Origin: a virus
Virus record (IMG/VR): IMGVR_UViG_3300025732_000026
Coordinates: 24,567 to 88,566 of that record
Reading direction: 5' to 3' (one strand)
Length of the DNA stretch: 64,000 nucleotides
Shown: positions 1 through 64,000 of the stretch, piece after piece
Layout of the letters: each line of letters opens with the position of its first letter
Numbering within the stretch: the first letter of the stretch is position 1
Program-made: the position numbers and the translations under genes
The notes under the pieces: generated by a model
Database searches by the model: none
Told to the model about the DNA's origin: nothing
The model's input: only the letters and a program-made list of their open reading frames with translations

Positions 1-558
1 CACTAAACACGTATGTTCATATCCATATTTTTCTAAATTTGTTTGTTTTGCTTTATCTATGTTATTATATTTTTCGTTGCCATATCTATCTAGTTTAGTT
101 TTTTTTATTTTTCCAACAGATTCTTGTGTTTGAAAATAGTATTCTACACCATATTTTTTTAGATTAGATTCTTTTAACTTTTCTTGTAATTTTGAATAAT
201 CATTGTTAGTTTTTATTTTTAAATTTCTTTCATCCGATTGAGTTGAACAGTATTTCGAACAATAGTCATAATATCCATCATTAAATGTATTGAAGTTTAC
301 TGTATTTGATTGGCATGTTTTACAAATAGGAATTGTGGAAAGACCATTGATAATATGATAAATTCTTTCTGAGAATAAACAATCTTTAGATAAATGCTGT
401 GTCGATGCTAATATATCATCATAGATTTCTTTGATATTCTTGTTGATCCACCAAGATTCAAGACACACTCTATTGTTTAATCCTGATCTACCTTTTTTGG
501 TAAAACAGTTTGCTTCGATCCAATCTTTTTTGTTGTTTAAATAAATTTGATATTGCAT
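1..558 (-). CDS. Putative homing endonuclease, N-terminal part (runs off the window edge)
   Basis: Manual translation of the reverse strand from ATG at 558 (MQYQIYLNNKKDW...): a CxxC...YCSKYC zinc motif, then repeated (K/R)YG motifs (NLKKYGVE, KLDRYGNE, NLEKYGYE) typical of free-standing phage HEG DNA-binding repeats. Not in the ORF track. Confidence 0.65.
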   Translation of the reverse strand, partial: MQYQIYLNNKKDWIEANCFTKKGRSGLNNRVCLESWWINKNIKEIYDDILASTQHLSKDCLFSERIYHIINGLSTIPICKTCQSNTVNFNTFNDGYYDYCSKYCSTQSDERNLKIKTNNDYSKLQEKLKESNLKKYGVEYYFQTQESVGKIKKTKLDRYGNEKYNNIDKAKQTNLEKYGYEHTCLV

Positions 559-679
559 ATTGATTTTTTATTTTAGATATGATATTATAGTATATTGGGT
601 GTAAAATAGCAAGATAAATATTATGATATGTGATAATTCTATATAATGATTTTAGATAATTTTATATAGGATTTTTTTA

Positions 680-1495
680 ATGGAAATAAAAGTTAATATT
701 GATGAATTAAAGAAAAATAAACTTTTTGTGGCGACTCCGATGTTCGGAGGTCAGTGTAATGGTTTGTATATGAAATCATGTCTTGATTTACAGAATTTGA
801 TGAGTAGATATGGTATTGAAACTAAGTTCAGTTTTCTATTTAATGAAAGTTTAATTCAACGTGCCCGTAACTATTTAACAGATGAATTTCTTCGATCTGG
901 TTTTACTCATATGTTATTCATAGATGCTGATATACATTTTAATCCACAAGATATTATCGCATTAATGGCATTGGATAAAGATGTTATCGGAGCGCCATAT
1001 CCTAAAAAATCTATAAACTGGAATAATGTTAAACAAGCAGTATTGAATAATCCAGATATTGATCCTAAAGAATTAGAGAATGTTGTTGGTGAATATGTGT
1101 TTAATGTTGTTAATGGCACACAATCATTTAATGTGACAGAACCATTAGAAGTAATGGAAATTGGTACTGGATTTATGATGATTAAACGACACGTTTTTGA
1201 TAAGCTAAAAGATGCGTTTCCTAAACTGGCATATAAACCAGATCATGTTGGACAAGCAAATTTTGATGGTAGTCGATTTATTCACTCTTATTTTCCTGTA
1301 GAAATTGATACTCCTGATGGAATATTAGGTAATGGCAGTTATAGACTTCTCAGCGAAGATTATTTCTTCAATCAATTGTGGCGAAAAATTGATGGGAAAG
1401 TGTGGCTTTGTCCTTGGGTTAAACTCGGTCACGTGGGAACATACGAATTCAAAGGTAATATGAGTTCTGTCGCAGCACATACTGGCAAATTGTAA
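680..1495 (+). CDS. Conserved T4-like phage glycosyltransferase-like protein (GT-A fold)
   Basis: FVATPMFGG, NESLIQRARN, FIDADI (DxD) and LSEDYFF motifs. Confidence 0.7.
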   Translation: MEIKVNIDELKKNKLFVATPMFGGQCNGLYMKSCLDLQNLMSRYGIETKFSFLFNESLIQRARNYLTDEFLRSGFTHMLFIDADIHFNPQDIIALMALDKDVIGAPYPKKSINWNNVKQAVLNNPDIDPKELENVVGEYVFNVVNGTQSFNVTEPLEVMEIGTGFMMIKRHVFDKLKDAFPKLAYKPDHVGQANFDGSRFIHSYFPVEIDTPDGILGNGSYRLLSEDYFFNQLWRKIDGKVWLCPWVKLGHVGTYEFKGNMSSVAAHTGKL

Positions 1496-1517
1496 ATCAT
1501 AGAGCATTAAAGCATTC

Positions 1518-1554
1518 AGAGAAAGTGATTATTTTATAATCACTTTCTCTTTTC
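1518..1554 (+). terminator. Rho-independent terminator
   Basis: Inverted repeat AGAGAAAGTGATTA/TAATCACTTTCTCT followed by a T-run, just after the ORF stop. Confidence 0.7.
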
Positions 1555-1689
1555 TATTATAGACATCATTTATTGAATAAAAATCAAACTAATTTTTAGG
1601 CTGTTTTCTTTTATTGGGAAAATCTGACTTGCTATATTCTTCTCATTATGTTAGAATGTTTTAAATTATAAACTTAGGTGGAATTTGAT

Positions 1690-1962
1690 ATGAAAGAAAT
1701 AGAATCTTTTGTGATTAAATCTTATGTGCTTGAAGAAAATATATTAACGATTCAAGCACAATTGGAAGGGAATAATAATCCAGTAGATAATCTATATTCT
1801 TATGATTTGAATAAGATTGAATGTTTTACATTCATTTTTAAGAAATATTTTGAAAATTTTGTTGTATTAGAATCCTTCGTTCAGCAACATTTTAAAGGTT
1901 CTCAAGCTAGAGAGATATATAATGCAATTTATGATTATAAGGTAAAAACTGCTAAATGTTAA
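1690..1962 (+). CDS. Hypothetical protein
   Basis: ORF overlaps the start of the next gene. Confidence 0.5.
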   Translation: MKEIESFVIKSYVLEENILTIQAQLEGNNNPVDNLYSYDLNKIECFTFIFKKYFENFVVLESFVQQHFKGSQAREIYNAIYDYKVKTAKC

Positions 1963-2594
1963 TAGGATTAGTTGGATTCGCTGGTTCTGGTAAAAATACT
2001 GTTGCCAATATTCTAAAAGAAGAGTATAATTTCCAACAATCATCATTTGCAACAAAACTCAAAGACATTGTTGCAATTTTATTTAATTGGCCAAGAGATT
2101 TGCTCGAAGGGATTACTGAAGAATCACGAATTTTTAGAGAAACGAAAGATGAGTATTGGAGTAATATTCTTGAAAGAGATGTTACTCCGAGATTTGTATT
2201 ACAATATATCGGCACAAATATATTTAGAGTACATTTTCACTCAGATTTTTGGATTCATTCATTGTTCTCGGAATTGGATTTAACTAAAAATAATGTAATA
2301 TCCGATGTTAGATTTAGAAATGAGATATTAGCAATAAAAGATTATGGTGGTATTATTCTTAGAGTGAAACGCGGCGATGATCCAATTTGGTTTAATAAAT
2401 TATATTCTGCGCCATTAGTGGAAGGTATTCGTGAAGAAATCATGAAGAAATATAATTCACATCAAAGCGAATATGATTGGATATTGCCATGCTATACTGA
2501 AACAATTCATAATGATCGTGGAATAGATGATCTGAGATTATATGTAGAAACATGTATGAATAGAATTGGATTAATTGAAGGAGTTAAATTATGA
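1956..2594 (+). CDS. 1: Deoxynucleoside monophosphate kinase (gp1-like)
   Basis: GFAGSGKNT P-loop, SFATKLKD, TPRFVLQYIGT, ISDVRFRNE. Confidence 0.9.
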   Translation: MLIGLVGFAGSGKNTVANILKEEYNFQQSSFATKLKDIVAILFNWPRDLLEGITEESRIFRETKDEYWSNILERDVTPRFVLQYIGTNIFRVHFHSDFWIHSLFSELDLTKNNVISDVRFRNEILAIKDYGGIILRVKRGDDPIWFNKLYSAPLVEGIREEIMKKYNSHQSEYDWILPCYTETIHNDRGIDDLRLYVETCMNRIGLIEGVKL

Positions 2595-3601
2595 GTCAAG
2601 AAAAAGCTTTAGTTTTAAGAACGTGTAAAGCAGACGGAACAAGTTATGGTGACTTTCAGTGGCCAACGGAGATTGGCTCGATTGTCAAATGTCCAGATTG
2701 GAAACCGACGAAAGAATGTGGAAACGGACTTCATGGATTGCTGGATGGTCTTGGTGATCTTTTTCTATTGTCTAGCTCTATTGATGCCATTTGGCAGGTA
2801 GTTGAAGTTGATCGGTCGCAATGTATTGAACTAGGCGGAAAAGTCAAATTTCCTGAGTGTAAATTGGTGTATTCTGGGGATATGCTTGGTGCATTGATGC
2901 TGTTTGTTGACTATAACGTACAGCAATTGAAATCTGATGATGATTGTGCTGGATTAGTATCAACTGAAGATTATAGTCATTTAGCAGCATCTGGATATAA
3001 TAGTCGATTAGCGGCATCTGGATATTATAGCCAATTAGCTGCATCTGGAACAAACAGCCAATTAGCTGCATCTGGAAATAATAGTCAATTAGCTGCATCT
3101 GGAACAAACAGCCAATTAGCTGCATCTGGAAATAATAGCCAATTAGCTGCATCTGGAAATAATAGCCAATTAGCTGCATCGGGGGATTTTAGTAGAATAG
3201 CGGCATCTGGATATTATAGCCAATTAGCTGCATCTGGAACAAACAGCCAATTAGCTGCATCTGGAACAAACAGCCAATTAGCTGCATCTGGAAATAATAG
3301 CCAATTAGCTGCATCTGGAAATAATAGTCAATTAGCCGCATCGGGGGATTTTAGTAGAGTAGTGACATCTGGATATTATTGTCGATTATCTGCATCTGGA
3401 AAAGGATCAATTGTAATGTGTGCAGGAGACGCAAATACAGTTTCAGCAGGGGAAAATGGTACAATTGTGTTATCTAAGTGGAATAATATTGCGAAAAGAC
3501 ATGAAGTACGAGTAGGATATATTGGAGAGAATGGTCTAAAACCTAATGTTGCATATGAATTAGATCAAAATTTTGAATTTGTAGAATTTGTTGGAGTTTA
3601 A
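2591..3601 (+). CDS. Phage protein with 11-aa tandem repeats
   Basis: N-terminal ECGNGLHG...KVKF domain, about 13 copies of SQLAASG(N/T/Y)N-type units, C-terminal GYIGENGLKPNVAY. Confidence 0.75.
   Translation: MSQEKALVLRTCKADGTSYGDFQWPTEIGSIVKCPDWKPTKECGNGLHGLLDGLGDLFLLSSSIDAIWQVVEVDRSQCIELGGKVKFPECKLVYSGDMLGALMLFVDYNVQQLKSDDDCAGLVSTEDYSHLAASGYNSRLAASGYYSQLAASGTNSQLAASGNNSQLAASGTNSQLAASGNNSQLAASGNNSQLAASGDFSRIAASGYYSQLAASGTNSQLAASGTNSQLAASGNNSQLAASGNNSQLAASGDFSRVVTSGYYCRLSASGKGSIVMCAGDANTVSAGENGTIVLSKWNNIAKRHEVRVGYIGENGLKPNVAYELDQNFEFVEFVGV
2973..3400 (+). repeat. 33-bp in-frame coding tandem repeat
   Basis: Units of AGCCAATTAGCTGCATCTGGAAATAAT-like sequence recur every 33 bp. Confidence 0.9.
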
Positions 3602-3619
3602 TTTTTAATAGGAAAATGT

Positions 3620-4306
3620 ATGAAATTTAGTAATTTAACAATGCAGTTATTGAAAAATTTTGCGAATATTAATTCAGGAATATATTTCAAAGAAGGAAAC
3701 AAACTTAGAACAATATCTACGCAGCAAGATATTCTAGTAGATGCTGAAATTGATGATGTTATTCCTACTGATTTTGGAGTATATGATCTGAATAATTTTC
3801 TCGCAGTTCTTTCTATTCATAAAGATTCTAGTCCTAATTTGGAATTTGAAAATAATAATATTATTATCTCTAGTGATGATAAACGTAGTAAAATTAGATA
3901 TAGATTTTGTGAACCTACTATGATTGTTAGACCACCAGAAAAAGATATTATCATTAAAGATGCTGAGATGAATTTTTCATTAGCGGAAAATGATTTAGCT
4001 TGGATATTAAAGACAGCAAGTGTTTTGAATTGCCCACAAGTATCATTCAAATCAGATGGCGAAAAATTAACTATTAATGCAGTAAACACAGTTGATAATT
4101 CAGCGCATACAAATTCGTTGGAAATTGGTGATAGTGATGGCAAAGTTTTTAATATTATATTCAAAACCGAGAAGATTCAGAAAGTATTATTGGGTGATTA
4201 TGATGTAATCATTTCATCCAAAGGAATTGCAAAATTTGATAATAAGTCAATCATATTGAAATACTATTTAAGTACGGAATCTGGATCGGAATACAAACAT
4301 GAATAA
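3620..4306 (+). CDS. 45: Sliding clamp
   Basis: MKFS..T..LLKNFANINSGI and FGVYDLNNFL motifs; T4 synteny. Confidence 0.92.
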   Translation: MKFSNLTMQLLKNFANINSGIYFKEGNKLRTISTQQDILVDAEIDDVIPTDFGVYDLNNFLAVLSIHKDSSPNLEFENNNIIISSDDKRSKIRYRFCEPTMIVRPPEKDIIIKDAEMNFSLAENDLAWILKTASVLNCPQVSFKSDGEKLTINAVNTVDNSAHTNSLEIGDSDGKVFNIIFKTEKIQKVLLGDYDVIISSKGIAKFDNKSIILKYYLSTESGSEYKHE

Positions 4307-5240
4307 TGAAGAATTTCTATTTTCTCAGAAATATAGACCCAAAACTGTTTCTGAATGTATTCTACCAAAACGATTAAAGGATTTGTTTCAATCATATGTT
4401 AATGATAGGCAAGTTCCGAATCTACTATTATATTCCGGTAGTGGAATGGGCAAAACAACCACCGCAAGAGCGATATGCGAAGAAATAGGATTGGATTATC
4501 TGATAATTAATGGTTCAGATGAGAATGGTGTTGATACTGTAAGAAATAAAATAACTAATTATGCAAGTTCTATGTCATTGAAAGGTGGTAAAAAAGTTAT
4601 TATAATAGATGAGATGGAATACATGTCCTTGAATGCTCAAGCGATTTTGCGACATGCCACTGAAGAGTTTTCTCATAATTGTACTTTTATTTTTACATGT
4701 AATTATCCTTCAAAGATTATTGAACCATTGCATTCAAGATGTGCAGTCATTGATTTTTCTCTTAAAGCAAATGAGAAACCAGAAATGGCAGCACTATTCT
4801 TTGATCGAGTAAAACATATACTTAAAATAGAATCGATTGAGTATGATGCTAAAGTCATAGTGGAAATTATTAAAAAATATTTTCCCGATTATCGTCGAGT
4901 GTTGAATGAGTTGCAGAGATATTCTAAGTTTGGAAAAATCGATACTGGAATATTATCAGATTTAACAGATGAATCCGTTAAGGAATTGATCAAACATATT
5001 GCTAGTAAAGATTTTACGGCAATGCGCAAATGGGTAGGAATACATGGGTTGGATGCGTCTAATATATATCGTCAAATATATGATCAGTTATCCGCCACAA
5101 TGGAAGCTGATAGCGTTCCCGCTGCGGTGATGATTCTGGGTGATTATATGTATAAATCGGCATTTTGCTCAGATCAGGAAATTAATCTTGCGGCATGTTG
5201 TACGGAATTGATGGTAGAGTGTTCTTTCTTGGATAAATGA
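4299..5240 (+). CDS. 44: Clamp loader large subunit
   Basis: QKYRPKTV.ECILP, GMGKTT Walker A, IIDE, PLHSRC. Confidence 0.95.
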   Translation: MNNEEFLFSQKYRPKTVSECILPKRLKDLFQSYVNDRQVPNLLLYSGSGMGKTTTARAICEEIGLDYLIINGSDENGVDTVRNKITNYASSMSLKGGKKVIIIDEMEYMSLNAQAILRHATEEFSHNCTFIFTCNYPSKIIEPLHSRCAVIDFSLKANEKPEMAALFFDRVKHILKIESIEYDAKVIVEIIKKYFPDYRRVLNELQRYSKFGKIDTGILSDLTDESVKELIKHIASKDFTAMRKWVGIHGLDASNIYRQIYDQLSATMEADSVPAAVMILGDYMYKSAFCSDQEINLAACCTELMVECSFLDK

Positions 5241-5241
5241 T

Positions 5242-5622
5242 ATGACAGTTTGGGATTTTACAAATGCAATAATGCTTAACAAAAAGCAATTATTGGATAA
5301 TGTTACTGAGAAAGAATTCATTCCATACATAATAAATAAAACATTATCATATCATCGAGATTGTATTTTTTATGCAAATGAGATGAATAGTAGATCATAT
5401 TTAAGTAAAAATATGCAAAATGATTTTTACTTAAATGCAATAAAACCAAGAAAACGACCATTCATAAAATGGTCGAAGCAAATAGATGATGTTGTTGTTG
5501 ATCTCGTGAAAGATTTTTTTGGGTGTTCAGTAAGACAGGCTAGAGAAATATTACCATTGATGGATGATAGTAAAATAGATTTCATAAAACAAAAAATAGA
5601 TAAAGGTGGATTGAATGATTGA
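5242..5622 (+). CDS. 62: Clamp loader small subunit
   Basis: PYIINKTLSY..DCIFYANEMN; lies between gene 44 and regA. Confidence 0.88.
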   Translation: MTVWDFTNAIMLNKKQLLDNVTEKEFIPYIINKTLSYHRDCIFYANEMNSRSYLSKNMQNDFYLNAIKPRKRPFIKWSKQIDDVVVDLVKDFFGCSVRQAREILPLMDDSKIDFIKQKIDKGGLND

Positions 5623-6022
5623 AATGAAAAATATTGGTGTTGAGATAGAATTGCCAGATGATGAGTGTTTTTTGAAGATTCAAGAAACACTGACTCGAAT
5701 TGGAATTCCTACTAAAGATTATAAGCTATTTCAAACTGCACATATTTTACACAAACAAGGCAGATTTTGGATAGTACATTTTAAGGAAATGTTTATTCTT
5801 GATGGTAGGGAATCTAATGTATCGGATGACGATATTGCGCGAAGAAATACTATATCCAAATTGCTTCAAGATTGGGAATTGGTTAAGATTCTCAATTTTA
5901 GATCGATAGAAGGTAATCTTGCTCCAATATCTGATATTAAAATTATCAAACATTCAGAGAAATTTCGATGGGAATTATTGCCGAAATATACTATCGGAAA
6001 AAAACATTTTATTAGAAAATAA
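5615..6022 (+). CDS. regA: Translational repressor RegA
   Basis: FLKIQETLTRIGI, HILHKQGRFWIVHFKEMF.LDG, WELLPKYTIG. Confidence 0.95.
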   Translation: MIEMKNIGVEIELPDDECFLKIQETLTRIGIPTKDYKLFQTAHILHKQGRFWIVHFKEMFILDGRESNVSDDDIARRNTISKLLQDWELVKILNFRSIEGNLAPISDIKIIKHSEKFRWELLPKYTIGKKHFIRK

Positions 6023-6068
6023 GCTGATTAATTTGAGATTTACTATATGATGATCCTTGGAGATTATC

Positions 6069-6257
6069 ATGGCAGATAAAAAAAGTAGAAATCGGGTAAT
6101 CCAGTTGAGAAATAGAATTACTAATGACGTTGTGTACACTAGAAGTATTGATGACATTGTTATTATTAATGGTGTAAAATTCATTAAAGCATTTAATGAA
6201 TATCAACCACAACGATCATTTTTAATTAATTTAGAAGCATATGCCAGAATCCGTTGA
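6069..6257 (+). CDS. Hypothetical protein
   Basis: GGAG SD before the ATG at 6069. Confidence 0.6.
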   Translation: MADKKSRNRVIQLRNRITNDVVYTRSIDDIVIINGVKFIKAFNEYQPQRSFLINLEAYARIR

Positions 6258-6276
6258 ATAATATGGAATATGAAAA

Positions 6277-6714
6277 ATGACAGAAAAAGAATTAAAATAT
6301 CATACTTTGTACTTAGATATAGCAGAACGAATCTCTCAAATGAGTCATGCGCGAAGATTGCGAGTTGGAGCATTAATTGAGAAAAACGGTACTATTATTT
6401 CCATGGGATGGAATGGTACACCTAAAGGATTTCACAATAATTGTGAACATGAATATTTTGATGAAATAGGTAATTGTACGTTAGAAACTAAAAATGAAAC
6501 AATTCATGCTGAAATGAATGCCATTGGCAAATTGGCAGAAAATGGAATTTCTGCATCCGGTTCCAATTTGTATTTGACCCATTCCCCATGTCTTGAATGC
6601 TCGAAATTGATACAACGAGCCGGAATCAAAACAGTAATTTACAAGAAAGAGTATCGTAATGATAATGGAATTAGATTTTTAAAAAAATGTGGTGTGGAGA
6701 TTTACAAATTATGA
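6277..6714 (+). CDS. cd: dCMP deaminase
   Basis: HAEMNA and SPCLECSK zinc motifs, GWNGTP. Confidence 0.9.
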   Translation: MTEKELKYHTLYLDIAERISQMSHARRLRVGALIEKNGTIISMGWNGTPKGFHNNCEHEYFDEIGNCTLETKNETIHAEMNAIGKLAENGISASGSNLYLTHSPCLECSKLIQRAGIKTVIYKKEYRNDNGIRFLKKCGVEIYKL

Positions 6715-7151
6715 AACGTATAGGATTCACTTGCTCTACTTTTGATTTACTTCACGCTGGACATATTATGATGTTGCAGGAAGCTAAAGAACATTGTGAT
6801 ATACTGATAGTGGGATTACAGATTGATCCTACTGTTGATAGACCCGAAAAAAATAAACCTATTCAATCTATTGTTGAGAGATTTATTCAATTAAAAGCAA
6901 TAAAATATGTTGATGAGATTGTTCCTTATCATACAGAAAATGATTTACTGGATATTCTAAAAGCATTTCCTATTGATATTAGATTTGTTGGTGATGAATA
7001 CACTATTAAAGATTTTACCGGCAAAACATATTGTAGTGAAAATAATATTGAATTATTTTATAATTCAAGAAAACATAGTTGGTCAACAACTGAATTGCGT
7101 AATAGGATTTATGGAACATCATCTGTTGGCGGTTTAAAATATAAATTATAG
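6711..7151 (+). CDS. Glycerol-3-phosphate cytidylyltransferase-like (TagD family)
   Basis: FDLLHAGH (HxGH), RFVGDEY, SRKHSWSTTELR. Confidence 0.85.
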   Translation: MKRIGFTCSTFDLLHAGHIMMLQEAKEHCDILIVGLQIDPTVDRPEKNKPIQSIVERFIQLKAIKYVDEIVPYHTENDLLDILKAFPIDIRFVGDEYTIKDFTGKTYCSENNIELFYNSRKHSWSTTELRNRIYGTSSVGGLKYKL

Positions 7152-7242
7152 GAGAATAATGAATATAATAGATATTATTTTATTGATACTGGGGTATGTT
7201 TTATACTTGGTATTAGTTTTTAAAATTACAAAGTGAGAGAAT

Positions 7243-7671
7243 ATGAACGTTTTTGAAGATCAAGCAAAATTTATGTTAGCAGTTGATAATACTGTTGGTG
7301 AATTTAATCCAAAACAATTTAAGTTGTATTTGAAATTAATAGTTGAAGAATTTATCGAATTATTGGATGATAGTGAGTCGGGTAATAGGATCGATCAATT
7401 AGATGATTTAATTGATTTGTTGGTAGTCACAATCGGAACAATACATTCACTGGGAGTAAATCCAGAAGATGCTTGGAAAGAGGTAATACGATCTAATATG
7501 AGTAAAGTTGATCCTATTACTGGTAAAGTATTGAAACGCGAAGATGGGAAGGTTATTAAGCCAGAAGCATATTCATCTCCATTCTTAAATAATTGTGTGA
7601 TTGGTGATGAATTGAACCAATTCGATTATTCAGATGTAATTGCTGAGTTAAAAACTAAATTAGGAGTATAA
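7243..7671 (+). CDS. MazG/PRA-PH-like nucleotide pyrophosphohydrolase
   Basis: LIVEEFIEL, DDLIDLLVV, SNMSK, REDGKVIKP. Confidence 0.85.
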   Translation: MNVFEDQAKFMLAVDNTVGEFNPKQFKLYLKLIVEEFIELLDDSESGNRIDQLDDLIDLLVVTIGTIHSLGVNPEDAWKEVIRSNMSKVDPITGKVLKREDGKVIKPEAYSSPFLNNCVIGDELNQFDYSDVIAELKTKLGV

Positions 7672-7673
7672 TC

Positions 7674-7985
7674 ATGTCGATTGCATTATTAACGTTCAAA
7701 GGATTGCAAACGGTTATCGCAACAGTCGATGATAATTTTGTGAGTGAAAATAAGATAAAATTATCTAAATTGTTATTTGTAATGTCACAACCAACTCAGC
7801 AAGGTTCACAATTGGTATTCGTACCATTTTTAGAATTTTCGGAACAGTGGGAAACTGGAATAGAATTTGATCGATCTGAATTTACTGTAATCAGTGATCC
7901 AATTTCTTCTATCACAGAAAAATATCGAGAAATGTTTAGTGAGATTCAAATTGCATCTGCAATGCCTAAATGGAAAGGCAGATAA
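7674..7985 (+). CDS. Conserved hypothetical protein upstream of gene 43
   Basis: GGAG SD; conserved position in T4-like phages; ends YREMFSEIQIA. Confidence 0.65.
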   Translation: MSIALLTFKGLQTVIATVDDNFVSENKIKLSKLLFVMSQPTQQGSQLVFVPFLEFSEQWETGIEFDRSEFTVISDPISSITEKYREMFSEIQIASAMPKWKGR

Positions 7986-10097
7986 GTGTACTATACAAAT
8001 GTTGCGGTTCTTGGGAATAATATCTGTCTTAGAGGTATAAAGAATGGTAAAAGATTTAACTCTAAGATTCAATATAAACCTAGTTTATATGTCAGATCAG
8101 AAATCGATTCGATATATAAAACTATTCATAGTGAAAATTTAGATAAAATTGAATTTGATAATATTAAATCTACCAGAGAATTTATTAACTCGTATAAAGA
8201 TGTTGAGAATTTTTCAATATATGGAAATCAATCATTTGAGTATGCTTTTATTGCAGATAATTTTAAAAATGAAATTGAATGGAATATAGATGACATATCA
8301 ATTGCAATTGTTGATATTGAAACGTATAGTGCCAATGGATTTCCAGATCCCGAGAAAGCTGAACATCCGATAACAGCTATTACCATACGGTATTTGAAAC
8401 AATATTCAATATCATTCGCATGTGGTGAATATACACCTAAATTCACAAATTCAAAATATATAAATTGTTTAGATGAATATGATTTGTGTGTCAAATTTGT
8501 GAATTATTGGAATAAAAATTGTCCAGATATAATGACAGGTTGGAATATTCAAGGATTTGATATTGCATATTTATTCAATCGAATATCTAAAATATGTGGA
8601 GAAACAGAAGTTCAAAAATTATCTCCTTGGGGTGTTATCAATAAATCTCAAAAATTTTCAAAAACGACCGGTAAAGCATATAGTATATATAAAATATATG
8701 GAATAGCAGTATTAGATTATCTTGATTTATATAAACAATTTTCACCAGTTAAACAAGAATCTTATAAATTGGATGTAATTTGTAATTATGAGTTGGGTAC
8801 TGGTAAATTAAATTATGATGAATATAGTTCCTTGCACCAATTATATGTTCAAAATTTTGAGAAATTTATTGATTATAATATTATTGATTGTGAGTTGATA
8901 GAACACCTAGAAGATAAGCTAAAGCTAATAGAACTTGCTGCGACATTGGCATATGATACTAAATCTCAGTTCGAAGATGTGTTCACACAAACTAGAATGT
9001 GGGATGCAATTATATATAATCATCTACTAGCCAATAATGTGATAATTCCTGCCAAGGAAATTTCAACAAAGGACGTTAAATTTGAGGGGGCATATGTTAA
9101 AGACCCCGTAGTTGGAAAATATAAAAATGTTGTTTCGTTTGATCTTGAGAGTTTATATCCTAGTTTGATTCAGCAATATAATTTGAGTCCCGATACAATT
9201 ATCGAACCGGAAAATTATACACCAGAGATACGAGAAATCGTATCGCGGAATATAACAGTTGATAAATTATTGAATCAGGAAATCGATTTTTCTAAATTAC
9301 AAAATGTCGTAATGGCAGCTAATGGTCATTTTTTTAGAATTGGTAAACAAGGATTTTTACCAGAAATATTGGCAAAAATGGGTGCTGATCGAAAAAAATA
9401 TAAGAGATTGATGCTCGATACCAAGAAAGAATTAGAAAAACACAAAATCAATAATACATTAACTGATGATATTTTAAATGAATTAGAAAGAAAAATTGCC
9501 AGATATAATAATCTTCAATTGGCAAAAAAGGTTCAATCCAATTCGGGTTTTGGCACGCTAGGCAGCGCGTATTTTAGATTTTTTGATACCAGAATCGCAG
9601 AAGCGATAACGTTATCAGGACAATTGGCTGTTAGGTGGGTTGAACAAGAAGTAGATAAACTATTGAATCATTTATTAAAAACGGAAAACGAGAATTATTG
9701 TTTGTATTCTGATACTGATAGTTGTTTTTTGCTTTTAAATCAAGTAGTTAGTAGAGCAAGTATAGATCATTCAGTAGTTGAGAATAGAATAAATTTTCTG
9801 GATAAATTATGTGATACTATTATTCAACCACATATTCAAAAAGCATATGATAAATTGTTTCGATATATTGGTGGATATGAGAATAAAATGTATATGAAAC
9901 GTGAGAAAATATGTTCAGATGTTATTTTTACCGGAAAAAAACATTATATTCTGAGTGTATATGATAATGAGGGTGTTCGATATTCTGAACCTCAGTTGGC
10001 AATAGTTGGATTGGAAATGATTAAAACTTCTACTCCAACTATTATTCGAGATAAATTAAAGAACTTGTTAAAATTTTATTATATGGTACAGAAGTAG
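7986..10097 (+). CDS. 43: Family B DNA polymerase gp43, N-terminal part (exonuclease, palm, fingers)
   Basis: DIET, GWNIQGFDIAY, SFDLESLYPS, KKVQSNSGFG, YSDTDS, KKHY. Homology continues in the -1 frame from about 10058. Confidence 0.95.
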   Translation: MYYTNVAVLGNNICLRGIKNGKRFNSKIQYKPSLYVRSEIDSIYKTIHSENLDKIEFDNIKSTREFINSYKDVENFSIYGNQSFEYAFIADNFKNEIEWNIDDISIAIVDIETYSANGFPDPEKAEHPITAITIRYLKQYSISFACGEYTPKFTNSKYINCLDEYDLCVKFVNYWNKNCPDIMTGWNIQGFDIAYLFNRISKICGETEVQKLSPWGVINKSQKFSKTTGKAYSIYKIYGIAVLDYLDLYKQFSPVKQESYKLDVICNYELGTGKLNYDEYSSLHQLYVQNFEKFIDYNIIDCELIEHLEDKLKLIELAATLAYDTKSQFEDVFTQTRMWDAIIYNHLLANNVIIPAKEISTKDVKFEGAYVKDPVVGKYKNVVSFDLESLYPSLIQQYNLSPDTIIEPENYTPEIREIVSRNITVDKLLNQEIDFSKLQNVVMAANGHFFRIGKQGFLPEILAKMGADRKKYKRLMLDTKKELEKHKINNTLTDDILNELERKIARYNNLQLAKKVQSNSGFGTLGSAYFRFFDTRIAEAITLSGQLAVRWVEQEVDKLLNHLLKTENENYCLYSDTDSCFLLLNQVVSRASIDHSVVENRINFLDKLCDTIIQPHIQKAYDKLFRYIGGYENKMYMKREKICSDVIFTGKKHYILSVYDNEGVRYSEPQLAIVGLEMIKTSTPTIIRDKLKNLLKFYYMVQK

Positions 10098-10531
10098 AAT
10101 TACAAGAAGATATTTTACATTTTGAGAAAAAATTTATAGAAATGACACCGGAAGATATCGCATTTCCTAAAGGAGTGAATGGAATTAAGGAATATACTGA
10201 TAGCATTTCGATCTATAGAAAAGGTACGCCCATTCATGTAAGAGGGAGTTTAATCTTCAATCATCAATTACAAAAATATTCAATTGACAACAAATATCCG
10301 AAAATACAAGATGGCACAAAAATAAAATATATCTATCTAAAAGAGCCAAATGTATTCCATGAAAATGTTATAGCATTTGTTGATAAATTGCCGGATGAAT
10401 TTATGTTACTAGAATATATTGATTATAATTTAATGTTTGATAAAGTATTTCTAGCTCCAATTAAAAATGTAACTGAACATATTGGATGGTCGGTTAGAAA
10501 ACAAAATAGTTTAGTTGGGTTCTTTGGTTGA
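10058..10531 (+). CDS. 43: gp43 C-terminal part (thumb and clamp-binding tail) in the -1 frame; first in-frame ATG at 10142
   Basis: KELVKILLYGTEVELQEDI..., IAFPKGVN, KGTPIHVRGSL, C-terminal clamp-binding motif SLVGFFG. Confidence 0.85.
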   Translation, partial: KELVKILLYGTEVELQEDILHFEKKFIEMTPEDIAFPKGVNGIKEYTDSISIYRKGTPIHVRGSLIFNHQLQKYSIDNKYPKIQDGTKIKYIYLKEPNVFHENVIAFVDKLPDEFMLLEYIDYNLMFDKVFLAPIKNVTEHIGWSVRKQNSLVGFFG

Positions 10532-10582
10532 ATGTTGTTATTGAATTTGTTATAATGTACGTTAACATTAAAATGAGAGAAT

Positions 10583-11629
10583 ATGGGACTATTAGATAGA
10601 GTAAAAGTTGCCGGTACAGTTAAGTCGGCGGAAATATTATCGGAATCAACATTTTTTAATGAAAAGGATGTTATTCCAACAGATTTGCCCATTTTAAATG
10701 TGGCATTTTCTGGTAAATTGGATGGCGGATTAGTTCCTGGTTTGACGGTATTCGCAGGTGCATCCAAGACATTTAAAACACTTCTTGGATTATTTTGTAT
10801 TAAAGCTTTTTTGACAAAGTATCCTGACTCAATATGTTTGTTCTATGATTCTGAATTCGGTGTAACTCCTCAGTATTTGAAATCAAATGGAATAGATGCC
10901 AGTAGAGTATTGCATATACCTATTGAAAATATTGAACAGTTGAAATTTGATGTTGTTAAAAGGTTAGAGGCAATAGAAAGAAAAGATAAAGTTATCATTT
11001 TTGTTGATAGTATTGGCGCACTTTCATCTAAAAAGGAAGTGGAAGATGCTATAGATGAAAAATCAGTAGCGGATATGACTAGAGCCAAATCGATTCGTAG
11101 TTTATTTAGAATAATAACTCCACATCTTACTACTAAAGATATTCCTTGTATTGTGATTAATCATGTTTATCAAACGATGGAATTATATGCGAAAACGATT
11201 CTATCGGGTGGTACGTCTATAATGTACTCATCGAATCAAGTATTCATAATCACGAAATCACAAGAGAAAGATGGAACGGATATTGTAGGTTGGAATTTTA
11301 CAATAAATATTGAAAAATCAAGATTTGTTAAGGAAAAATCTAAATTCATGTTTTTGGTGAATTATGATAAAGGTATTCAGCGATATTCTGGATTGTTAGA
11401 ATTGGCAATTGAGGGTAAATTTATACTGAATACTAAGCAAGGTTGGTATAATAAAGTTGATCTAACTACCGGCGAAATCGCGGAAAATGATAAGGGTATT
11501 CGACTAAAAACATTAATGGAAGATGTTGATTTTTGGGAAAATCTCTTAATAAGCGAAAAATTCAAGACATTCGTATCGAGTAAATATCAATTTACTTCGG
11601 AATCAATGATTGATTATATAGCCAAATAA
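10583..11629 (+). CDS. uvsX: RecA-like recombinase UvsX
   Basis: LNVAFSG.LDGGL.PGL, GASKTFKT, YDSEFG, SKKEVEDA, DMTRAK. Confidence 0.95.
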   Translation: MGLLDRVKVAGTVKSAEILSESTFFNEKDVIPTDLPILNVAFSGKLDGGLVPGLTVFAGASKTFKTLLGLFCIKAFLTKYPDSICLFYDSEFGVTPQYLKSNGIDASRVLHIPIENIEQLKFDVVKRLEAIERKDKVIIFVDSIGALSSKKEVEDAIDEKSVADMTRAKSIRSLFRIITPHLTTKDIPCIVINHVYQTMELYAKTILSGGTSIMYSSNQVFIITKSQEKDGTDIVGWNFTINIEKSRFVKEKSKFMFLVNYDKGIQRYSGLLELAIEGKFILNTKQGWYNKVDLTTGEIAENDKGIRLKTLMEDVDFWENLLISEKFKTFVSSKYQFTSESMIDYIAK

Positions 11630-11641
11630 TAGCATCTATAC

Positions 11642-12985
11642 ATGAGTGATATTGAGAGAAAAATTCTTGAGAATTTATTACATAATGAACTATATGCTAG
11701 AAAAATTATACCTTTTATAGAGTTAGATTATTTTGTTGATTCAATTGATAGAACATTAGCACAAGAAATAGTACAATTTTTTGCTAAATATAATAAGCTA
11801 CCTACGAAAGATATTATTAGCATAGAACTTTCCAATCGAAAGAATTTATCGGATGAACTATTAACTAAATGTAATAAATTATTAAAGTCTTTGGAAGTAG
11901 ATGATTCCAATATTGATTGGTTATTGAAACATACCGAGAAATATTTTAAAGATCGCGCAGTCTATAATGCCATTCTAAAATCACTAACTATTATTAATAA
12001 TGAGGATAAAGTTTTAACGCCAGAGGCGATACCGAAGATACTTCAGGATGCATTGGGAGTATCTTTTGATAAAAATGTCGGACATGATTATTTTATTGAT
12101 GCCGAAGCAAGATATGATTTTTATAACCGTCGCGAAGAAAAAATACCATTTGATATTAATTTATTGAATAAAATTACAGATGGTGGCATGAGCAAAAAGA
12201 GTCTTACTATATTTCTTGCAATGACTGGATTAGGTAAAACTTTAGTGATGTGTCACATGGCGGCATCTGCTATATCACAGGGCAAAAATGTTTTATATAT
12301 TACTTTGGAAATGGCAGAAGAACGAATAGCGCAGAGAATTGATGCAAATTTACTCAATATTGATATTAAAGATTTGGTGGCATTATCCAAGGAATCGTTT
12401 AATAAGAGAATTGATAAATTGCGTGATCGATCCAATGGTAAATTAGTGATAAAGGAATATCCAACATCTAGTGCCCATGCTGGACATTTTAGGGTACTCT
12501 TAGAGGAGTTGAAAACTAAAAAGAATTTTCAACCAGATTTAATAGTAGTTGATTATTTAGGTATTTGTTCTAGTAGTCGAATTAAAATGAGTTCTGGTGC
12601 TAATTCTTATTTAATAGTTAAATCAATAGCAGAAGAATTGCGTGGATTAGCAATGGAATATAATGTTCCTGTCATCTCCGGTGCCCAAACTAATAAATGT
12701 TTGGTATTGAATACGTTAGTTGAGCATATGACTAAAGGAAAAATTCCGATCAAAGATTTGGTGATAGGTGATAAAATACTTGGTACGAATGGATTTGTTG
12801 ATGTCAATCATATTTTTCCAATTGAAGAAAATGAAGTATATGAAATAGTATTAAAATCTGGGAAAAAAATAAAGTGTTCCAAAAAACACATTTTTCCAAC
12901 AATTGATGGTATGAAATCGATAGACAATTTATTGCAGATTGGAGATTATTTATTTGTAAATAATGTTATTTCCCCAACACAGTAA
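11642..12985 (+). CDS. 41: gp41 helicase N-extein fused to the N-half of a split intein
   Basis: TGLGKT, LEMAEERIAQRIDAN, IKEYPT, VDYLGIC, AEELRGLA; after GAQTNK the intein block A begins CLVLNT. Confidence 0.93.
   Translation: MSDIERKILENLLHNELYARKIIPFIELDYFVDSIDRTLAQEIVQFFAKYNKLPTKDIISIELSNRKNLSDELLTKCNKLLKSLEVDDSNIDWLLKHTEKYFKDRAVYNAILKSLTIINNEDKVLTPEAIPKILQDALGVSFDKNVGHDYFIDAEARYDFYNRREEKIPFDINLLNKITDGGMSKKSLTIFLAMTGLGKTLVMCHMAASAISQGKNVLYITLEMAEERIAQRIDANLLNIDIKDLVALSKESFNKRIDKLRDRSNGKLVIKEYPTSSAHAGHFRVLLEELKTKKNFQPDLIVVDYLGICSSSRIKMSSGANSYLIVKSIAEELRGLAMEYNVPVISGAQTNKCLVLNTLVEHMTKGKIPIKDLVIGDKILGTNGFVDVNHIFPIEENEVYEIVLKSGKKIKCSKKHIFPTIDGMKSIDNLLQIGDYLFVNNVISPTQ
12698..12985 (+). mobile_element. 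Split intein, N-fragment (gp41-1-like)
   Basis: Starts at Cys1 (CLVLNTLV); IKDLVIGDKIL; block B CSKKHIF; stop after about 95 aa. Confidence 0.9.
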
Positions 12986-13033
12986 AATGTTTGGAATAAT
13001 AAATAACTGTATACCACTAAAAAGGATACAGTT

Positions 13034-14359
13034 ATGGCAAGTTTCGATTATTTTTTAAAGACGATAAAGAAGAATGGTGTTGAGAATATTTCAGATGATG
13101 TGTTGAAGGAATTGCAGCGCATATTTGACGAATTTGGAGCGGTTCCTACGAAAATCATATCTAAACAGATTTTATTAGGGATACCTGATATATATAAAAG
13201 ATTCGTAGAGTGTAGAAATAAATTAAAAAGTAAAGATTCTACCTCATATATTGCATGTATAATGAGATATGGTGAACATCATGGTGAAATAATATATCGT
13301 CAAAGATGTAAAGATTCAGCAATAACACTTGAGAATTTACAAAATAAGTATGGAATACATCAGGGGGAGAAAAAATGGAATGATATGTTGGCAAAAAAAT
13401 CATTTAGCTTGGCTGGATTTATTTTAAGGCATGGCGAAATAGATGGGCCAATAAAATACAAGGACTTTTGGGATAATACTAATTTTTCAACATCTAAAGA
13501 TGCTTTTATTCGTAGACATGGTGAAATAGATGGAATAGAAAGGTATAAGAAGTTTGTTGCAAAACAAGGATTCAACAATACATTATTAGCATATCATGAA
13601 AAATATGGTGTTGATTTAGGAAATATTCTATACAATGAGCGACTTGCTAAGAAAAATGCAAATAGTAAAAAAGTTAAATATGTCACAAAATTGTTAGAAT
13701 CTGGTAAAACTATAAATGAAATTAATGTTTTATTGGATAAAAGATATAATAAAACTTCGCTTAATAGTTTCATCAAAAGATATGGACTGGATATAGGAAC
13801 TGCGAAATATACAGAATTTATTTCTAAACTAAAAAGTAATAATGTTCTATGTATCGAATATTATAGAAAAAGGGGCATTTCGGATACTACTTCGTTTGAA
13901 TTGATATCCGACATTCAAGGAAAGAGAAACTGTAAATCCAATTTCTCAAAAGAATCAATGAAATATTTGTTGCCAATAGTTTTAAAAATTGAAGAAGTCA
14001 CTGAAAATAATTGTTTCTATGGCGAAGATGAATTCTTTATTAGAACAAATAAAGAAGAATTTGATGTGTCTGGTAAAAGAATATTCTTTTACGATTTTGT
14101 TTTTCCTAAATTAAATTTAATATTCGAATATCATGGTGTAAGATTCCATGCGGATGTTGATTATAGTTCAACTCATAGTTTGAATTTAGCGGAATTCAAA
14201 CTCAATTTTGATTCGGATTTGTTTAAGAAATATGTGGCGGAAAATAGAGGTTTTGATGTTAAGATTATTAGAAGTTGGAACTTGAAAGAGGATATGAATG
14301 CTTTATATGATTATTTGCGCGATAGGGGAATAGTATTATGTCAATCACTTTTTGTTTAG
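13034..14359 (+). CDS. Free-standing homing endonuclease (Vsr-like/PD-(D/E)xK) between the intein halves
   Basis: Repeated (R/K)(Y/H)G..(G) helical motifs; C-terminal FFYDF.....LIFEYHG.RFH nuclease motif; AAGGA SD; upstream AATAAATA late-promoter-like box. Confidence 0.8.
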   Translation: MASFDYFLKTIKKNGVENISDDVLKELQRIFDEFGAVPTKIISKQILLGIPDIYKRFVECRNKLKSKDSTSYIACIMRYGEHHGEIIYRQRCKDSAITLENLQNKYGIHQGEKKWNDMLAKKSFSLAGFILRHGEIDGPIKYKDFWDNTNFSTSKDAFIRRHGEIDGIERYKKFVAKQGFNNTLLAYHEKYGVDLGNILYNERLAKKNANSKKVKYVTKLLESGKTINEINVLLDKRYNKTSLNSFIKRYGLDIGTAKYTEFISKLKSNNVLCIEYYRKRGISDTTSFELISDIQGKRNCKSNFSKESMKYLLPIVLKIEEVTENNCFYGEDEFFIRTNKEEFDVSGKRIFFYDFVFPKLNLIFEYHGVRFHADVDYSSTHSLNLAEFKLNFDSDLFKKYVAENRGFDVKIIRSWNLKEDMNALYDYLRDRGIVLCQSLFV

Positions 14360-14460
14360 ATGAAATCGTAAGTATTAGAAAAATTGGAACTGAGAAAACA
14401 GTTGATATATCAGTTTCGAATGATAATTTATTTTTTGCAAATGATATTTTAACTCATAAT
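14338..14460 (+). mobile_element. Split intein, C-fragment
   Basis: Blocks F and G, terminal His-Asn, Ser at +1. Confidence 0.9.
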
Positions 14461-14784
14461 AGCGGATATGATAATTCAGATGTTGATTTGTCCAATATGT
14501 CGGAATCTTATGGACTTAATTCAACAGCAGATTTGATTTTAGGTTTGATTCGAACAGAAGAACTTGATAAATTAAATCAAATAATGGTTAAACAATTAAA
14601 GAATCGATATTCCGATCTATCAACTAATAAACGTTTCGTTGTAGGTGTTGATCGATCTAAGATGAGATTATATAACATAGAAGATGTCGGACAGGAAAGA
14701 ATCGCCGATTCGGGAGTAGAATTGAATGATGATAGAAATAAGAAAAGACGATTCAATAAAGATTTTTCTGGATTAAAATTGTAA
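14338..14784 (+). CDS. 41: Split intein C-fragment fused to the gp41 C-extein
   Basis: TVDISVSNDNLFFANDILTHN|S, then helicase motifs SESYGL..TAD, KQLKNRY, FVVGVDRSKMRLY. Confidence 0.93.
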   Translation: MSITFCLDEIVSIRKIGTEKTVDISVSNDNLFFANDILTHNSGYDNSDVDLSNMSESYGLNSTADLILGLIRTEELDKLNQIMVKQLKNRYSDLSTNKRFVVGVDRSKMRLYNIEDVGQERIADSGVELNDDRNKKRRFNKDFSGLKL

Positions 14785-14842
14785 TGAATTTGAATAGCTT
14801 GTTATTGTAAATAAGACACCTCTATAATTTTTAAATTAAAAT

Positions 14843-15112
14843 ATGAAAAAAGATAAAAAAGTATTAGAATTGGTTCCTATTGATAAAAAAATAGAAAATG
14901 AATTCAATAAAATTGCTATTAAATTTCTGGAAGATACTAAAGAACAATTATTAAATGGTGAAATTTCAGAATTAATTATTATCACAAAATTTGATGATTC
15001 GACTGAAATTATTCCAATAACATATTCGCTAACATCAGCAGTTGGTATGCTAGAATTAAGTAAACAAGAATTGATTATCAGTAGATTCATGGATGAGATG
15101 ATCGAAGATTAA
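14843..15112 (+). CDS. Hypothetical protein
   Basis: ORF abuts the next gene. Confidence 0.6.
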   Translation: MKKDKKVLELVPIDKKIENEFNKIAIKFLEDTKEQLLNGEISELIIITKFDDSTEIIPITYSLTSAVGMLELSKQELIISRFMDEMIED

Positions 15113-16176
15113 TGCATCAATATACTTATATTAGTTCAACTATTACAGAACTAATACCAGCACTTTGTTTCAATAATAAATTTCTACCGAAAGATTATAC
15201 TGAAATAGAACCGTTTTTCGAAGAATTGAATTTGAATGAAAAGAAATCAAGAAAGACTTTCGTTTCCGATTATAGTGTATCAGTTGGCAAAAATCTCGTT
15301 TTAAATAAAAATAAACTATCTCCCGAGATTCGTGATTCCAAGTTTCAAAATTGTTATGGTATATTGGAGTATCTATATACTATTAATGATGCAAAACCAA
15401 TAAAGAATTGTGTATGGGGCGCATACGATAAACCATTAAATATTGATAAAAATCATCCAGGTGATATTTTTATAACATTTAACAATGGTGATGTTAGTGG
15501 CATATCAATTAAAGCCGGAACTCAGCATACAATCGAACCTAGATTAAATAGTCGATTGAAATCAACTTTATTGAAACCAGTATGGATGCAAGTGATTCCC
15601 AATTCTTTATATGAAATGAAACAAGAATTATGGACTAAAATTTATAGTAATGTTCCAGAACTATCCAATACCGTAAATGCCGATAATTATATTCAATTTG
15701 ATAGTCGAAATATAATTCGACCGAACAAATCATTAATTGATAGTTTAGTCACATTTCAAGAAAAAAATCCAGTTCATTTTGATGAAATGTATTGGGAATT
15801 ACTTAGAATTTGCAATAGTCGAATGATTGGTTATATAAACAATCATCAAAAAACGTCTTTAAATTGGATAAAAAGTGAATTTAGAATTAATCAATCAAAT
15901 TCTAGTCAAATACCTATCGTATTACTCAAAGCGATTAACAATAAATATACTATATGCAACGATAATTTGGCAAAATGTATTACAGATACGAAAAATGTTA
16001 ATGCGTATTTGAATCCCGAATCAAAACAATCATGGTATATTGATTTGGAAGCAATAGATTATAAACAATCATTAAATATGGTAATACGATCCGATTCTGA
16101 TTTTAGAAGAGAGAAGCCAAAAGGCAAATTGGGTGCATTCATGAATTTAAAATTACAATATAAAGGTTGTAAATGA
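15112..16176 (+). CDS. Hypothetical protein with a PD-(D/E)xK-like nuclease motif
   Basis: HPGDIFITF....VSGISIKAG resembles a restriction-endonuclease-like active site. Confidence 0.5.
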   Translation: MHQYTYISSTITELIPALCFNNKFLPKDYTEIEPFFEELNLNEKKSRKTFVSDYSVSVGKNLVLNKNKLSPEIRDSKFQNCYGILEYLYTINDAKPIKNCVWGAYDKPLNIDKNHPGDIFITFNNGDVSGISIKAGTQHTIEPRLNSRLKSTLLKPVWMQVIPNSLYEMKQELWTKIYSNVPELSNTVNADNYIQFDSRNIIRPNKSLIDSLVTFQEKNPVHFDEMYWELLRICNSRMIGYINNHQKTSLNWIKSEFRINQSNSSQIPIVLLKAINNKYTICNDNLAKCITDTKNVNAYLNPESKQSWYIDLEAIDYKQSLNMVIRSDSDFRREKPKGKLGAFMNLKLQYKGCK

Positions 16177-17081
16177 ATAAAATAGATAATATAATCATTT
16201 CGTTGGACTATTCGAGAATAAATGATGCTATTGAAGATATTGATGATAAAAACATAAGCGATTTATTTAGAACAATACCCAAAAATTTCTTTTCAGTGTT
16301 AGAAAAGAATAAGATATTTCTTTTGTATTTTAAAAAATATGTTAGCGATATCAAGATTCGGGGAACAGATCATTCAAAATATGCTATACATTTTCTCGAT
16401 AATTTTGAAAAATTTTTAAATAAATCTACGATAGGATCAAAACATAGAGATACTAGAATTAGACGAATATCTGAAAAAAATACTATTCTAAGATTTCTAA
16501 AAGTTCATTTTGAATATTTGGTTAAATTGTTTACTTTAATTGACAATGCTATCGAATTTAGATATAATATTAAAGAAAGTCAATCAAATATTTCTAAAGA
16601 TATTTTATCGATTTCTGGTGCAGGACAAGATGGAACTGATACTCTTAGAAAAAAATATCAGAAAGATACGCCGGGTCAATTAAAAGAAGATCAGTGCCAA
16701 TTATATAGTTACGAAGAAATAAAAGATTTGGAAAAATTTGCAGATAGACTATTAAATCAATTTAATGTTGATATTGCGTTTACTAAACATTTTGGTGAGC
16801 GATTGAGCAACGATAGGAACAGACCATGCATAAAATTGGATGAATTGAAATCTTTATTTAAACGTATTAGTGCAACTAGAGCCGAAAAAATAAAAAATCA
16901 TCCTAATGGAGAGTATGTCATTCAGGATTTACAGAAAGATTTGAATTTACCCGTTGTGGTTGAATTTAAAAGAGGTGAATTTGATGTTATAGTAAAAACA
17001 ATAATGAGAAAAAAGAATTTCATGTCAAGTAATCCAAAAATACGAGTGGAATCATTTAAGAGCATAAAGGATAGAATTTGA
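16173..17081 (+). CDS. Conserved T4-like protein, possibly virion/internal
   Basis: GTD.LRKKY.KDTPGQ motif; C-terminal LEKFAD.L....DIAFTKHF.ER domain. Confidence 0.55.
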   Translation: MNKIDNIIISLDYSRINDAIEDIDDKNISDLFRTIPKNFFSVLEKNKIFLLYFKKYVSDIKIRGTDHSKYAIHFLDNFEKFLNKSTIGSKHRDTRIRRISEKNTILRFLKVHFEYLVKLFTLIDNAIEFRYNIKESQSNISKDILSISGAGQDGTDTLRKKYQKDTPGQLKEDQCQLYSYEEIKDLEKFADRLLNQFNVDIAFTKHFGERLSNDRNRPCIKLDELKSLFKRISATRAEKIKNHPNGEYVIQDLQKDLNLPVVVEFKRGEFDVIVKTIMRKKNFMSSNPKIRVESFKSIKDRI

Positions 17082-17755
17082 AAGATTTGATAGTAACCGC
17101 AATTACGGGAATAACATTTGAAAAGATTCTGCCATGGTTAGACGCAATTAAGAAAGTAAAATTTGCTGGAGATATTGCTGTAGTATGTTACAATGCAACA
17201 TTCGATACAGTAAATAAATTAAAAGAAAATGGTATTATAGTATATACATTTAATGAAGATGTTTCCAATGAAAGATATAATTATATTAGAGATTTCAATT
17301 TGGATCGTGAAAAATACATTCATCTGAATACGTTCTTAAAAACTTTAACAGAAAAATATAGATATTTGATACTGTCAAAAATAGATAAATTTGATAGTAT
17401 TGATAAAATTCCATTGACAGTAAAAGGAAATTCCTTTTCGCTGATTGAGAGTGAAAAAACATTTGCACAATCAGATTGGCACAAAAATAATATGATACAA
17501 TCTTTTGGAAATTTCTATTTTGAAAAAATGAAAGATAGAAAAATAATATTAGATGATATTATTGTTGGTGAATTTGATGATATGTTGTATTTATTTGAAA
17601 TGCTCTATTTAATATGTTTAAATTCACCACTGCATCCAGTAGATAGCAATAATGTTAGTTTGGGATCATCAACTATATCTGGATTGAATATACTTTTTCA
17701 ATCAAAAATGTATCGTAGTAATTGTAAATTTATTTCGAATGAATATATTAAATAG
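17078..17755 (+). CDS. Degenerate glycosyltransferase-like protein, paralogue of the next ORF (TTG start)
   Basis: Aligns with 17739..18596 (PWLDAIKKVKFAGDIAVV vs YWVNSLNRCGFTGDKVLI; WHKNNMIQSFG vs WGNNNLKETFG) but lacks the DxxD motif. Confidence 0.55.
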   Translation: MKDLIVTAITGITFEKILPWLDAIKKVKFAGDIAVVCYNATFDTVNKLKENGIIVYTFNEDVSNERYNYIRDFNLDREKYIHLNTFLKTLTEKYRYLILSKIDKFDSIDKIPLTVKGNSFSLIESEKTFAQSDWHKNNMIQSFGNFYFEKMKDRKIILDDIIVGEFDDMLYLFEMLYLICLNSPLHPVDSNNVSLGSSTISGLNILFQSKMYRSNCKFISNEYIK

Positions 17756-18596
17756 AGGTTACATGGAAGAAAAAGATTGTATTATAGGTTTTAGTAGTAA
17801 TTATTCTTGGGACATAATTAAATATTGGGTTAACTCATTAAATCGATGTGGATTTACAGGTGATAAGGTATTAATTGTAGGAAATTGTTCTTCGGACACA
17901 ATTAAGAAAATTCAAAGTGAGAATATTTTTGTAATTGTTGCTGGCCAATTGAATGAATTTGGTGATGCGATTTTGAACAATAATTTTGCACCTCATGTAG
18001 AAAGATTCTTCTATCTCTATCACCATCTTTCACAAAATTCTTATCGATATGTTATAACAACAGATGTTCGAGATGTTATTTTTCAAAAGAATCCTATCGA
18101 ATATATAGAAAAACTTAATCCTCAAAATTGTATTTTTTCTTCCGAGAGTATTCGTTACCGTGATGAACCATGGGGCAATAATAATCTAAAAGAAACTTTT
18201 GGAGATTATATTCATGGAATATTTAAAGATAGACTTATATATAATGTTGGAATACTTGCGGGTAAATATAATTCAATAATGAATTTGCTTATGGCCATTG
18301 CTGCAAATTCTGTCAATAGACCAATTAAAGTTTGTGATCAAGCTGTTTTCAATTTTCTCAATTGGACATCCAATTCAAATAATATACTATTAGATTCCGA
18401 GGATGGTTGGGCGTGTAATTTAGGAACTACGGCCGATCCCATGAAAATAAATGATTTTAGACCATATTTAATAGAAAATGTGCCTATTCTAAGAGATGAT
18501 ATGGTATGCACAAGTAATGGCAACGAATTCTTTATAGTACATCAATATGATAGAGTGCCAGTTTGGAGAAATGTACTGGAGAAGAAATATGCCTAA
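17739..18596 (+). CDS. Glycosyltransferase-like protein
   Basis: TTDVRDVIFQKNP, NVGILAG, DQAVFN, IVHQYDR. Confidence 0.75.
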   Translation: MNILNRGYMEEKDCIIGFSSNYSWDIIKYWVNSLNRCGFTGDKVLIVGNCSSDTIKKIQSENIFVIVAGQLNEFGDAILNNNFAPHVERFFYLYHHLSQNSYRYVITTDVRDVIFQKNPIEYIEKLNPQNCIFSSESIRYRDEPWGNNNLKETFGDYIHGIFKDRLIYNVGILAGKYNSIMNLLMAIAANSVNRPIKVCDQAVFNFLNWTSNSNNILLDSEDGWACNLGTTADPMKINDFRPYLIENVPILRDDMVCTSNGNEFFIVHQYDRVPVWRNVLEKKYA

Positions 18597-19407
18597 TATT
18601 TCAATTGTAACAGCATTTTATGATATTGGAAGAGGCGATTGGACGCCTAATAAAGGATTTCCACATTATTTACAGCGATCTAAAGATGTTTATCTTGAGA
18701 GATTTTCGCGGTTATTGAAGTTGAAAAATGATATTACGATTTATACATCACCTGATCTTGTTGATGAAATTCAAAGACTATGTGATAATAGCAATGCATC
18801 AAAAACTAATATCATATCTTGGGATATTTTTAATCAATATCGTTTTACTATAGACAAAATAAAAGAAGTTCAGAAATCACATGAATTTCAAACAAGAGTT
18901 CATTCAACGCAGAAATTGAATCCAGAATATTGGAATAGTGATTATGTTCTCGTAACTAATCTAAAAGCTGCGTTTGTGTATGACGCAATAGCTCGTAAAT
19001 TACCGCAGCAAAATACAGTTGCATGGATTGATTTTGGTTACATGCGATCGGATGATAAAATTCCTTCGAGTATGGAATGGAATTATAATTTTGATCCAGA
19101 TAAAATTCATCTTTTCAATTATAAAGATTATGATGATAAGCCAATTGAAGATATTATCTATCAGAATGATGTGTATATTTTAGGCGCAACAATGGTTGCA
19201 GATAAACAGAATTGGTGGAAAATGCATGATTTAATGTTGGTGAATCAAGAAAAACTCTTTAAGAGGAAAATTGTAGATGATGATCAAGGTTTAGAATTGA
19301 TGTGTTACCTAGATGATCCTGATAGTTTTGAATTGCATAGAATACCAGATCATCAATTAGGGTTTGATCCATTTGTTACATTTTCCAATTTTAATGAGAC
19401 TATATGA
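18589..19407 (+). CDS. HtrL/YibB-family glycosyltransferase-like protein
   Basis: IVTAFYDIGRGDW, NPEYW, AWIDFGY, DDDQ. Confidence 0.8.
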   Translation: MPNISIVTAFYDIGRGDWTPNKGFPHYLQRSKDVYLERFSRLLKLKNDITIYTSPDLVDEIQRLCDNSNASKTNIISWDIFNQYRFTIDKIKEVQKSHEFQTRVHSTQKLNPEYWNSDYVLVTNLKAAFVYDAIARKLPQQNTVAWIDFGYMRSDDKIPSSMEWNYNFDPDKIHLFNYKDYDDKPIEDIIYQNDVYILGATMVADKQNWWKMHDLMLVNQEKLFKRKIVDDDQGLELMCYLDDPDSFELHRIPDHQLGFDPFVTFSNFNETI

Positions 19408-20783
19408 ATAAACTAATAATATTTGATTTAGATGGGGTTCTAGTAGATTCTAGGGATTTGCATTACTTCGCGTTAAATGATGCTTTGCGATTGATATCAA
19501 ATAAATATCTTATCACTAGGGATGAACATTCTAGTCGATATGATGGATTAAATACATATCGCAAATTAGAATTGCTTACACAAGATAAAGGACTTGATCC
19601 TAAATTTTATAATGAAATATGGCAAAATAAACAATCAGCCACTTTAGAACTAATTAAACAGCTTAAATCTAGTTTGGCTTTACAAGAATTGTTGTCCAAA
19701 ATAAAAAAGAATGGTTATAAGATTGCAGTAGCGTCTAATAGTATTCGAGATACTGTTAAATTCGCACTGTTAAGATTGGGAATATTTGAGTATATTGATT
19801 ACTATGTATCAAATGAAGATGTGAAATATGCTAAACCTTTTCCTGAAATGTACTGGCAATGTATGACAGTATTAGATTGTTTACCTCAGAATACAATAAT
19901 AATAGAAGATAGTCATATTGGAAGAGAAGGTGCTATTAATTCCGGCGCGCGATTATTGGCAGTAGAGAATGCATTAGAAGTAAGCGATAAGAATTTTATT
20001 TTCAAATTAGAAAAATATATGAATACTGTAAATACATCACATAATAGTTTGCCGTGGATAGATGATTCAATGAATGTATTAATTCCAATGGCAGGTGCTG
20101 GATCAAGATTTGCTCAAGCAGGTTATACATTTCCTAAACCTCTAATTGAGGTTCGAGGAAAACCAATGATACAAATGGTTGTCGAAAATCTTAACATTAA
20201 AGCTAATTATATCTTTATTGTACAGAAAGAACATTACGATACATATAATTTAAAATATTTATTGAATCTCATCGCACCTAATTGTAAGATAGTAGAAGTT
20301 GATGGTGTAACTGAAGGCGCAGCTTGTACAACACTTTTGGCTAAACAATTTATTGACAATAATGAACCATTACTGATAGCGAATTCGGATCAGTATATTG
20401 ATTGGAATGCTAACGAAACGATGTATTCTCTAACATCGGATAATATTGATGGTGGAATGCTAACATTTACTGGGAGTCATCCTAAATGGTCATACGCTAG
20501 ATTGGATGAATCGGGATATATAGAAGAAGTTGCCGAGAAGAGAGTTATATCGAATATTGCAAGTGTAGGTGTATATTATTGGAGACATGGGGCTGATTAT
20601 GTGAAATATGCTGAACAAATGATTGATAAAAATATTAGAGTTAATAATGAATTCTATGTTGCACCTGTTATAAACGAGGCAATCGCGGATGGGAAAAAAT
20701 TTAAAATTAAAAATATTTCTGCTATGTGGGGTACAGGTACACCAGAGGATTTGAATTATTTTTTAAATAATCATGGTAAATAG
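19404..20783 (+). CDS. HAD phosphatase fused to a sugar-nucleotidyltransferase-like domain
   Basis: FDLDGVL, KPFP, IEDS; second domain IPMAGAGSRF...PKPLI, GTPEDL. Confidence 0.88.
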   Translation: MNKLIIFDLDGVLVDSRDLHYFALNDALRLISNKYLITRDEHSSRYDGLNTYRKLELLTQDKGLDPKFYNEIWQNKQSATLELIKQLKSSLALQELLSKIKKNGYKIAVASNSIRDTVKFALLRLGIFEYIDYYVSNEDVKYAKPFPEMYWQCMTVLDCLPQNTIIIEDSHIGREGAINSGARLLAVENALEVSDKNFIFKLEKYMNTVNTSHNSLPWIDDSMNVLIPMAGAGSRFAQAGYTFPKPLIEVRGKPMIQMVVENLNIKANYIFIVQKEHYDTYNLKYLLNLIAPNCKIVEVDGVTEGAACTTLLAKQFIDNNEPLLIANSDQYIDWNANETMYSLTSDNIDGGMLTFTGSHPKWSYARLDESGYIEEVAEKRVISNIASVGVYYWRHGADYVKYAEQMIDKNIRVNNEFYVAPVINEAIADGKKFKIKNISAMWGTGTPEDLNYFLNNHGK

Positions 20784-20786
20784 TAG

Positions 20787-21593
20787 ATGAAAAGATTACT
20801 ATTTTTTATAACACATTCAACGCTGACATTACAACATGCTAGAATGACATTTAAGAGTATTTCTAAACAATCGAATGTTCATCAAAAATTTGATAAATTT
20901 TATCTGTATAATACACATGAGAATGAATTATCCAATGTAGATTTAATTGAGTTATTTGAATATTATGGATTATATAATTTTTTCAATGAATTGTGTATTT
21001 TTGAGTATGATGTAAATACTCCCAAATCGCTTGGCGCCGATATTGACACTATTAAAAAATATTGCGAGTGTAATTATGATGCTAATGATAAAATATTGAT
21101 TTTGAAATCGGATTGTTACTTATCCAAAAATTATTTCAATGATTTATTCGAATTTGACATTGAAAATGAAGATTGCTATTTTACGGCTCCTTTTATTGTA
21201 TCAAAGGCAAGAATACCGGAAAATGAAATAATAAAATATGGTGATAGGGAATCTTTTGTAAAATCAGATGATATAACATTTTTTGTTGAGGATGAGAGGA
21301 ATAGTTCAGATAATGATTTTTTTAATAGGAAAGATATAGATGTCACTGATGAAAGAATAAGATTTATATCGTGTACAGTACAGGGTGATTTCTCATGTCA
21401 CTACATTCCAATAAAATTATTGAAAGATTTGATCATATCATATGATTCGTGGGGTGGCGTTAAATTCTATCGTATTCAACATTTATGCAGATCAACTAAA
21501 AATAGTTTTGTGATTCATCAATATCATGATATAATTTCAGATAATAGATCAAATGATCGTGAAGGGCCTGTTAAAGTTTGGATGAATAGTTAA
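20787..21593 (+). CDS. Hypothetical protein in the glycosylation cluster
   Basis: Long ORF within the operon; LKSD and HQYH motifs. Confidence 0.6.
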   Translation: MKRLLFFITHSTLTLQHARMTFKSISKQSNVHQKFDKFYLYNTHENELSNVDLIELFEYYGLYNFFNELCIFEYDVNTPKSLGADIDTIKKYCECNYDANDKILILKSDCYLSKNYFNDLFEFDIENEDCYFTAPFIVSKARIPENEIIKYGDRESFVKSDDITFFVEDERNSSDNDFFNRKDIDVTDERIRFISCTVQGDFSCHYIPIKLLKDLIISYDSWGGVKFYRIQHLCRSTKNSFVIHQYHDIISDNRSNDREGPVKVWMNS

Positions 21594-21602
21594 AAGGATA
21601 AT

Positions 21603-22304
21603 ATGCAACCCACAATTTGTAATCAAGAAAATTCACAAGAAATTTACGATAGTTTCAATGATTTCATCTTTTCAAAAGATCGAAATGTTTTTAATAAACT
21701 AATGCTTCGACATGAGTTATATTCATCTGTTAAACATCTACATGGCGATATTGTAGAATGTGGTGTATTCAAGGGTTCTGGTATAATGACTTGGTGTAAG
21801 TTGTTACAGATGTATGAGCCAAATAGTATTAAAAAAGTCATAGGTTTTGATATGTTTTCAAAAGATTTTGTTGGTGAGCTATCAGATGATATAGAACGTG
21901 ATATGATGTCCCAAGTTTTTACTAGAGATGCTAATCTAAATAATAAAACTATATCATTAAATTCTGTAACTAATAGATTATTAAATGCTAATATTCCAGC
22001 AAAATCGTTTGAATTAATTGAAGGTGATGCGAGTGAAACTACCAGAGAATATACTGAGAATCGACCAGGTTTTCTAATTTCTTTATTGTATTTGGATATG
22101 GATTTATATGAGCCAACATTCAATACACTAAAAAATTTATGGGATTATGTTACTCCGGGCGGTATAGTTGTGTTTGATGAATATGCATATTCAGCATGGT
22201 CAGAAACACAAGCTGTTGATAATTTTTTCTTAGATAAGGAAGTTGAAATATTGAATACGAATTTTGCAGCCCCAACAGCTTATGTGATTAAAGAGAGAGA
22301 ATGA
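21603..22304 (+). CDS. TylF/MycF-family sugar O-methyltransferase
   Basis: GDIVECGVFKG, LYLDMDLYEPT, GGIVVFDEY. Confidence 0.85.
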   Translation: MQPTICNQENSQEIYDSFNDFIFSKDRNVFNKLMLRHELYSSVKHLHGDIVECGVFKGSGIMTWCKLLQMYEPNSIKKVIGFDMFSKDFVGELSDDIERDMMSQVFTRDANLNNKTISLNSVTNRLLNANIPAKSFELIEGDASETTREYTENRPGFLISLLYLDMDLYEPTFNTLKNLWDYVTPGGIVVFDEYAYSAWSETQAVDNFFLDKEVEILNTNFAAPTAYVIKERE

Positions 22305-22999
22305 AAACCGCTATAATTTTATCTGGAAATATTAGAACTTGGGATATATGTAAATCGGATTTTGTTGAAAAATTCAAACATCTAAATGCTGACATATATA
22401 TTGATACTTATAGGCTGCGATATGATTATCATCCTGTGATAAAAGAACGAATCCATGATTCAGATGATGTTTTTTTTACTGAGTTGAATGGCATTTATGA
22501 GTTATTTGATGATATTGAGAATACGAAAATCTTCAATATTGAAGATAATTTTTTCATTGACTTAGAACAATATCGAAAAATATTTGATGCTAAGTTTAGG
22601 CATTTGAACATAAATTGTTTCGGCGCGATAAGAAAATTATATAATTTATTGAATCAAGAAATAATGAAGAAATATGATTTAATAATCAAAACTAGAATGG
22701 ATTTAACATATCATGATATTATGAATATTGATTTAGATAATATTAAATCTAATGAATTGATAGTTGATGCTAGTAATGTTTATCCAAATGATTGTTTTTT
22801 AGCGGGATCATTTGATACAATGTATAAGATTTCAAAATTCATGTATGATGAATTTTTTAATCCTGTATTTGAAAATAGTGCCGAAAATGTGCCACATAAT
22901 TTATTATTTAATGCAACGTTACATAATAATATTAAAATAAATTCACACAAAATAATGAAAAGCGTGATACGCAAAGGAAATATTGAAAATTTCTACTGA
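22301..22999 (+). CDS. Glycosyltransferase-like protein
   Basis: AIILSGNIRT, YDLIIKTRMD, PNDCF. Confidence 0.65.
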   Translation: MKTAIILSGNIRTWDICKSDFVEKFKHLNADIYIDTYRLRYDYHPVIKERIHDSDDVFFTELNGIYELFDDIENTKIFNIEDNFFIDLEQYRKIFDAKFRHLNINCFGAIRKLYNLLNQEIMKKYDLIIKTRMDLTYHDIMNIDLDNIKSNELIVDASNVYPNDCFLAGSFDTMYKISKFMYDEFFNPVFENSAENVPHNLLFNATLHNNIKINSHKIMKSVIRKGNIENFY

Positions 23000-23006
23000 T
23001 ACCAAT

Positions 23007-23750
23007 ATGAAAATCGCTGTCGTACTAACTGGTCATATGAGATGTTGGAATGTAGTTTATCCAAATTTCAAAGAAAGAATATTGGATAAATATAGTCCAG
23101 ATATTTTTATTCATACTTGGAAAGATGAGGGTTATTGGACTCCACAAGAGATTAAGACTAAATCGGGCGTTCAAGACAATACTCCAATGATTGATGTCAA
23201 CTTAATTAAAAATTTATTAAATCCAATTGATTTTGTAGTTGAAGATTGGAATGAATATAATGCAATCTTCGATGAATATGCAAAACAATTTCCAAATTTT
23301 GCGCATAAACCTAAAAATATTTTATCAATGTTTTATAAGTTAAATGCTGGCATTTCATTATTAGAAAAATATATCAATATTACTGGAACGCAATATGATT
23401 TAGTTATCAGAATGCGGTCAGATATGATTCTCCATGATGAGCTAGATTTGTCGAAATTTGATAGAAATGTATTTTATACATTAGCACATAGAAATCATAT
23501 GGGTCAGGGAACTGGAGATCAAATTCATATTGGAAATGTATTTGATTCTATAGCATTTGCTAAAATATCATGTTTTATTCCTATGTTATATGCGTCAATT
23601 GGATTATTATGTCCACATGTCATGTCGGTTGCTTGGTTAAAAAATAGATTTAATTGGTCAGAATTTTATATTAATAAATCGTTACAGCATACGCCGAATG
23701 GTGAGTATGTCCTATCAGATGAGTTGAAAGATGTTGATAATCGCGCATAG
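23007..23750 (+). CDS. Glycosyltransferase-like protein, paralogue of the previous ORF
   Basis: IAVVLTGHMR, DIFIHTW, SMFYK, YDLVIRMRSD. Confidence 0.65.
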   Translation: MKIAVVLTGHMRCWNVVYPNFKERILDKYSPDIFIHTWKDEGYWTPQEIKTKSGVQDNTPMIDVNLIKNLLNPIDFVVEDWNEYNAIFDEYAKQFPNFAHKPKNILSMFYKLNAGISLLEKYINITGTQYDLVIRMRSDMILHDELDLSKFDRNVFYTLAHRNHMGQGTGDQIHIGNVFDSIAFAKISCFIPMLYASIGLLCPHVMSVAWLKNRFNWSEFYINKSLQHTPNGEYVLSDELKDVDNRA

Positions 23751-24213
23751 AGGTAATTTATCTGGAAGTAATCCAATATCTGAAAATCAACCAGAATATA
23801 TAGATGATGCATTGAGAAATGGGTTTGACGCTGAAATTGATCTGAGAATAGTAAATGATGAGTTATTTTTGGGGCATGATTCTCCAGATCATAAAATAGA
23901 TTTTGACTGGTTATTGAATCGCAGAAATTTTCTTTGGATTCATTGTAAAAATGCTGAGGCATTAGTCTTTCTCAATAATAATACATCGGCAAATTTGAAT
24001 TATTTTTGGCATAATACTGATGATTATACACTAACAAGTCTAGGTTATATATGGGCATTTCCTGAATTACCAAATATTGGTAAATATTGTATATCAGTAA
24101 TGCCCAAGATAATAGATACTCCTAAATTATACAAATCATATTCTTTTGGTGTTTGTACAGATTATGCAATTGCTACTAGAGAGTTATTACTAGCAAATAA
24201 GGAATGTTTCTAA
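23731..24213 (+). CDS. Glycerophosphodiester phosphodiesterase-like protein
   Basis: IAHRGN, EIDL, LGHD, WIHCKN, GVCTD. Confidence 0.75.
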   Translation: MLIIAHRGNLSGSNPISENQPEYIDDALRNGFDAEIDLRIVNDELFLGHDSPDHKIDFDWLLNRRNFLWIHCKNAEALVFLNNNTSANLNYFWHNTDDYTLTSLGYIWAFPELPNIGKYCISVMPKIIDTPKLYKSYSFGVCTDYAIATRELLLANKECF

Positions 24214-24214
24214 T

Positions 24215-25117
24215 ATGAAAATTTTAGTAACAGGTGGTGGTGGATTTATAGGATCAAATCTTGTAGATTGTTTGATTGCTAAAAATTATGATGTAGTAGT
24301 AGTTGATAATCTATCCTCAGCTTATGTATCAAAATCTAATTTTAATTCTGATGCTAAGTATGTTTTTTGTGATATCGCTGATTACAAATCAACGAGAAAA
24401 TTATATGACGGTGTTAGTTATGTCTATCATCTAGCAGCAGAGTCAAGAATTCAACCATCAATCAATAATCCCTTATTAGCAGTTAAAACGAATACTATGG
24501 GCACTGCCACTGTATTACAATGTGCTAGAGAAGCAAATGTTGAGCGAGTTGTATATTCTTCTACATCCGCTGTTTATGGATTAAAAAATAAACTTCCATC
24601 TAATGAAAATATGATAGATGATTGTTTAAATCCTTATTCAGTATCGAAATTATCGGGTGAGAAATTGTGTCAAATGTACTCAAGACTTTTTGGAGTAGAC
24701 ACTGTAATATTTCGATATTTTAATGTGTATGGTAATAGGGAACCTATTAGCGGCCAATATGCATCGGTTATTGGTATTTTTTTAAATCAATTGAAGAAGG
24801 GAATGTCTTTAACGATTGTTGGTGATGGCAAACAACGTAGAGATTTTGTTAACGTTAATGATATAGTTCATGCTAATATTCTAGCAATGGATTCTAAAAT
24901 AAAATCGTTTGGTGAAATATATAATGTTGGAACTGGTGTAAATTATTCGGTGAAAGAGTTGGCAGATATGATTTCAACTAATCAGATTCATGTCGAATCG
25001 AGACCGGGTGAAGCAACCGAAACACTAGCAGATACTACTAAACTAGAACGTGTATTTAATTGGAAACCAACTATTCAATTGACTGACTATATTGATAGTA
25101 CAAAGGAATTGACATGA
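24215..25117 (+). CDS. NAD-dependent sugar epimerase/dehydratase
   Basis: GGGGFIGS, YSVSK (YxxxK), RYFNVYG, RDFV. Confidence 0.92.
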   Translation: MKILVTGGGGFIGSNLVDCLIAKNYDVVVVDNLSSAYVSKSNFNSDAKYVFCDIADYKSTRKLYDGVSYVYHLAAESRIQPSINNPLLAVKTNTMGTATVLQCAREANVERVVYSSTSAVYGLKNKLPSNENMIDDCLNPYSVSKLSGEKLCQMYSRLFGVDTVIFRYFNVYGNREPISGQYASVIGIFLNQLKKGMSLTIVGDGKQRRDFVNVNDIVHANILAMDSKIKSFGEIYNVGTGVNYSVKELADMISTNQIHVESRPGEATETLADTTKLERVFNWKPTIQLTDYIDSTKELT

Positions 25118-25668
25118 ATGATATTAAGATATTTTTAGATTTTGGTACAGATGATGGAAAGGAACTTCTAAAATATATTGATAAGTTCAATATGTATACT
25201 GGATGGAAAATACTAGGATTTGAGTTTGATCCTGTTAAATTTGAACGACTTAAAAAAGAAGTAGTACCGGAACATAGTAATTTAGATGTTTATGATTTTA
25301 TTGCCACCGATAAAATCATAAAGTTTGATTTATCAGATAAGAATGAATCTGATTGGACACCTTGGAGCAATAATGTTGCATTAGAAAAATATCGAAATAT
25401 TGGTAGAGTTAAATGTTTCGATGTTAGAATGTTCTTGCGAGAATTTTTTTTCAAAAGTGATCATATTGTAGTACGAATGAACATTGCTGGTGCTGAATAT
25501 CAGCTATTAGAACATCTAATTCAACATGATATTATAGATTATATAGACGAATTATATATTAGTTTTCATTCTAAGAATTTTGATAATAAACAAGATATTC
25601 TTAGGAGAGAGAGCAAGATTCTTGATACCTTAATACAAAAGAATGTTAAATATCATGTAATTGATTAG
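25114..25668 (+). CDS. FkbM-like methyltransferase (divergent)
   Basis: FLDFG, GFEFDP, RMNIAGAEY (variant of KxDxEG), YISFH. Confidence 0.6.
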   Translation: MNDIKIFLDFGTDDGKELLKYIDKFNMYTGWKILGFEFDPVKFERLKKEVVPEHSNLDVYDFIATDKIIKFDLSDKNESDWTPWSNNVALEKYRNIGRVKCFDVRMFLREFFFKSDHIVVRMNIAGAEYQLLEHLIQHDIIDYIDELYISFHSKNFDNKQDILRRESKILDTLIQKNVKYHVID

Positions 25669-25683
25669 TGCGAAAACATATAA

Positions 25684-25691
25684 CATAAATA
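25684..25691 (+). promoter_or_regulatory. T4-type late promoter variant CATAAATA
   Basis: Variant of TATAAATA; the same octamer precedes the genes at 29508 and 41542. Confidence 0.55.
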
Positions 25692-25736
25692 GAATATCGA
25701 CAATACTATAGATGTTGTATTCTATTTCTATGTTAT

Positions 25737-27086
25737 ATGGAAAAATTTAATACTTTCTGCAATAAAAAATATACAAATCTTAGCGAAGAATTTGAGAAAT
25801 TTTTAGTTGAGGGCGTATATGATAAAGCAATATTCAAAGCTGTTTTTCTACAGGGTCCTCCTGGGTCAGGCAAAGATTATGTTTTAGATAAAGCATTATC
25901 TGGCCATGGTTTAACCGAAATTAATTCCGATAAAGCGTTTGAATATCTTTTAGATAAAGAAGGACTATCTCAGAAGATGCCGGAATCTGAAAAAGAAAAA
26001 CGTGGGTTTATTCGACTGAAAGCTAAGAATACAACTGATCTCCAACATCATCTAGCACTTCATGGCAGAAATGGACTTATCATAAATGGAACTGGTGACA
26101 CACTAGAAAAAATAAAAACAATAAAAGATATCCTTGAAAAGCGAGGATATGAAACAATGATGCTATCAGTAAATGTTTCGGATGATATTTCTAAACAGCG
26201 AAATATCGAAAGAGGTGAAAGAGGTGGTAGAACTATTCCTGAAAATATTAGACGCGAAAAATTTGACAATATTCAAAAATCTAAGCCGGAGATTAAAAAG
26301 CTATTTGGCGATAATTATATGGAATATGACAATTCCGTTGATTTTAGATTCGAGGCACCAGAAATAGTTGATAAGAAAAAAGATGAGTTGATGACTATTT
26401 TCAAAAAAACTAAAAAATTTGTAGAAGCGCCTCTTAGGACACCGGAATCTGAAAAATGGATTTCCAAAGAATTAACTAAGAAAAATACTTTGCCCATAAA
26501 AACAAATCAATCAAATAATAATACAGATGCTAAACGACTTGGATTAGATTATTATGGCTTTGGTAGATATGGTAAAAATCATAAAGTTACGCACAAAGAA
26601 ATGAATGGAAAATTAATACCTGTTCAAATATCGGAAAATAAAGTGGAATATCACAAAGATAGAGATAATAAAATAAAAAAATATAAAGTTAGGCGATTCG
26701 CCGCCAAAGATGCTCATCAAATGGATGGTGAAGTTGTGGTTGTTGATGGTAAAGAATATGTGATCAAAAAGAAAAAAATTAAAGAATCATTTGCATCTGA
26801 TACTGATGCAAATGATATATTTTTGTCGAGTGATGAAATAGAAGTGATCGATTATATGAATATCAATGAAAACATTAATGCACTATTTGAATCAATTGAT
26901 TTGGGGATAGAACCTGGTATGGCATTGAATTCTTATGCTAAAGAGAAAATCAATAAAAATGGTAAAATCACCGTGACAGAACTAACTGGTGATGAATCAA
27001 CAGCGACAATTTCTTCCAAAAAAGAAGATGAATTAAGGAAAACTGGAATAGCATTATCTAGTTTTAGGGCTAAAAATATTATTTGA
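25737..27086 (+). CDS. P-loop kinase-like (zeta-toxin/AAA_33-like) protein with a probable virion-processed C-terminus
   Basis: EGVYDKAIFKAVFL.GPPGSGKD, INSD, IINGTG, RN..RG..GGR. Confidence 0.7.
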   Translation: MEKFNTFCNKKYTNLSEEFEKFLVEGVYDKAIFKAVFLQGPPGSGKDYVLDKALSGHGLTEINSDKAFEYLLDKEGLSQKMPESEKEKRGFIRLKAKNTTDLQHHLALHGRNGLIINGTGDTLEKIKTIKDILEKRGYETMMLSVNVSDDISKQRNIERGERGGRTIPENIRREKFDNIQKSKPEIKKLFGDNYMEYDNSVDFRFEAPEIVDKKKDELMTIFKKTKKFVEAPLRTPESEKWISKELTKKNTLPIKTNQSNNNTDAKRLGLDYYGFGRYGKNHKVTHKEMNGKLIPVQISENKVEYHKDRDNKIKKYKVRRFAAKDAHQMDGEVVVVDGKEYVIKKKKIKESFASDTDANDIFLSSDEIEVIDYMNINENINALFESIDLGIEPGMALNSYAKEKINKNGKITVTELTGDESTATISSKKEDELRKTGIALSSFRAKNII

Positions 27087-27134
27087 TTTTATAGATCATT
27101 AATAAAAATTTTCAATAATTAAATAGGAAATAAA

Positions 27135-29291
27135 ATGTTTAACGATAAAATTACATTGAATGTTGCAGAAGCTATAGCAAAAGTGTTGAATAAAAATCTC
27201 GATGTATCTGAGGGATTAATTGATGATTTGAAAGATAATAAAAAAATCCGGCAAGAAACCGATTGGTATCATGATAAAAATGATCGGCAAGAAAAGAAAA
27301 AGTCGGAACCCAACATAAAAACATTTACGGGTAAATATGGAAAATCTAATTATAAATCAGTGAGTGAGAATCTATCAGACATAGATGAACAAAAAGATGT
27401 GAAACATGAAATTCAAGTTAATAGAATTCATGAAGATTTTGAACAGGAAGACGTGACATACGAAGAAATGAACGAGGGTTGGGGTGCCAGAGAACAGCAG
27501 CAACGCCGAGATGCTCAAAATAAAGCATGGGACGAATTGTTAGACAAACATAAGGAACATCCTAAAAATACTGAAAAATTGAAAAATTTGAGATTGAAAA
27601 ATTGGAGCGCACCAGCCGCCGAAAAAATGTTGAGGGAAGATTCTGAACAATTAGATGAATTATCTAAGAAGACTCTAGGCAATTATGTAAAAACTGCCGG
27701 TGCAGATTTGATGGTTACTTCACAAGATACCGGCTGGGGATATAAAAAAGGAGAAACTGAAAAAAATTTAAAGCGAATGATGAACAGATATAAGGGCATA
27801 AAACAAGCGGCCGATAAACTAACTAAAGAAGAATTTGAACAATTAGATGAAGTTGTTAGTGTGTCAACAATTGCAGACAATTTAATAAAACGTGCGTTAG
27901 GAAAATCTAATATTAAGAGAAATTCTGATCATACTTCATCTGTAAATAAAGGTGATTTTATTGTGCATGATAGAGGTGCAGTCGTTGCAAAATTAGAAAA
28001 GGGTACATGGGAAAAACACGTACCTAATGAACATAAATCAACATTTAATATTAAAGAAGATTTGGGGCAATTAGATGAAGTTGCGGATAAAGTTTATGAT
28101 CCTATTACTAAAAAAAATATTAAAAGAAAACCTATAAAAATTAAAATGGGTGGTGGTTATAGGAAAACGGTGGATGGAGTTGTGGTTGATTCATCTGATA
28201 AAAAAGAGATAGGAAAGAAATTTTCTGAAAGCTTGTCAATTTTTTCCGAAAAAGGATTAAAAGGTTTATTTGAGTCAATATATAGTGTTTCGGATGAGAC
28301 TGTAGAAATTATAAATGAAACATCTGAATTTGTTGGTATTCCACAATCAATTAATACTATCAGAAAAACTAAAGAACATCTAAAAGTCAATACAAATTTA
28401 CCAAAATCTATTCGAAAAGAATTGGAACAAAAAATAGAAGATCATAGAAAACATTTGGAAAAATCTGGATTTGATTTTAAAGAAGATTTTGATAATATTG
28501 ATTGGGAAACATTACTGGAAGAACCTGATAGCGATGAATTTGCACAAGAAGTAAAAAAAGCTGTTAGAAAGAATAAAGGTGAATTGAGAAATGATGAGAA
28601 CATCGCTAAAGGTGAGGTTCTTGCTGTTAAAAATGAAGAAGTTGAATATATTGATGAAATGAAAAAATTAAATAAAGTAAATCATGTTTATTCTGATGTA
28701 AATGCTGAAAAATTTGCAGATGAATATGTTAAGGGGCATTCTGGTGATTATCGTGAAGGAGGTCCAACAAAACAAGATTCGGAACATAGTGAAAATTTTC
28801 ACACAAATTATACAACAAAACATGTCAAATCTGGATTTGCTGGTGGTGGGAAAAAGATATTTACTCATAATAAAACGGGCGAAAAATTTGAGGTTGAGAT
28901 TGAACCTAATGGAAAAACTTTTTATGGAAATGATCATAGAGTTCGCAAATTAAATGAAGAAGTTGAAAAATATCCTTTTGTTGCAGTTCATGTCAAAAAG
29001 GGCACGCATCAAACCCATGGAAGCACGTCTTATGAAGCTGCACAAAATGCAGCAAAACATTGGAAATTAAAAAGCACCGCTGGCATTGATGTTTATCGCG
29101 CAGATAAAAAACATGTTGCCGAAAATGTTGAAGATTTAGATGAAGCACATATGACAGATACCGAAATGGAAAAAAGAGAAGAAATAGTTAAAGGAATGAA
29201 AAAGAATCTATCATCTTTTAAAGATCGATATGGTAATCGCGCAAAAGATGTTATTTACGCTACCGCAACAAAAAAAGCAATGGCGGATTAA
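27135..29291 (+). CDS. Large charged internal head protein/polyprotein
   Basis: Many EQLDE/(I/L)xE motifs (gp21 protease-type sites); LDELSKKTLGNY; C-terminal KREEIVKGMKK...YATATK. Confidence 0.6.
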   Translation: MFNDKITLNVAEAIAKVLNKNLDVSEGLIDDLKDNKKIRQETDWYHDKNDRQEKKKSEPNIKTFTGKYGKSNYKSVSENLSDIDEQKDVKHEIQVNRIHEDFEQEDVTYEEMNEGWGAREQQQRRDAQNKAWDELLDKHKEHPKNTEKLKNLRLKNWSAPAAEKMLREDSEQLDELSKKTLGNYVKTAGADLMVTSQDTGWGYKKGETEKNLKRMMNRYKGIKQAADKLTKEEFEQLDEVVSVSTIADNLIKRALGKSNIKRNSDHTSSVNKGDFIVHDRGAVVAKLEKGTWEKHVPNEHKSTFNIKEDLGQLDEVADKVYDPITKKNIKRKPIKIKMGGGYRKTVDGVVVDSSDKKEIGKKFSESLSIFSEKGLKGLFESIYSVSDETVEIINETSEFVGIPQSINTIRKTKEHLKVNTNLPKSIRKELEQKIEDHRKHLEKSGFDFKEDFDNIDWETLLEEPDSDEFAQEVKKAVRKNKGELRNDENIAKGEVLAVKNEEVEYIDEMKKLNKVNHVYSDVNAEKFADEYVKGHSGDYREGGPTKQDSEHSENFHTNYTTKHVKSGFAGGGKKIFTHNKTGEKFEVEIEPNGKTFYGNDHRVRKLNEEVEKYPFVAVHVKKGTHQTHGSTSYEAAQNAAKHWKLKSTAGIDVYRADKKHVAENVEDLDEAHMTDTEMEKREEIVKGMKKNLSSFKDRYGNRAKDVIYATATKKAMAD

Positions 29292-29292
29292 T

Positions 29293-29466
29293 ATGAAAAA
29301 ACTCTTTGAATTATTTGACGATTCTAAAAATAATGATAAACCTAGAAATCGTAAAAAACAAATAATTAAGGATGCAGTAAAGGATTCGATTAAAAATAAA
29401 TTATCTGGTAAAAAAGATGTATTTGATCCTGAACCTGATTTGAATTCTAGTGAAGTAGTTAAATAA
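29293..29466 (+). CDS. Small hypothetical protein
   Basis: ATG directly after the previous stop. Confidence 0.5.
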   Translation: MKKLFELFDDSKNNDKPRNRKKQIIKDAVKDSIKNKLSGKKDVFDPEPDLNSSEVVK

Positions 29467-29473
29467 CGAATTT

Positions 29474-29481
29474 CATAAATA
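29474..29481 (+). promoter_or_regulatory. Late promoter variant CATAAATA
   Basis: Upstream of a structural-type gene with an AGGAG SD. Confidence 0.55.
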
Positions 29482-29507
29482 CTAAAATAAATATTAGGAG
29501 AAGAATA

Positions 29508-30314
29508 ATGGCTTTATGGTCGAATACGGACGCAAATACGAGTATACCAAAATTTGCGCCATCATTAGTTAAGTTGTCTAATTCACAAGCAAATAATGAT
29601 TTGTTGTATGCTAATACGACACAAGATGCATTTATTGCTGGACAAATAGTTGGAGTTTTTGGGGTATCACCTGGTGAGAAGGCTGGTGTAGGTAATGTGT
29701 CGGCTGTAGCAGTAACAACGGCAGGAGATTCTGCCTATGGAAAACCAACAGTTACGATTACAGGCGCGAATACTACTCAAGCAACAGTAACGTCTAATCT
29801 AAAATTGGTATCTGCTAGTATTCATGCAGCGGGTTCAGGATACGCCAATGGCAATACTTTTCAAGTACATGCTGGTACTAATACCACTACCGCTGTATTG
29901 ACTGTAACTAATGTCGGTGCTATAGGTAATATTACGGGTATTTCCGTTACAACGGCTGGTAAATATTCCACCATTACGACTTCGAACATCAATACATTAA
30001 CTGTTAATACTGCATCTGGTACAGGATTTAGTGCAAATTTACGATTTGGTTTTGAATCTATTACAGTATCAGCAGCAGGTGCTGGATATAATGTATCAAC
30101 TGTTGGTGCAGTTGCAAGCGGTAATGGTATATTAAATACCGCGTTCACTGTTACATTGACTGGTCAAGAAGGTACCGATAAGGGCGCATTAGCTGGTTGG
30201 AATTTGCGAACAGAGGGTACTGGTAATCGTGCCGGTCGCGTCCGTTACGAGTGTTTGGTTGCTATGGGATCAATGACAGGCGATGCCGCAGACGATACGC
30301 AATTAGCTGAATAA
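29508..30314 (+). CDS. Virion structural protein (Gly/Ala/Thr-rich, fibre or decoration-like)
   Basis: MALWSNTD start, GSGY/GAGY beta repeats, C-terminal GW...GRVRYECLVAM. Confidence 0.7.
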   Translation: MALWSNTDANTSIPKFAPSLVKLSNSQANNDLLYANTTQDAFIAGQIVGVFGVSPGEKAGVGNVSAVAVTTAGDSAYGKPTVTITGANTTQATVTSNLKLVSASIHAAGSGYANGNTFQVHAGTNTTTAVLTVTNVGAIGNITGISVTTAGKYSTITTSNINTLTVNTASGTGFSANLRFGFESITVSAAGAGYNVSTVGAVASGNGILNTAFTVTLTGQEGTDKGALAGWNLRTEGTGNRAGRVRYECLVAMGSMTGDAADDTQLAE

Positions 30315-30712
30315 TGGATTCAAATAATACAATAGAGTGTTCACTGGAATTTATCAATTCGGTAAATTCCAGATTACTTGCTGAATTAGATGCATTAATA
30401 TTATCTCCTGAAGCGGGCATACAGAAAATTCGAAAAGTGTTGTATCAATTTGGATTAGATATGCCAGCACTATATGATGCGTCAAGAGATGGTGATGAGG
30501 TATTATTTGATATTTCGGATTATTTTAATGATGAGTCGAAAATTCAAATCTATCTTTATTTCATATATTATCAAACTGAAGATGGTAATTATGAATTTCA
30601 TTCTGAATTAGTGTGTCCCGATAAGTTAGAAGAGTTTTTGGATGATGTTGATTTTGATGTTGATTTTGATGATGATTTTGATGATGAACCATCCAAATCA
30701 GACTCAGTATAA
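30314..30712 (+). CDS. Hypothetical acidic protein
   Basis: ORF coupled to the previous stop. Confidence 0.6.
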   Translation: MDSNNTIECSLEFINSVNSRLLAELDALILSPEAGIQKIRKVLYQFGLDMPALYDASRDGDEVLFDISDYFNDESKIQIYLYFIYYQTEDGNYEFHSELVCPDKLEEFLDDVDFDVDFDDDFDDEPSKSDSV

Positions 30713-30716
30713 TTGA

Positions 30717-31118
30717 ATGCAATTTGAAAATCTAACAAAAAATAATATAAAATTATATTCAATAAAAGCATATGATAATCCGAATATGCTTTTATCTGAA
30801 TATATGGCAGACTATAAAAGATTCAATTATGTGAAACGACTATTTAACAAATATATAAAAACTAATGTGATACATGAAAGATTGATATTAAATCATATTA
30901 TTATTATATATAATGTTTTTGGCATAGAACATGCAACTAGAATGCTCTTTTATTTTTTACCAGATACGCAATATCCTGTATTGAAAACATATTTATATTT
31001 TCTGAATTTAATGCCAGAAATTGTATATGGTATAAATAATTTAAATATCAATTTAAGTCATATAGAAATAGATAATAATGTATTGTCGATTTTAAATAAC
31101 ATTTATGAAAAAAATTAG
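30717..31118 (+). CDS. Conserved T4-like hypothetical protein
   Basis: YDNP, DYKRFNYVKRL, ERLILNHIIIIYNVFG, LKTYL. Confidence 0.75.
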   Translation: MQFENLTKNNIKLYSIKAYDNPNMLLSEYMADYKRFNYVKRLFNKYIKTNVIHERLILNHIIIIYNVFGIEHATRMLFYFLPDTQYPVLKTYLYFLNLMPEIVYGINNLNINLSHIEIDNNVLSILNNIYEKN

Positions 31119-31260
31119 AGAAGATGTTCCCGCAAATACGATTGGTGCTGGAAATATTGCCGGTGCGGGTGTTGGTCAGAATGGAGAACCTGGTATCAAT
31201 AAGAAAAGAAAAATTCAACCATTTCTATCCTTTGTTCGACGCAAATTACCAACATCATGA
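31105..31260 (+). CDS. Small conserved protein (51 aa, not in ORF track)
   Basis: MKKIREDVPANTIGAGNIAGAGVGQNGEPG...; its stop overlaps the lysozyme start (ATGA). Confidence 0.65.
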   Translation: MKKIREDVPANTIGAGNIAGAGVGQNGEPGINKKRKIQPFLSFVRRKLPTS

Positions 31261-31733
31261 GAATAAGTGAACGAGGTTTAAAATTATTATCTGATTGGGA
31301 GGGTCTAAGAAATGAAGTATATCTTGATGTTGCAAAATTTCCTACTATCGGAATAGGACATTTACTGACAAAGGATGAACTTTCATCTAATAAAATACTG
31401 ATTGATGGGATCAATGTTGATTATTCTTTTGGATTAACAAATATACAAATTGAACGTCTATTAGTTAAAGACCTGATGAAAATCGAGGAAAAGATTAATA
31501 AACTCATCACGGTTGATATTAGTCAGAATCAATATGATGCTATTGTGATATTCGTGTTTAATATAGGAATTGGTGCATTTGAGAGATCAACTTTTCTCAA
31601 ATTACTAAATAATAAAAAATTCGATCAATTGCCGAATCAATTTAGACGTTGGAATAAATCGGGTGGTCAAATAATTAGCGGTCTAATACATCGCCGCGAA
31701 AACGAGATAAAGCTTTTCGAGGGTTTGCTTTGA
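31257..31733 (+). CDS. Lysozyme/endolysin (GH24)
   Basis: WEG...YLD....PTIGIGH (E-D-T triad), FNIG, GLIHRRENE. Confidence 0.92.
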   Translation: MRISERGLKLLSDWEGLRNEVYLDVAKFPTIGIGHLLTKDELSSNKILIDGINVDYSFGLTNIQIERLLVKDLMKIEEKINKLITVDISQNQYDAIVIFVFNIGIGAFERSTFLKLLNNKKFDQLPNQFRRWNKSGGQIISGLIHRRENEIKLFEGLL

Positions 31734-31778
31734 TACAACAAAAAATAAAAAACAATAGCAATAAGGGACAGAATATCT

Positions 31779-32228
31779 ATGGAAAGCTCTTCAAAGGACA
31801 TTCATGATGTAGATTTAAAACTAAATTCATTATCAAAAGATGTTGAACAAATAGATAGGTTGTGTTTAAAAGTAACAGAATCAATTGAAAAACTTCAAGA
31901 AGTGAATTCAACATTGACCAAAATATTGGTTCTACATGAAGAAAAACATGAGCAACGACAAAAAAATGAGGATCAATTTAGAATTGAACTTAAAGAACTT
32001 AATGTTAAAATAAATAATATATATAAAGATGTGATAGAAAAAATTGATGCCATGGATAAAGAAAATTTGAAGAGAATTAATGGTGAGAGTTTAGCGAAAA
32101 TCAATAAAGAGAATTTACCTATTATAGAATTGTCTAAAATACATTGGATGATGTTGGGTGGCGCATTAACATTAGGTTGGTTATTGAGCAATGTGAACTT
32201 AGAAGGATTGGCGCCATTGTTTAAATAA
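31779..32228 (+). CDS. Coiled-coil protein with a C-terminal transmembrane segment
   Basis: Heptad-rich body, WMMLGGALTLGWLL; position upstream of primase. Confidence 0.6.
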   Translation: MESSSKDIHDVDLKLNSLSKDVEQIDRLCLKVTESIEKLQEVNSTLTKILVLHEEKHEQRQKNEDQFRIELKELNVKINNIYKDVIEKIDAMDKENLKRINGESLAKINKENLPIIELSKIHWMMLGGALTLGWLLSNVNLEGLAPLFK

Positions 32229-32289
32229 TAGTTGATTTGTGATTAAAATTAGCGTATACTGCATTGTTGAATAAATTACGGATCAATAG

Positions 32290-33312
32290 ATGTCAGTTTA
32301 CATTGATGCAAAATATGTAAATTTAATTTCATATAATCTTAGAAATTTTAAGCGAAAAAACGAGCAATTATATCAAGCATCTTGTCCGTTTTGCGGTGAT
32401 TCTAAGAAGGATAAAACAAAAGCTAGATTATTTATTTTTAAAAATAAGAATAGCCTTTTTGTGAAATGTTTTAACTGTGGTAAAAGTACAACCTTTGCAA
32501 ATCTTTTAAAGTATATTTCTCCAATTTTATATTCTGAGTATGTACTAGAAACATACTCAGATAATCAATCATTGAATCCTTTGAGAACTTCTAGTATAAT
32601 GGAAAAAATGCGATTTGATAATGTATCCAAACAGAAATCATTCAACAATGCGGAATGGTGTGATAAATTGCCTGAAAATCATGTTTGTGTTCAATATCTA
32701 CAATCCAGAAAAATCCCAATAGCAGCATATTCGAAACTATTGTATACTGCTAATTTTAAGGAATTAGCAGATGAGATATATATTGATCATGGCAAAACGT
32801 TGGAGTGTGATTCCAGATTAGTTATACCAATGTACGATAAATATCATGTATTATATGGTATTGCTGGCAGAGCATTATATGATTGTTCGGATAGAATGAG
32901 ATATATAACGTTGCGTACAAATGATTCGGAAGATAAACTTGTATATGGCGTGGATCAGATAGATTCCACAAAAGATATTAGAGTAGTTGAGGGTCAGTTA
33001 GATTCCTTATTTATTGATAATTGTATCGCGGTTTGTTGTGCAGAATTAAATATTGCCGAAGAATTATTTCCAAAAGAGAAATTGATATTGATTCCAGATA
33101 ATGAACCAAGAGCGCCGATTCAGGTTAAAAAGATTAAAGGATTTATTAAAAAAGGATTTAATGTTGTATTATTTCCAGAATATATATCGCAGAAAGATGT
33201 GAATTTGATGATCATGAATGGCGTAAATGATTTGGAAAATATAATTGTGAATAATACATTCCAAGGAATTCGCGCAGAATTGGAATTTGCTAAGTGGAGT
33301 AAATGTGTATGA
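32290..33312 (+). CDS. 61: DNA primase
   Basis: CPFCGDS...CFNC zinc ribbon, VEGQLDSLF, DNEPR, KDVN. Confidence 0.93.
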   Translation: MSVYIDAKYVNLISYNLRNFKRKNEQLYQASCPFCGDSKKDKTKARLFIFKNKNSLFVKCFNCGKSTTFANLLKYISPILYSEYVLETYSDNQSLNPLRTSSIMEKMRFDNVSKQKSFNNAEWCDKLPENHVCVQYLQSRKIPIAAYSKLLYTANFKELADEIYIDHGKTLECDSRLVIPMYDKYHVLYGIAGRALYDCSDRMRYITLRTNDSEDKLVYGVDQIDSTKDIRVVEGQLDSLFIDNCIAVCCAELNIAEELFPKEKLILIPDNEPRAPIQVKKIKGFIKKGFNVVLFPEYISQKDVNLMIMNGVNDLENIIVNNTFQGIRAELEFAKWSKCV

Positions 33313-33386
33313 TAACACCAAATGCCTATAAGCGAGATGTTGAACAGATTGGAAACGAATTTAAGTAACTAACATATATAAATTAA

Positions 33387-35783
33387 ATGACGATAAAAAC
33401 GATAATCAAAAGAAATGGCAATATCGAGGAATTTATTCCTTCAAAATTAAACAAATGGGGTCAATGGGCAGCAAACAATCTAACAGATAGAGTAGATTGG
33501 TCCGAGATCATTTTAGAAACTGTTAAAAATTTAGATGATTCTGTAACTTCTAAGAAACTTCAACAAACATTAATCAAAACTTGTATTCATAGAAAAGATT
33601 GGGCACATAATTTAATGGCGGGTAGATTATATGTTGCATTATCCAGAAAGGATATGTTTGGTAATAATATACCATCTGTCAAAGAAATGTTTGAAAAAAT
33701 GCTAAAATTAGGATTAATGATAGAATTCAATTATACAGATGAAGATTATGTTGTAATTGAATCAATCATAGATCATTCCAAAGATTTTAATTTGACGCAT
33801 TTTCAATTGAAGCATATTGAATCTAAATATGTTCTACAGAATAGATCAACTAGAAAAAAATATGAGACACCGCAGTTTACTTATATGCGAATGGCATGTG
33901 CCTTAGCACATGATGAACATCCAGAAAAACGATTGGAAATGATTCGAGATTGGTATAATCATTTTTCGGAAGGTAGAATAAGTCCACCGACTCCAAATTA
34001 TGTAAATTTGGGAACACCTCATAGAGGATTTGCATCTTGCTGTTTGTATTCGGTTGGAGATTCTGCTAAATCGCTTGCAGTAGGCGATCATATCGCCTAC
34101 ACAATGACATACATGTCTAGTGGTATTGGTGGAATATTGCATACGAGATCAGTTGGAGATTCTGTTAAAAACGGTGCAATCGAACATCAAGGCAAACTTC
34201 CATATTTTAATTCCCTTGCAGGTGCAGTAAAAGCTAATTTACAAGGCGGTAGAGGCGGTGCTTGTACTAGCCACTATTCTAGTTATGATCCAGAAGCATT
34301 GACTATTTCACAGTTGCAGAATCCAAGATCAACTGAAGATAGACGAAACAGAGATATACATTTTTCAATGCTATGTAATCGATTATTTGCTAAAAAAGTA
34401 GCGGCAAATGAAGATATTTTTACATTCAATTGTTATACTGCACCTGATTTATATGATGCTTTTTTCTCAGGCGATTCGAATGAATTTGAGAGAATATATG
34501 CAATATATGAGAGCAATCCTAAATTCAAGAAAAATTATGTAAATGCTCGAAAATTTATAATAAATGCTACTCAACAGAGTTATGAAGTGGGCACTCATTA
34601 TTTCGCTTTTATTGATGAGATTAATAGAAATACGCCTTTCAAAGAAAAAATTTATAGTTCAAATTTGTGTCAGGAAATTCTATTACCAACTTATCCATAT
34701 GAGAATATAGTTGATTTATATAGAGAAGTTGATAATGGTATATTTGAATATATGGACCATAACGATAATATTATAAAATTAAATTATAGTGATTGGGTCA
34801 CAGATTCTAATGGAAAATTTACATTTGCGGGTAATCTATCAAATGATCCAAAGGTAAAAAAGGTTCTCAAATCTATACCATCATCTGAAATCGCACTATG
34901 TACCTTAGCAAGTATAGCGGAATGTAATATAAAAAATGACGATGAATATCGATCCGTTGCTTATTATGCGTTGAAGATGATAGATAAATGCATCAATATG
35001 GCAAATTATGAATTGCCGCATATTGGATATACTGCAAAGAAGCGCATGAATGCTGCCGTAGGATTAATTGGAATCGCATATACGCTGGCTAAAAATAATT
35101 TAAAATATGATAGCGATGATGGACGCAAAAAGATCCATGAAATATCAGAACGTCATATGTATTTTCTGATTGAACAGAGTTTAAAGATTGCTAAGGAAAG
35201 AGGTACCGCTGAGTGGATCAATAAAACTAAATGGCCAGACGGCTGGCTACCTATTGATACATATAAGAAAAATATAGATTCATTTGCTAATTTTGAATTG
35301 AAATATGATTGGGAAAAATTGAGACAGGATATTATTGAAACTGGGGGAATTGGACATTCATCTTTAGTTGCACATATGCCAACTGAGGCATCATCCAAGG
35401 CAATTGGATTGCCTAATGGTGTATATCCTATACGAGAATTGGCCATGAAAAAATCAGATGCCAGTAATATTATTGATTGGTGCGCCAAAGATTCCGATAT
35501 TTTAATAGATAAATATCAATCTGCATGGAAAATTTCATCTAAAGACATGATAAAAGTATATGCTATTATTCAGAAATTTACCGATCATGCTGGCAGTTGG
35601 GATTTATATAAGGATAGATCAGAATCAATTGATTTATCATCATCGGAAATGATAGAGGAATTTTTAGATATGGTTAAATTTGGAATTAAGACTCGATATT
35701 ATCAGAATTCATTAACGTCAGACGCCGATGTTAATACACAAAATAAAAAAACGGTTTGTGCGTCAGGTGCATGTGATGTATAA
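33387..35783 (+). CDS. nrdA: Ribonucleotide reductase class Ia alpha subunit
   Basis: PTP, ASCCL, SNLCQEI, MPTEASS, KTRYY, C-terminal CASGACDV. Confidence 0.95.
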   Translation: MTIKTIIKRNGNIEEFIPSKLNKWGQWAANNLTDRVDWSEIILETVKNLDDSVTSKKLQQTLIKTCIHRKDWAHNLMAGRLYVALSRKDMFGNNIPSVKEMFEKMLKLGLMIEFNYTDEDYVVIESIIDHSKDFNLTHFQLKHIESKYVLQNRSTRKKYETPQFTYMRMACALAHDEHPEKRLEMIRDWYNHFSEGRISPPTPNYVNLGTPHRGFASCCLYSVGDSAKSLAVGDHIAYTMTYMSSGIGGILHTRSVGDSVKNGAIEHQGKLPYFNSLAGAVKANLQGGRGGACTSHYSSYDPEALTISQLQNPRSTEDRRNRDIHFSMLCNRLFAKKVAANEDIFTFNCYTAPDLYDAFFSGDSNEFERIYAIYESNPKFKKNYVNARKFIINATQQSYEVGTHYFAFIDEINRNTPFKEKIYSSNLCQEILLPTYPYENIVDLYREVDNGIFEYMDHNDNIIKLNYSDWVTDSNGKFTFAGNLSNDPKVKKVLKSIPSSEIALCTLASIAECNIKNDDEYRSVAYYALKMIDKCINMANYELPHIGYTAKKRMNAAVGLIGIAYTLAKNNLKYDSDDGRKKIHEISERHMYFLIEQSLKIAKERGTAEWINKTKWPDGWLPIDTYKKNIDSFANFELKYDWEKLRQDIIETGGIGHSSLVAHMPTEASSKAIGLPNGVYPIRELAMKKSDASNIIDWCAKDSDILIDKYQSAWKISSKDMIKVYAIIQKFTDHAGSWDLYKDRSESIDLSSSEMIEEFLDMVKFGIKTRYYQNSLTSDADVNTQNKKTVCASGACDV

Positions 35784-35796
35784 GGATATAAAATAA

Positions 35797-36897
35797 ATGT
35801 TACTAAACGATAAAATATTTAATTTAGAGAAAAAAGATTATGTAATCCCATCCTTGTTTCTAGGTGAATCCATGGGATTTTTGGATTCAATCAATAAGCA
35901 TTACCCAAATTTATTTGATCTATATAAGAAGATGAAATCCCAGGATTGGGATGAGAATGAATTCAATTTTACATCGTGCAATGTAGAATTTAAAACATGT
36001 CCAAAAAATATATATGATATGATGCTATTGACGTTGGCTTGGAAATGGGAAGCGGATTCAATCGCTTCAAGGAGCGTATTTGCTATTACGGCGCCATTCA
36101 TTAGTTCAAATGAATTGAATTGTTTATGGCAGCGAATATCTGAAAATGAATGTTTACATGCATTAACATATTCGGAGATTGTTAGAAATTCTTTTGATAA
36201 TTCCGCTGAGATATTGGATTATTTATCCACACTAAATAATGTTTTTGATAGATCATATATAGTAACGGAGATATTTGCATATACATTTGATATTGGACAT
36301 AAATTATCGCTTGGATTAATTCCAAAAGATCAGACAGCATACGATGCAATTTTTATGTTTGTTGTTACGTTATATTGTCTTGAGAGAATACAATTCATGG
36401 CCAGTTTTGCCGTGACATTTGCAATAGCAGATTCTGGTATATTTGTGCCTATCGGCAAAGCAGTACAGAAAATATGTAAGGATGAATTTGATATTCATGT
36501 TAAAGCATGTAAAACTATTTTAAACTATGAATTGGTGACTGAACGTGGCTTGATGACTTTTAATCGAATGAAACCTAAAATATCTGAATTATTAACATCA
36601 ATAATAGAATCCGAGTTTAAATGGATTAATTACTTGTTCTCAGATGGTAGAGAATTGGTAGGAATGGATGCAGAATTATTGAAAAAGTGGGTATTATTTA
36701 ATGCAGCAGATGTTTATAATTTTTTTGGAATACAATCTAGTATTGAGTTGCCTAATAAAAATCCATTGGGATTTATTGAAGAATGGATTAATATAGATAA
36801 GATTCAAGGATCGCCACAGGAAGAGAAAACAGCGGCATATTTGGTAGGTGCTATAATTAATGATGATGAAGGTAAAATATATTCAACAGAATTTTAA
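35797..36897 (+). CDS. nrdB: Ribonucleotide reductase beta subunit
   Basis: EADS, ENECLHALTY, LERIQFMASF, DEFDIH, PQE. Confidence 0.93.
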   Translation: MLLNDKIFNLEKKDYVIPSLFLGESMGFLDSINKHYPNLFDLYKKMKSQDWDENEFNFTSCNVEFKTCPKNIYDMMLLTLAWKWEADSIASRSVFAITAPFISSNELNCLWQRISENECLHALTYSEIVRNSFDNSAEILDYLSTLNNVFDRSYIVTEIFAYTFDIGHKLSLGLIPKDQTAYDAIFMFVVTLYCLERIQFMASFAVTFAIADSGIFVPIGKAVQKICKDEFDIHVKACKTILNYELVTERGLMTFNRMKPKISELLTSIIESEFKWINYLFSDGRELVGMDAELLKKWVLFNAADVYNFFGIQSSIELPNKNPLGFIEEWINIDKIQGSPQEEKTAAYLVGAIINDDEGKIYSTEF

Positions 36898-36916
36898 TCA
36901 CATATAGAGGAATTTT

Positions 36917-37162
36917 ATGATAGATTTGGAAGATATTGATTTTGAAACATTTTCAAATTGGCATCCAGCAGTACAAATAGTTGCAATAATTGTTTCATTT
37001 TTAGTATTAGCACCGTTGCTATTTGGAATATTTGCTTCGATTTCAATGATAATTTTTTTTGGAACTATTTGTGTTGGTATTGGTTTATTTTGTTTTACGA
37101 TATTAGAAATAGTTGATAGATATAAATTGAAAAAAGATATTGACAATTTAACTAAATTATAA
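36917..37162 (+). CDS. Small membrane protein
   Basis: GAGG SD, two hydrophobic helices. Confidence 0.6.
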   Translation: MIDLEDIDFETFSNWHPAVQIVAIIVSFLVLAPLLFGIFASISMIIFFGTICVGIGLFCFTILEIVDRYKLKKDIDNLTKL

Positions 37163-37168
37163 TAGAAT
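37140..37168 (+). promoter_or_regulatory. Sigma70-type promoter for the tRNA/ncRNA transcript
   Basis: TTGACA-17 nt-TAGAAT, ending 12 nt before the tRNA. Confidence 0.65.
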
Positions 37169-37180
37169 TCTATTATCAAT

Positions 37181-37270
37181 TCCGCCCGGACTGGCTAGGT
37201 GAAAGTCTCTGACTGTTAATCAGAAGGCGCAAGAAATTGCGGCGAGGTTCGAATCCTCGGAGCGGAGCCA
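37181..37270 (+). tRNA. tRNA-Asn(GTT) with a long variable arm
   Basis: Acceptor TCCGCCC/GAGCGGA (one mismatch), D stem GACT/AGTC, anticodon arm TCTGA-CTGTTAA-TCAGA, variable arm CGCAA-GAAA-TTGCG, T arm CGAGG-TTCGAAT-CCTCG, 3' GCCA. Confidence 0.85.
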
Positions 37271-37275
37271 AGTTT

Positions 37276-37543
37276 AACATATTATGGAGGTAGGATTAGA
37301 GGCGTCCATCCTTTAAAGAGTAGTGATATGCGCGTGTAATCTGGGGATAGTTTACTCATATGAACCCCCTGAATGTCGAGTTTGACAAACTGGAATTATG
37401 AGCGAGAATATCTAAAGGCGAAGAAGTACACAACAGTCGGTTTGTAATGTGATACAGAAGTCAAGGTATTAGAAAAAAGATTGCCTGGGCGAACGAACAA
37501 AAATGTCCAATAGCTTTTGGCGTAACAGCACACATAATATGTT
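37276..37543 (+). ncRNA. Structured RNA resembling the 23S rRNA L11-binding domain (H43/H44) with a ~200-nt insertion
   Basis: Closing helix AACATATTATG/CATAATATGTT; 5' part GGAGGTAGGATTAGAGGCGTCCATCCTTTAAAGAGT; 3' part GCGTAACAGCACAC; several internal hairpins; no ORF-track ORF. Confidence 0.75.
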
Positions 37544-37560
37544 TTTATTTTAGGAAATTT

Positions 37561-37935
37561 ATGAAAAAACTATTTGTTTTTGGAAGTAATTTACGTGGCG
37601 TTCATGGTGCAGGTGCAGCCAGATTTGCATTTGACAATCATAATGCTAAATGGGGATGTGGTATAGGTAGAACGGGCGATTGTTATGCTATTCCTACAAA
37701 AGATGATAATATCAAAACATTGCCATTAAATGTGATAAAAAATTATGTTGATGAATTTGTTCTTTATGCCAAAGAACATCCTGAGCTAATGTTCGAAGTT
37801 ACTAAAATAGGTTGTGGATTAGCTGGATATAAAAATAAAGATATAGCTCCTATGTTTCTTGATGCCCCGGAAAATTGTTTATTAGATGATGAATGGGTTA
37901 AAATAATAGATGAGTTAAAAATTAATGGAAATTAA
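37561..37935 (+). CDS. Phage macro-domain-like protein (FVFGSN family)
   Basis: FVFGSNLRGVHGAGAA, YAIPTK, VTKIGCGLAG. Confidence 0.75.
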   Translation: MKKLFVFGSNLRGVHGAGAARFAFDNHNAKWGCGIGRTGDCYAIPTKDDNIKTLPLNVIKNYVDEFVLYAKEHPELMFEVTKIGCGLAGYKNKDIAPMFLDAPENCLLDDEWVKIIDELKINGN

Positions 37936-38449
37936 CGCCAAGGAATTAACTTGCGATTGGATAAAGACCTTCGCTGCAAGTGAAAATTTAGATTTGTATC
38001 ATATGACATTAGTATATGATTTTTTCCAAAACGGAAATTTCCATGCTGACAACATAAATGCATTCTTTGCAACATTTTATATGCGAAGATTTTTACCATT
38101 TTTATTATCAACTAAAAATTATCATACAAATTTTCAACGAACTCGCCAACCAACAACATTCGCATTTGTATGTGATCACTTAAACAAAAACTCCGAAAAA
38201 GATCATATTTACAGTGGAAAGTTGTTTAATCATGCTATCGTATGTGTTCCAAATGCAATTAAGGATAAGACATGCGCACTTCTGGGTGTAGATACATTAA
38301 CAAAAGAATTTTCAATTCCAAAAATATATAATATTAAGTATTCTACTTTCAAAAAATGTGATGATGTCGCAATTGAAATTGCAACTAGAAGTATTTTCAA
38401 ATACCCAAATTATCAAATTTTTTCACCCAAAGTAAAATTTAAAAAATGA
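37925..38449 (+). CDS. Hypothetical protein
   Basis: ORF overlaps the previous stop. Confidence 0.55.
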   Translation: MEINAKELTCDWIKTFAASENLDLYHMTLVYDFFQNGNFHADNINAFFATFYMRRFLPFLLSTKNYHTNFQRTRQPTTFAFVCDHLNKNSEKDHIYSGKLFNHAIVCVPNAIKDKTCALLGVDTLTKEFSIPKIYNIKYSTFKKCDDVAIEIATRSIFKYPNYQIFSPKVKFKK

Positions 38450-38542
38450 AATTGGAGAAATTATGGGCAAAATAATTTTTGACAGTAATAAATTTTTGAT
38501 ATACAATGAACTTATATTGATTAATAAATGTGAGAGAATGAA

Positions 38543-38650
38543 ATGAAAAATTTAATTGAGAATAAAGTATTGATAGTGATTTTCTTGATATCAGTATTCT
38601 GTTTTGTTGCAGTTCTCGTACAGCAACTTAATAATTATTTCGGAGATTAA
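38543..38650 (+). CDS. Small membrane protein (35 aa, not in track)
   Basis: MKNLIENKVLIVIFLISVFCFVAVLVQQLNNYFGD. Confidence 0.4.
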   Translation: MKNLIENKVLIVIFLISVFCFVAVLVQQLNNYFGD

Positions 38651-38652
38651 AA

Positions 38653-38871
38653 ATGTTTATTATGTTTAGTACAATTGTTGTATGTGTTTCAATATTGATA
38701 ATGCTTATCATCACTCAAGAAAACATATCATTACCTAAAAGTTTAGAACTATTAATTTTAATTTTAATGTTTTCTTCAATTATTGTGATCGAATCCGGGT
38801 TTGAGTATTTGTTAGATTATGATTCCCTACAACTGGAATTTAAAGAATACAAATTGGCACAAACTAAATGA
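38653..38871 (+). CDS. Small membrane protein
   Basis: GGAG SD, two hydrophobic segments. Confidence 0.55.
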   Translation: MFIMFSTIVVCVSILIMLIITQENISLPKSLELLILILMFSSIIVIESGFEYLLDYDSLQLEFKEYKLAQTK

Positions 38872-39734
38872 AAATAAATGGTAAAGAATTGGAAAAATCT
38901 TTTATTTTTCCAGCGGGTGAAGTACAAATAAAATTACCTAAATTCCACATTAATGGTAAAGAAAATAAAATAGTAGTGGAAACAGTTATCGATTCATCTG
39001 ATAAAATTATGGAATTGCTTCTAGTCAAAGAAGCGTTAGATAATTATTATTCTTGTTATTATACTAAATTGATTCTACATTATTTACCATATGCTAGACA
39101 AGATAGACGTTGTGCAGATGATGAATCATTTGCTGGTAAAGTTGCAATTGAATTGATTGATAATCTATGTTTTTCTGAAATTGAAATAGCAGATATACAT
39201 AATGTGAATTTACTGAATCATTTTATTCGAACTAAAGTTAAACATATTTCGGTATTGGATATCATAACAAAAAATAGTGATATTCTTCAATATGTTAATA
39301 CTATAATTGCGCCCGATAAGGGCGCATTGGATAAAGTAAAGGAAATAGCTGACACATATAAAAAAGATTTTCTATTCGCAACCAAAAAACGAGATGTAAA
39401 TACTGGTAAAATTACTGATTTATGTTTTGAATTCGATGATGATGTGTTATATCAGAAAATTCTTAACAAGAATATATTGATTATAGATGATATTGTGGAT
39501 GCGGGTGGAACATTTATTGGATTGGCAAAAATAATCAACCATTATCTACCAAAATCGCTATCATTATATGTTACGCATGGCATTTTTAGCAAAGGACTCG
39601 AATCACTCTTTCAATCAAAAATTGATCGGATATATACTACACGATCATTTTTTAATTGGGATAGAATTTATAATAAATGCCCCCAAGATATGATTTATAA
39701 AAAAGAGCAAAAATTAAATATTATTGATATTTAG
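38868..39734 (+). CDS. prs: Ribose-phosphate pyrophosphokinase-like protein (NARP1 Adps candidate)
   Basis: FPAGE, YLPYARQDR, DIH, APDKGA, IDDIVDAGGTF, VTHGIFSKG. Confidence 0.9.
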   Translation: MKINGKELEKSFIFPAGEVQIKLPKFHINGKENKIVVETVIDSSDKIMELLLVKEALDNYYSCYYTKLILHYLPYARQDRRCADDESFAGKVAIELIDNLCFSEIEIADIHNVNLLNHFIRTKVKHISVLDIITKNSDILQYVNTIIAPDKGALDKVKEIADTYKKDFLFATKKRDVNTGKITDLCFEFDDDVLYQKILNKNILIIDDIVDAGGTFIGLAKIINHYLPKSLSLYVTHGIFSKGLESLFQSKIDRIYTTRSFFNWDRIYNKCPQDMIYKKEQKLNIIDI

Positions 39735-39742
39735 AGGATATT

Positions 39743-41497
39743 ATGAGAAATAGCGCAATTAATCAAATTGATTTTTATAAAACAGGACATATTCAGCAAT
39801 ATCCCACAAACACAGAATATGTATATTCCAATTTTACTGCAAGATCAAATAACAAATCAAATATTGAAAATTCTAAAGGCGTAGTTTTTATTGGATTACA
39901 GTTATTCATTAAAGACTATCTAATAGATGAATGGAATAATACTTTTTTCGAAATGGATAAATCATTTGTTGTTGATAAGTATCAGCGACAAATATCTAAT
40001 GCATTAGGATACACTGTAGATGTTTCTCATATTGCTGATTTACATGATCTAGGTTATTTACCTATACATATTAAGGCATTACCAGAAGGTTCATTTGTAC
40101 CATATAAAATACCATTATTAACTATAGTTAATACATTACCGGAATTTTATTGGTTGCCAAATTATCTTGAAAGTGTTATATCAAATGAACTTTGGCCAAT
40201 GACTACATCCGCAACAACATATTTTGAGTATTTAAAAACATTTCATTTATATGCTGATTTGACGGGCGCTGATAAAAATTTTATTCCATTTCAAGCACAT
40301 GATTTCTCTTTTCGCGGAATGTTTGGTAGAGATGCCGCGGCAAAATCAGCATTTGCTGCAATAGCATGTGGTTCAATGGGTACAGATTCTTTACCAGGAA
40401 TTGATATTGCAGAAACATACTATAACGCAACTGAGGAATTTATTGCGGGATCGGTAAATGCGACTGAACATAGTGTTATGTCTAGTAATATAGAACTATT
40501 AATTGATGATATTACCGATAGAAGTCAAGCTGAATTTGATACATTTAAACGATTGATAGTTGATGTCTATCCGACAGGAAATATAAGTATCGTTTCAGAT
40601 ACATTTGATTTTTGGAATGTTGTATCAAATATTTTGCCTGGGTTGAAGAGTATCATTATGGAACGTGATGGTAAGGTTATTATTAGACCTGATAGTGGTG
40701 ATCCAGTAGATATTCTATGTGGTAAATGGAATCATATGTTTCATGATTTTGATACGAACGGATGTATTTTGAATAACATTGAAGAGTGTTTGCGTAAAAT
40801 GCAAAATATGATGCTATCATGGAATACGACATGTGATCCTAAAGATATACAAGATATATTCGCATATTTCAAATTTAAAAATAAATATTACAAAGTTGAT
40901 ATGTTGTGTGAATGGAAGATATTAGCTGCGAATGAGGATAGAAAATCTGATATTGCTCGCTTGGATAATTTTAAATTAACTCATAGAGCGATTACACCAA
41001 CACCTCAACAATTGGGATTGATAGAATCATTATGGAATATATTTGGCGGAAAAGTGAATGATAAAGGATTTAAAACTCTCGATTCACATATTGGCGCAAT
41101 ATATGGCGATTCTATAACATTAGATCGGCAAAAACAGATATTACATGGATTGAAACTTAAGGGATTTGCATCAGATAATGTTGTATTGGGCGTTGGGTCA
41201 TTTTCATACCAATATATCACGAGAGATACACATGGATTTGCAATGAAAGCAACGTCTATTGTGGTCGATGGTAAAAGATATGATATATTTAAGGATCCTA
41301 AAACAGATTCTGGAACTAAAAAATCAGCTAGAGGATTATTGATGGTATCGCATATTAATGGTAAATATGAATTGAAGGATCAATGCACTGAAAGAGAGGA
41401 AAAGCATGGTTGTCTTGAAACAGTATATTTGGATGGCTGTATCTCTAAAGAGTATACATTGAAAGATATACGAGATAGGGTTAAATTATATTTATAA
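39743..41497 (+). CDS. nadV: Nicotinamide phosphoribosyltransferase-like protein (NARP1 Namat candidate)
   Basis: DFYKTGH, HDFSFRG, ATEHSVM, SIVSDT, RPDSGDP, IYGDSIT, KDPKTD..KKSA.G. Confidence 0.92.
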   Translation: MRNSAINQIDFYKTGHIQQYPTNTEYVYSNFTARSNNKSNIENSKGVVFIGLQLFIKDYLIDEWNNTFFEMDKSFVVDKYQRQISNALGYTVDVSHIADLHDLGYLPIHIKALPEGSFVPYKIPLLTIVNTLPEFYWLPNYLESVISNELWPMTTSATTYFEYLKTFHLYADLTGADKNFIPFQAHDFSFRGMFGRDAAAKSAFAAIACGSMGTDSLPGIDIAETYYNATEEFIAGSVNATEHSVMSSNIELLIDDITDRSQAEFDTFKRLIVDVYPTGNISIVSDTFDFWNVVSNILPGLKSIIMERDGKVIIRPDSGDPVDILCGKWNHMFHDFDTNGCILNNIEECLRKMQNMMLSWNTTCDPKDIQDIFAYFKFKNKYYKVDMLCEWKILAANEDRKSDIARLDNFKLTHRAITPTPQQLGLIESLWNIFGGKVNDKGFKTLDSHIGAIYGDSITLDRQKQILHGLKLKGFASDNVVLGVGSFSYQYITRDTHGFAMKATSIVVDGKRYDIFKDPKTDSGTKKSARGLLMVSHINGKYELKDQCTEREEKHGCLETVYLDGCISKEYTLKDIRDRVKLYL

Positions 41498-41503
41498 GAA
41501 TAG

Positions 41504-41511
41504 CATAAATA
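41504..41511 (+). promoter_or_regulatory. Late promoter variant CATAAATA
   Basis: Upstream of the putative lysis membrane genes. Confidence 0.5.
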
Positions 41512-41541
41512 CTTCTATGATAAATAATCATAGGAGAAAAA

Positions 41542-41841
41542 ATGTTCAACAAAATCCGAGCCGTAATCAGCTTACCCGAAGTTTTTCAACAAGGAAAAAT
41601 GTTAACGGATGCCGCAGCATGGAAACGAGGAAATATCGCAGTATCAATGGTAACAGGTTTTCTGGCAAGTATTGTCGCAATTGCCAAATTATTTGGATAT
41701 GAACTTCCGCTCACCGACGATCAAATTGTTACTATTGGTGGTGCTATTTTCGCGGTTACAGGGATGTTCCTTCATCCAACTCTCGAAGTCGCAACTACCG
41801 AAAAGTTGGGTGTGGCTCCAAAAAAACGAAGTAACAATTGA
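41542..41841 (+). CDS. Holin-like membrane protein
   Basis: AGGAG SD, two TM helices, basic C-terminus. Confidence 0.55.
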   Translation: MFNKIRAVISLPEVFQQGKMLTDAAAWKRGNIAVSMVTGFLASIVAIAKLFGYELPLTDDQIVTIGGAIFAVTGMFLHPTLEVATTEKLGVAPKKRSNN

Positions 41842-41974
41842 TATTAGACCAACCGTTATGCCATCCGCTCAAATAGATGGCATTTATATAAAAGATAGTA
41901 CACCATTATTAGGTGGTAGTAGATTTTCCAATCTAAATGGTTTAGGATTAGAAGTAGAAATTAAATATAAATAG
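41699..41974 (+). CDS. Overlapping putative lipoprotein (spanin-like)
   Basis: Signal-like MNFRSPTIKLLLLVVLFSRLQG|C, in a different frame overlapping the holin-like ORF. Confidence 0.4.
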   Translation: MNFRSPTIKLLLLVVLFSRLQGCSFIQLSKSQLPKSWVWLQKNEVTIDIRPTVMPSAQIDGIYIKDSTPLLGGSRFSNLNGLGLEVEIKYK

Positions 41975-41984
41975 GAGAAATAAA

Positions 41985-42245
41985 ATGACTTTTTTAGAAA
42001 AAGTGAAGATGGTATTAGGATTACTTCCAGTAATTATTGATACAATCAAGGCGATTGAAAATGCGATTCCAGTTGAAGGTAAAGGTAAGGATAAATTAGA
42101 ATTGGTTAAAAATGTACTACAAACAACCTTCGAAACGTCAAATCAGAGTTTAGAATTGTTTCAAGATGTATGGCCAACTTTACAATCAGTTATTAGCGCC
42201 GTTGTAGCAACATTCAATACTCTTGGTATTTTCAAGAATAAATAA
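41985..42245 (+). CDS. Small amphipathic, holin-like protein
   Basis: AGGAG SD; IKAIENAIP..GKGKDKLELV...ISAVVATFN. Confidence 0.55.
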   Translation: MTFLEKVKMVLGLLPVIIDTIKAIENAIPVEGKGKDKLELVKNVLQTTFETSNQSLELFQDVWPTLQSVISAVVATFNTLGIFKNK

Positions 42246-42267
42246 TAACAATATTATTTAATTAATT

Positions 42268-42294
42268 AAATGCCAGTTTAATACTGGCATTTTT
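42268..42294 (+). terminator. Rho-independent terminator
   Basis: AAATGCCAGT-loop-ACTGGCATTT followed by a T-run. Confidence 0.75.
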
Positions 42295-42928
42295 GTATAT
42301 TTTGAAGAAATATAAATGCGTTGTTTGTGATGAGGATGCTAGAAAGAATAGAAAATTTTGTTCTACTAAGTGCATGGTGAAATATAATCATGAGCTATTG
42401 AATCCTACAAAATCAGCAATTCCTAATACCATCTGTCCAAGATGTGGGAAGGAACACAATAAACCTAAATATTGTAAAAATTGTCATGAAGAACTTGCGC
42501 GAGAAGCACATATTGCGAATGTGACTTATCGGCAACCTAGTAATTGTTTACAATGTGGTAAACTATTTAAAACACAGTTCAAACATCAAAAATTCTGTTG
42601 CCTTGAATGTGCTTATATTCATAGACAGACAATTCCTAGAATTGCTAAAATATGTCCAACATGTAAAAAAGAATACTATTCAAAACATGATCATTGTTCA
42701 GTTAGATGTCGAGCAAATAATCCAAAACATAACTATAAATTTCAGCGTGGTTCATTAGCATATAAGCAGAGTCCGGAAGGAATAGCCAGTTATAAATTAA
42801 AAAGAAAAAATTTAATTAGCTTGAATAAAAAAGAACATTATGTTATACCAAAACAAGAGGATTTTCTTATAGATATTCCTGTTGAACCAGATTTATCTGA
42901 ATATGAAGATTATCCAACAGATTTCTAA
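42293..42928 (+). CDS. Multi-CxxC zinc-finger protein
   Basis: About eight CxxC/CxxxC pairs (FCSTKC, FCCLEC, HCSVRC); start codon uncertain. Confidence 0.55.
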   Translation: MYILKKYKCVVCDEDARKNRKFCSTKCMVKYNHELLNPTKSAIPNTICPRCGKEHNKPKYCKNCHEELAREAHIANVTYRQPSNCLQCGKLFKTQFKHQKFCCLECAYIHRQTIPRIAKICPTCKKEYYSKHDHCSVRCRANNPKHNYKFQRGSLAYKQSPEGIASYKLKRKNLISLNKKEHYVIPKQEDFLIDIPVEPDLSEYEDYPTDF

Positions 42929-42935
42929 AAAATGA

Positions 42936-42963
42936 TTGACAAAATTTCTTAAAGTAGTATAAT
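42936..42963 (+). promoter_or_regulatory. Sigma70-type promoter
   Basis: TTGACA-16 nt-TATAAT. Confidence 0.65.
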
Positions 42964-42995
42964 TGTTATTACATTTTAATTTATGAGTATTATAT

Positions 42996-43175
42996 ATGAA
43001 AACATTTTTAGAACATTTAAAACCGAAAGATGGGGAAATCGACCATGTTTCGCTAATGAAACATCATAAAAAAGCTGCGATTGAAGCGTTACGAAAGAAT
43101 GATCATGATGCAGCCGCCTATCATTCTAAAGAATTCAATAAACATGAAGAAGCATTGAAAAATGCCACATATTGA
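42996..43175 (+). CDS. Small His/Lys-rich protein with a capsid-targeting-like N-terminus (59 aa, not in track)
   Basis: MKTFLEHLK..., directly downstream of the promoter. Confidence 0.55.
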   Translation: MKTFLEHLKPKDGEIDHVSLMKHHKKAAIEALRKNDHDAAAYHSKEFNKHEEALKNATY

Positions 43176-43620
43176 ATCTCGAAAAGCTTTTTGGTTTGAT
43201 GAAAAAACCATAGAGAGTGTAGAGAAAAAATATGGAGTCAAGTATATTGGATATTGGTGTGTTGAAGGCGCAAATGTACAATGGGCATCTAATCCAGTGG
43301 ATGTATTCTATCAACCCAATCCTAATACTGAATTAGGACATTCGAATTATTTTGGTATTTTTTCGTGGATGGGGGAGTGGCGTATTTGCAATGCTGATTC
43401 AGCATTTTCTGTACCAATAACTGGTATTTTAGAAAATGGTGTAGTATATGTATCCAGGTATCGACATGATAGTGTTTGCACTCCTAATGGAAATTGTATT
43501 GACGGTGGCAGGGATTATGTTAACATAAACAAAAATGCATCGCCGATAGAATTAGTTAATGTTAGAGTTGTTGATGGTGAATTTATTTTTGAAAAGAGGA
43601 TTGAAGAAAATGACAAATAA
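43162..43620 (+). CDS. Conserved phage hypothetical protein
   Basis: HSNYFG, YVSRYRHD, IDGGRDY. Confidence 0.7.
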   Translation: MPHIESRKAFWFDEKTIESVEKKYGVKYIGYWCVEGANVQWASNPVDVFYQPNPNTELGHSNYFGIFSWMGEWRICNADSAFSVPITGILENGVVYVSRYRHDSVCTPNGNCIDGGRDYVNINKNASPIELVNVRVVDGEFIFEKRIEENDK

Positions 43621-43918
43621 TGCAAATTTACAAAAAATGATTGCAAAGATTCGTTTTACAATAAATGACTTGGAAACAGATGGTCGCCAATTACGTGCAT
43701 TATTGATATATAACTATCGAAAAGCGAATCCTATTACAGCCGACGGTCAATATTCATTTCACTTATATAATGCATATTGTGATCAATATCGAAAAAATCG
43801 AAATGATCTTGCAACCTATGTTGATTTGATGAAAAATCTGAAACAACAATTAAGAGAATCGAATTCTCGTTATTCTATTACGATTGATGTGCCGGAATTT
43901 CTTAAGAAGCAGGCATAA
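43610..43918 (+). CDS. Hypothetical protein
   Basis: ORF coupled to its neighbours. Confidence 0.55.
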   Translation: MTNNANLQKMIAKIRFTINDLETDGRQLRALLIYNYRKANPITADGQYSFHLYNAYCDQYRKNRNDLATYVDLMKNLKQQLRESNSRYSITIDVPEFLKKQA

Positions 43919-43919
43919 T

Positions 43920-45230
43920 ATGAAGAATTACTATAATATTATTCTTTTGTTGAAATCTAGTGCATCAAGATTGCAAAAAGAGAAAATTCTAACTGAAAAT
44001 TCCGATGATGAAATTTTCAGAAAAATTTTTCAGTTAACATATAATCCATATATTAATTTTTATATTAAGAAAATTCCAGAACATTTCACTCATGCCGCAG
44101 CATTGACGTTAAATGAAACGTTACCAATGTTGGATAAATTGATTGATAGAACATTTACTGGAAATCATGGTATCAAATATCTGAAAAATATTTTAGAATT
44201 GTCATCATCGGATGACGGTAAAATTATCGAATTAATTATTAAAAAAGATTTAGATTGTGGTGTTAGTGTTGCAACTATCAACAAAATATGGCCGAAATTG
44301 ATTCCAGAATTCAAAATAATGAAATGCCATGATTCAATTGAACATATTAAATTTCCAGCAATTGCGCAACCTAAGATTGATTCTAGTCGGTGTGTAATTG
44401 AATGTTTAAATGCTGATACTGGAGATTTTATTGCGTATAGTTCATCTGGTCGAGAAATTGATATTGGTGACAAGTTTAAGAGTTCAGTTCAACTATTAAT
44501 GCGAACTGGTGAGAAATTTGATGGTGAATTAATATGTTATGAAAATTCGTCATTGACAGCCAAACCATTGGATAGAAAAACATCTAATGGCATTATATCA
44601 AAAGCAATTAAAAGAACTATTGCCGATTATGAACAAGATATTTTGAGATTTATTGTTTGGGATATAGTTGATGAAACTTCTAGTATACCATATTTGCAAC
44701 GTTTGGGTAGTTTAGCTGGTAGATTTTTTGCGGAAGGTATTCCACATAAAATATCATTGATTAATTATAAAACTGTTGATACAATTGATGATGCATATCA
44801 ATATTTTGATGAAATTGTACAACAAGGTGGTGAAGGAATTATTGTCAAAAATTATGATAATTTATGGGAAGGTAGACGAGTAAAATCCCAAGGAAAATTA
44901 AAAGAGGAATATGAATGTGAACTTAGAATCATTGAATTAGTAGACCATAAAAAGAAGGTTGGACAAATAGGAGCATTTGTTTGTCAAACCGAATGTGGTA
45001 AAGGAATGTTTCAAGTAGGTTCAGGATTAACAGATGAAATTAGATCGATGTTGCCATCACAACTAATCGATAAAATTATTACTGTTAGATTTAATCAATT
45101 AATACATAATAAGTCAGATGAATCAACAAATTTATATTTACCTAGATTTGTAGAATTCCGGCACGATAAATTGGAAGCCGACACTTTACAGCGAATTAGT
45201 GATATTTACATGTCTAAGGAAAGAAAATGA
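43920..45230 (+). CDS. 30: ATP-dependent DNA ligase
   Basis: KKDLDCGVS..TINK.WP, motif I KIDSSR, DGEL, EGIIVKN, VGSGLTD, LYLPRF..FR.DK. Confidence 0.9.
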   Translation: MKNYYNIILLLKSSASRLQKEKILTENSDDEIFRKIFQLTYNPYINFYIKKIPEHFTHAAALTLNETLPMLDKLIDRTFTGNHGIKYLKNILELSSSDDGKIIELIIKKDLDCGVSVATINKIWPKLIPEFKIMKCHDSIEHIKFPAIAQPKIDSSRCVIECLNADTGDFIAYSSSGREIDIGDKFKSSVQLLMRTGEKFDGELICYENSSLTAKPLDRKTSNGIISKAIKRTIADYEQDILRFIVWDIVDETSSIPYLQRLGSLAGRFFAEGIPHKISLINYKTVDTIDDAYQYFDEIVQQGGEGIIVKNYDNLWEGRRVKSQGKLKEEYECELRIIELVDHKKKVGQIGAFVCQTECGKGMFQVGSGLTDEIRSMLPSQLIDKIITVRFNQLIHNKSDESTNLYLPRFVEFRHDKLEADTLQRISDIYMSKERK

Positions 45231-45285
45231 TGTATTTATTATTATATTCGAATATATTTTTAGTATTTTATTTTATGGCGACTAT

Positions 45286-45615
45286 ATGATTAAATTTGTA
45301 TTAATGATTATTTTACTGTATTCTGTTAATGTGAATGCAGAAATTGTTGATTCAAGATATTGCGGTGAACCTAAGAGAACAGTATCGGGTAAAATTAAAC
45401 GTGATTCTAAAATAATTCGAGAATTTAAGAAATTGTATCCAATTCCATCTGAATTATCCCATATTGAATGGGAAATAGATCATATTATCCCATTAGATCG
45501 AGGTGGGTGCCACAATGTAATGAATCTGCAATATCTTCCTAAAGAAATTAAATCATCTACTAATCCACTAGCAAAAGATCGCTGGGAAAGAAAGCTGTAT
45601 CCTAAAAATTATTGA
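45286..45615 (+). CDS. HNH-like protein with a signal peptide
   Basis: MIKFVLMIILLYSVNVNA signal; EIDHIIPL.RGG....NLQ. Confidence 0.65.
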   Translation: MIKFVLMIILLYSVNVNAEIVDSRYCGEPKRTVSGKIKRDSKIIREFKKLYPIPSELSHIEWEIDHIIPLDRGGCHNVMNLQYLPKEIKSSTNPLAKDRWERKLYPKNY

Positions 45616-45630
45616 GACTAAATTGGAGAA

Positions 45631-46113
45631 ATGAAAATGGAAAGATTCGATGTCACTGGTGAAATAACTAAAAATGATAATGGATATTTCATCAAATATT
45701 CTGATTTTTTAAACTATCAGAAAATTTTATTGAATAAAATTCAAGAAATGGAAGATGCATTGGCAAAATCAAATATTCATATAGATAATTTATCAGTTCA
45801 AGATGCTAAAAATATTGAAAAAGAACTCGCAAATTTCCTATACACATCTGATCCAATGGGTACCAATTGTGTTGAAAATGGTTTATTAGATGAGTACGAT
45901 ATTGACGCTAAATTGATTCTAATGAATATTCGAACTTTTATTAATGGAATGTTTCCTTTTGATAAAACATTAATTAAAGACGGTATCAAATGGGCAGTTA
46001 CAAAAGTATTTGATGACAATTATTCGCCATTGAAATTAGACAAATCCCGAGCAAGTGATATTGTTAAATTTTTACAATTGAAAATAGGAGATTTTATTCA
46101 TGAGAAACACTAA
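45631..46113 (+). CDS. Hypothetical protein
   Basis: GGAG SD. Confidence 0.6.
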   Translation: MKMERFDVTGEITKNDNGYFIKYSDFLNYQKILLNKIQEMEDALAKSNIHIDNLSVQDAKNIEKELANFLYTSDPMGTNCVENGLLDEYDIDAKLILMNIRTFINGMFPFDKTLIKDGIKWAVTKVFDDNYSPLKLDKSRASDIVKFLQLKIGDFIHEKH

Positions 46114-46669
46114 TGAAATTTTAGCTCATTGGTATGAACAATTAACTAAAATTTATAAATTTGCACATCGAAAAAATTTATTAATTAATTTGCGATCTTT
46201 AATTAAAGATATGGAACAGAATGCTATTGTCAAAACTTCTTGGAATAATTCAGATGTTGATATTGCAAGATTGGATTTAATAAATCATCAATTGGCAGTA
46301 GGATTCGTTAAAATTGATGCGGAATATGTTCCGCTTTTTCCAGATGATATTGTTTATGTTGATAAAAAGAAATATGCTATAACTGAGTCCAACATGTTTG
46401 ATGATACTATTTGTCGTGCTAGAGAATGTGATACTAATGCAATAACATATCTTGCATTTGAAGACATGTTATTAAATCCAACTGTTGAGTATGTGGAGAT
46501 AGATGGTATTACAATAATTAAACCTAGACGTATTGATGCATCACAAATCGTCGTAAATTATAACAATATTAATACGCGAATATATATGTATGATAGAGTG
46601 TGGTATGAATTTGATAGTGTAGACGATAAAAAACATGCAATTTCATATATTGAAAAAATTTTCAAATAA
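46100..46669 (+). CDS. Hypothetical protein
   Basis: AGGAG SD. Confidence 0.6.
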   Translation: MRNTNEILAHWYEQLTKIYKFAHRKNLLINLRSLIKDMEQNAIVKTSWNNSDVDIARLDLINHQLAVGFVKIDAEYVPLFPDDIVYVDKKKYAITESNMFDDTICRARECDTNAITYLAFEDMLLNPTVEYVEIDGITIIKPRRIDASQIVVNYNNINTRIYMYDRVWYEFDSVDDKKHAISYIEKIFK

Positions 46670-46672
46670 TTG

Positions 46673-46700
46673 TTGACTTTAAGAAAAAAATCTGTATAAT
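46673..46700 (+). promoter_or_regulatory. Early sigma70 promoter
   Basis: TTGACT-16 nt-TATAAT with an AAGAAA spacer shared with other early promoters. Confidence 0.65.
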
Positions 46701-46746
46701 TGACTTTGTTGTTTAATTTTATTAATTTTTGAGGGGGTATTATAAC

Positions 46747-47709
46747 ATGGCAGCAGAAATCGATCTGAGTAACGGCACTCCAGCAATGGCTTTTATCGGC
46801 AATCGTAAAGATATATGGCATGGTTTAGGACAGGAATTGCAGATTAATTCGCCAATTGAAGTATGGATTAAAGAAGCTGGATTTGATTGGGATATTATTG
46901 AATCAGATGTGAAATTTCAGAATGAAGGTGAAGAATTACTTTTCACTGGTAAAAAGGTGTTATCAAGATCAGATAATAAAATTCCATTGGCAATTGTAAG
47001 TGATGCTTACAAAACAGTTCAACCTAAACAAGTATTGGAATTTTTTCGAGATATTGTATCAGATTCTGGTATGCATCTATCAACCGCTGGTTGCTTGTTT
47101 GATGGAAAGAAATTTTGGGCACTGGCAAACACTGGTAATTCATTGGTTCTTAATACTGGCGATAAAATAGATGGACATCTGTTACTATCATCTTCTTGTG
47201 ATGGCACTAATGCGACTACCGCTAGTTTCGTCTCAACTAGAGTTGTATGCAACAATACGCTAAACGTGGCATTGAATGAAGATATTGGCAAACATCGAGT
47301 TAAAGTTACACATCGTCAAGTTTTTGATGCAACTAAAATCAAACAAAAACTTGGATTAATTGATGATGCATGGGATAAATTCAAGGATAATATTATATCA
47401 CTTACGAATTTTAAAGTTTCAGATAGTGATGCTCATAAATTTATCTCAGATATTATTAAACAAGAATTTACTCCAACACATGCTGAGGTATTAGAAATTA
47501 ATCGTGTGTATTCCCTGTATGCTGGTGCAGGAAAGGGATCCGATGCATGTCGTAATACAGCATTTGGTATCTTAAATGCCTTTACGGAGAAAGTAGATCA
47601 TTATAGTAACGGACATTCAAATTCTTCCAAATTTTGGAATGCTGCGTATGGTTCTGGTGCTAAAATGAAAGATAATGCCTTTACCCAATTATTGCAATTG
47701 GCGGCATAA
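46747..47709 (+). CDS. DUF932 / TIGR03299-family phage-plasmid protein
   Basis: WHGLG, AG.DW, Y..VQP, TAG.L..GKKFWALA, RVVCNNTL, NAFTE.VDH. Confidence 0.85.
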   Translation: MAAEIDLSNGTPAMAFIGNRKDIWHGLGQELQINSPIEVWIKEAGFDWDIIESDVKFQNEGEELLFTGKKVLSRSDNKIPLAIVSDAYKTVQPKQVLEFFRDIVSDSGMHLSTAGCLFDGKKFWALANTGNSLVLNTGDKIDGHLLLSSSCDGTNATTASFVSTRVVCNNTLNVALNEDIGKHRVKVTHRQVFDATKIKQKLGLIDDAWDKFKDNIISLTNFKVSDSDAHKFISDIIKQEFTPTHAEVLEINRVYSLYAGAGKGSDACRNTAFGILNAFTEKVDHYSNGHSNSSKFWNAAYGSGAKMKDNAFTQLLQLAA

Positions 47710-47782
47710 AAGTTTCATCAAATTGATGAAAAATGGGTGTTAATCACACCCATTAGTTTAGTTTAATTTTTAGGAGAATGTT

Positions 47783-48649
47783 ATGCGAAATCTCGCGCAA
47801 TTTTTTGTAGTAATGATGATGTTGATTTGTTTGGATGCATTTGCATCTAATCACAATAACGGCAATGGCAATGGCAATGGTAATAATAATGGTCCTCATT
47901 CATCTAGTGTTGTTGATGTTGATACCAGTGTTATCAATTCTATTTCTAATCGTACTAATGTCGACATTGGTAATACCAACACTTTAACAAATACTCTAGG
48001 TATTTCTGATTCTGGTAATAGCACTAATACCTTGGGACAGTCTATTAATGATTCTGGTAATAGCACTAATACCAATTTTTTGGGTCAGGGTATTTCTGAT
48101 TCTGGCAATGCTAACGCCCACCAAAATCAAACGCAGTCCCAAACTCAGCAACAAGATCAGTCGCAGAGTATGAATGATTCTGGTAATAGCAATGCTACTC
48201 AGTCACAATCCGCATCTAATGCAGGTAATGCTCAAAGTGTTAATATGCATACGCCCAAACAGCATTACAATACACCATCAGCAATGTTGTTTGTGCCACC
48301 ACCAACAGCGACTTGTCAGAATGTGATTGGTGCCGCTGGTATGGGACCAGGAATGGGGTTAAGTATCAGTGGCTCATACACCAATGAGAATTGCGAAATT
48401 CTTGAACTGGCCAAGGCATTGGCTTCAATCGGTCAAGTTAAAGCAAGCTATGAGGTTATGTGCGCAACTAAACACGGCAATTTGACTCAGTTCTGTCGAA
48501 AACTGAATGCTCAAAATGTTGATAAACTCAAGGAAGATGAAAAGGTTGATGTTAAAGGCGCAGTTGCACAAGTTGCAATTCAACAGCCACGAGCAGAAGC
48601 AGGTGCAGTTTTTAATGCCAATCATCCTAATCCTTGGCTGACACATTAA
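47783..48649 (+). CDS. Secreted protein with N/S/Q-rich repeats and a Cys-containing C-terminal domain
   Basis: Signal peptide ending AFA; (I/M)(S/N)DSGN repeats. Confidence 0.7.
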   Translation: MRNLAQFFVVMMMLICLDAFASNHNNGNGNGNGNNNGPHSSSVVDVDTSVINSISNRTNVDIGNTNTLTNTLGISDSGNSTNTLGQSINDSGNSTNTNFLGQGISDSGNANAHQNQTQSQTQQQDQSQSMNDSGNSNATQSQSASNAGNAQSVNMHTPKQHYNTPSAMLFVPPPTATCQNVIGAAGMGPGMGLSISGSYTNENCEILELAKALASIGQVKASYEVMCATKHGNLTQFCRKLNAQNVDKLKEDEKVDVKGAVAQVAIQQPRAEAGAVFNANHPNPWLTH

Positions 48650-48660
48650 TATTTGATTCG

Positions 48661-48690
48661 AAGATTGGTTGATTTCAACCAATCTTCTTT
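48661..48690 (+). terminator. Terminator-like hairpin
   Basis: AAGATTGGTTGA/TCAACCAATCTT inverted repeat. Confidence 0.6.
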
Positions 48691-48702
48691 AAGGACTATA
48701 AT

Positions 48703-48906
48703 ATGACAATAGCATATATTCCACCAGATTCACAAAAAGCAATAGAACTTTTTCCAAACAATGCAAGATATCGAAAAAAATGGCTAGAGAATTATCGGTA
48801 TCTTAAAAATGCAAATAAATTAGCATTAGATACCGGTGGTTGGATTATTGATGGTGGAGAATTTCTGCCAGAATTTAAGTTTAGTTTTTTTAATGGAGTT
48901 AAATAA
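48703..48906 (+). CDS. Hypothetical protein
   Basis: AAGGA SD. Confidence 0.55.
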   Translation: MTIAYIPPDSQKAIELFPNNARYRKKWLENYRYLKNANKLALDTGGWIIDGGEFLPEFKFSFFNGVK

Positions 48907-48907
48907 T

Positions 48908-49198
48908 ATGTTAATTGAAAATAAATTTGCTGGAAATGCAGTTGAAACTAAACAGTCAAGAATTTTTGAATTATTAAACGAAACGGACAAAGAATTTTCA
49001 TCCGTATTTGATTTATTGGAGACTCTACACTCAAAAATGCGACCGATTTTGACGGATAATGGGAGTCACTCATTGCCGGTAAAAGAGCAAGCAATTCCAC
49101 AACGAAGTGAAATTGCCAATATAATTGCTACAAATAATGATAAAATAAAGGACATTAAATCTCGCCTAATCTTTTTATTAGATAATATTGAGTTATAA
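48908..49198 (+). CDS. Hypothetical coiled-coil protein
   Basis: GGAG SD, ATG at 48908. Confidence 0.55.
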   Translation: MLIENKFAGNAVETKQSRIFELLNETDKEFSSVFDLLETLHSKMRPILTDNGSHSLPVKEQAIPQRSEIANIIATNNDKIKDIKSRLIFLLDNIEL

Positions 49199-49200
49199 TT

Positions 49201-49449
49201 ATGTCAAATTACGAACTAGAATTGGATTTGTCCAACTTTCTAATTGAACATCTATCCCTTCCAATTAATACTAAACTCTATAGAGATTCCAAACTATCCG
49301 ATTGTGGTTTGGATTCACTCGATATGGTTGATATGATTTTCTTAGTAGAAGATCGATATGATGTTGTATTGGAAAATACACACAATATCTATACTTTTGG
49401 AAATTTACTTGATATAATAGATTCCAAATTAAACATACATCAATTATGA
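49201..49449 (+). CDS. Acyl carrier protein-like
   Basis: GLDSLDMVDMIFLVEDRY with the DSL phosphopantetheinylation Ser; acidic, 82 aa. Confidence 0.8.
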   Translation: MSNYELELDLSNFLIEHLSLPINTKLYRDSKLSDCGLDSLDMVDMIFLVEDRYDVVLENTHNIYTFGNLLDIIDSKLNIHQL

Positions 49450-49623
49450 TTTATATAATAACACCTTTAATCAACATTAAATAATATTTTGAGTCTATAT
49501 AATGAAAGAAAATATTGCATTAATTATACTTTTTATGTTAAAATTTGTATCATGTTTATTGGTAACAGCGGTAATTTTACAAGCTGTTAAAGAAATATTA
49601 TTAACGTGGCATTGATTTAAATT

Positions 49624-49696
49624 GATATTCTAAGTTTAATGGTAAAACTGACAGCACAAGTCATGCCAATATGGGTTCAAATTCGATTGAATATTA
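49624..49696 (+). pseudogene. Degenerate tRNA-like element upstream of rtcB
   Basis: GATATTC/GAATATT acceptor, AGTTT-AATGGTA-AAACT D arm, TGAC-AGCACAA-GTCA arm, GGTTCAAAT T loop; no CCA. Confidence 0.5.
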
Positions 49697-49714
49697 AATA
49701 GGTAGGAATATATT

Positions 49715-50947
49715 ATGTCTACACAAAATTATGAATTTATTGAAGGTTCCGCTGTTAATATTAAAGCATGGACCAAGAACTTGCCAATCGAATCAATGGC
49801 TATTGATCAATTAAAAAATATTGCTTCACTTCCATTTATTCATAGTCATGTCGCAGTAATGCCAGATGTTCATGCCGGAAAGGGTGCAACTGTTGGATCA
49901 GTAATTCCAACAAACAAAGCAATCATTCCGGCAGCGGTTGGTGTAGATATTGGATGTGGTATGATTGCCGTTAAAACTTCACTAACAGCAAATGATTTGC
50001 CGGATAATTTACTGAACATTAGATTGTCCATCGAATCCAGTGTACCACATGGTAGAACTAATAATGGTGGCGTAGGAGATAGAGGAGCATGGGGCGATGT
50101 TCCAGATGATATTCAATTTATTGCTATGATGTCATTACACGAAGATTTATGTGAACTCGTGCATAAACACGATGGATTAAATTCCGCATCCAAACGCTAT
50201 CAAAATCATTTAGGAACATTGGGAACAGGAAATCATTTCATCGAAATATGCTTAGATGAATCTGATAATGTTTGGATCATGTTACATTCCGGCTCGCGCG
50301 GTATTGGAAATAGAATAGGATCATATTTTATTGAAAAAGCTAAATCGGAAATGGAAAAATGGTATATACATCTTCCTGATTCTGATTTGGCATATCTGCC
50401 AGAAGGTTCTGAGTATTTTGATGATTATATTACAGCATTGGATTGGGCACAGCGATATGCAAAATTAAATCGTGAGATAATGATGAAAAATGTTATTACC
50501 GCGATGAAATCTTGTATTCCAAAATCGTTTGATACTGATATTATGGCAATTAATTGTCATCATAACTACGTCTCAAAGGAACGTCATTTTGGTAAAAATG
50601 TTTATGTTACCCGTAAAGGTGCAGTATCAGCACAAAAAGATCAATATGGAATTATTCCAGGATCAATGGGAGCAAAATCATTTATTGTAAGAGGTTTGGG
50701 TAATCGTGAATCATTTTGTTCATGTTCTCATGGAGCTGGTCGTAGAATGTCACGAACAGAGGCGCGAAATACATTCACATTAGATGATCATATTCATGCT
50801 ACTGAAGGTGTTGAATGTCGCAAAGATATTGATGTGATTGATGAAACGCCATTAGCGTATAAGGATATTGATATTGTTATGGCAGCACAATCTGATTTGG
50901 TTGAAATAGTACATACATTAAAACAAGTATTGTGCGTAAAAGGTTAA
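49715..50947 (+). CDS. rtcB: RNA-splicing/repair ligase RtcB
   Basis: MPDVHAGKG, VGVDIGCG, GTLGTGNHFIE, HSGSRG, HHNY, PGSMG, SHGAGR. Confidence 0.95.
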   Translation: MSTQNYEFIEGSAVNIKAWTKNLPIESMAIDQLKNIASLPFIHSHVAVMPDVHAGKGATVGSVIPTNKAIIPAAVGVDIGCGMIAVKTSLTANDLPDNLLNIRLSIESSVPHGRTNNGGVGDRGAWGDVPDDIQFIAMMSLHEDLCELVHKHDGLNSASKRYQNHLGTLGTGNHFIEICLDESDNVWIMLHSGSRGIGNRIGSYFIEKAKSEMEKWYIHLPDSDLAYLPEGSEYFDDYITALDWAQRYAKLNREIMMKNVITAMKSCIPKSFDTDIMAINCHHNYVSKERHFGKNVYVTRKGAVSAQKDQYGIIPGSMGAKSFIVRGLGNRESFCSCSHGAGRRMSRTEARNTFTLDDHIHATEGVECRKDIDVIDETPLAYKDIDIVMAAQSDLVEIVHTLKQVLCVKG

Positions 50948-50951
50948 TTAG

Positions 50952-51022
50952 AGGTATGTAACTTAATGGTAAAGTGTAGAATTCATGATTCAAGAAAGAT
51001 GGTTCGATTCCATCCATACCTA
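50952..51022 (+). tRNA. tRNA-like element with a CAT anticodon (Met/Ile2-like, possibly a pseudo-tRNA) just downstream of rtcB
   Basis: AGGTATG/CATACCT acceptor, ACTT-AATGGTA-AAGT D arm, TAGAA-TTCATGA-TTCAA (one mismatch), GATGG-TTCGATT-CCATC; no encoded CCA. Confidence 0.65.
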
Positions 51023-51043
51023 ATATTATATTGAAGTTATATT

Positions 51044-51778
51044 ATGAAAATCATATCTAAATTTGAAGATTATTACGATTATGTTGGTAAAATTAACGAT
51101 ACCGACGATAGAGTAATTTATGATCGTAGAGCAATTGCGCAAACCGATGTTAATATAAAAGGTTCAATAAAACGAACTTATTTAGAAAATATAACACGCG
51201 ATTTGAAATTGAATTATAAATTATATGAGTATGCATTAAAGTATTTGATCGTATTTGATAAAATGTATATGATTGTCAATACAATACCTAAGAAATGTGA
51301 TCCAATCAAAAGGTATAATTTAAAAAATGACTATAAATTACTATCAAGAAAAAATGAAGAACATCTTCCTCTAATTGACAGTATTGAAAAAGTCAATAAT
51401 AGATATAGATGGCATGCAAATGTATTATTTTATGATATCGAAGAACATTTTTGTAGGCAAGACCCATTATTAATTAGTGCTTGTAGAGAAGTCAAACATC
51501 CAATTTTCGTGATTACTTCTATTGAGCATAAAACAACAACTTGGAGAGATGAGAATATCACTACGGCTTTAAAAATCGATGAGAATATTCCAGTATTGAA
51601 AGATTTGGGATTTTCATCTATTATGAAACCTGAAATTTTATACCAAGAAATCGAATATTTTATCTCAAATACAATTAGAGAAAATCCTGATATTAAACCA
51701 CCAGTTGAAATATCCGATAGACATAAAATTCCGCAACATGGATTTGATTTGAAACAATCATTTAGGCATGGAAAATAA
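51044..51778 (+). CDS. Conserved phage hypothetical protein
   Basis: MKIISKFEDYYD, P.LKDLGF, HGFDLKQSFR. Confidence 0.7.
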   Translation: MKIISKFEDYYDYVGKINDTDDRVIYDRRAIAQTDVNIKGSIKRTYLENITRDLKLNYKLYEYALKYLIVFDKMYMIVNTIPKKCDPIKRYNLKNDYKLLSRKNEEHLPLIDSIEKVNNRYRWHANVLFYDIEEHFCRQDPLLISACREVKHPIFVITSIEHKTTTWRDENITTALKIDENIPVLKDLGFSSIMKPEILYQEIEYFISNTIRENPDIKPPVEISDRHKIPQHGFDLKQSFRHGK

Positions 51779-51797
51779 CGCGAATAAAAAAAAACTA

Positions 51798-51826
51798 TTT
51801 ACAGTAAGAAATTTTTACTGTATAAT
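51798..51826 (+). promoter_or_regulatory. Early promoter with an internal inverted repeat
   Basis: TTTACA-17 nt-TATAAT; ACAGTAA/TTACTGT palindrome spanning the spacer. Confidence 0.7.
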
Positions 51827-51885
51827 TGCTCTTGTAATGTCAATAATATGTAATTTTAAAATATTATTAATTCGGAGAAAATGAA

Positions 51886-52170
51886 ATGTCACAAAAACCT
51901 GATAGTGTTGTTGAATTGAGTGATACGCTTACTTTATGCGAATTCAAGTCGGGTGGTGATCGCGGATTTTGGTTATACGATGAAACCAGAGGCATGAATT
52001 TGGCAATGAAAGCCACAACTGAGAGAGAGGCATTTGTGGAGACTCTAACATATTATCAAGAAAGATTGGCCCGAATAGAAAGTGCTTATTTTGAGTTAAA
52101 AAAACGAGTCGATGACTTTGTTATCAACGTGCGCGAAAAAGATGATGATGATGATGATGATTGTTTTTAA
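51886..52170 (+). CDS. Hypothetical early protein
   Basis: GGAG SD; GFWLYDETRGMNL.M. Confidence 0.65.
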   Translation: MSQKPDSVVELSDTLTLCEFKSGGDRGFWLYDETRGMNLAMKATTEREAFVETLTYYQERLARIESAYFELKKRVDDFVINVREKDDDDDDDCF

Positions 52171-52185
52171 TATTTTGGAGATATA

Positions 52186-53052
52186 ATGGATATCAAATAT
52201 ACAAAAGATGGTAAAAAAGTAGTTGTGGTGGGCAAACTTAACGCAACCCAGAGTATTGTACAGGAAATCTTCGTTAGCGCAGATGGTACAGAATTACCCG
52301 CAGGTGATAATTTTGTCGCATCAAATTTGTTGTCAGAACCAATTAAATCATGGCAAGAAAATCGCCTAGCGACTTTGCAAACTAAGTATGATGAAGATCG
52401 CAAATTGTTTGAAAGTAATATCACACAGCAAAGAAAAAAATATGATCAAGATCGTCAAAAATTACAAGAAAAAACAAAGCAATTGGATTTTATCTATAAA
52501 AATATAGATAAAGAACCTTTTACAACATTGTTCAATTTTATAGAAGATAAAATAACACATTTTGTATGTATAAACTATAATGAAACGGTAATAAAATCAT
52601 ATGATGATGTCATGTTTTATGTATCACAACATGATTCGGGTGGAATAAAGTTATTAACATTGTATGGTACTGGCTGGACCCCCGGTGATTCTCGAACAAA
52701 AACACCTCTTGGATTTACATGGAAGATATCTCAATATGATGATGGATCTGGCAATCGATATGAGTTACTACCAGCAACATCATATGAAAATGCAATTCAA
52801 CTGGGGATAGATTATATATTAACTAAACATAAAAATGAGAAACGTATCACTGAAATGATGCTAAAATTTCAGCATAAGTATTGTCTAAAAATATTTTCAG
52901 ATGAGGAATTAATTGAATATTATGAAAAAGTATTGAATAATATTCAATCATTTAATCTTAAAAATATCGAGAAACTTCATTCCGCTGTACAAGATAGCGA
53001 AAGTGAAATCAAACAAATAAAAGATATACTAAAACAATTGAATAAAAAATAA
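52186..53052 (+). CDS. Hypothetical early protein
   Basis: KYTKDGKKVVVVGKLN..IVQEIFV. Confidence 0.7.
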   Translation: MDIKYTKDGKKVVVVGKLNATQSIVQEIFVSADGTELPAGDNFVASNLLSEPIKSWQENRLATLQTKYDEDRKLFESNITQQRKKYDQDRQKLQEKTKQLDFIYKNIDKEPFTTLFNFIEDKITHFVCINYNETVIKSYDDVMFYVSQHDSGGIKLLTLYGTGWTPGDSRTKTPLGFTWKISQYDDGSGNRYELLPATSYENAIQLGIDYILTKHKNEKRITEMMLKFQHKYCLKIFSDEELIEYYEKVLNNIQSFNLKNIEKLHSAVQDSESEIKQIKDILKQLNKK

Positions 53053-53069
53053 TGTAAAGTGAGGTTGTA

Positions 53070-53393
53070 GTGAATGATACAAAAAGTGAAGAAATTTTAT
53101 ACCGAATATCTTGGAAAATAACAAGGGAATATAGAAATAGTTTAGATGATGAATTCGATTTTGTTAACATCGATGAGAATAGTTATAGAACGCTATTTGA
53201 TTCTGTTGCTGAAGCATTTCAATATTTCTATACATTACATGGAATAAGTAATTATTTAAGATATCAACACGGTCCGGAAGATCATTTCTTTATCACATTT
53301 TATGATAATGATCCTGTTGATGATGTTGACTGTGCAAATAGAGTTGTATATTATGAAATATATGTTAAATCATATTTATTAAAAGAACTTTAA
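53070..53393 (+). CDS. Hypothetical protein
   Basis: GAGG SD, GTG start. Confidence 0.55.
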   Translation: MNDTKSEEILYRISWKITREYRNSLDDEFDFVNIDENSYRTLFDSVAEAFQYFYTLHGISNYLRYQHGPEDHFFITFYDNDPVDDVDCANRVVYYEIYVKSYLLKEL

Positions 53394-53898
53394 TCGTAAA
53401 TTTGGAGATTTAAATGTATAAAGTGTTATTTGCTGAAGGTAATTTTAGCGCAAACAAGCATTGATATTGCAGTTATGAAATGGAAATAAAATGAAAAATT
53501 TTATCATATTATGTTTAATTGGATATATTTTAGTGATAAGTTATCACGATAATCCATCCAATATACTTGATCCTATTAATAAATTATTTTCTACTATTAC
53601 ATTATTGCTATTACAGTCAAAATAGTATATGTTATTTTCTTAATGTTTAATTTTATGAAAATCACACAAAGTAGTTGATTTAATTATATTTTCTAAAATT
53701 TCCTTAATTTAATTAACATTTATTTTTTGTAGACATACTCAGCTATTCCTTATGATAAATTATATTAATCTTTTCAATAACTCTTTGATTATTAATATGA
53801 TATTGAAAAGTTGATACAAAATGTTAGTCGTTGATTTTAAAGACAAAAACGACTTTTAGTGAAATAGAATTTTCTTTTTGTATCCTGTTTTAAAATGC

Positions 53899-53926
53899 TT
53901 TACAAAAAGAAATAATTCTGTATAAT
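53899..53926 (+). promoter_or_regulatory. Early promoter
   Basis: TTTACA-16 nt-TATAAT with an AAGAAATAATTCTG spacer. Confidence 0.65.
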
Positions 53927-53957
53927 TGATGAGAGGATATTCTATGTGGAGTTTATT

Positions 53958-54365
53958 ATGAGTATTAGTTCAAGAACAGCAATAGAACTTGCAACCGCAA
54001 CAACTGAAAAAAACAGTAAATTATCAACAATTTTTCGAGAAGCGAAAAATATATTTGATGCCAACAAGTCAAATACATGTGATGTATTTCCTCTATTAAA
54101 TCAAGATATAAATTATCAGCAAATTATTGATGATTTAAATTTAAATATGAGAGAATGTGATATAGTGTATCTGACGCACTTTTATCATGCAGCATATACA
54201 ACTATTAATATTTCACACCATGCAATGAAAGAAGTTATATCGGATATTGATAAAAAAAGAGTTATTGAGGTTGATGCTTGTATACAACGGCTTGGATTAG
54301 ATAGAAATCTATTATTATGCGATGAGCTAAAAGATAACATTGAACAAGTATTAAGAGATTTATAA
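53958..54365 (+). CDS. Hypothetical early protein (paralogue of 60161..60514)
   Basis: Shared AK.(I/L)F, FP, DIN, LD.NL.L.D.LKD motifs. Confidence 0.65.
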   Translation: MSISSRTAIELATATTEKNSKLSTIFREAKNIFDANKSNTCDVFPLLNQDINYQQIIDDLNLNMRECDIVYLTHFYHAAYTTINISHHAMKEVISDIDKKRVIEVDACIQRLGLDRNLLLCDELKDNIEQVLRDL

Positions 54366-54712
54366 TGAAGTCAATTGACTATTATTATCTAATATCGGAA
54401 TTAAGATCATACGATGATCTTGAAGCGAACTGGGATGGCGAAAATGCAGATAAACCGAAAAAAACAAGTTTAAATCTTTGTGTTAATTATTTAACTAAAC
54501 ACAAAGATATTTTAATAGATATGCCTGATTCAATGCTACATGCAGATGGTACAGTTAGTTTATTTTGGAACTCGATTGATGGTTATTATAAAGAAATACA
54601 TTTTCTTGATGATTCTAATATACCAGCAATTCTTTTAGATAAGATTAATAGAATTAAATATACTATAACATTTGATTCGAATTTTAATATAGTGAAATAT
54701 TCCCAACATTAG
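54365..54712 (+). CDS. Hypothetical protein
   Basis: NWDGENA.KP and DGTVSL.W motifs. Confidence 0.65.
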   Translation: MKSIDYYYLISELRSYDDLEANWDGENADKPKKTSLNLCVNYLTKHKDILIDMPDSMLHADGTVSLFWNSIDGYYKEIHFLDDSNIPAILLDKINRIKYTITFDSNFNIVKYSQH

Positions 54713-54732
54713 AAATGGAGAAAATTTAACAA

Positions 54733-54939
54733 ATGACAACAGTTAAAGAATTTAAAGAATATTTGAATACGTTACCAGATGACACCATAGTAGAGTGTCT
54801 TAAAATTATAGATGACGGTGAATCCTATGATTACAGGTACATGAGATTAGATATTCTTGAATGCTGCGATTTCATTGCAAAAAATGAAAATTTTAAAAAC
54901 AGCAATAATTTCTTACAAATTGGAAAGGAACCGTGGTAA
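54733..54939 (+). CDS. Hypothetical protein
   Basis: MTTVKEFKEYLNTLPDD start, GGAG SD. Confidence 0.6.
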   Translation: MTTVKEFKEYLNTLPDDTIVECLKIIDDGESYDYRYMRLDILECCDFIAKNENFKNSNNFLQIGKEPW

Positions 54940-54941
54940 TT

Positions 54942-56099
54942 ATGAGAAAATTAGTGACATTGAGAAAAATAACAAAAATTATTCCACACACTAATGCCGA
55001 CAATCTTGAACTGGCAATCATAGATGGCTGGCAAGTTGTTGTTAAAAAAAATGAATTTAAACAAAATGATTTAGTTGTATATTTTGAGATTGATTCTTTA
55101 TTGCCTATTACTGAAGAATTTGAATTTCTTCGAAAATCATCATATATCAAAAAAGATTGGCTTAAATCATCTTTTCCAAATGGCGAAGCATTTCGATTGC
55201 GAACGATTAAACTTAGAAAAGAATTATCACAGGGATTAATTATTCCTATTTCAGATAAACTAAGCGTTGTTATTAATAATGGAAGTGTTAACACAGATGA
55301 CGATTTATCTGATTTTTTTGGTGTTAAGAAATATGATCCGCCATTAAATATTAGTAATGGCACTAGAAGTTTAGTTCAATGCAAATTTCCAGAATTAATT
55401 CCAAAGACTGATCAAGAAAGAATTCAAAATATAACTTATGATGAGTTATTATCAAGTTTTAATTTAGCGGAAACATTTGAAGTCACTCAAAAATATAATG
55501 GGTCGTCAATTACCATATATCAAACCAAAAACAAATTATCCAATTTTGATAAATTCAAATTACGATTATATAATTTTTTTGGATTAAAAAATAAAACTTA
55601 TGAATTGGAATATTATTTTGGAGTATGTTCTCGAAATCTCGAATTGAAATTATCAGATAAAAATTCAAAATTTGTTCAGACTGCACTTAATGAAAAATAT
55701 GATGAAGTTTTAAAATTTATATGCGAAATGACTGGATGGGATCTGGCAATACAGGGAGAATTGATTGGAGAAAGCATTCAGGGAAATTGGCATGGAATAT
55801 CTGGAAACACTATTATGATATTTGACATTTATAATATATCAACTGGTAGATATTTGGATCCAAGTCATAGAAAAGATATGTTATATCTAATTAATTCTAA
55901 ATTTCCTCATATTAAACATGTGGATGTTCTGAATAGCGAATATAAATTAACTGGTATTGATCGTCAACAATTCTTAGATTTAGCAGAATATAAACTAGAT
56001 AATGGGAATGAAAATGAAGGAGTTGTCTTTAAATCAAATCTTAGACAATTTTCATTTAAAGCAATATCTAATTCATTTTTATTGAAGGGCGGTGAGTAA
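54942..56099 (+). CDS. RNA ligase, DRB0094/Rnl2-like family
   Basis: N-terminal OB-like GWQVVVKK..VYFEIDS, IPKTDQERIQN, motif I KYNGSS, QGELIG, EGVVFK, FKAISN. Confidence 0.88.
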   Translation: MRKLVTLRKITKIIPHTNADNLELAIIDGWQVVVKKNEFKQNDLVVYFEIDSLLPITEEFEFLRKSSYIKKDWLKSSFPNGEAFRLRTIKLRKELSQGLIIPISDKLSVVINNGSVNTDDDLSDFFGVKKYDPPLNISNGTRSLVQCKFPELIPKTDQERIQNITYDELLSSFNLAETFEVTQKYNGSSITIYQTKNKLSNFDKFKLRLYNFFGLKNKTYELEYYFGVCSRNLELKLSDKNSKFVQTALNEKYDEVLKFICEMTGWDLAIQGELIGESIQGNWHGISGNTIMIFDIYNISTGRYLDPSHRKDMLYLINSKFPHIKHVDVLNSEYKLTGIDRQQFLDLAEYKLDNGNENEGVVFKSNLRQFSFKAISNSFLLKGGE

Positions 56100-56453
56100 A
56101 TGCCGCTTAGTTTCATTGAAAAAAATAAATACAATTTTGTTATATTTAAAGATGATGATTATATTGGAACAATTGAAAATAGTATACATGGTGTTACAAT
56201 TGATTTAATTGATACAGAACATACCCTGGATGATATGACAAGAATTGTTAATAAAATGCGAATTATATCTGAAACATATTTTGTTGAATTGTTATCTGAG
56301 AAATTAATACAGTATAATTATACTGTATTTTATGATTATATATCTGAAAGTTTTAATATATTGTATGGAAAAGATTGGATCTTTGAAGCATTTTCAATCG
56401 AATCTTTGTTAAAATATATCAGAGAAGAATTGGTGGATTTAGAAAATTCTTGA
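56100..56453 (+). CDS. Hypothetical early protein (paralogue of 60671..61051)
   Basis: Shared DM..I.NKM, E.L.EKL..Y.Y.V.YD motifs. Confidence 0.65.
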   Translation: MPLSFIEKNKYNFVIFKDDDYIGTIENSIHGVTIDLIDTEHTLDDMTRIVNKMRIISETYFVELLSEKLIQYNYTVFYDYISESFNILYGKDWIFEAFSIESLLKYIREELVDLENS

Positions 56454-56478
56454 CAGTAAGAAATTTTTGTTATATAAT
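56450..56478 (+). promoter_or_regulatory. Early promoter (repeated cassette)
   Basis: TTGACA-17 nt-TATAAT; TTCTTGACAGTAAGAAATTTTT. Confidence 0.8.
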
Positions 56479-56521
56479 GTATTCGTAGTGAAGATTAATT
56501 AATTTGATAGGAAATAACATA

Positions 56522-56992
56522 ATGGACTTATTTAATTATATGCAAGACGGAGCATGTCCGGCTGCAAGGGCGGTGTTAGCATATTTGCAAAGAGAATCAA
56601 CTAACATTGAGGATTCTTGGAATAAAGAATATCATTGTTATGATGCAAGATTTGAAATTGGCAGATGGGAAAATTGTCGGGAACAAGGATACATTGTATC
56701 ACTTAAAAATAAAGATCACTCTCAGCAATTAAATATTGCATTCTTTGAACATAGAAATTCGAACGACATCTGTTGTATTAAATGGCTGCAATATTCAATA
56801 AATTCTTTATCGATTGATACCATGGACACGAAGGGCGAAGTATATAATACTAAATGGGATGTATCCAAATCATTCAATTATGATGGAATAATTGAATGCG
56901 CCAATTGGATTGCAGGTGAATTTAGGCAATTTTGGAACACCACTAAAAAAGATTATGTTGTGGCTAATTCAATTCTAACAAACGAAGTCTAA
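56522..56992 (+). CDS. Hypothetical early protein
   Basis: First gene after the promoter; NCREQGY, FFEHRNSN. Confidence 0.7.
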   Translation: MDLFNYMQDGACPAARAVLAYLQRESTNIEDSWNKEYHCYDARFEIGRWENCREQGYIVSLKNKDHSQQLNIAFFEHRNSNDICCIKWLQYSINSLSIDTMDTKGEVYNTKWDVSKSFNYDGIIECANWIAGEFRQFWNTTKKDYVVANSILTNEV

Positions 56993-57070
56993 TGATTAAT
57001 TGCATCAGATCATTTTTCGAAATCAATTACTATTATAGAATAATAGTGGAGATTAATTATGAGGGATAAC

Positions 57071-57184
57071 ATGCGACAAAATGGATTTACTTTGATAGAA
57101 TGGATAATGGTGGTTGCTACCATTTTGATAATACTTGCATTATTTATTCCAGCAATCATAAATAATGCAGACTTTTTTCAATAG
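57071..57184 (+). CDS. Mini type IV pilin-like peptide (37 aa, not in track)
   Basis: MRQNG|FTLIEWIMVVATILIILALFIPAIINNADFFQ: prepilin cleavage/N-methylation motif with E5 and a Pro near position 22; GAGGGA SD. Confidence 0.75.
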   Translation: MRQNGFTLIEWIMVVATILIILALFIPAIINNADFFQ

Positions 57185-57238
57185 AATTGGCGTGTTGAAA
57201 ATGAATATGAAGAAAAATATTGATGGATTTAAAAATTC

Positions 57239-57266
57239 TTGACATTAGGAAATAATTCTGTATAAT
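57239..57266 (+). promoter_or_regulatory. Early promoter (repeated cassette)
   Basis: TTGACA-16 nt-TATAAT. Confidence 0.75.
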
Positions 57267-57316
57267 TGTAACTGTGGTAAATAATTTTGATTAATTAATT
57301 GATAGGGAGTTATATC

Positions 57317-57724
57317 ATGGCAACTAACGCATCAATCGCAGTAGTTGATTTAGAAGGACAAGTTCACAGCATCAATCTTCATTGGGATGGATATATTGAG
57401 TTCGCGGGAAAAATTCTAAAAGAACATTACAATAATCTTGATGCTGCACTAAAATTGGTGTCTAAAGGCAATTTAAGTGTATTGGGTAAATATATAGAAC
57501 CATCTCCCGACTATCCTCATAATTTTGAATCAAGTCAAGCTGATGTTTGTTTGTATTATGGTAGAGATCGTGGAGAAGATAATACCGATTGTATTGTTGA
57601 TTCTAATATTACAGAATACATTGACTTAGGTTGCGATTATGATTATAACTATCTATTCGTAGACGGTGAATGGAAGGTATCTGAATATGATCTTTGCAAT
57701 TTTAAATCATATAATATTGAATAA
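57317..57724 (+). CDS. Conserved phage hypothetical protein
   Basis: SINLHWDGY...G..L..HY, GNLSVLG, YGRDRGE. Confidence 0.7.
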   Translation: MATNASIAVVDLEGQVHSINLHWDGYIEFAGKILKEHYNNLDAALKLVSKGNLSVLGKYIEPSPDYPHNFESSQADVCLYYGRDRGEDNTDCIVDSNITEYIDLGCDYDYNYLFVDGEWKVSEYDLCNFKSYNIE

Positions 57725-57864
57725 TGAAAATATTTAAAATATTGAAACAGCTTCTATGTATTCATCGATATGGTTATCCAGTGTATATTGGACATCACGA
57801 TAGAATACATAGTGAAGAAACATGTGTTAAATGTGGATATATAAAGGTGACTTATGTTAAGTGA
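57724..57864 (+). CDS. Small Cys/His zinc-binding protein (46 aa, not in track)
   Basis: LLCIHRY...CVKCG; start overlaps the previous stop. Confidence 0.5.
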   Translation: MKIFKILKQLLCIHRYGYPVYIGHHDRIHSEETCVKCGYIKVTYVK

Positions 57865-58228
57865 ACATATAGTAATACCAAATAAATTATGGACAGGGAT
57901 TTATCAAACTGGTAGTAGTGTAATATGTGATCCACCAGTGTTAGATACAGATATAGATTATATCATTTGTACTCCTAGTTTTTCCGCATTTGATAAATTT
58001 GTTGTAGATGCTGGATTTAGATATACAAGTAACGATGAAGAAGGATACGTTCTACAGAACAATGGATTCTTCTGTTATAGGCGAGATAATCTCAACTTGA
58101 TCGTAACAGAAAGTAATGATTGGTATTTAAAATGGGTAGCAGCGACTAAACTTGCCAAGAAACTAAATCTTTTACAGAAGAAGGATAGAATTATATTGTT
58201 TCAGTATATATTGTATGGTGTAATATAA
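57854..58228 (+). CDS. Minimal Pol-beta-type nucleotidyltransferase-like protein
   Basis: TGSSVIC.PPV.DTDIDY (GS...DxD), NLIV. Confidence 0.65.
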   Translation: MLSEHIVIPNKLWTGIYQTGSSVICDPPVLDTDIDYIICTPSFSAFDKFVVDAGFRYTSNDEEGYVLQNNGFFCYRRDNLNLIVTESNDWYLKWVAATKLAKKLNLLQKKDRIILFQYILYGVI

Positions 58229-58241
58229 TGGAGTTAGAATC

Positions 58242-58514
58242 ATGAGTGGTGGCCATTTCGATTATAAACAATATGCAATAGAAGATATTATAGAATCCAT
58301 TGAATCAATAATTCAAAATAACACAAATCTATCAAACGATTTTGAAAATCGCTTTTCAGAAAAAACTATTCAAGAATTTAAAAATGCTATAAAATACCTA
58401 ACTCTTGCGAAAATCTATTCTCACCGAATAGATTGGCTAATATCGGGAGATGACGGTGAAGAAACTTTCCATGAACGATTAAATGAAGAATTGAGGAATA
58501 ATGATGTTGGATAA
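58242..58514 (+). CDS. Conserved phage hypothetical protein
   Basis: MSGGHFDY, RIDWLISGDDGEE. Confidence 0.7.
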   Translation: MSGGHFDYKQYAIEDIIESIESIIQNNTNLSNDFENRFSEKTIQEFKNAIKYLTLAKIYSHRIDWLISGDDGEETFHERLNEELRNNDVG

Positions 58515-58692
58515 AAAAACTTTTGACGCATTCCTAGCAAGGGAGAAAGTCCTTAAAGAAGAATTACAAAGTATCAGTCAAGTAATAGAAGAATTGAGAA
58601 AATTATGTGAGCATGATTGGCACGAAGGAGTTTCTGGCCATAATGATACTATGCACACTTGTAAAATATGTTCTAAAATAGAATTTTTTTAA
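58501..58692 (+). CDS. Small zinc-ribbon protein
   Basis: CEHDW...CKIC. Confidence 0.6.
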   Translation: MMLDKKTFDAFLAREKVLKEELQSISQVIEELRKLCEHDWHEGVSGHNDTMHTCKICSKIEFF

Positions 58693-58693
58693 A

Positions 58694-58915
58694 ATGAATA
58701 AAACATACCTATATCTTAATCTATACTGTAATACCGAATCAATCGCCAACATAGATGAATTGGTATCAAAGATTCAATATCTAATTGAAACATTTCATAC
58801 AGGTATAAAGTTAGAGATCGAATCTTCCACATCATATGATATTCTTCACATCAATGAAGATTTTACCTCAGAAAATATCAAAGAAATGTTGATGCATTCA
58901 TTAAATAATTCTTGA
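58694..58915 (+). CDS. Hypothetical protein
   Basis: ORF coupled to the previous gene. Confidence 0.5.
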   Translation: MNKTYLYLNLYCNTESIANIDELVSKIQYLIETFHTGIKLEIESSTSYDILHINEDFTSENIKEMLMHSLNNS

Positions 58916-58940
58916 CAGTAAGAAATTTTTAATATATAAT
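58912..58940 (+). promoter_or_regulatory. Early promoter (repeated cassette)
   Basis: TTGACA-17 nt-TATAAT, near-identical to the copy at 56450. Confidence 0.8.
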
Positions 58941-58978
58941 GATTTCATAGTGAAGATTAATTGATAAGGGGTTGCATC

Positions 58979-59185
58979 ATGAGAAATATTGTAGAATTAG
59001 TAGAAATTTTAAAAAATAAAGTAAATACTGGTTGCATACCGCAGCGAGTAATTGATTATGCCAAAAATTTCCCCGAAACAAAGGGGTATGAAACGTATGA
59101 CCGGGTTCTAATTTTATATGTTGCCGAAGGCGTTATTTTATATACATATGGTAGAGTGGATTACTATTTGAAGCCAACTGTGTGA
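58979..59185 (+). CDS. Small early protein (paralogue of 63177..63383)
   Basis: MRNI.E.V, PE.KG, YVAEGVI.Y.YG...YYL. Confidence 0.7.
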   Translation: MRNIVELVEILKNKVNTGCIPQRVIDYAKNFPETKGYETYDRVLILYVAEGVILYTYGRVDYYLKPTV

Positions 59186-59210
59186 AGATTAATTGATACG
59201 GAGATAAATC

Positions 59211-59567
59211 ATGATCGCGGTAAAAATATTTAAAGATTTAGAATTTATATTTTCAATTAAAACCACACCAGAACAACGTCAAGATTATATAAATGAAATT
59301 AAAGAAGCAATAAAATCATCCGATTCTATTGTCAAAATTGATAACTCAATATTTCGAATCATTAACGAAAAAAATATTAGAGAAATATATCAGAAAGAAA
59401 AAGAATTAGAATTAAAATTAAATTTAGATATACCATCGTGGGTTGAGATTGATTGGACAAAAACTGTCCAAAATTGTTTAAATGATGAAGGATATGAACG
59501 CCATTTTAACGGCGGCAAGTATACCTCATTGTGGTCAAATGGGTATTATATTTTTAGAATTAATTGA
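59211..59567 (+). CDS. Hypothetical early protein
   Basis: GGAG SD; IDW...DG...HF motif. Confidence 0.65.
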   Translation: MIAVKIFKDLEFIFSIKTTPEQRQDYINEIKEAIKSSDSIVKIDNSIFRIINEKNIREIYQKEKELELKLNLDIPSWVEIDWTKTVQNCLNDEGYERHFNGGKYTSLWSNGYYIFRIN

Positions 59568-59579
59568 GAGAAAACTAAA

Positions 59580-59846
59580 ATGAAATACCAATATGTAAAT
59601 GCTAATATCAAATCAATCGAAGAAGCTATACTCCGATTAGTTGCAGGTGAAGTATTCTACTGGCTTGGTGGAAAAATATATTTTAATCCTAAAGAAGTAA
59701 AATCAAAATTAGAAATACCAAATCCTAAAATCAAAGGGTTTTCTCCATTTAGACTTGCATTGTTTGATGAAGAATCAGCATCCGAGAATTTGAATTATCT
59801 ATGGCAGTATTTTGATGTGTGGACTATTAGAGTTGAAGATATATAA
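59580..59846 (+). CDS. Hypothetical protein (paralogue of the N-terminus of 61257..61667)
   Basis: Y.YVNA..KS..EAI.R...GEVFY....KI. Confidence 0.65.
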   Translation: MKYQYVNANIKSIEEAILRLVAGEVFYWLGGKIYFNPKEVKSKLEIPNPKIKGFSPFRLALFDEESASENLNYLWQYFDVWTIRVEDI

Positions 59847-59979
59847 TCAAATTAATGTTAGATGTTTATTCGATGAAAGATTTGAATATTTGATTATATA
59901 AATTATTGTTAATGAAGAAAAAGAAAATATATTGCGATATTATATGATTGATTTTATATGAGTTGAATTAAAATAAGGG

Positions 59980-60133
59980 TTTTCTTAAAGGATGGAATCG
60001 ATTTTCTTAAAGGATGGAATCGATTTTCTTAAAGGATGGATTCAGTTTTCTTAAAGGATGGAATCGATTTTCTTAAAGGATGGATTCAGTTTTCTTAAAG
60101 GATGAATCTAGTTTTCTTAAAGGACGGATTCCA
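59980..60133. repeat. Seven tandem copies of a 22-bp non-coding repeat
   Basis: TTTTCTTAAAGGATGGAATCGA and ...GGATTCAG variants, head to tail. Confidence 0.92.
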
Positions 60134-60160
60134 TAATGTTTTTAATTGATATTATATTAT

Positions 60161-60514
60161 ATGACTATTGATAGAAATCAATCTGATATATTACAATTTG
60201 CTAAGGAATTATTCATTGAGAATAATACTAATGCATTCCCATTCACATATAAAGATATTAATTTTATAAAAGTGATAGAGGAACTACAATTAACTCCCAG
60301 AGAATTATCGATTCTTTATATTAGGGATAATTTCGCAGTGGCATATAATATTATTAATTGGAATATGCAAGTATTACATAATGAATTATCTGAGACTGAA
60401 AAACAATTAATATCAAATGTTATATATCATATGAATGAGCTAGAATTGGATCTAAATCTGATATTAATAGATGACTTAAAAGACAAGATTAATACTATTA
60501 TAGAGAAAATATGA
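60161..60514 (+). CDS. Hypothetical protein (paralogue of 53958..54365)
   Basis: Shares the motifs listed for its paralogue. Confidence 0.65.
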   Translation: MTIDRNQSDILQFAKELFIENNTNAFPFTYKDINFIKVIEELQLTPRELSILYIRDNFAVAYNIINWNMQVLHNELSETEKQLISNVIYHMNELELDLNLILIDDLKDKINTIIEKI

Positions 60515-60678
60515 AATTTATTAAAATTAATGATAGGTATATTGCGATAGAAAGAAATGGTGTATCCTGTGGACATTTCGCGTATAATACTAAGAGAAAA
60601 AAATGGATGTATAGTGGATTATATTTGAATGAATTGGAACAGATTATTGATTATTTTCGAGGATTAACTAATGAATAA
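60511..60678 (+). CDS. Small hypothetical protein (55 aa, not in track)
   Basis: ATGA overlap with the previous stop. Confidence 0.45.
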   Translation: MKFIKINDRYIAIERNGVSCGHFAYNTKRKKWMYSGLYLNELEQIIDYFRGLTNE

Positions 60679-61051
60679 TGATATAGAAATTAGAAAAATA
60701 AATGAATATCGATTTAATATTAGTAGATCAGATTATGATTTGGCAACTATTAATGTGTGTATTGATGGTATATATTTTAACGTTATTAACAAATCAAGTG
60801 GTAATTTGTCAGTGACAGATATGTTAATGATAGCAAATAAAATGGCATATTTAGCTCAAACATGTTGGCTAGAAGCATTAACTGAAAAACTGAAACCGTA
60901 TGATTATTTTGTTGAATATGATCCAGTATTTGAACAATATAACATTATACACTATCATGATATAATAGTATTCGAAACATCTAATCCCACTAAAATTGTT
61001 GATTATATCATTAACGAATTGAAAATAAATTTGAATAAAATCAATATTTAA
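60671..61051 (+). CDS. Hypothetical protein (paralogue of 56100..56453)
   Basis: GAGG SD. Confidence 0.65.
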   Translation: MNNDIEIRKINEYRFNISRSDYDLATINVCIDGIYFNVINKSSGNLSVTDMLMIANKMAYLAQTCWLEALTEKLKPYDYFVEYDPVFEQYNIIHYHDIIVFETSNPTKIVDYIINELKINLNKINI

Positions 61052-61256
61052 AATCATTGACATGGAAAACTATTAAATGATAGAATATTTACTTATAGGT
61101 ATATTGATATTATATATTCTCAAAGAGAACGGCTTTTCGACTACATGTAAACCTCTTACACAAATTGCAATATGGCCAATAATGTTAGTTACATATATTA
61201 TTCAACAATTTGATAGAATAGTTTCTAACAAAAAGAGATAATTTAAAGGAAATATT

Positions 61257-61667
61257 ATGGTATACAAATATGTTAATGCTGGATTGAAGTCAAAAGCTGA
61301 AGCAATTAAACGGATGATGGATGGTGAAGTGTTTTACTTTGGGAAAGATAAAATATTTTATAGTGAAGATCAACAGTATACATCACCATTTATAATCCTT
61401 GGAGACAAGGAAGCGCGGCTGGGACCTTCATGGAGTAAATATAGAGAATGGACTATACAAGTCGAATGTTCTTGGTATGATAATTTAAGTGGGGGTATAT
61501 TGTGTTGGGTGAGTAATGATGAAAATGATGAAAATGGATGGATGGAAAAAATAGTCACGGGATACGATGAAGGTTTTATATATCCATTTAATACTCGTTT
61601 AAATAGATGGAAATATGCTCGACCAATGACTAAAGAGGAAATAACTAAGTATACTATAAAGGAATAA
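61257..61667 (+). CDS. Hypothetical protein
   Basis: AAGGA SD; ILCWVS...WKYARP C-terminal domain. Confidence 0.65.
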   Translation: MVYKYVNAGLKSKAEAIKRMMDGEVFYFGKDKIFYSEDQQYTSPFIILGDKEARLGPSWSKYREWTIQVECSWYDNLSGGILCWVSNDENDENGWMEKIVTGYDEGFIYPFNTRLNRWKYARPMTKEEITKYTIKE

Positions 61668-61698
61668 TTATTCTATTAAGTTGTAAGGAGATTAAATA

Positions 61699-61890
61699 AT
61701 GAAATTTGATGACTACTCTAATCATCCTCAACGCGATTTGAAATTGAGATTAAAATATAAAGTTTTAAAAAGAGAAGTCGATGAAATGGTTGAATGGAAT
61801 TTCGGATACTCTCCAAGTAATGATTCATATTTTGATGATAAATTGGATCACCTAGGATTTTTAGCAAAAATACTCAAAATAGATAGGTAA
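61699..61890 (+). CDS. Hypothetical protein
   Basis: AAGGAG SD. Confidence 0.6.
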   Translation: MKFDDYSNHPQRDLKLRLKYKVLKREVDEMVEWNFGYSPSNDSYFDDKLDHLGFLAKILKIDR

Positions 61891-61894
61891 GTAT

Positions 61895-62206
61895 ATGATT
61901 AGACTAGATGCTATCAGATTAGAACGAATTATAATATCTCTGGCTATTATAGCAGCATTCATTTATTATGATTTGATCTATCTATGGTTCACTATTGCAT
62001 CAATTTATCTAACAGTTTATATTATCTCATGTCTTGAATATGGATATGAGATAGATCAGATTACGAAAGATTGTATATGGTGGCAAAGATTTATTATAAA
62101 CCTAATAGGAATTCCAATGATGTTAGCGTGTTTCGCATTATTGCCTTATTGGGGATTAATATTAATGATAGAATGTATCAATAAAAATGGAAACAAATAC
62201 AACTGA
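61895..62206 (+). CDS. Membrane protein
   Basis: Three to four hydrophobic segments. Confidence 0.55.
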   Translation: MIRLDAIRLERIIISLAIIAAFIYYDLIYLWFTIASIYLTVYIISCLEYGYEIDQITKDCIWWQRFIINLIGIPMMLACFALLPYWGLILMIECINKNGNKYN

Positions 62207-62591
62207 GGATTATATGATGAGAATATTTAGCGGTGCATGTTGTGTATGTAATACCGGTATTTCGACTGGTGAATTGGATTGGAATGGAAATGAATTATAC
62301 ACTGGAGATATAGTTCAGATATGGCATGGGGACTATTTAGATACTGATCAAGAGCAATGGCTGCCAGAAAATGGATTAACTGTCATAGTAGCGAATCAGT
62401 ATACAACTACCATTATTAATCACCAAGTTGTGCATAAATTAATTGATGAAAATCCTATTCCATATACAATGGGAATAAAAAATATTGGAATACAAGGTGA
62501 TGATTGGAAGGTAGTACGAGTAAAGAGTCATAAAGATGTGGTTAATGGAGAACATTGGCCAGAATTTGGATTTAATTTTAAAGAAGAATAA
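62187..62591 (+). CDS. Hypothetical protein with a YopX-like motif
   Basis: TGELDWNGNELYTGDIV. Confidence 0.6.
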   Translation: METNTTEDYMMRIFSGACCVCNTGISTGELDWNGNELYTGDIVQIWHGDYLDTDQEQWLPENGLTVIVANQYTTTIINHQVVHKLIDENPIPYTMGIKNIGIQGDDWKVVRVKSHKDVVNGEHWPEFGFNFKEE

Positions 62592-62594
62592 TAT

Positions 62595-63104
62595 ATGAAT
62601 ATAAATTATAAGTCTCTATTAGTTTTAATAATATCAATGTTGCTAATGGGATGCGCAACTGTAATGAATCAGCATGTTGCAGAATCCCTTACTATTAGAA
62701 GTGATCCAAGTCAAGCTAATGTTATCATTGAAGATGAAACTGGAGTCAAGATATATGAAGGAACTACACCGACATTTGTGCATTTAGTAAAGAAGAAAGG
62801 TTATTTTAGTGGTAAAAAATATTCAGTAAGAATTCGAAAAGAAGGATATGAGGATAAATTAGTTATTGTTGATACCACAATTAACAAATGGTATATAGGT
62901 AATATTGTTATTGGTGGTGTAATAGGATTTCTCGTGATCGATCCAATTACAGGTGCTATGTGGTCGTTAAGTACAAATGATGTTAATGTCACCTTTGATG
63001 AACCTAAAAGACCGCTATTATTAAATCCTGATGATATTATAATAGTCACGCTCCAAGATATTCCATTAGATTTACATCATAAATTAATACCTATTGTGAA
63101 ATAA
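62595..63104 (+). CDS. Lipoprotein with a PEGA-like domain
   Basis: Lipobox LLMG|C, SDPSQANV, GTTP, KEGY, IDPITGAMW. Confidence 0.8.
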   Translation: MNINYKSLLVLIISMLLMGCATVMNQHVAESLTIRSDPSQANVIIEDETGVKIYEGTTPTFVHLVKKKGYFSGKKYSVRIRKEGYEDKLVIVDTTINKWYIGNIVIGGVIGFLVIDPITGAMWSLSTNDVNVTFDEPKRPLLLNPDDIIIVTLQDIPLDLHHKLIPIVK

Positions 63105-63107
63105 TTC

Positions 63108-63136
63108 TTGACAGTAAGAAATAATTAGTATAGAAT
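63108..63136 (+). promoter_or_regulatory. Early promoter (repeated cassette)
   Basis: TTGACA-17 nt-TAGAAT with the shared GTAAGAAAT spacer. Confidence 0.75.
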
Positions 63137-63176
63137 GATTCCATAGTGATTAATAAATGTGAGAGGTAGATAGATC

Positions 63177-63383
63177 ATGAGAAATATTAAAGAAATAGTC
63201 AGTTTCATAAGAGAAAAACTCGCGCAGGGATACACTTATGACTTCTTGTGTGATTTCGCACAAAAAATGCCCGAACGGAAGGGATTTGTTATTACCGATG
63301 ATGCAATTTTAATGTACGTCGCTGAGGGTGTTATAATATACTCATACGGCAGTATTGAGTATTACCTGAACGCAGATGATTAA
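63177..63383 (+). CDS. Small early protein (paralogue of 58979..59185)
   Basis: GAGG SD; shared motifs. Confidence 0.7.
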   Translation: MRNIKEIVSFIREKLAQGYTYDFLCDFAQKMPERKGFVITDDAILMYVAEGVIIYSYGSIEYYLNADD

Positions 63384-63385
63384 TT

Positions 63386-63568
63386 ATGCTAGAATATTTG
63401 AAAATTTTTGTTATTACGGTACTTGTTTTTGGTCTTATATTTTTCTATATTTGTATTTTTAAATTCCTAATATTAGAATTGATTGATTCTATTAAAAAAC
63501 GAGAATTGGGAGAAGCATTTGCTTGTATTTTTATAATGTGTGTTTTCCTCATACCTTTTATTTTATAA
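63386..63568 (+). CDS. Small membrane protein
   Basis: Two hydrophobic helices. Confidence 0.5.
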   Translation: MLEYLKIFVITVLVFGLIFFYICIFKFLILELIDSIKKRELGEAFACIFIMCVFLIPFIL

Positions 63569-63621
63569 ATTTCACATAATATTTAATAAACTATTGATCG
63601 ATATTTGATATGGATTTAAAC

Positions 63622-64000
63622 ATGATAAAGAATGATTCTAAAAAATATAATACTATTGCATATGAGGAAGACACCGATAAAATACTGGTGATTAAATGTG
63701 AATCGGATAATTTTGATGAAGGTATATTATTTGATCAATATGAATATTCATCCATTGTCCCACAACTACTTAAACTTGGAGATTTAAATTATCTAGGAGC
63801 ATATATTCCAAGAAAGAGTAAAGACTTTGATGAGTCGCACGATGTTTGTATACCATTAGAAGGTGGTGAGTGTCATCGATTATTTACTGCGATGGAGTAT
63901 GAAAATTATATAAAATCTGGTAATTTTCATCACAATTATCTATTAGTTTATAGAAAATACTCATGGAAATGGTATCGATCAAAAGGTAAATCAGTATACT
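63622..64000 (+). CDS. Partial hypothetical protein, diverged paralogue of 57317..57724
   Basis: Open to the window end; LLKLGDLNYLGAYI...DVC vs LVSKGNLSVLGKYI...DVC. Confidence 0.5.
   Translation, partial: MIKNDSKKYNTIAYEEDTDKILVIKCESDNFDEGILFDQYEYSSIVPQLLKLGDLNYLGAYIPRKSKDFDESHDVCIPLEGGECHRLFTAMEYENYIKSGNFHHNYLLVYRKYSWKWYRSKGKSVY

What the first reader, a model, noticed from the sequence alone, without database searches (positions are those of the whole stretch)
57071..57184. Unannotated 37-aa mini type IV pilin in the early region
Seen: SD GAGGGA, then MRQNG|FTLIEWIMVVATILIILALFIPAIINNADFFQ-stop. Established: G|FTLIE with E5 followed by a hydrophobic helix is the class III signal processed by prepilin peptidase PilD in T4P and T2SS pilins. 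Only the N-terminal helix is present, with no globular head. Inference: a dominant-negative pilin mimic that poisons pilus assembly or saturates PilD, removing a phage receptor (superinfection exclusion) or altering secretion. It would imply a T4P-bearing host.
Basis: partly seen in the sequence, partly recalled or inferred. Interest (0 to 1): 0.78.

Follow-up and report, generated by a model that had tools for sequence, protein, structure and literature searches.

The report
Headless mini-pilin gene in freshwater phage
An uncultured freshwater T4-like phage carries a real 37-codon early gene that encodes only the signal and membrane helix of a bacterial pilus subunit, probably to tamper with the host's pili or secretion machinery; similar phage "pilin stubs" have been noted in print but never tested.

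Summary
Window 57071-57184 (+) is an intact 37-codon ORF behind GAGGGA. An in-frame ATG at 57059 would give 41 aa. It scores above the curated cut-offs of Pfam N_methyl and TIGR02532 and is the only such match in the 88.6-kb virus record. About 7e-4 such matches are expected by chance.

The mature peptide would be 32 residues, with F1, E5 and P22. It is a single helix with no head domain.

The gene lies in an early region of a T4-like freshwater phage (about 30% GC, host unknown). It sits behind a decayed copy of the phage's repeated sigma-70 promoter and leader cassette. The ORF is unchanged in contigs from three other studies.

It is already called in public protein sets, so "unannotated" does not hold. 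It has no close homologue.

Short pilin-like genes recur in T4-like phages: KVP40 66 aa, VH7D 67 aa, and an 82-aa gene in the nearest complete relative. A 2026 paper notes roughly 60-aa truncated PilA in virulent Pseudomonas phages and proposes the same two mechanisms, both untested.

Verdict: a real gene and a new, extremely short member of a kind already noted in print. Interference with type IV filaments is the best but unproven reading.

The parts
57071..57184 (+). Mini-prepilin ORF: 37 codons plus TAG stop. Leader MRQNG (57071-57085); predicted mature 32-aa peptide (57086-57181) with F1, E5, P22.
   Evidence: sequence; N_methyl and TIGR02532 above cut-off; alignment to solved pilins; one helix, pLDDT 87; E5, P22, GRAVY 1.83.
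57059..57070 (+). Four extra in-frame codons (MRDN) if translation starts at ATG 57059, giving the 41-aa form called by JGI, ENA and Logan. They overlap the Shine-Dalgarno GAGGGA (57061-57066) of the 57071 start.
   Evidence: Alignment with other gene leaders places GAGGGA where they carry AGGGAG or AAGGGG, which favours the 57071 start. The only variant seen in the ORF, 57063 G>A, falls here.
57007..57058 (+). Decayed copy of the phage's early promoter and leader cassette. The -10-like TAGAAT lies at 57036-57041 and the leader TAGTGGAGATTAATT at 57044-57058. The -35 hexamer is lost through small deletions.
   Evidence: local alignment to the cassettes at 56439 (1 of 500 shuffles score as high) and 58901 (0 of 500); the leader motif precedes 7 of 7 plus-strand ORF starts.
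56439..56503 (+). Intact early promoter cassette (TTGACA 56450-56455, 17-nt spacer, TATAAT 56473-56478) that most likely drives the unit made of the 156-aa gene and the mini-pilin.
   Evidence: 12 of 12 consensus positions; repeat families D2 and D3; multi-copy in metagenome contigs.
56522..56992 (+). Upstream co-oriented gene of 156 aa (phrog_6319, unknown function). Probably co-transcribed, but not functionally tied to the mini-pilin.
   Evidence: In the 12 loci from other phages that hold its homologues, no class III ORF was found.
57228..57292 (+). Next early promoter cassette (TTGACA 57239-57244, TATAAT 57261-57266), which bounds the mini-pilin unit on the 3' side.
   Evidence: No terminator-like fold between the stop and this promoter (z = 0.47).
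57317..57724 (+). Downstream gene of 135 aa (phrog_1987, unknown function), first gene of the next cassette.

Best explanation
The ORF is a real early phage gene for a headless prepilin.

Inferred chain of events:
1. It is transcribed from the sigma-70 early promoter at 56450 by read-through, and perhaps weakly from its own decayed cassette. Translation starts at ATG 57071.
2. The peptide inserts N-in/C-out in the inner membrane. The leader is basic and the 10-residue C-tail is acidic.
3. The host prepilin peptidase (PilD, GspO or ComC type) cleaves it after Gly-1 and N-methylates Phe1.
4. The resulting 32-residue alpha1-N helix keeps F1, E5 and P22. These are the elements that let a pilin dock at the assembly platform and pack into the filament core. 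It has no alpha1-C or beta-sheet head to complete the subunit.
5. It therefore competes with host pilins or pseudopilins at the peptidase, at the platform and at the growing filament base. This stalls or weakens type IV pili, and possibly the T2SS or competence pseudopili.
6. The gain for a virulent phage would be early exclusion of pilus-dependent competitors or of its own progeny, or shut-down of pilus-dependent host functions.

Shown here: the gene's anatomy, its non-chance nature, its early-cassette setting and its persistence in several metagenomes. Inferred: every biochemical step.
For: - Class III signal above two curated cut-offs, and the only such match in the record.
- Chance expectation of 7e-4, and 0 of 60 random genomes with a match.
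- G-1, F1, E5 and P22 are in register with solved T4a pilins. The model is one continuous helix.
- It lies on the coding strand and fills a gap between genes. The phage's own leader motif sits in front of it, and that motif precedes 7 of 7 plus-strand ORF starts.
- A decayed early-promoter cassette lies upstream, and intact consensus promoters flank the unit.
- The frame is the best of six by codon usage.
- The exact protein is seen on 8 contigs from several sources.
- Contigs from three other studies carry the 37-codon ORF with no change (X5, X7, X11; X7's list may be incomplete). A fourth (X12) covers only its 3' part, also unchanged. The 34 bases from 57190 to 57223, just after the stop, hold 5 variable sites.
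- Short pilin-like genes recur in T4-like and other virulent phages of piliated hosts. Lengths of the nine records opened: KVP40 66, VH7D 67, 1.081.O 82, BUDD 82, BUCT-ZZ01 83, Acibel004 107, ACG-2014f 127, Asfd_1 150 and 033B 157 aa; the uncultured relative G001 has 82 aa.
- Precedents read: prophage FimU mimics enter the pilus and block phage adsorption, and truncated roughly 60-aa phage PilA are noted in six virulent Pseudomonas phages (PMC12952977, abstract and sections 17-18). The small Pf4 protein PfsE suppresses T4P by binding PilC (PMC8764522, abstract). Pilin stoichiometry controls pilus dynamics (PMC13249403, abstract).
Against: - There is no evidence of translation or transcription. 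No RNA run holds the stretch, which the tool says is no evidence either way.
- The codon-usage score is low for a gene: 3.5th percentile of 37-codon windows of real genes, and 5% of spurious ORFs score as high. Hydrophobic composition may explain this.
- No homologue of the same length or sequence was found, so there is no comparative test of selection.
- The lack of variants in the ORF is shared with the roughly 450 bases upstream. It may reflect a recent sweep rather than purifying selection.
- Its own promoter copy has lost the -35 hexamer, which is also what a decaying cassette would look like.
- The usual Gly14 is Leu.
- A 37-residue peptide cannot use co-translational SRP targeting as full-length pilins are thought to do (recalled knowledge), so insertion is uncertain.
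- The host, and hence its pili and peptidase, is unknown.
- Only 1 of 39 related (gp43-kin) records searched carries any N_methyl ORF, though most of these are fragments.
Confidence: 0.45

Rival explanations
1. Decaying relic. A pilin gene, or only its 5' end, was captured in a promoter-flanked cassette and truncated by recombination at the repeated cassettes. The stub persists for now but does nothing.
For: The cassette copy in front of it has lost its -35 hexamer. The repeated promoter cassettes are recombination-prone, with many copies and loose ends in metagenome contigs. The nearest complete relative and the isolated phages examined have longer forms of 66-157 aa. The codon score is low. 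No family of the same length was found.
Against: The ORF is intact and unchanged in contigs from three other studies (X5, X7, X11), and its 3' part in a fourth (X12), while the spacer behind it varies. Leader, SD and start are preserved. No trace of a head-coding remnant follows the stop. The peptide ends exactly after the membrane helix and keeps F1, E5 and P22. The ESM Atlas lists clusters of 64-67 members whose representatives are 37-48 aa, two of them N_methyl-only (lead only, score 0.90).
Confidence: 0.2
2. A membrane peptide with a target other than the pilus fibre. For example, it could soak up the prepilin peptidase so that unprocessed host prepilins jam translocon-rich membrane domains. 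It could also act as a small membrane or lysis-timing or exclusion factor that merely reuses a pilin-type anchor.
For: In Synechocystis, loss of PilD makes unprocessed prepilin harmful to Sec-dependent membrane protein synthesis (PMC8546353, abstract). T4-type phages make small early membrane proteins for exclusion (stated in PMC12952977, section 17). The peptide is little more than one transmembrane helix.
Against: The match is specific to the class III signal, not just hydrophobic: the G|FTLIE register, E5 and P22. The PADLOC library gave no hit.
Confidence: 0.15
3. Camouflage subunit. The headless pilin is polymerised into otherwise working pili and removes or dilutes the surface that competitor phages bind, without blocking assembly.
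For: This is one of the two hypotheses offered for truncated phage PilA (PMC12952977, section 17). P-FimU works by incorporation without loss of pilus function (same paper, abstract).
Against: With only 32 residues there is no alpha1-C or head to make the outer-shell contacts that hold pilus subunits together (established pilus structure, recalled). A lytic phage gains little from keeping pili functional.
Confidence: 0.12
4. Chance ORF that happens to look like a prepilin.
For: AT-rich DNA yields many short ORFs (75 ORFs of 25 aa or more in 6.5 kb). A GFTLIEW heptapeptide arose by chance out of frame in an HNH-like gene of other viral contigs.
Against: Expected 7e-4 per genome and 0 of 60 random genomes. 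The chance examples lack the hydrophobic helix. It sits on the coding strand, in a gap, behind the phage's gene-start motif.
Confidence: 0.03

Closest known systems
Truncated phage PilA ('P-PilA', N-terminal ~60 residues) of six virulent Pseudomonas phages, noted in Sztanko et al., Cell Rep 2026 (PMC12952977, section 17 read)
   Same: Encoded by non-temperate phages. Only the conserved N-terminal pilin helix is present, with no head. The same two hypotheses are offered: incorporation without phage-binding sites, or block of assembly. Untested.
   Different: Ours is about 37 aa rather than about 60 aa, lies in an uncultured freshwater T4-like phage, and is unrelated in sequence as far as I could test. 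The only link is a motif-level match to phrog_11263, a 72-position profile.
Short pilin-like ORFs of T4-like vibriophages (KVP40.0030, 66 aa, flagged with Pfam PF00114 in the record; VH7D gp250, 67 aa; 1.081.O, 82 aa)
   Same: T4-type virulent myoviruses, a 5-residue basic leader, G|FTLIE, one hydrophobic helix, small size, no tested function.
   Different: They keep a 35-50-residue polar tail with one or two Cys and sit just upstream of thymidylate synthase. Ours ends 10 residues after the helix and sits elsewhere.
Family of 76-108-aa phage pilins with a conserved Cys-bracketed beta mini-head (nearest complete relative G001, 82 aa; Synechococcus phage BUCT-ZZ01, 83 aa)
   Same: Found in the closest complete relative of this phage (gp43 52% identical). 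Same leader type and helix. Lies in the same orientation downstream of DNA ligase, about 2.3 kb away in G001 and about 12 kb away here, among small genes.
   Different: The head, four predicted strands with two invariant Cys, is the best conserved part of that family and is entirely absent here. Identity is 10 of 27 residues in the N-terminus only.
Prophage FimU mimics (P-FimU) of F10-like Pseudomonas phages
   Same: A phage-encoded type IV pilin used against other phages (PMC12952977, abstract and discussion).
   Different: They are full-length minor pilins from temperate phages. They are incorporated at the pilus tip with pilus function kept.
PfsE of filamentous phage Pf4
   Same: A small phage-encoded protein that suppresses type IV pili and gives superinfection exclusion (PMC8764522, abstract).
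   Different: It acts by binding PilC. No prepilin-like feature is mentioned in the abstract I read.
Geobacter PilA-N ('geopilin domain 1')
   Same: It is the best sequence match among solved structures and a naturally short pilin that is mostly helix (9egp_A, 69 aa, and 7tgg_A, 90 aa).
   Different: It is cellular, about twice as long, and works with a separate head protein (recalled). E-values here are only 0.017-0.035.

Membership tests
Type IV pilin / pseudopilin superfamily (class III signal, Pfam N_methyl PF07963, TIGR02532) | Short basic leader ending in Gly(-1), then a hydrophobic +1 residue (Phe) and Glu at +5 | tested here: met
   MRQNG|FTLIE. Pfam 26.9-28.0 bits against 21.2; TIGR02532 19.7-20.1 bits against 16.3.
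Type IV pilin / pseudopilin superfamily (class III signal, Pfam N_methyl PF07963, TIGR02532) | About 20 hydrophobic residues forming alpha1-N, with Pro near +22 | tested here: met
   Mean Kyte-Doolittle hydropathy of mature residues 6-25 is 2.91, and P is at +22. The Pro aligns with that of solved pilins, while G14 is replaced by L. The model is a helix.
Type IV pilin / pseudopilin superfamily (class III signal, Pfam N_methyl PF07963, TIGR02532) | Amphipathic alpha1-C packed on a beta-sheet globular head | tested here: not met
   The ORF stops 10 residues after the helix. Matches to full-length pilin models cover only profile positions 1 to about 31 and lie far below their cut-offs.
Type IV pilin / pseudopilin superfamily (class III signal, Pfam N_methyl PF07963, TIGR02532) | Cleavage and N-methylation by a prepilin peptidase; polymerisation by a type IV filament machine | not testable with these tools
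   The host is unknown. A complex prediction with a stand-in peptidase never ran because the queue was full.
Headless / truncated phage pilins (as noted in PMC12952977) | Encoded by a phage, non-temperate type | tested here: met
   T4-type replication and nucleotide-metabolism genes, all on one strand, in a virus record. No integrase was seen among the 66 ORFs scanned.
Headless / truncated phage pilins (as noted in PMC12952977) | Only the N-terminal pilin helix, no head | tested here: met
Headless / truncated phage pilins (as noted in PMC12952977) | Sequence kinship with the Pseudomonas-phage family | not tested
tblastn of the mini-pilin against 50,697 phage records found nothing.
76-108-aa phage pilin family with Cys-bracketed beta mini-head (G001 / BUCT-ZZ01 type) | Conserved C-terminal domain of about 40 residues with two invariant Cys | tested here: not met
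   Alignments A2 and A3. BLASTP similarity is confined to 27 N-terminal residues.

The most novel reading that the evidence does not exclude
The 32-residue mature peptide is the smallest natural substrate of a prepilin peptidase. It acts as a chain-poisoning 'stalk without head' that plugs type IV filament machines. Such peptides would be a general early weapon that unrelated virulent phages (T4-like, T5-like, jumbo) have evolved or captured repeatedly.
Probability: 0.33. Interest if true: 0.65.

Novelty: new member of a known kind. Interest (0 to 1): 0.42.

Why it matters
If the peptide works as proposed, it defines the minimal part of a pilin that the peptidase and assembly machine accept. 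That is a 32-residue probe, or inhibitor lead, for type IV pili, type II secretion and competence pili. It would also add a very cheap superinfection-exclusion or host-takeover device to the repertoire of lytic phages.

Its occurrence in a freshwater T4-like phage widens the phenomenon beyond the Pseudomonas phages mentioned in print. So do the short pilin genes in vibriophages, cyanophages and the nearest relative.

On its own it remains an untested singleton of a kind that others have already pointed out.

Tried and rejected
Searches for homologues:
- Near-length search of 5.8 billion proteins found only the protein itself.
- An exhaustive phmmer over 1.84 billion representatives gave 9 hits at E <= 1e-3. 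One is the protein itself. The other 8 are 131-547-aa proteins that each carry two N_methyl stretches, at E about 1e-4.
- tblastn against 50,697 phage records found no match.
- A degenerate DNA pattern for 12 residues found 0 stretches in viral contigs.
- A pattern for GFTLIEW found 26 stretches, none a mini-pilin. Four identical hits lie out of frame in an HNH-like gene.
- The metagenome scan matched more than 595 stretches. Only one passed tblastn, and it is a transporter helix.
- A profile search meant to find short relatives was swamped by the 76-108-aa family.

Synteny:
- The 13 loci holding homologues of the two neighbouring genes lack any class III ORF and are not syntenic.
- The RNA ligase neighbour gave no kin.

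Kin records:
- N_methyl is above cut-off in 1 of 20 records and 0 of 38.
- 39 of these 58 records are gp43 kin. I searched 39 of the 80 gp43 loci, those on the longer contigs.

Other negative results:
- No RNA holder was listed among the sequencing runs.
- Foldseek of the single helix against the PDB found no match.
- Rfam found none. PADLOC found none for the ORF. Pfam found none for the neighbours.
- TAG read-through was considered and rejected. TAG ends 12 of 93 long ORFs, no suppressor tRNA is present, and the extension would add only 12 codons.
- No terminator-like fold follows the ORF.
- The complex prediction with a stand-in prepilin peptidase never ran.
- Supplement Table S3 of PMC12952977 could not be read.
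- The paper searches I ran turned up no experiment on a headless phage pilin.

Full report
**1. The observation**

GAGGGA lies at 57061-57066, the ATG at 57071, 37 codons follow, and the TAG stop is at 57182-57184. An in-frame ATG at 57059, behind GGAG, would add four residues and give a 41-aa form.

The product scores 26.9 bits (37 aa) and 28.0 bits (41 aa) on Pfam N_methyl, whose cut-off is 21.2. It scores 20.1 and 19.7 bits on TIGR02532, whose cut-off is 16.3. Full-length pilin and pseudopilin models (ComGC, PilA, PpdD, GspG and others) match only through their first ~31 positions and stay far below their cut-offs.

A six-frame scan of the whole 88,566-bp record finds one N_methyl match, this one. 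A loose class III motif followed by 14 apolar residues is expected 7e-4 times in the six frames. It appeared in 0 of 60 Markov-chain genomes.

Alignment to solved pilins puts G-1, F1, E5 and the Pro at +22 in register, and the usual Gly at +14 is Leu. The mature peptide would be 32 residues with GRAVY 1.83. It is modelled as one helix with pLDDT 87, from a single sequence.

Nothing resembling a head follows. The 114 bases after the stop hold the next promoter cassette. TAG is an ordinary stop here, ending 12 of 93 long ORFs, and there is no suppressor tRNA.

**2. The setting**

The record is an IMG/VR virus contig, linear, with a CheckV completeness estimate of 49%.
- All 36 ORFs of 200 aa or more in the window lie on the plus strand.
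- GC content is 28-33%.
- PHROGs name T4-type genes: sliding clamp, clamp loader, DNA polymerase, UvsX, replicative helicase, primase, NrdA and NrdB, DNA ligase, RNA ligase, RtcB, NAMPT and PRPP synthase.
- The polymerase is at most 44.5% identical to isolated phages, best to cyanomyoviruses; all 2,679 matching records are below 60%.
- It is at most 52-53% identical to IMG/VR contigs. The phage therefore has no close sequenced kin.
- Contigs holding the stretch come mainly from freshwater metagenomes of 12 studies.
- The host is not identified.

From about 53,900 onward the window is a run of small ORFs without Pfam families. They are punctuated by a repeated cassette made of TTGACA, a 16- or 17-nt spacer, TATAAT and a leader containing TAGTGAAGATTAATT. 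Copies lie at 46662, 51789, 53888, 56439, 57228, 58901 and 63097. These cassettes are multi-copy in metagenome contigs as well, shown by depth spikes and loose ends. This is what an early region of a T4-type phage looks like.

**3. Is it a gene?**

The leader motif occurs 8 times in the record. Seven occurrences are on the plus strand, and each sits directly before an ORF start. Those ORFs are 191, 336, 320, 156, 37, 135 and 68 aa long, and the 37-aa one is the mini-pilin.

The 66 bases upstream of the ORF align to the cassettes at 56439 and 58901 better than 499 of 500 and 500 of 500 shuffles respectively. The -10-like TAGAAT and the leader are kept, but the -35 hexamer is lost to small deletions. 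In that alignment GAGGGA takes the place of the Shine-Dalgarno of the other genes, which favours the 57071 start.

No terminator-like fold separates the ORF from its neighbours. Read-through from the perfect promoter at 56450 is therefore the likely source of mRNA.

By codon usage the frame is the best of six. Its score is nonetheless low, at the 3.5th percentile of real-gene windows, and 5% of spurious ORFs reach it.

The exact 41-aa protein is on record from JGI/IMG, Logan, ENA and MetaClust on 8 contigs, the longest 146,204 bp. The 37-aa form is in UniRef.

Logan contigs from four further studies were laid on the stretch.
- X5 (contig 17): all 8 of its differences are listed, and none lies in the ORF.
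- X11 (contig 3): its one difference lies outside the ORF.
- X12 (contig 11): it covers only the 3' part of the ORF, and its 4 differences all lie outside.
- X7 (contig 25): it has 36 differences over 1,357 bases. About 24-26 of them are listed, and only 57063 G>A touches 57059-57184. The tool withheld 8 weaker rows, so this count is not complete.

The 34 bases from 57190 to 57223, just after the stop, hold 5 variable sites. The roughly 450 bases upstream of the ORF are also invariant in the listed rows. The pattern is thus compatible with constraint but does not prove it. I put the chance that this is a real, expressed gene at about 0.8.

**4. Relatives**

No protein of like length or sequence was found. 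The loci that hold homologues of the two neighbouring genes lack it and are not syntenic.

Among the records searched for N_methyl, 1 of 39 gp43-kin records has a match above cut-off. None of the 19 other records does. Most of these records are fragments.

That one record is the closest complete relative, G001: 168,163 bp, terminal repeats, gp43 52% identical. It encodes an 82-aa pilin with the same kind of leader and helix plus a small C-terminal domain.
- This protein belongs to a large family, with 172 of 177 candidates at E <= 1e-3. The 120 listed are 76-108 aa long.
- The best conserved part of the family is the head, which has two invariant Cys.
- The head is modelled as four short strands after a disordered linker, with pLDDT 78.5.
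- The mini-pilin shares only 10 of 27 N-terminal residues with it.

tblastn with that protein finds pilin-like ORFs in 69 GenBank phage records: Synechococcus 35, Vibrio 21, Aeromonas 5, Acinetobacter 4, 'Bacteriophage' 3 and Xanthomonas 1. I opened ten of these records. One, Acinetobacter 'phage' MD-2021a, has a 193-aa xcpT next to epsF and looks like a bacterial type II secretion operon, so I left it out. The other nine give these lengths:

| Phage | Length (aa) | Note |
|---|---|---|
| KVP40 | 66 | record itself cites Pfam PF00114 |
| VH7D | 67 | |
| 1.081.O | 82 | |
| BUDD | 82 | |
| BUCT-ZZ01 | 83 | same family as G001 |
| Acibel004 | 107 | |
| ACG-2014f | 127 | annotated 'pilin' |
| Asfd_1 | 150 | 78-residue extension before the motif |
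| 033B | 157 | |

The present ORF is the shortest of the set by far.

In the ESM Atlas, 29 of the 30 nearest feature hits carry N_methyl. Two of the top three clusters (representatives 39 and 37 aa) are N_methyl-only. The first (48 aa) has no common Pfam family. They have 64-67 members each. The score is 0.90, so this is a lead only, and such short entries may be fragments.

Earlier notes of this scan list headless prepilin ORFs of 34-79 codons in other phages. I did not check them, and none shares sequence words with this one.

**5. What is in print**

- Sztanko et al. (PMC12952977; abstract and sections 17 and 18 read) show that prophage FimU mimics enter the pilus and block tip-binding phages. 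[quoted passage not shown] They suggest that these either incorporate without phage-binding sites or inhibit assembly. No experiment is reported for them.
- PfsE of Pf4 suppresses T4P by binding PilC (PMC8764522, abstract).
- An archaeal provirus encodes pilins that use the host machinery (PMC12426801, abstract).
- The ratio of minor to major pilins sets pilus dynamics (PMC13249403, abstract).
- Unprocessed prepilin is harmful to Sec-dependent membrane protein synthesis in Synechocystis (PMC8546353, abstract).
- A ValKK3 paper mentions an ORF with low homology to PilE (PMC13142089, passages).
- The paper searches I ran found no test of a headless phage pilin.

**6. Mechanism**

The best reading, at 0.45, is that the peptide is made early and inserts N-in/C-out. 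The host prepilin peptidase then cleaves and methylates it. As a stalk without a head it competes with host pilins at the peptidase, at the platform and at the filament base. This would disable type IV pili or related pseudopili. The pay-off would be exclusion of pilus-dependent phages or shut-down of pilus functions. Only the anatomy and the setting are shown here. Every biochemical step is inferred.

Rivals:
- A decaying cassette relic (0.2).
- A membrane peptide with another target, such as peptidase titration leading to translocon stress (0.15).
- A camouflage subunit in working pili (0.12).
- A chance ORF (0.03).

**7. Verdict**

This is a new and extreme member, with a 32-residue mature peptide, of a kind that has been noted but not tested. 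It occurs in a phage lineage, freshwater T4-like, where that kind had not been pointed out. Interest is moderate.

Noticed in passing
window 59957-60154: About eight tandem copies of a 22-nt unit lie just upstream of, and run into the start of, the ORF at 60146-60514 (family D1). It looks like an iteron-type array, a candidate origin or protein-binding site.
   Followed up: no
window 46662, 51789, 53888, 56439, 57228, 58901, 63097: A repeated early promoter and leader cassette (TTGACA, 16-17-nt spacer, TATAAT, then a conserved leader) flanks small-gene modules. The copies are multi-copy, with loose ends, in metagenome contigs. This recalls the mobile promoter cassettes described for T4-type phages (recalled).
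   Followed up: partly
L121:1330-1575 (- strand; G001) and GenBank ON615601.1 (BUCT-ZZ01, UTS52068.1): A large family of 76-108-aa phage pilins (172 of 177 candidates at E <= 1e-3). The transmembrane helix varies, but the small Cys-bracketed four-strand head is nearly invariant. No function is known.
   Followed up: partly
window 56478 / 57234 (run X5): One 12.4-kb contig joins a 56443-56478-like promoter half to a 57234-57304-like half, which would skip the 156-aa gene and the mini-pilin. The joined side is only 36 bases long, both sides are repeats, and it is probably another cassette elsewhere. It is not evidence of a deletion variant.
   Followed up: no
window 37181-37270: A tRNA-Asn(GTT) call of 90 nt, which is unusually long for a tRNA-Asn. 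The record also holds two tRNA-Met(CAT) genes.
   Followed up: no
L127:976-1428 (Aeromonas phage Asfd_1, QBX32783.1): The annotated 150-aa protein carries the G|FTLIE motif only after a 78-residue N-terminal extension. Either it has a very long leader or the start is mis-called.
   Followed up: no
L016, L022, L035, L036 (IMG/VR contigs, GC 0.34): An identical 33-codon ORF that begins like a prepilin (basic leader, then G|FTLIEW) lies out of frame inside an HNH-like gene and lacks a hydrophobic helix. It is a chance look-alike and a useful negative control.
   Followed up: yes
window 47996-48198, inside ORF 47783-48649: Three imperfect 35-nt direct repeats lie inside a 288-aa ORF of unknown function (family D5).
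   Followed up: no
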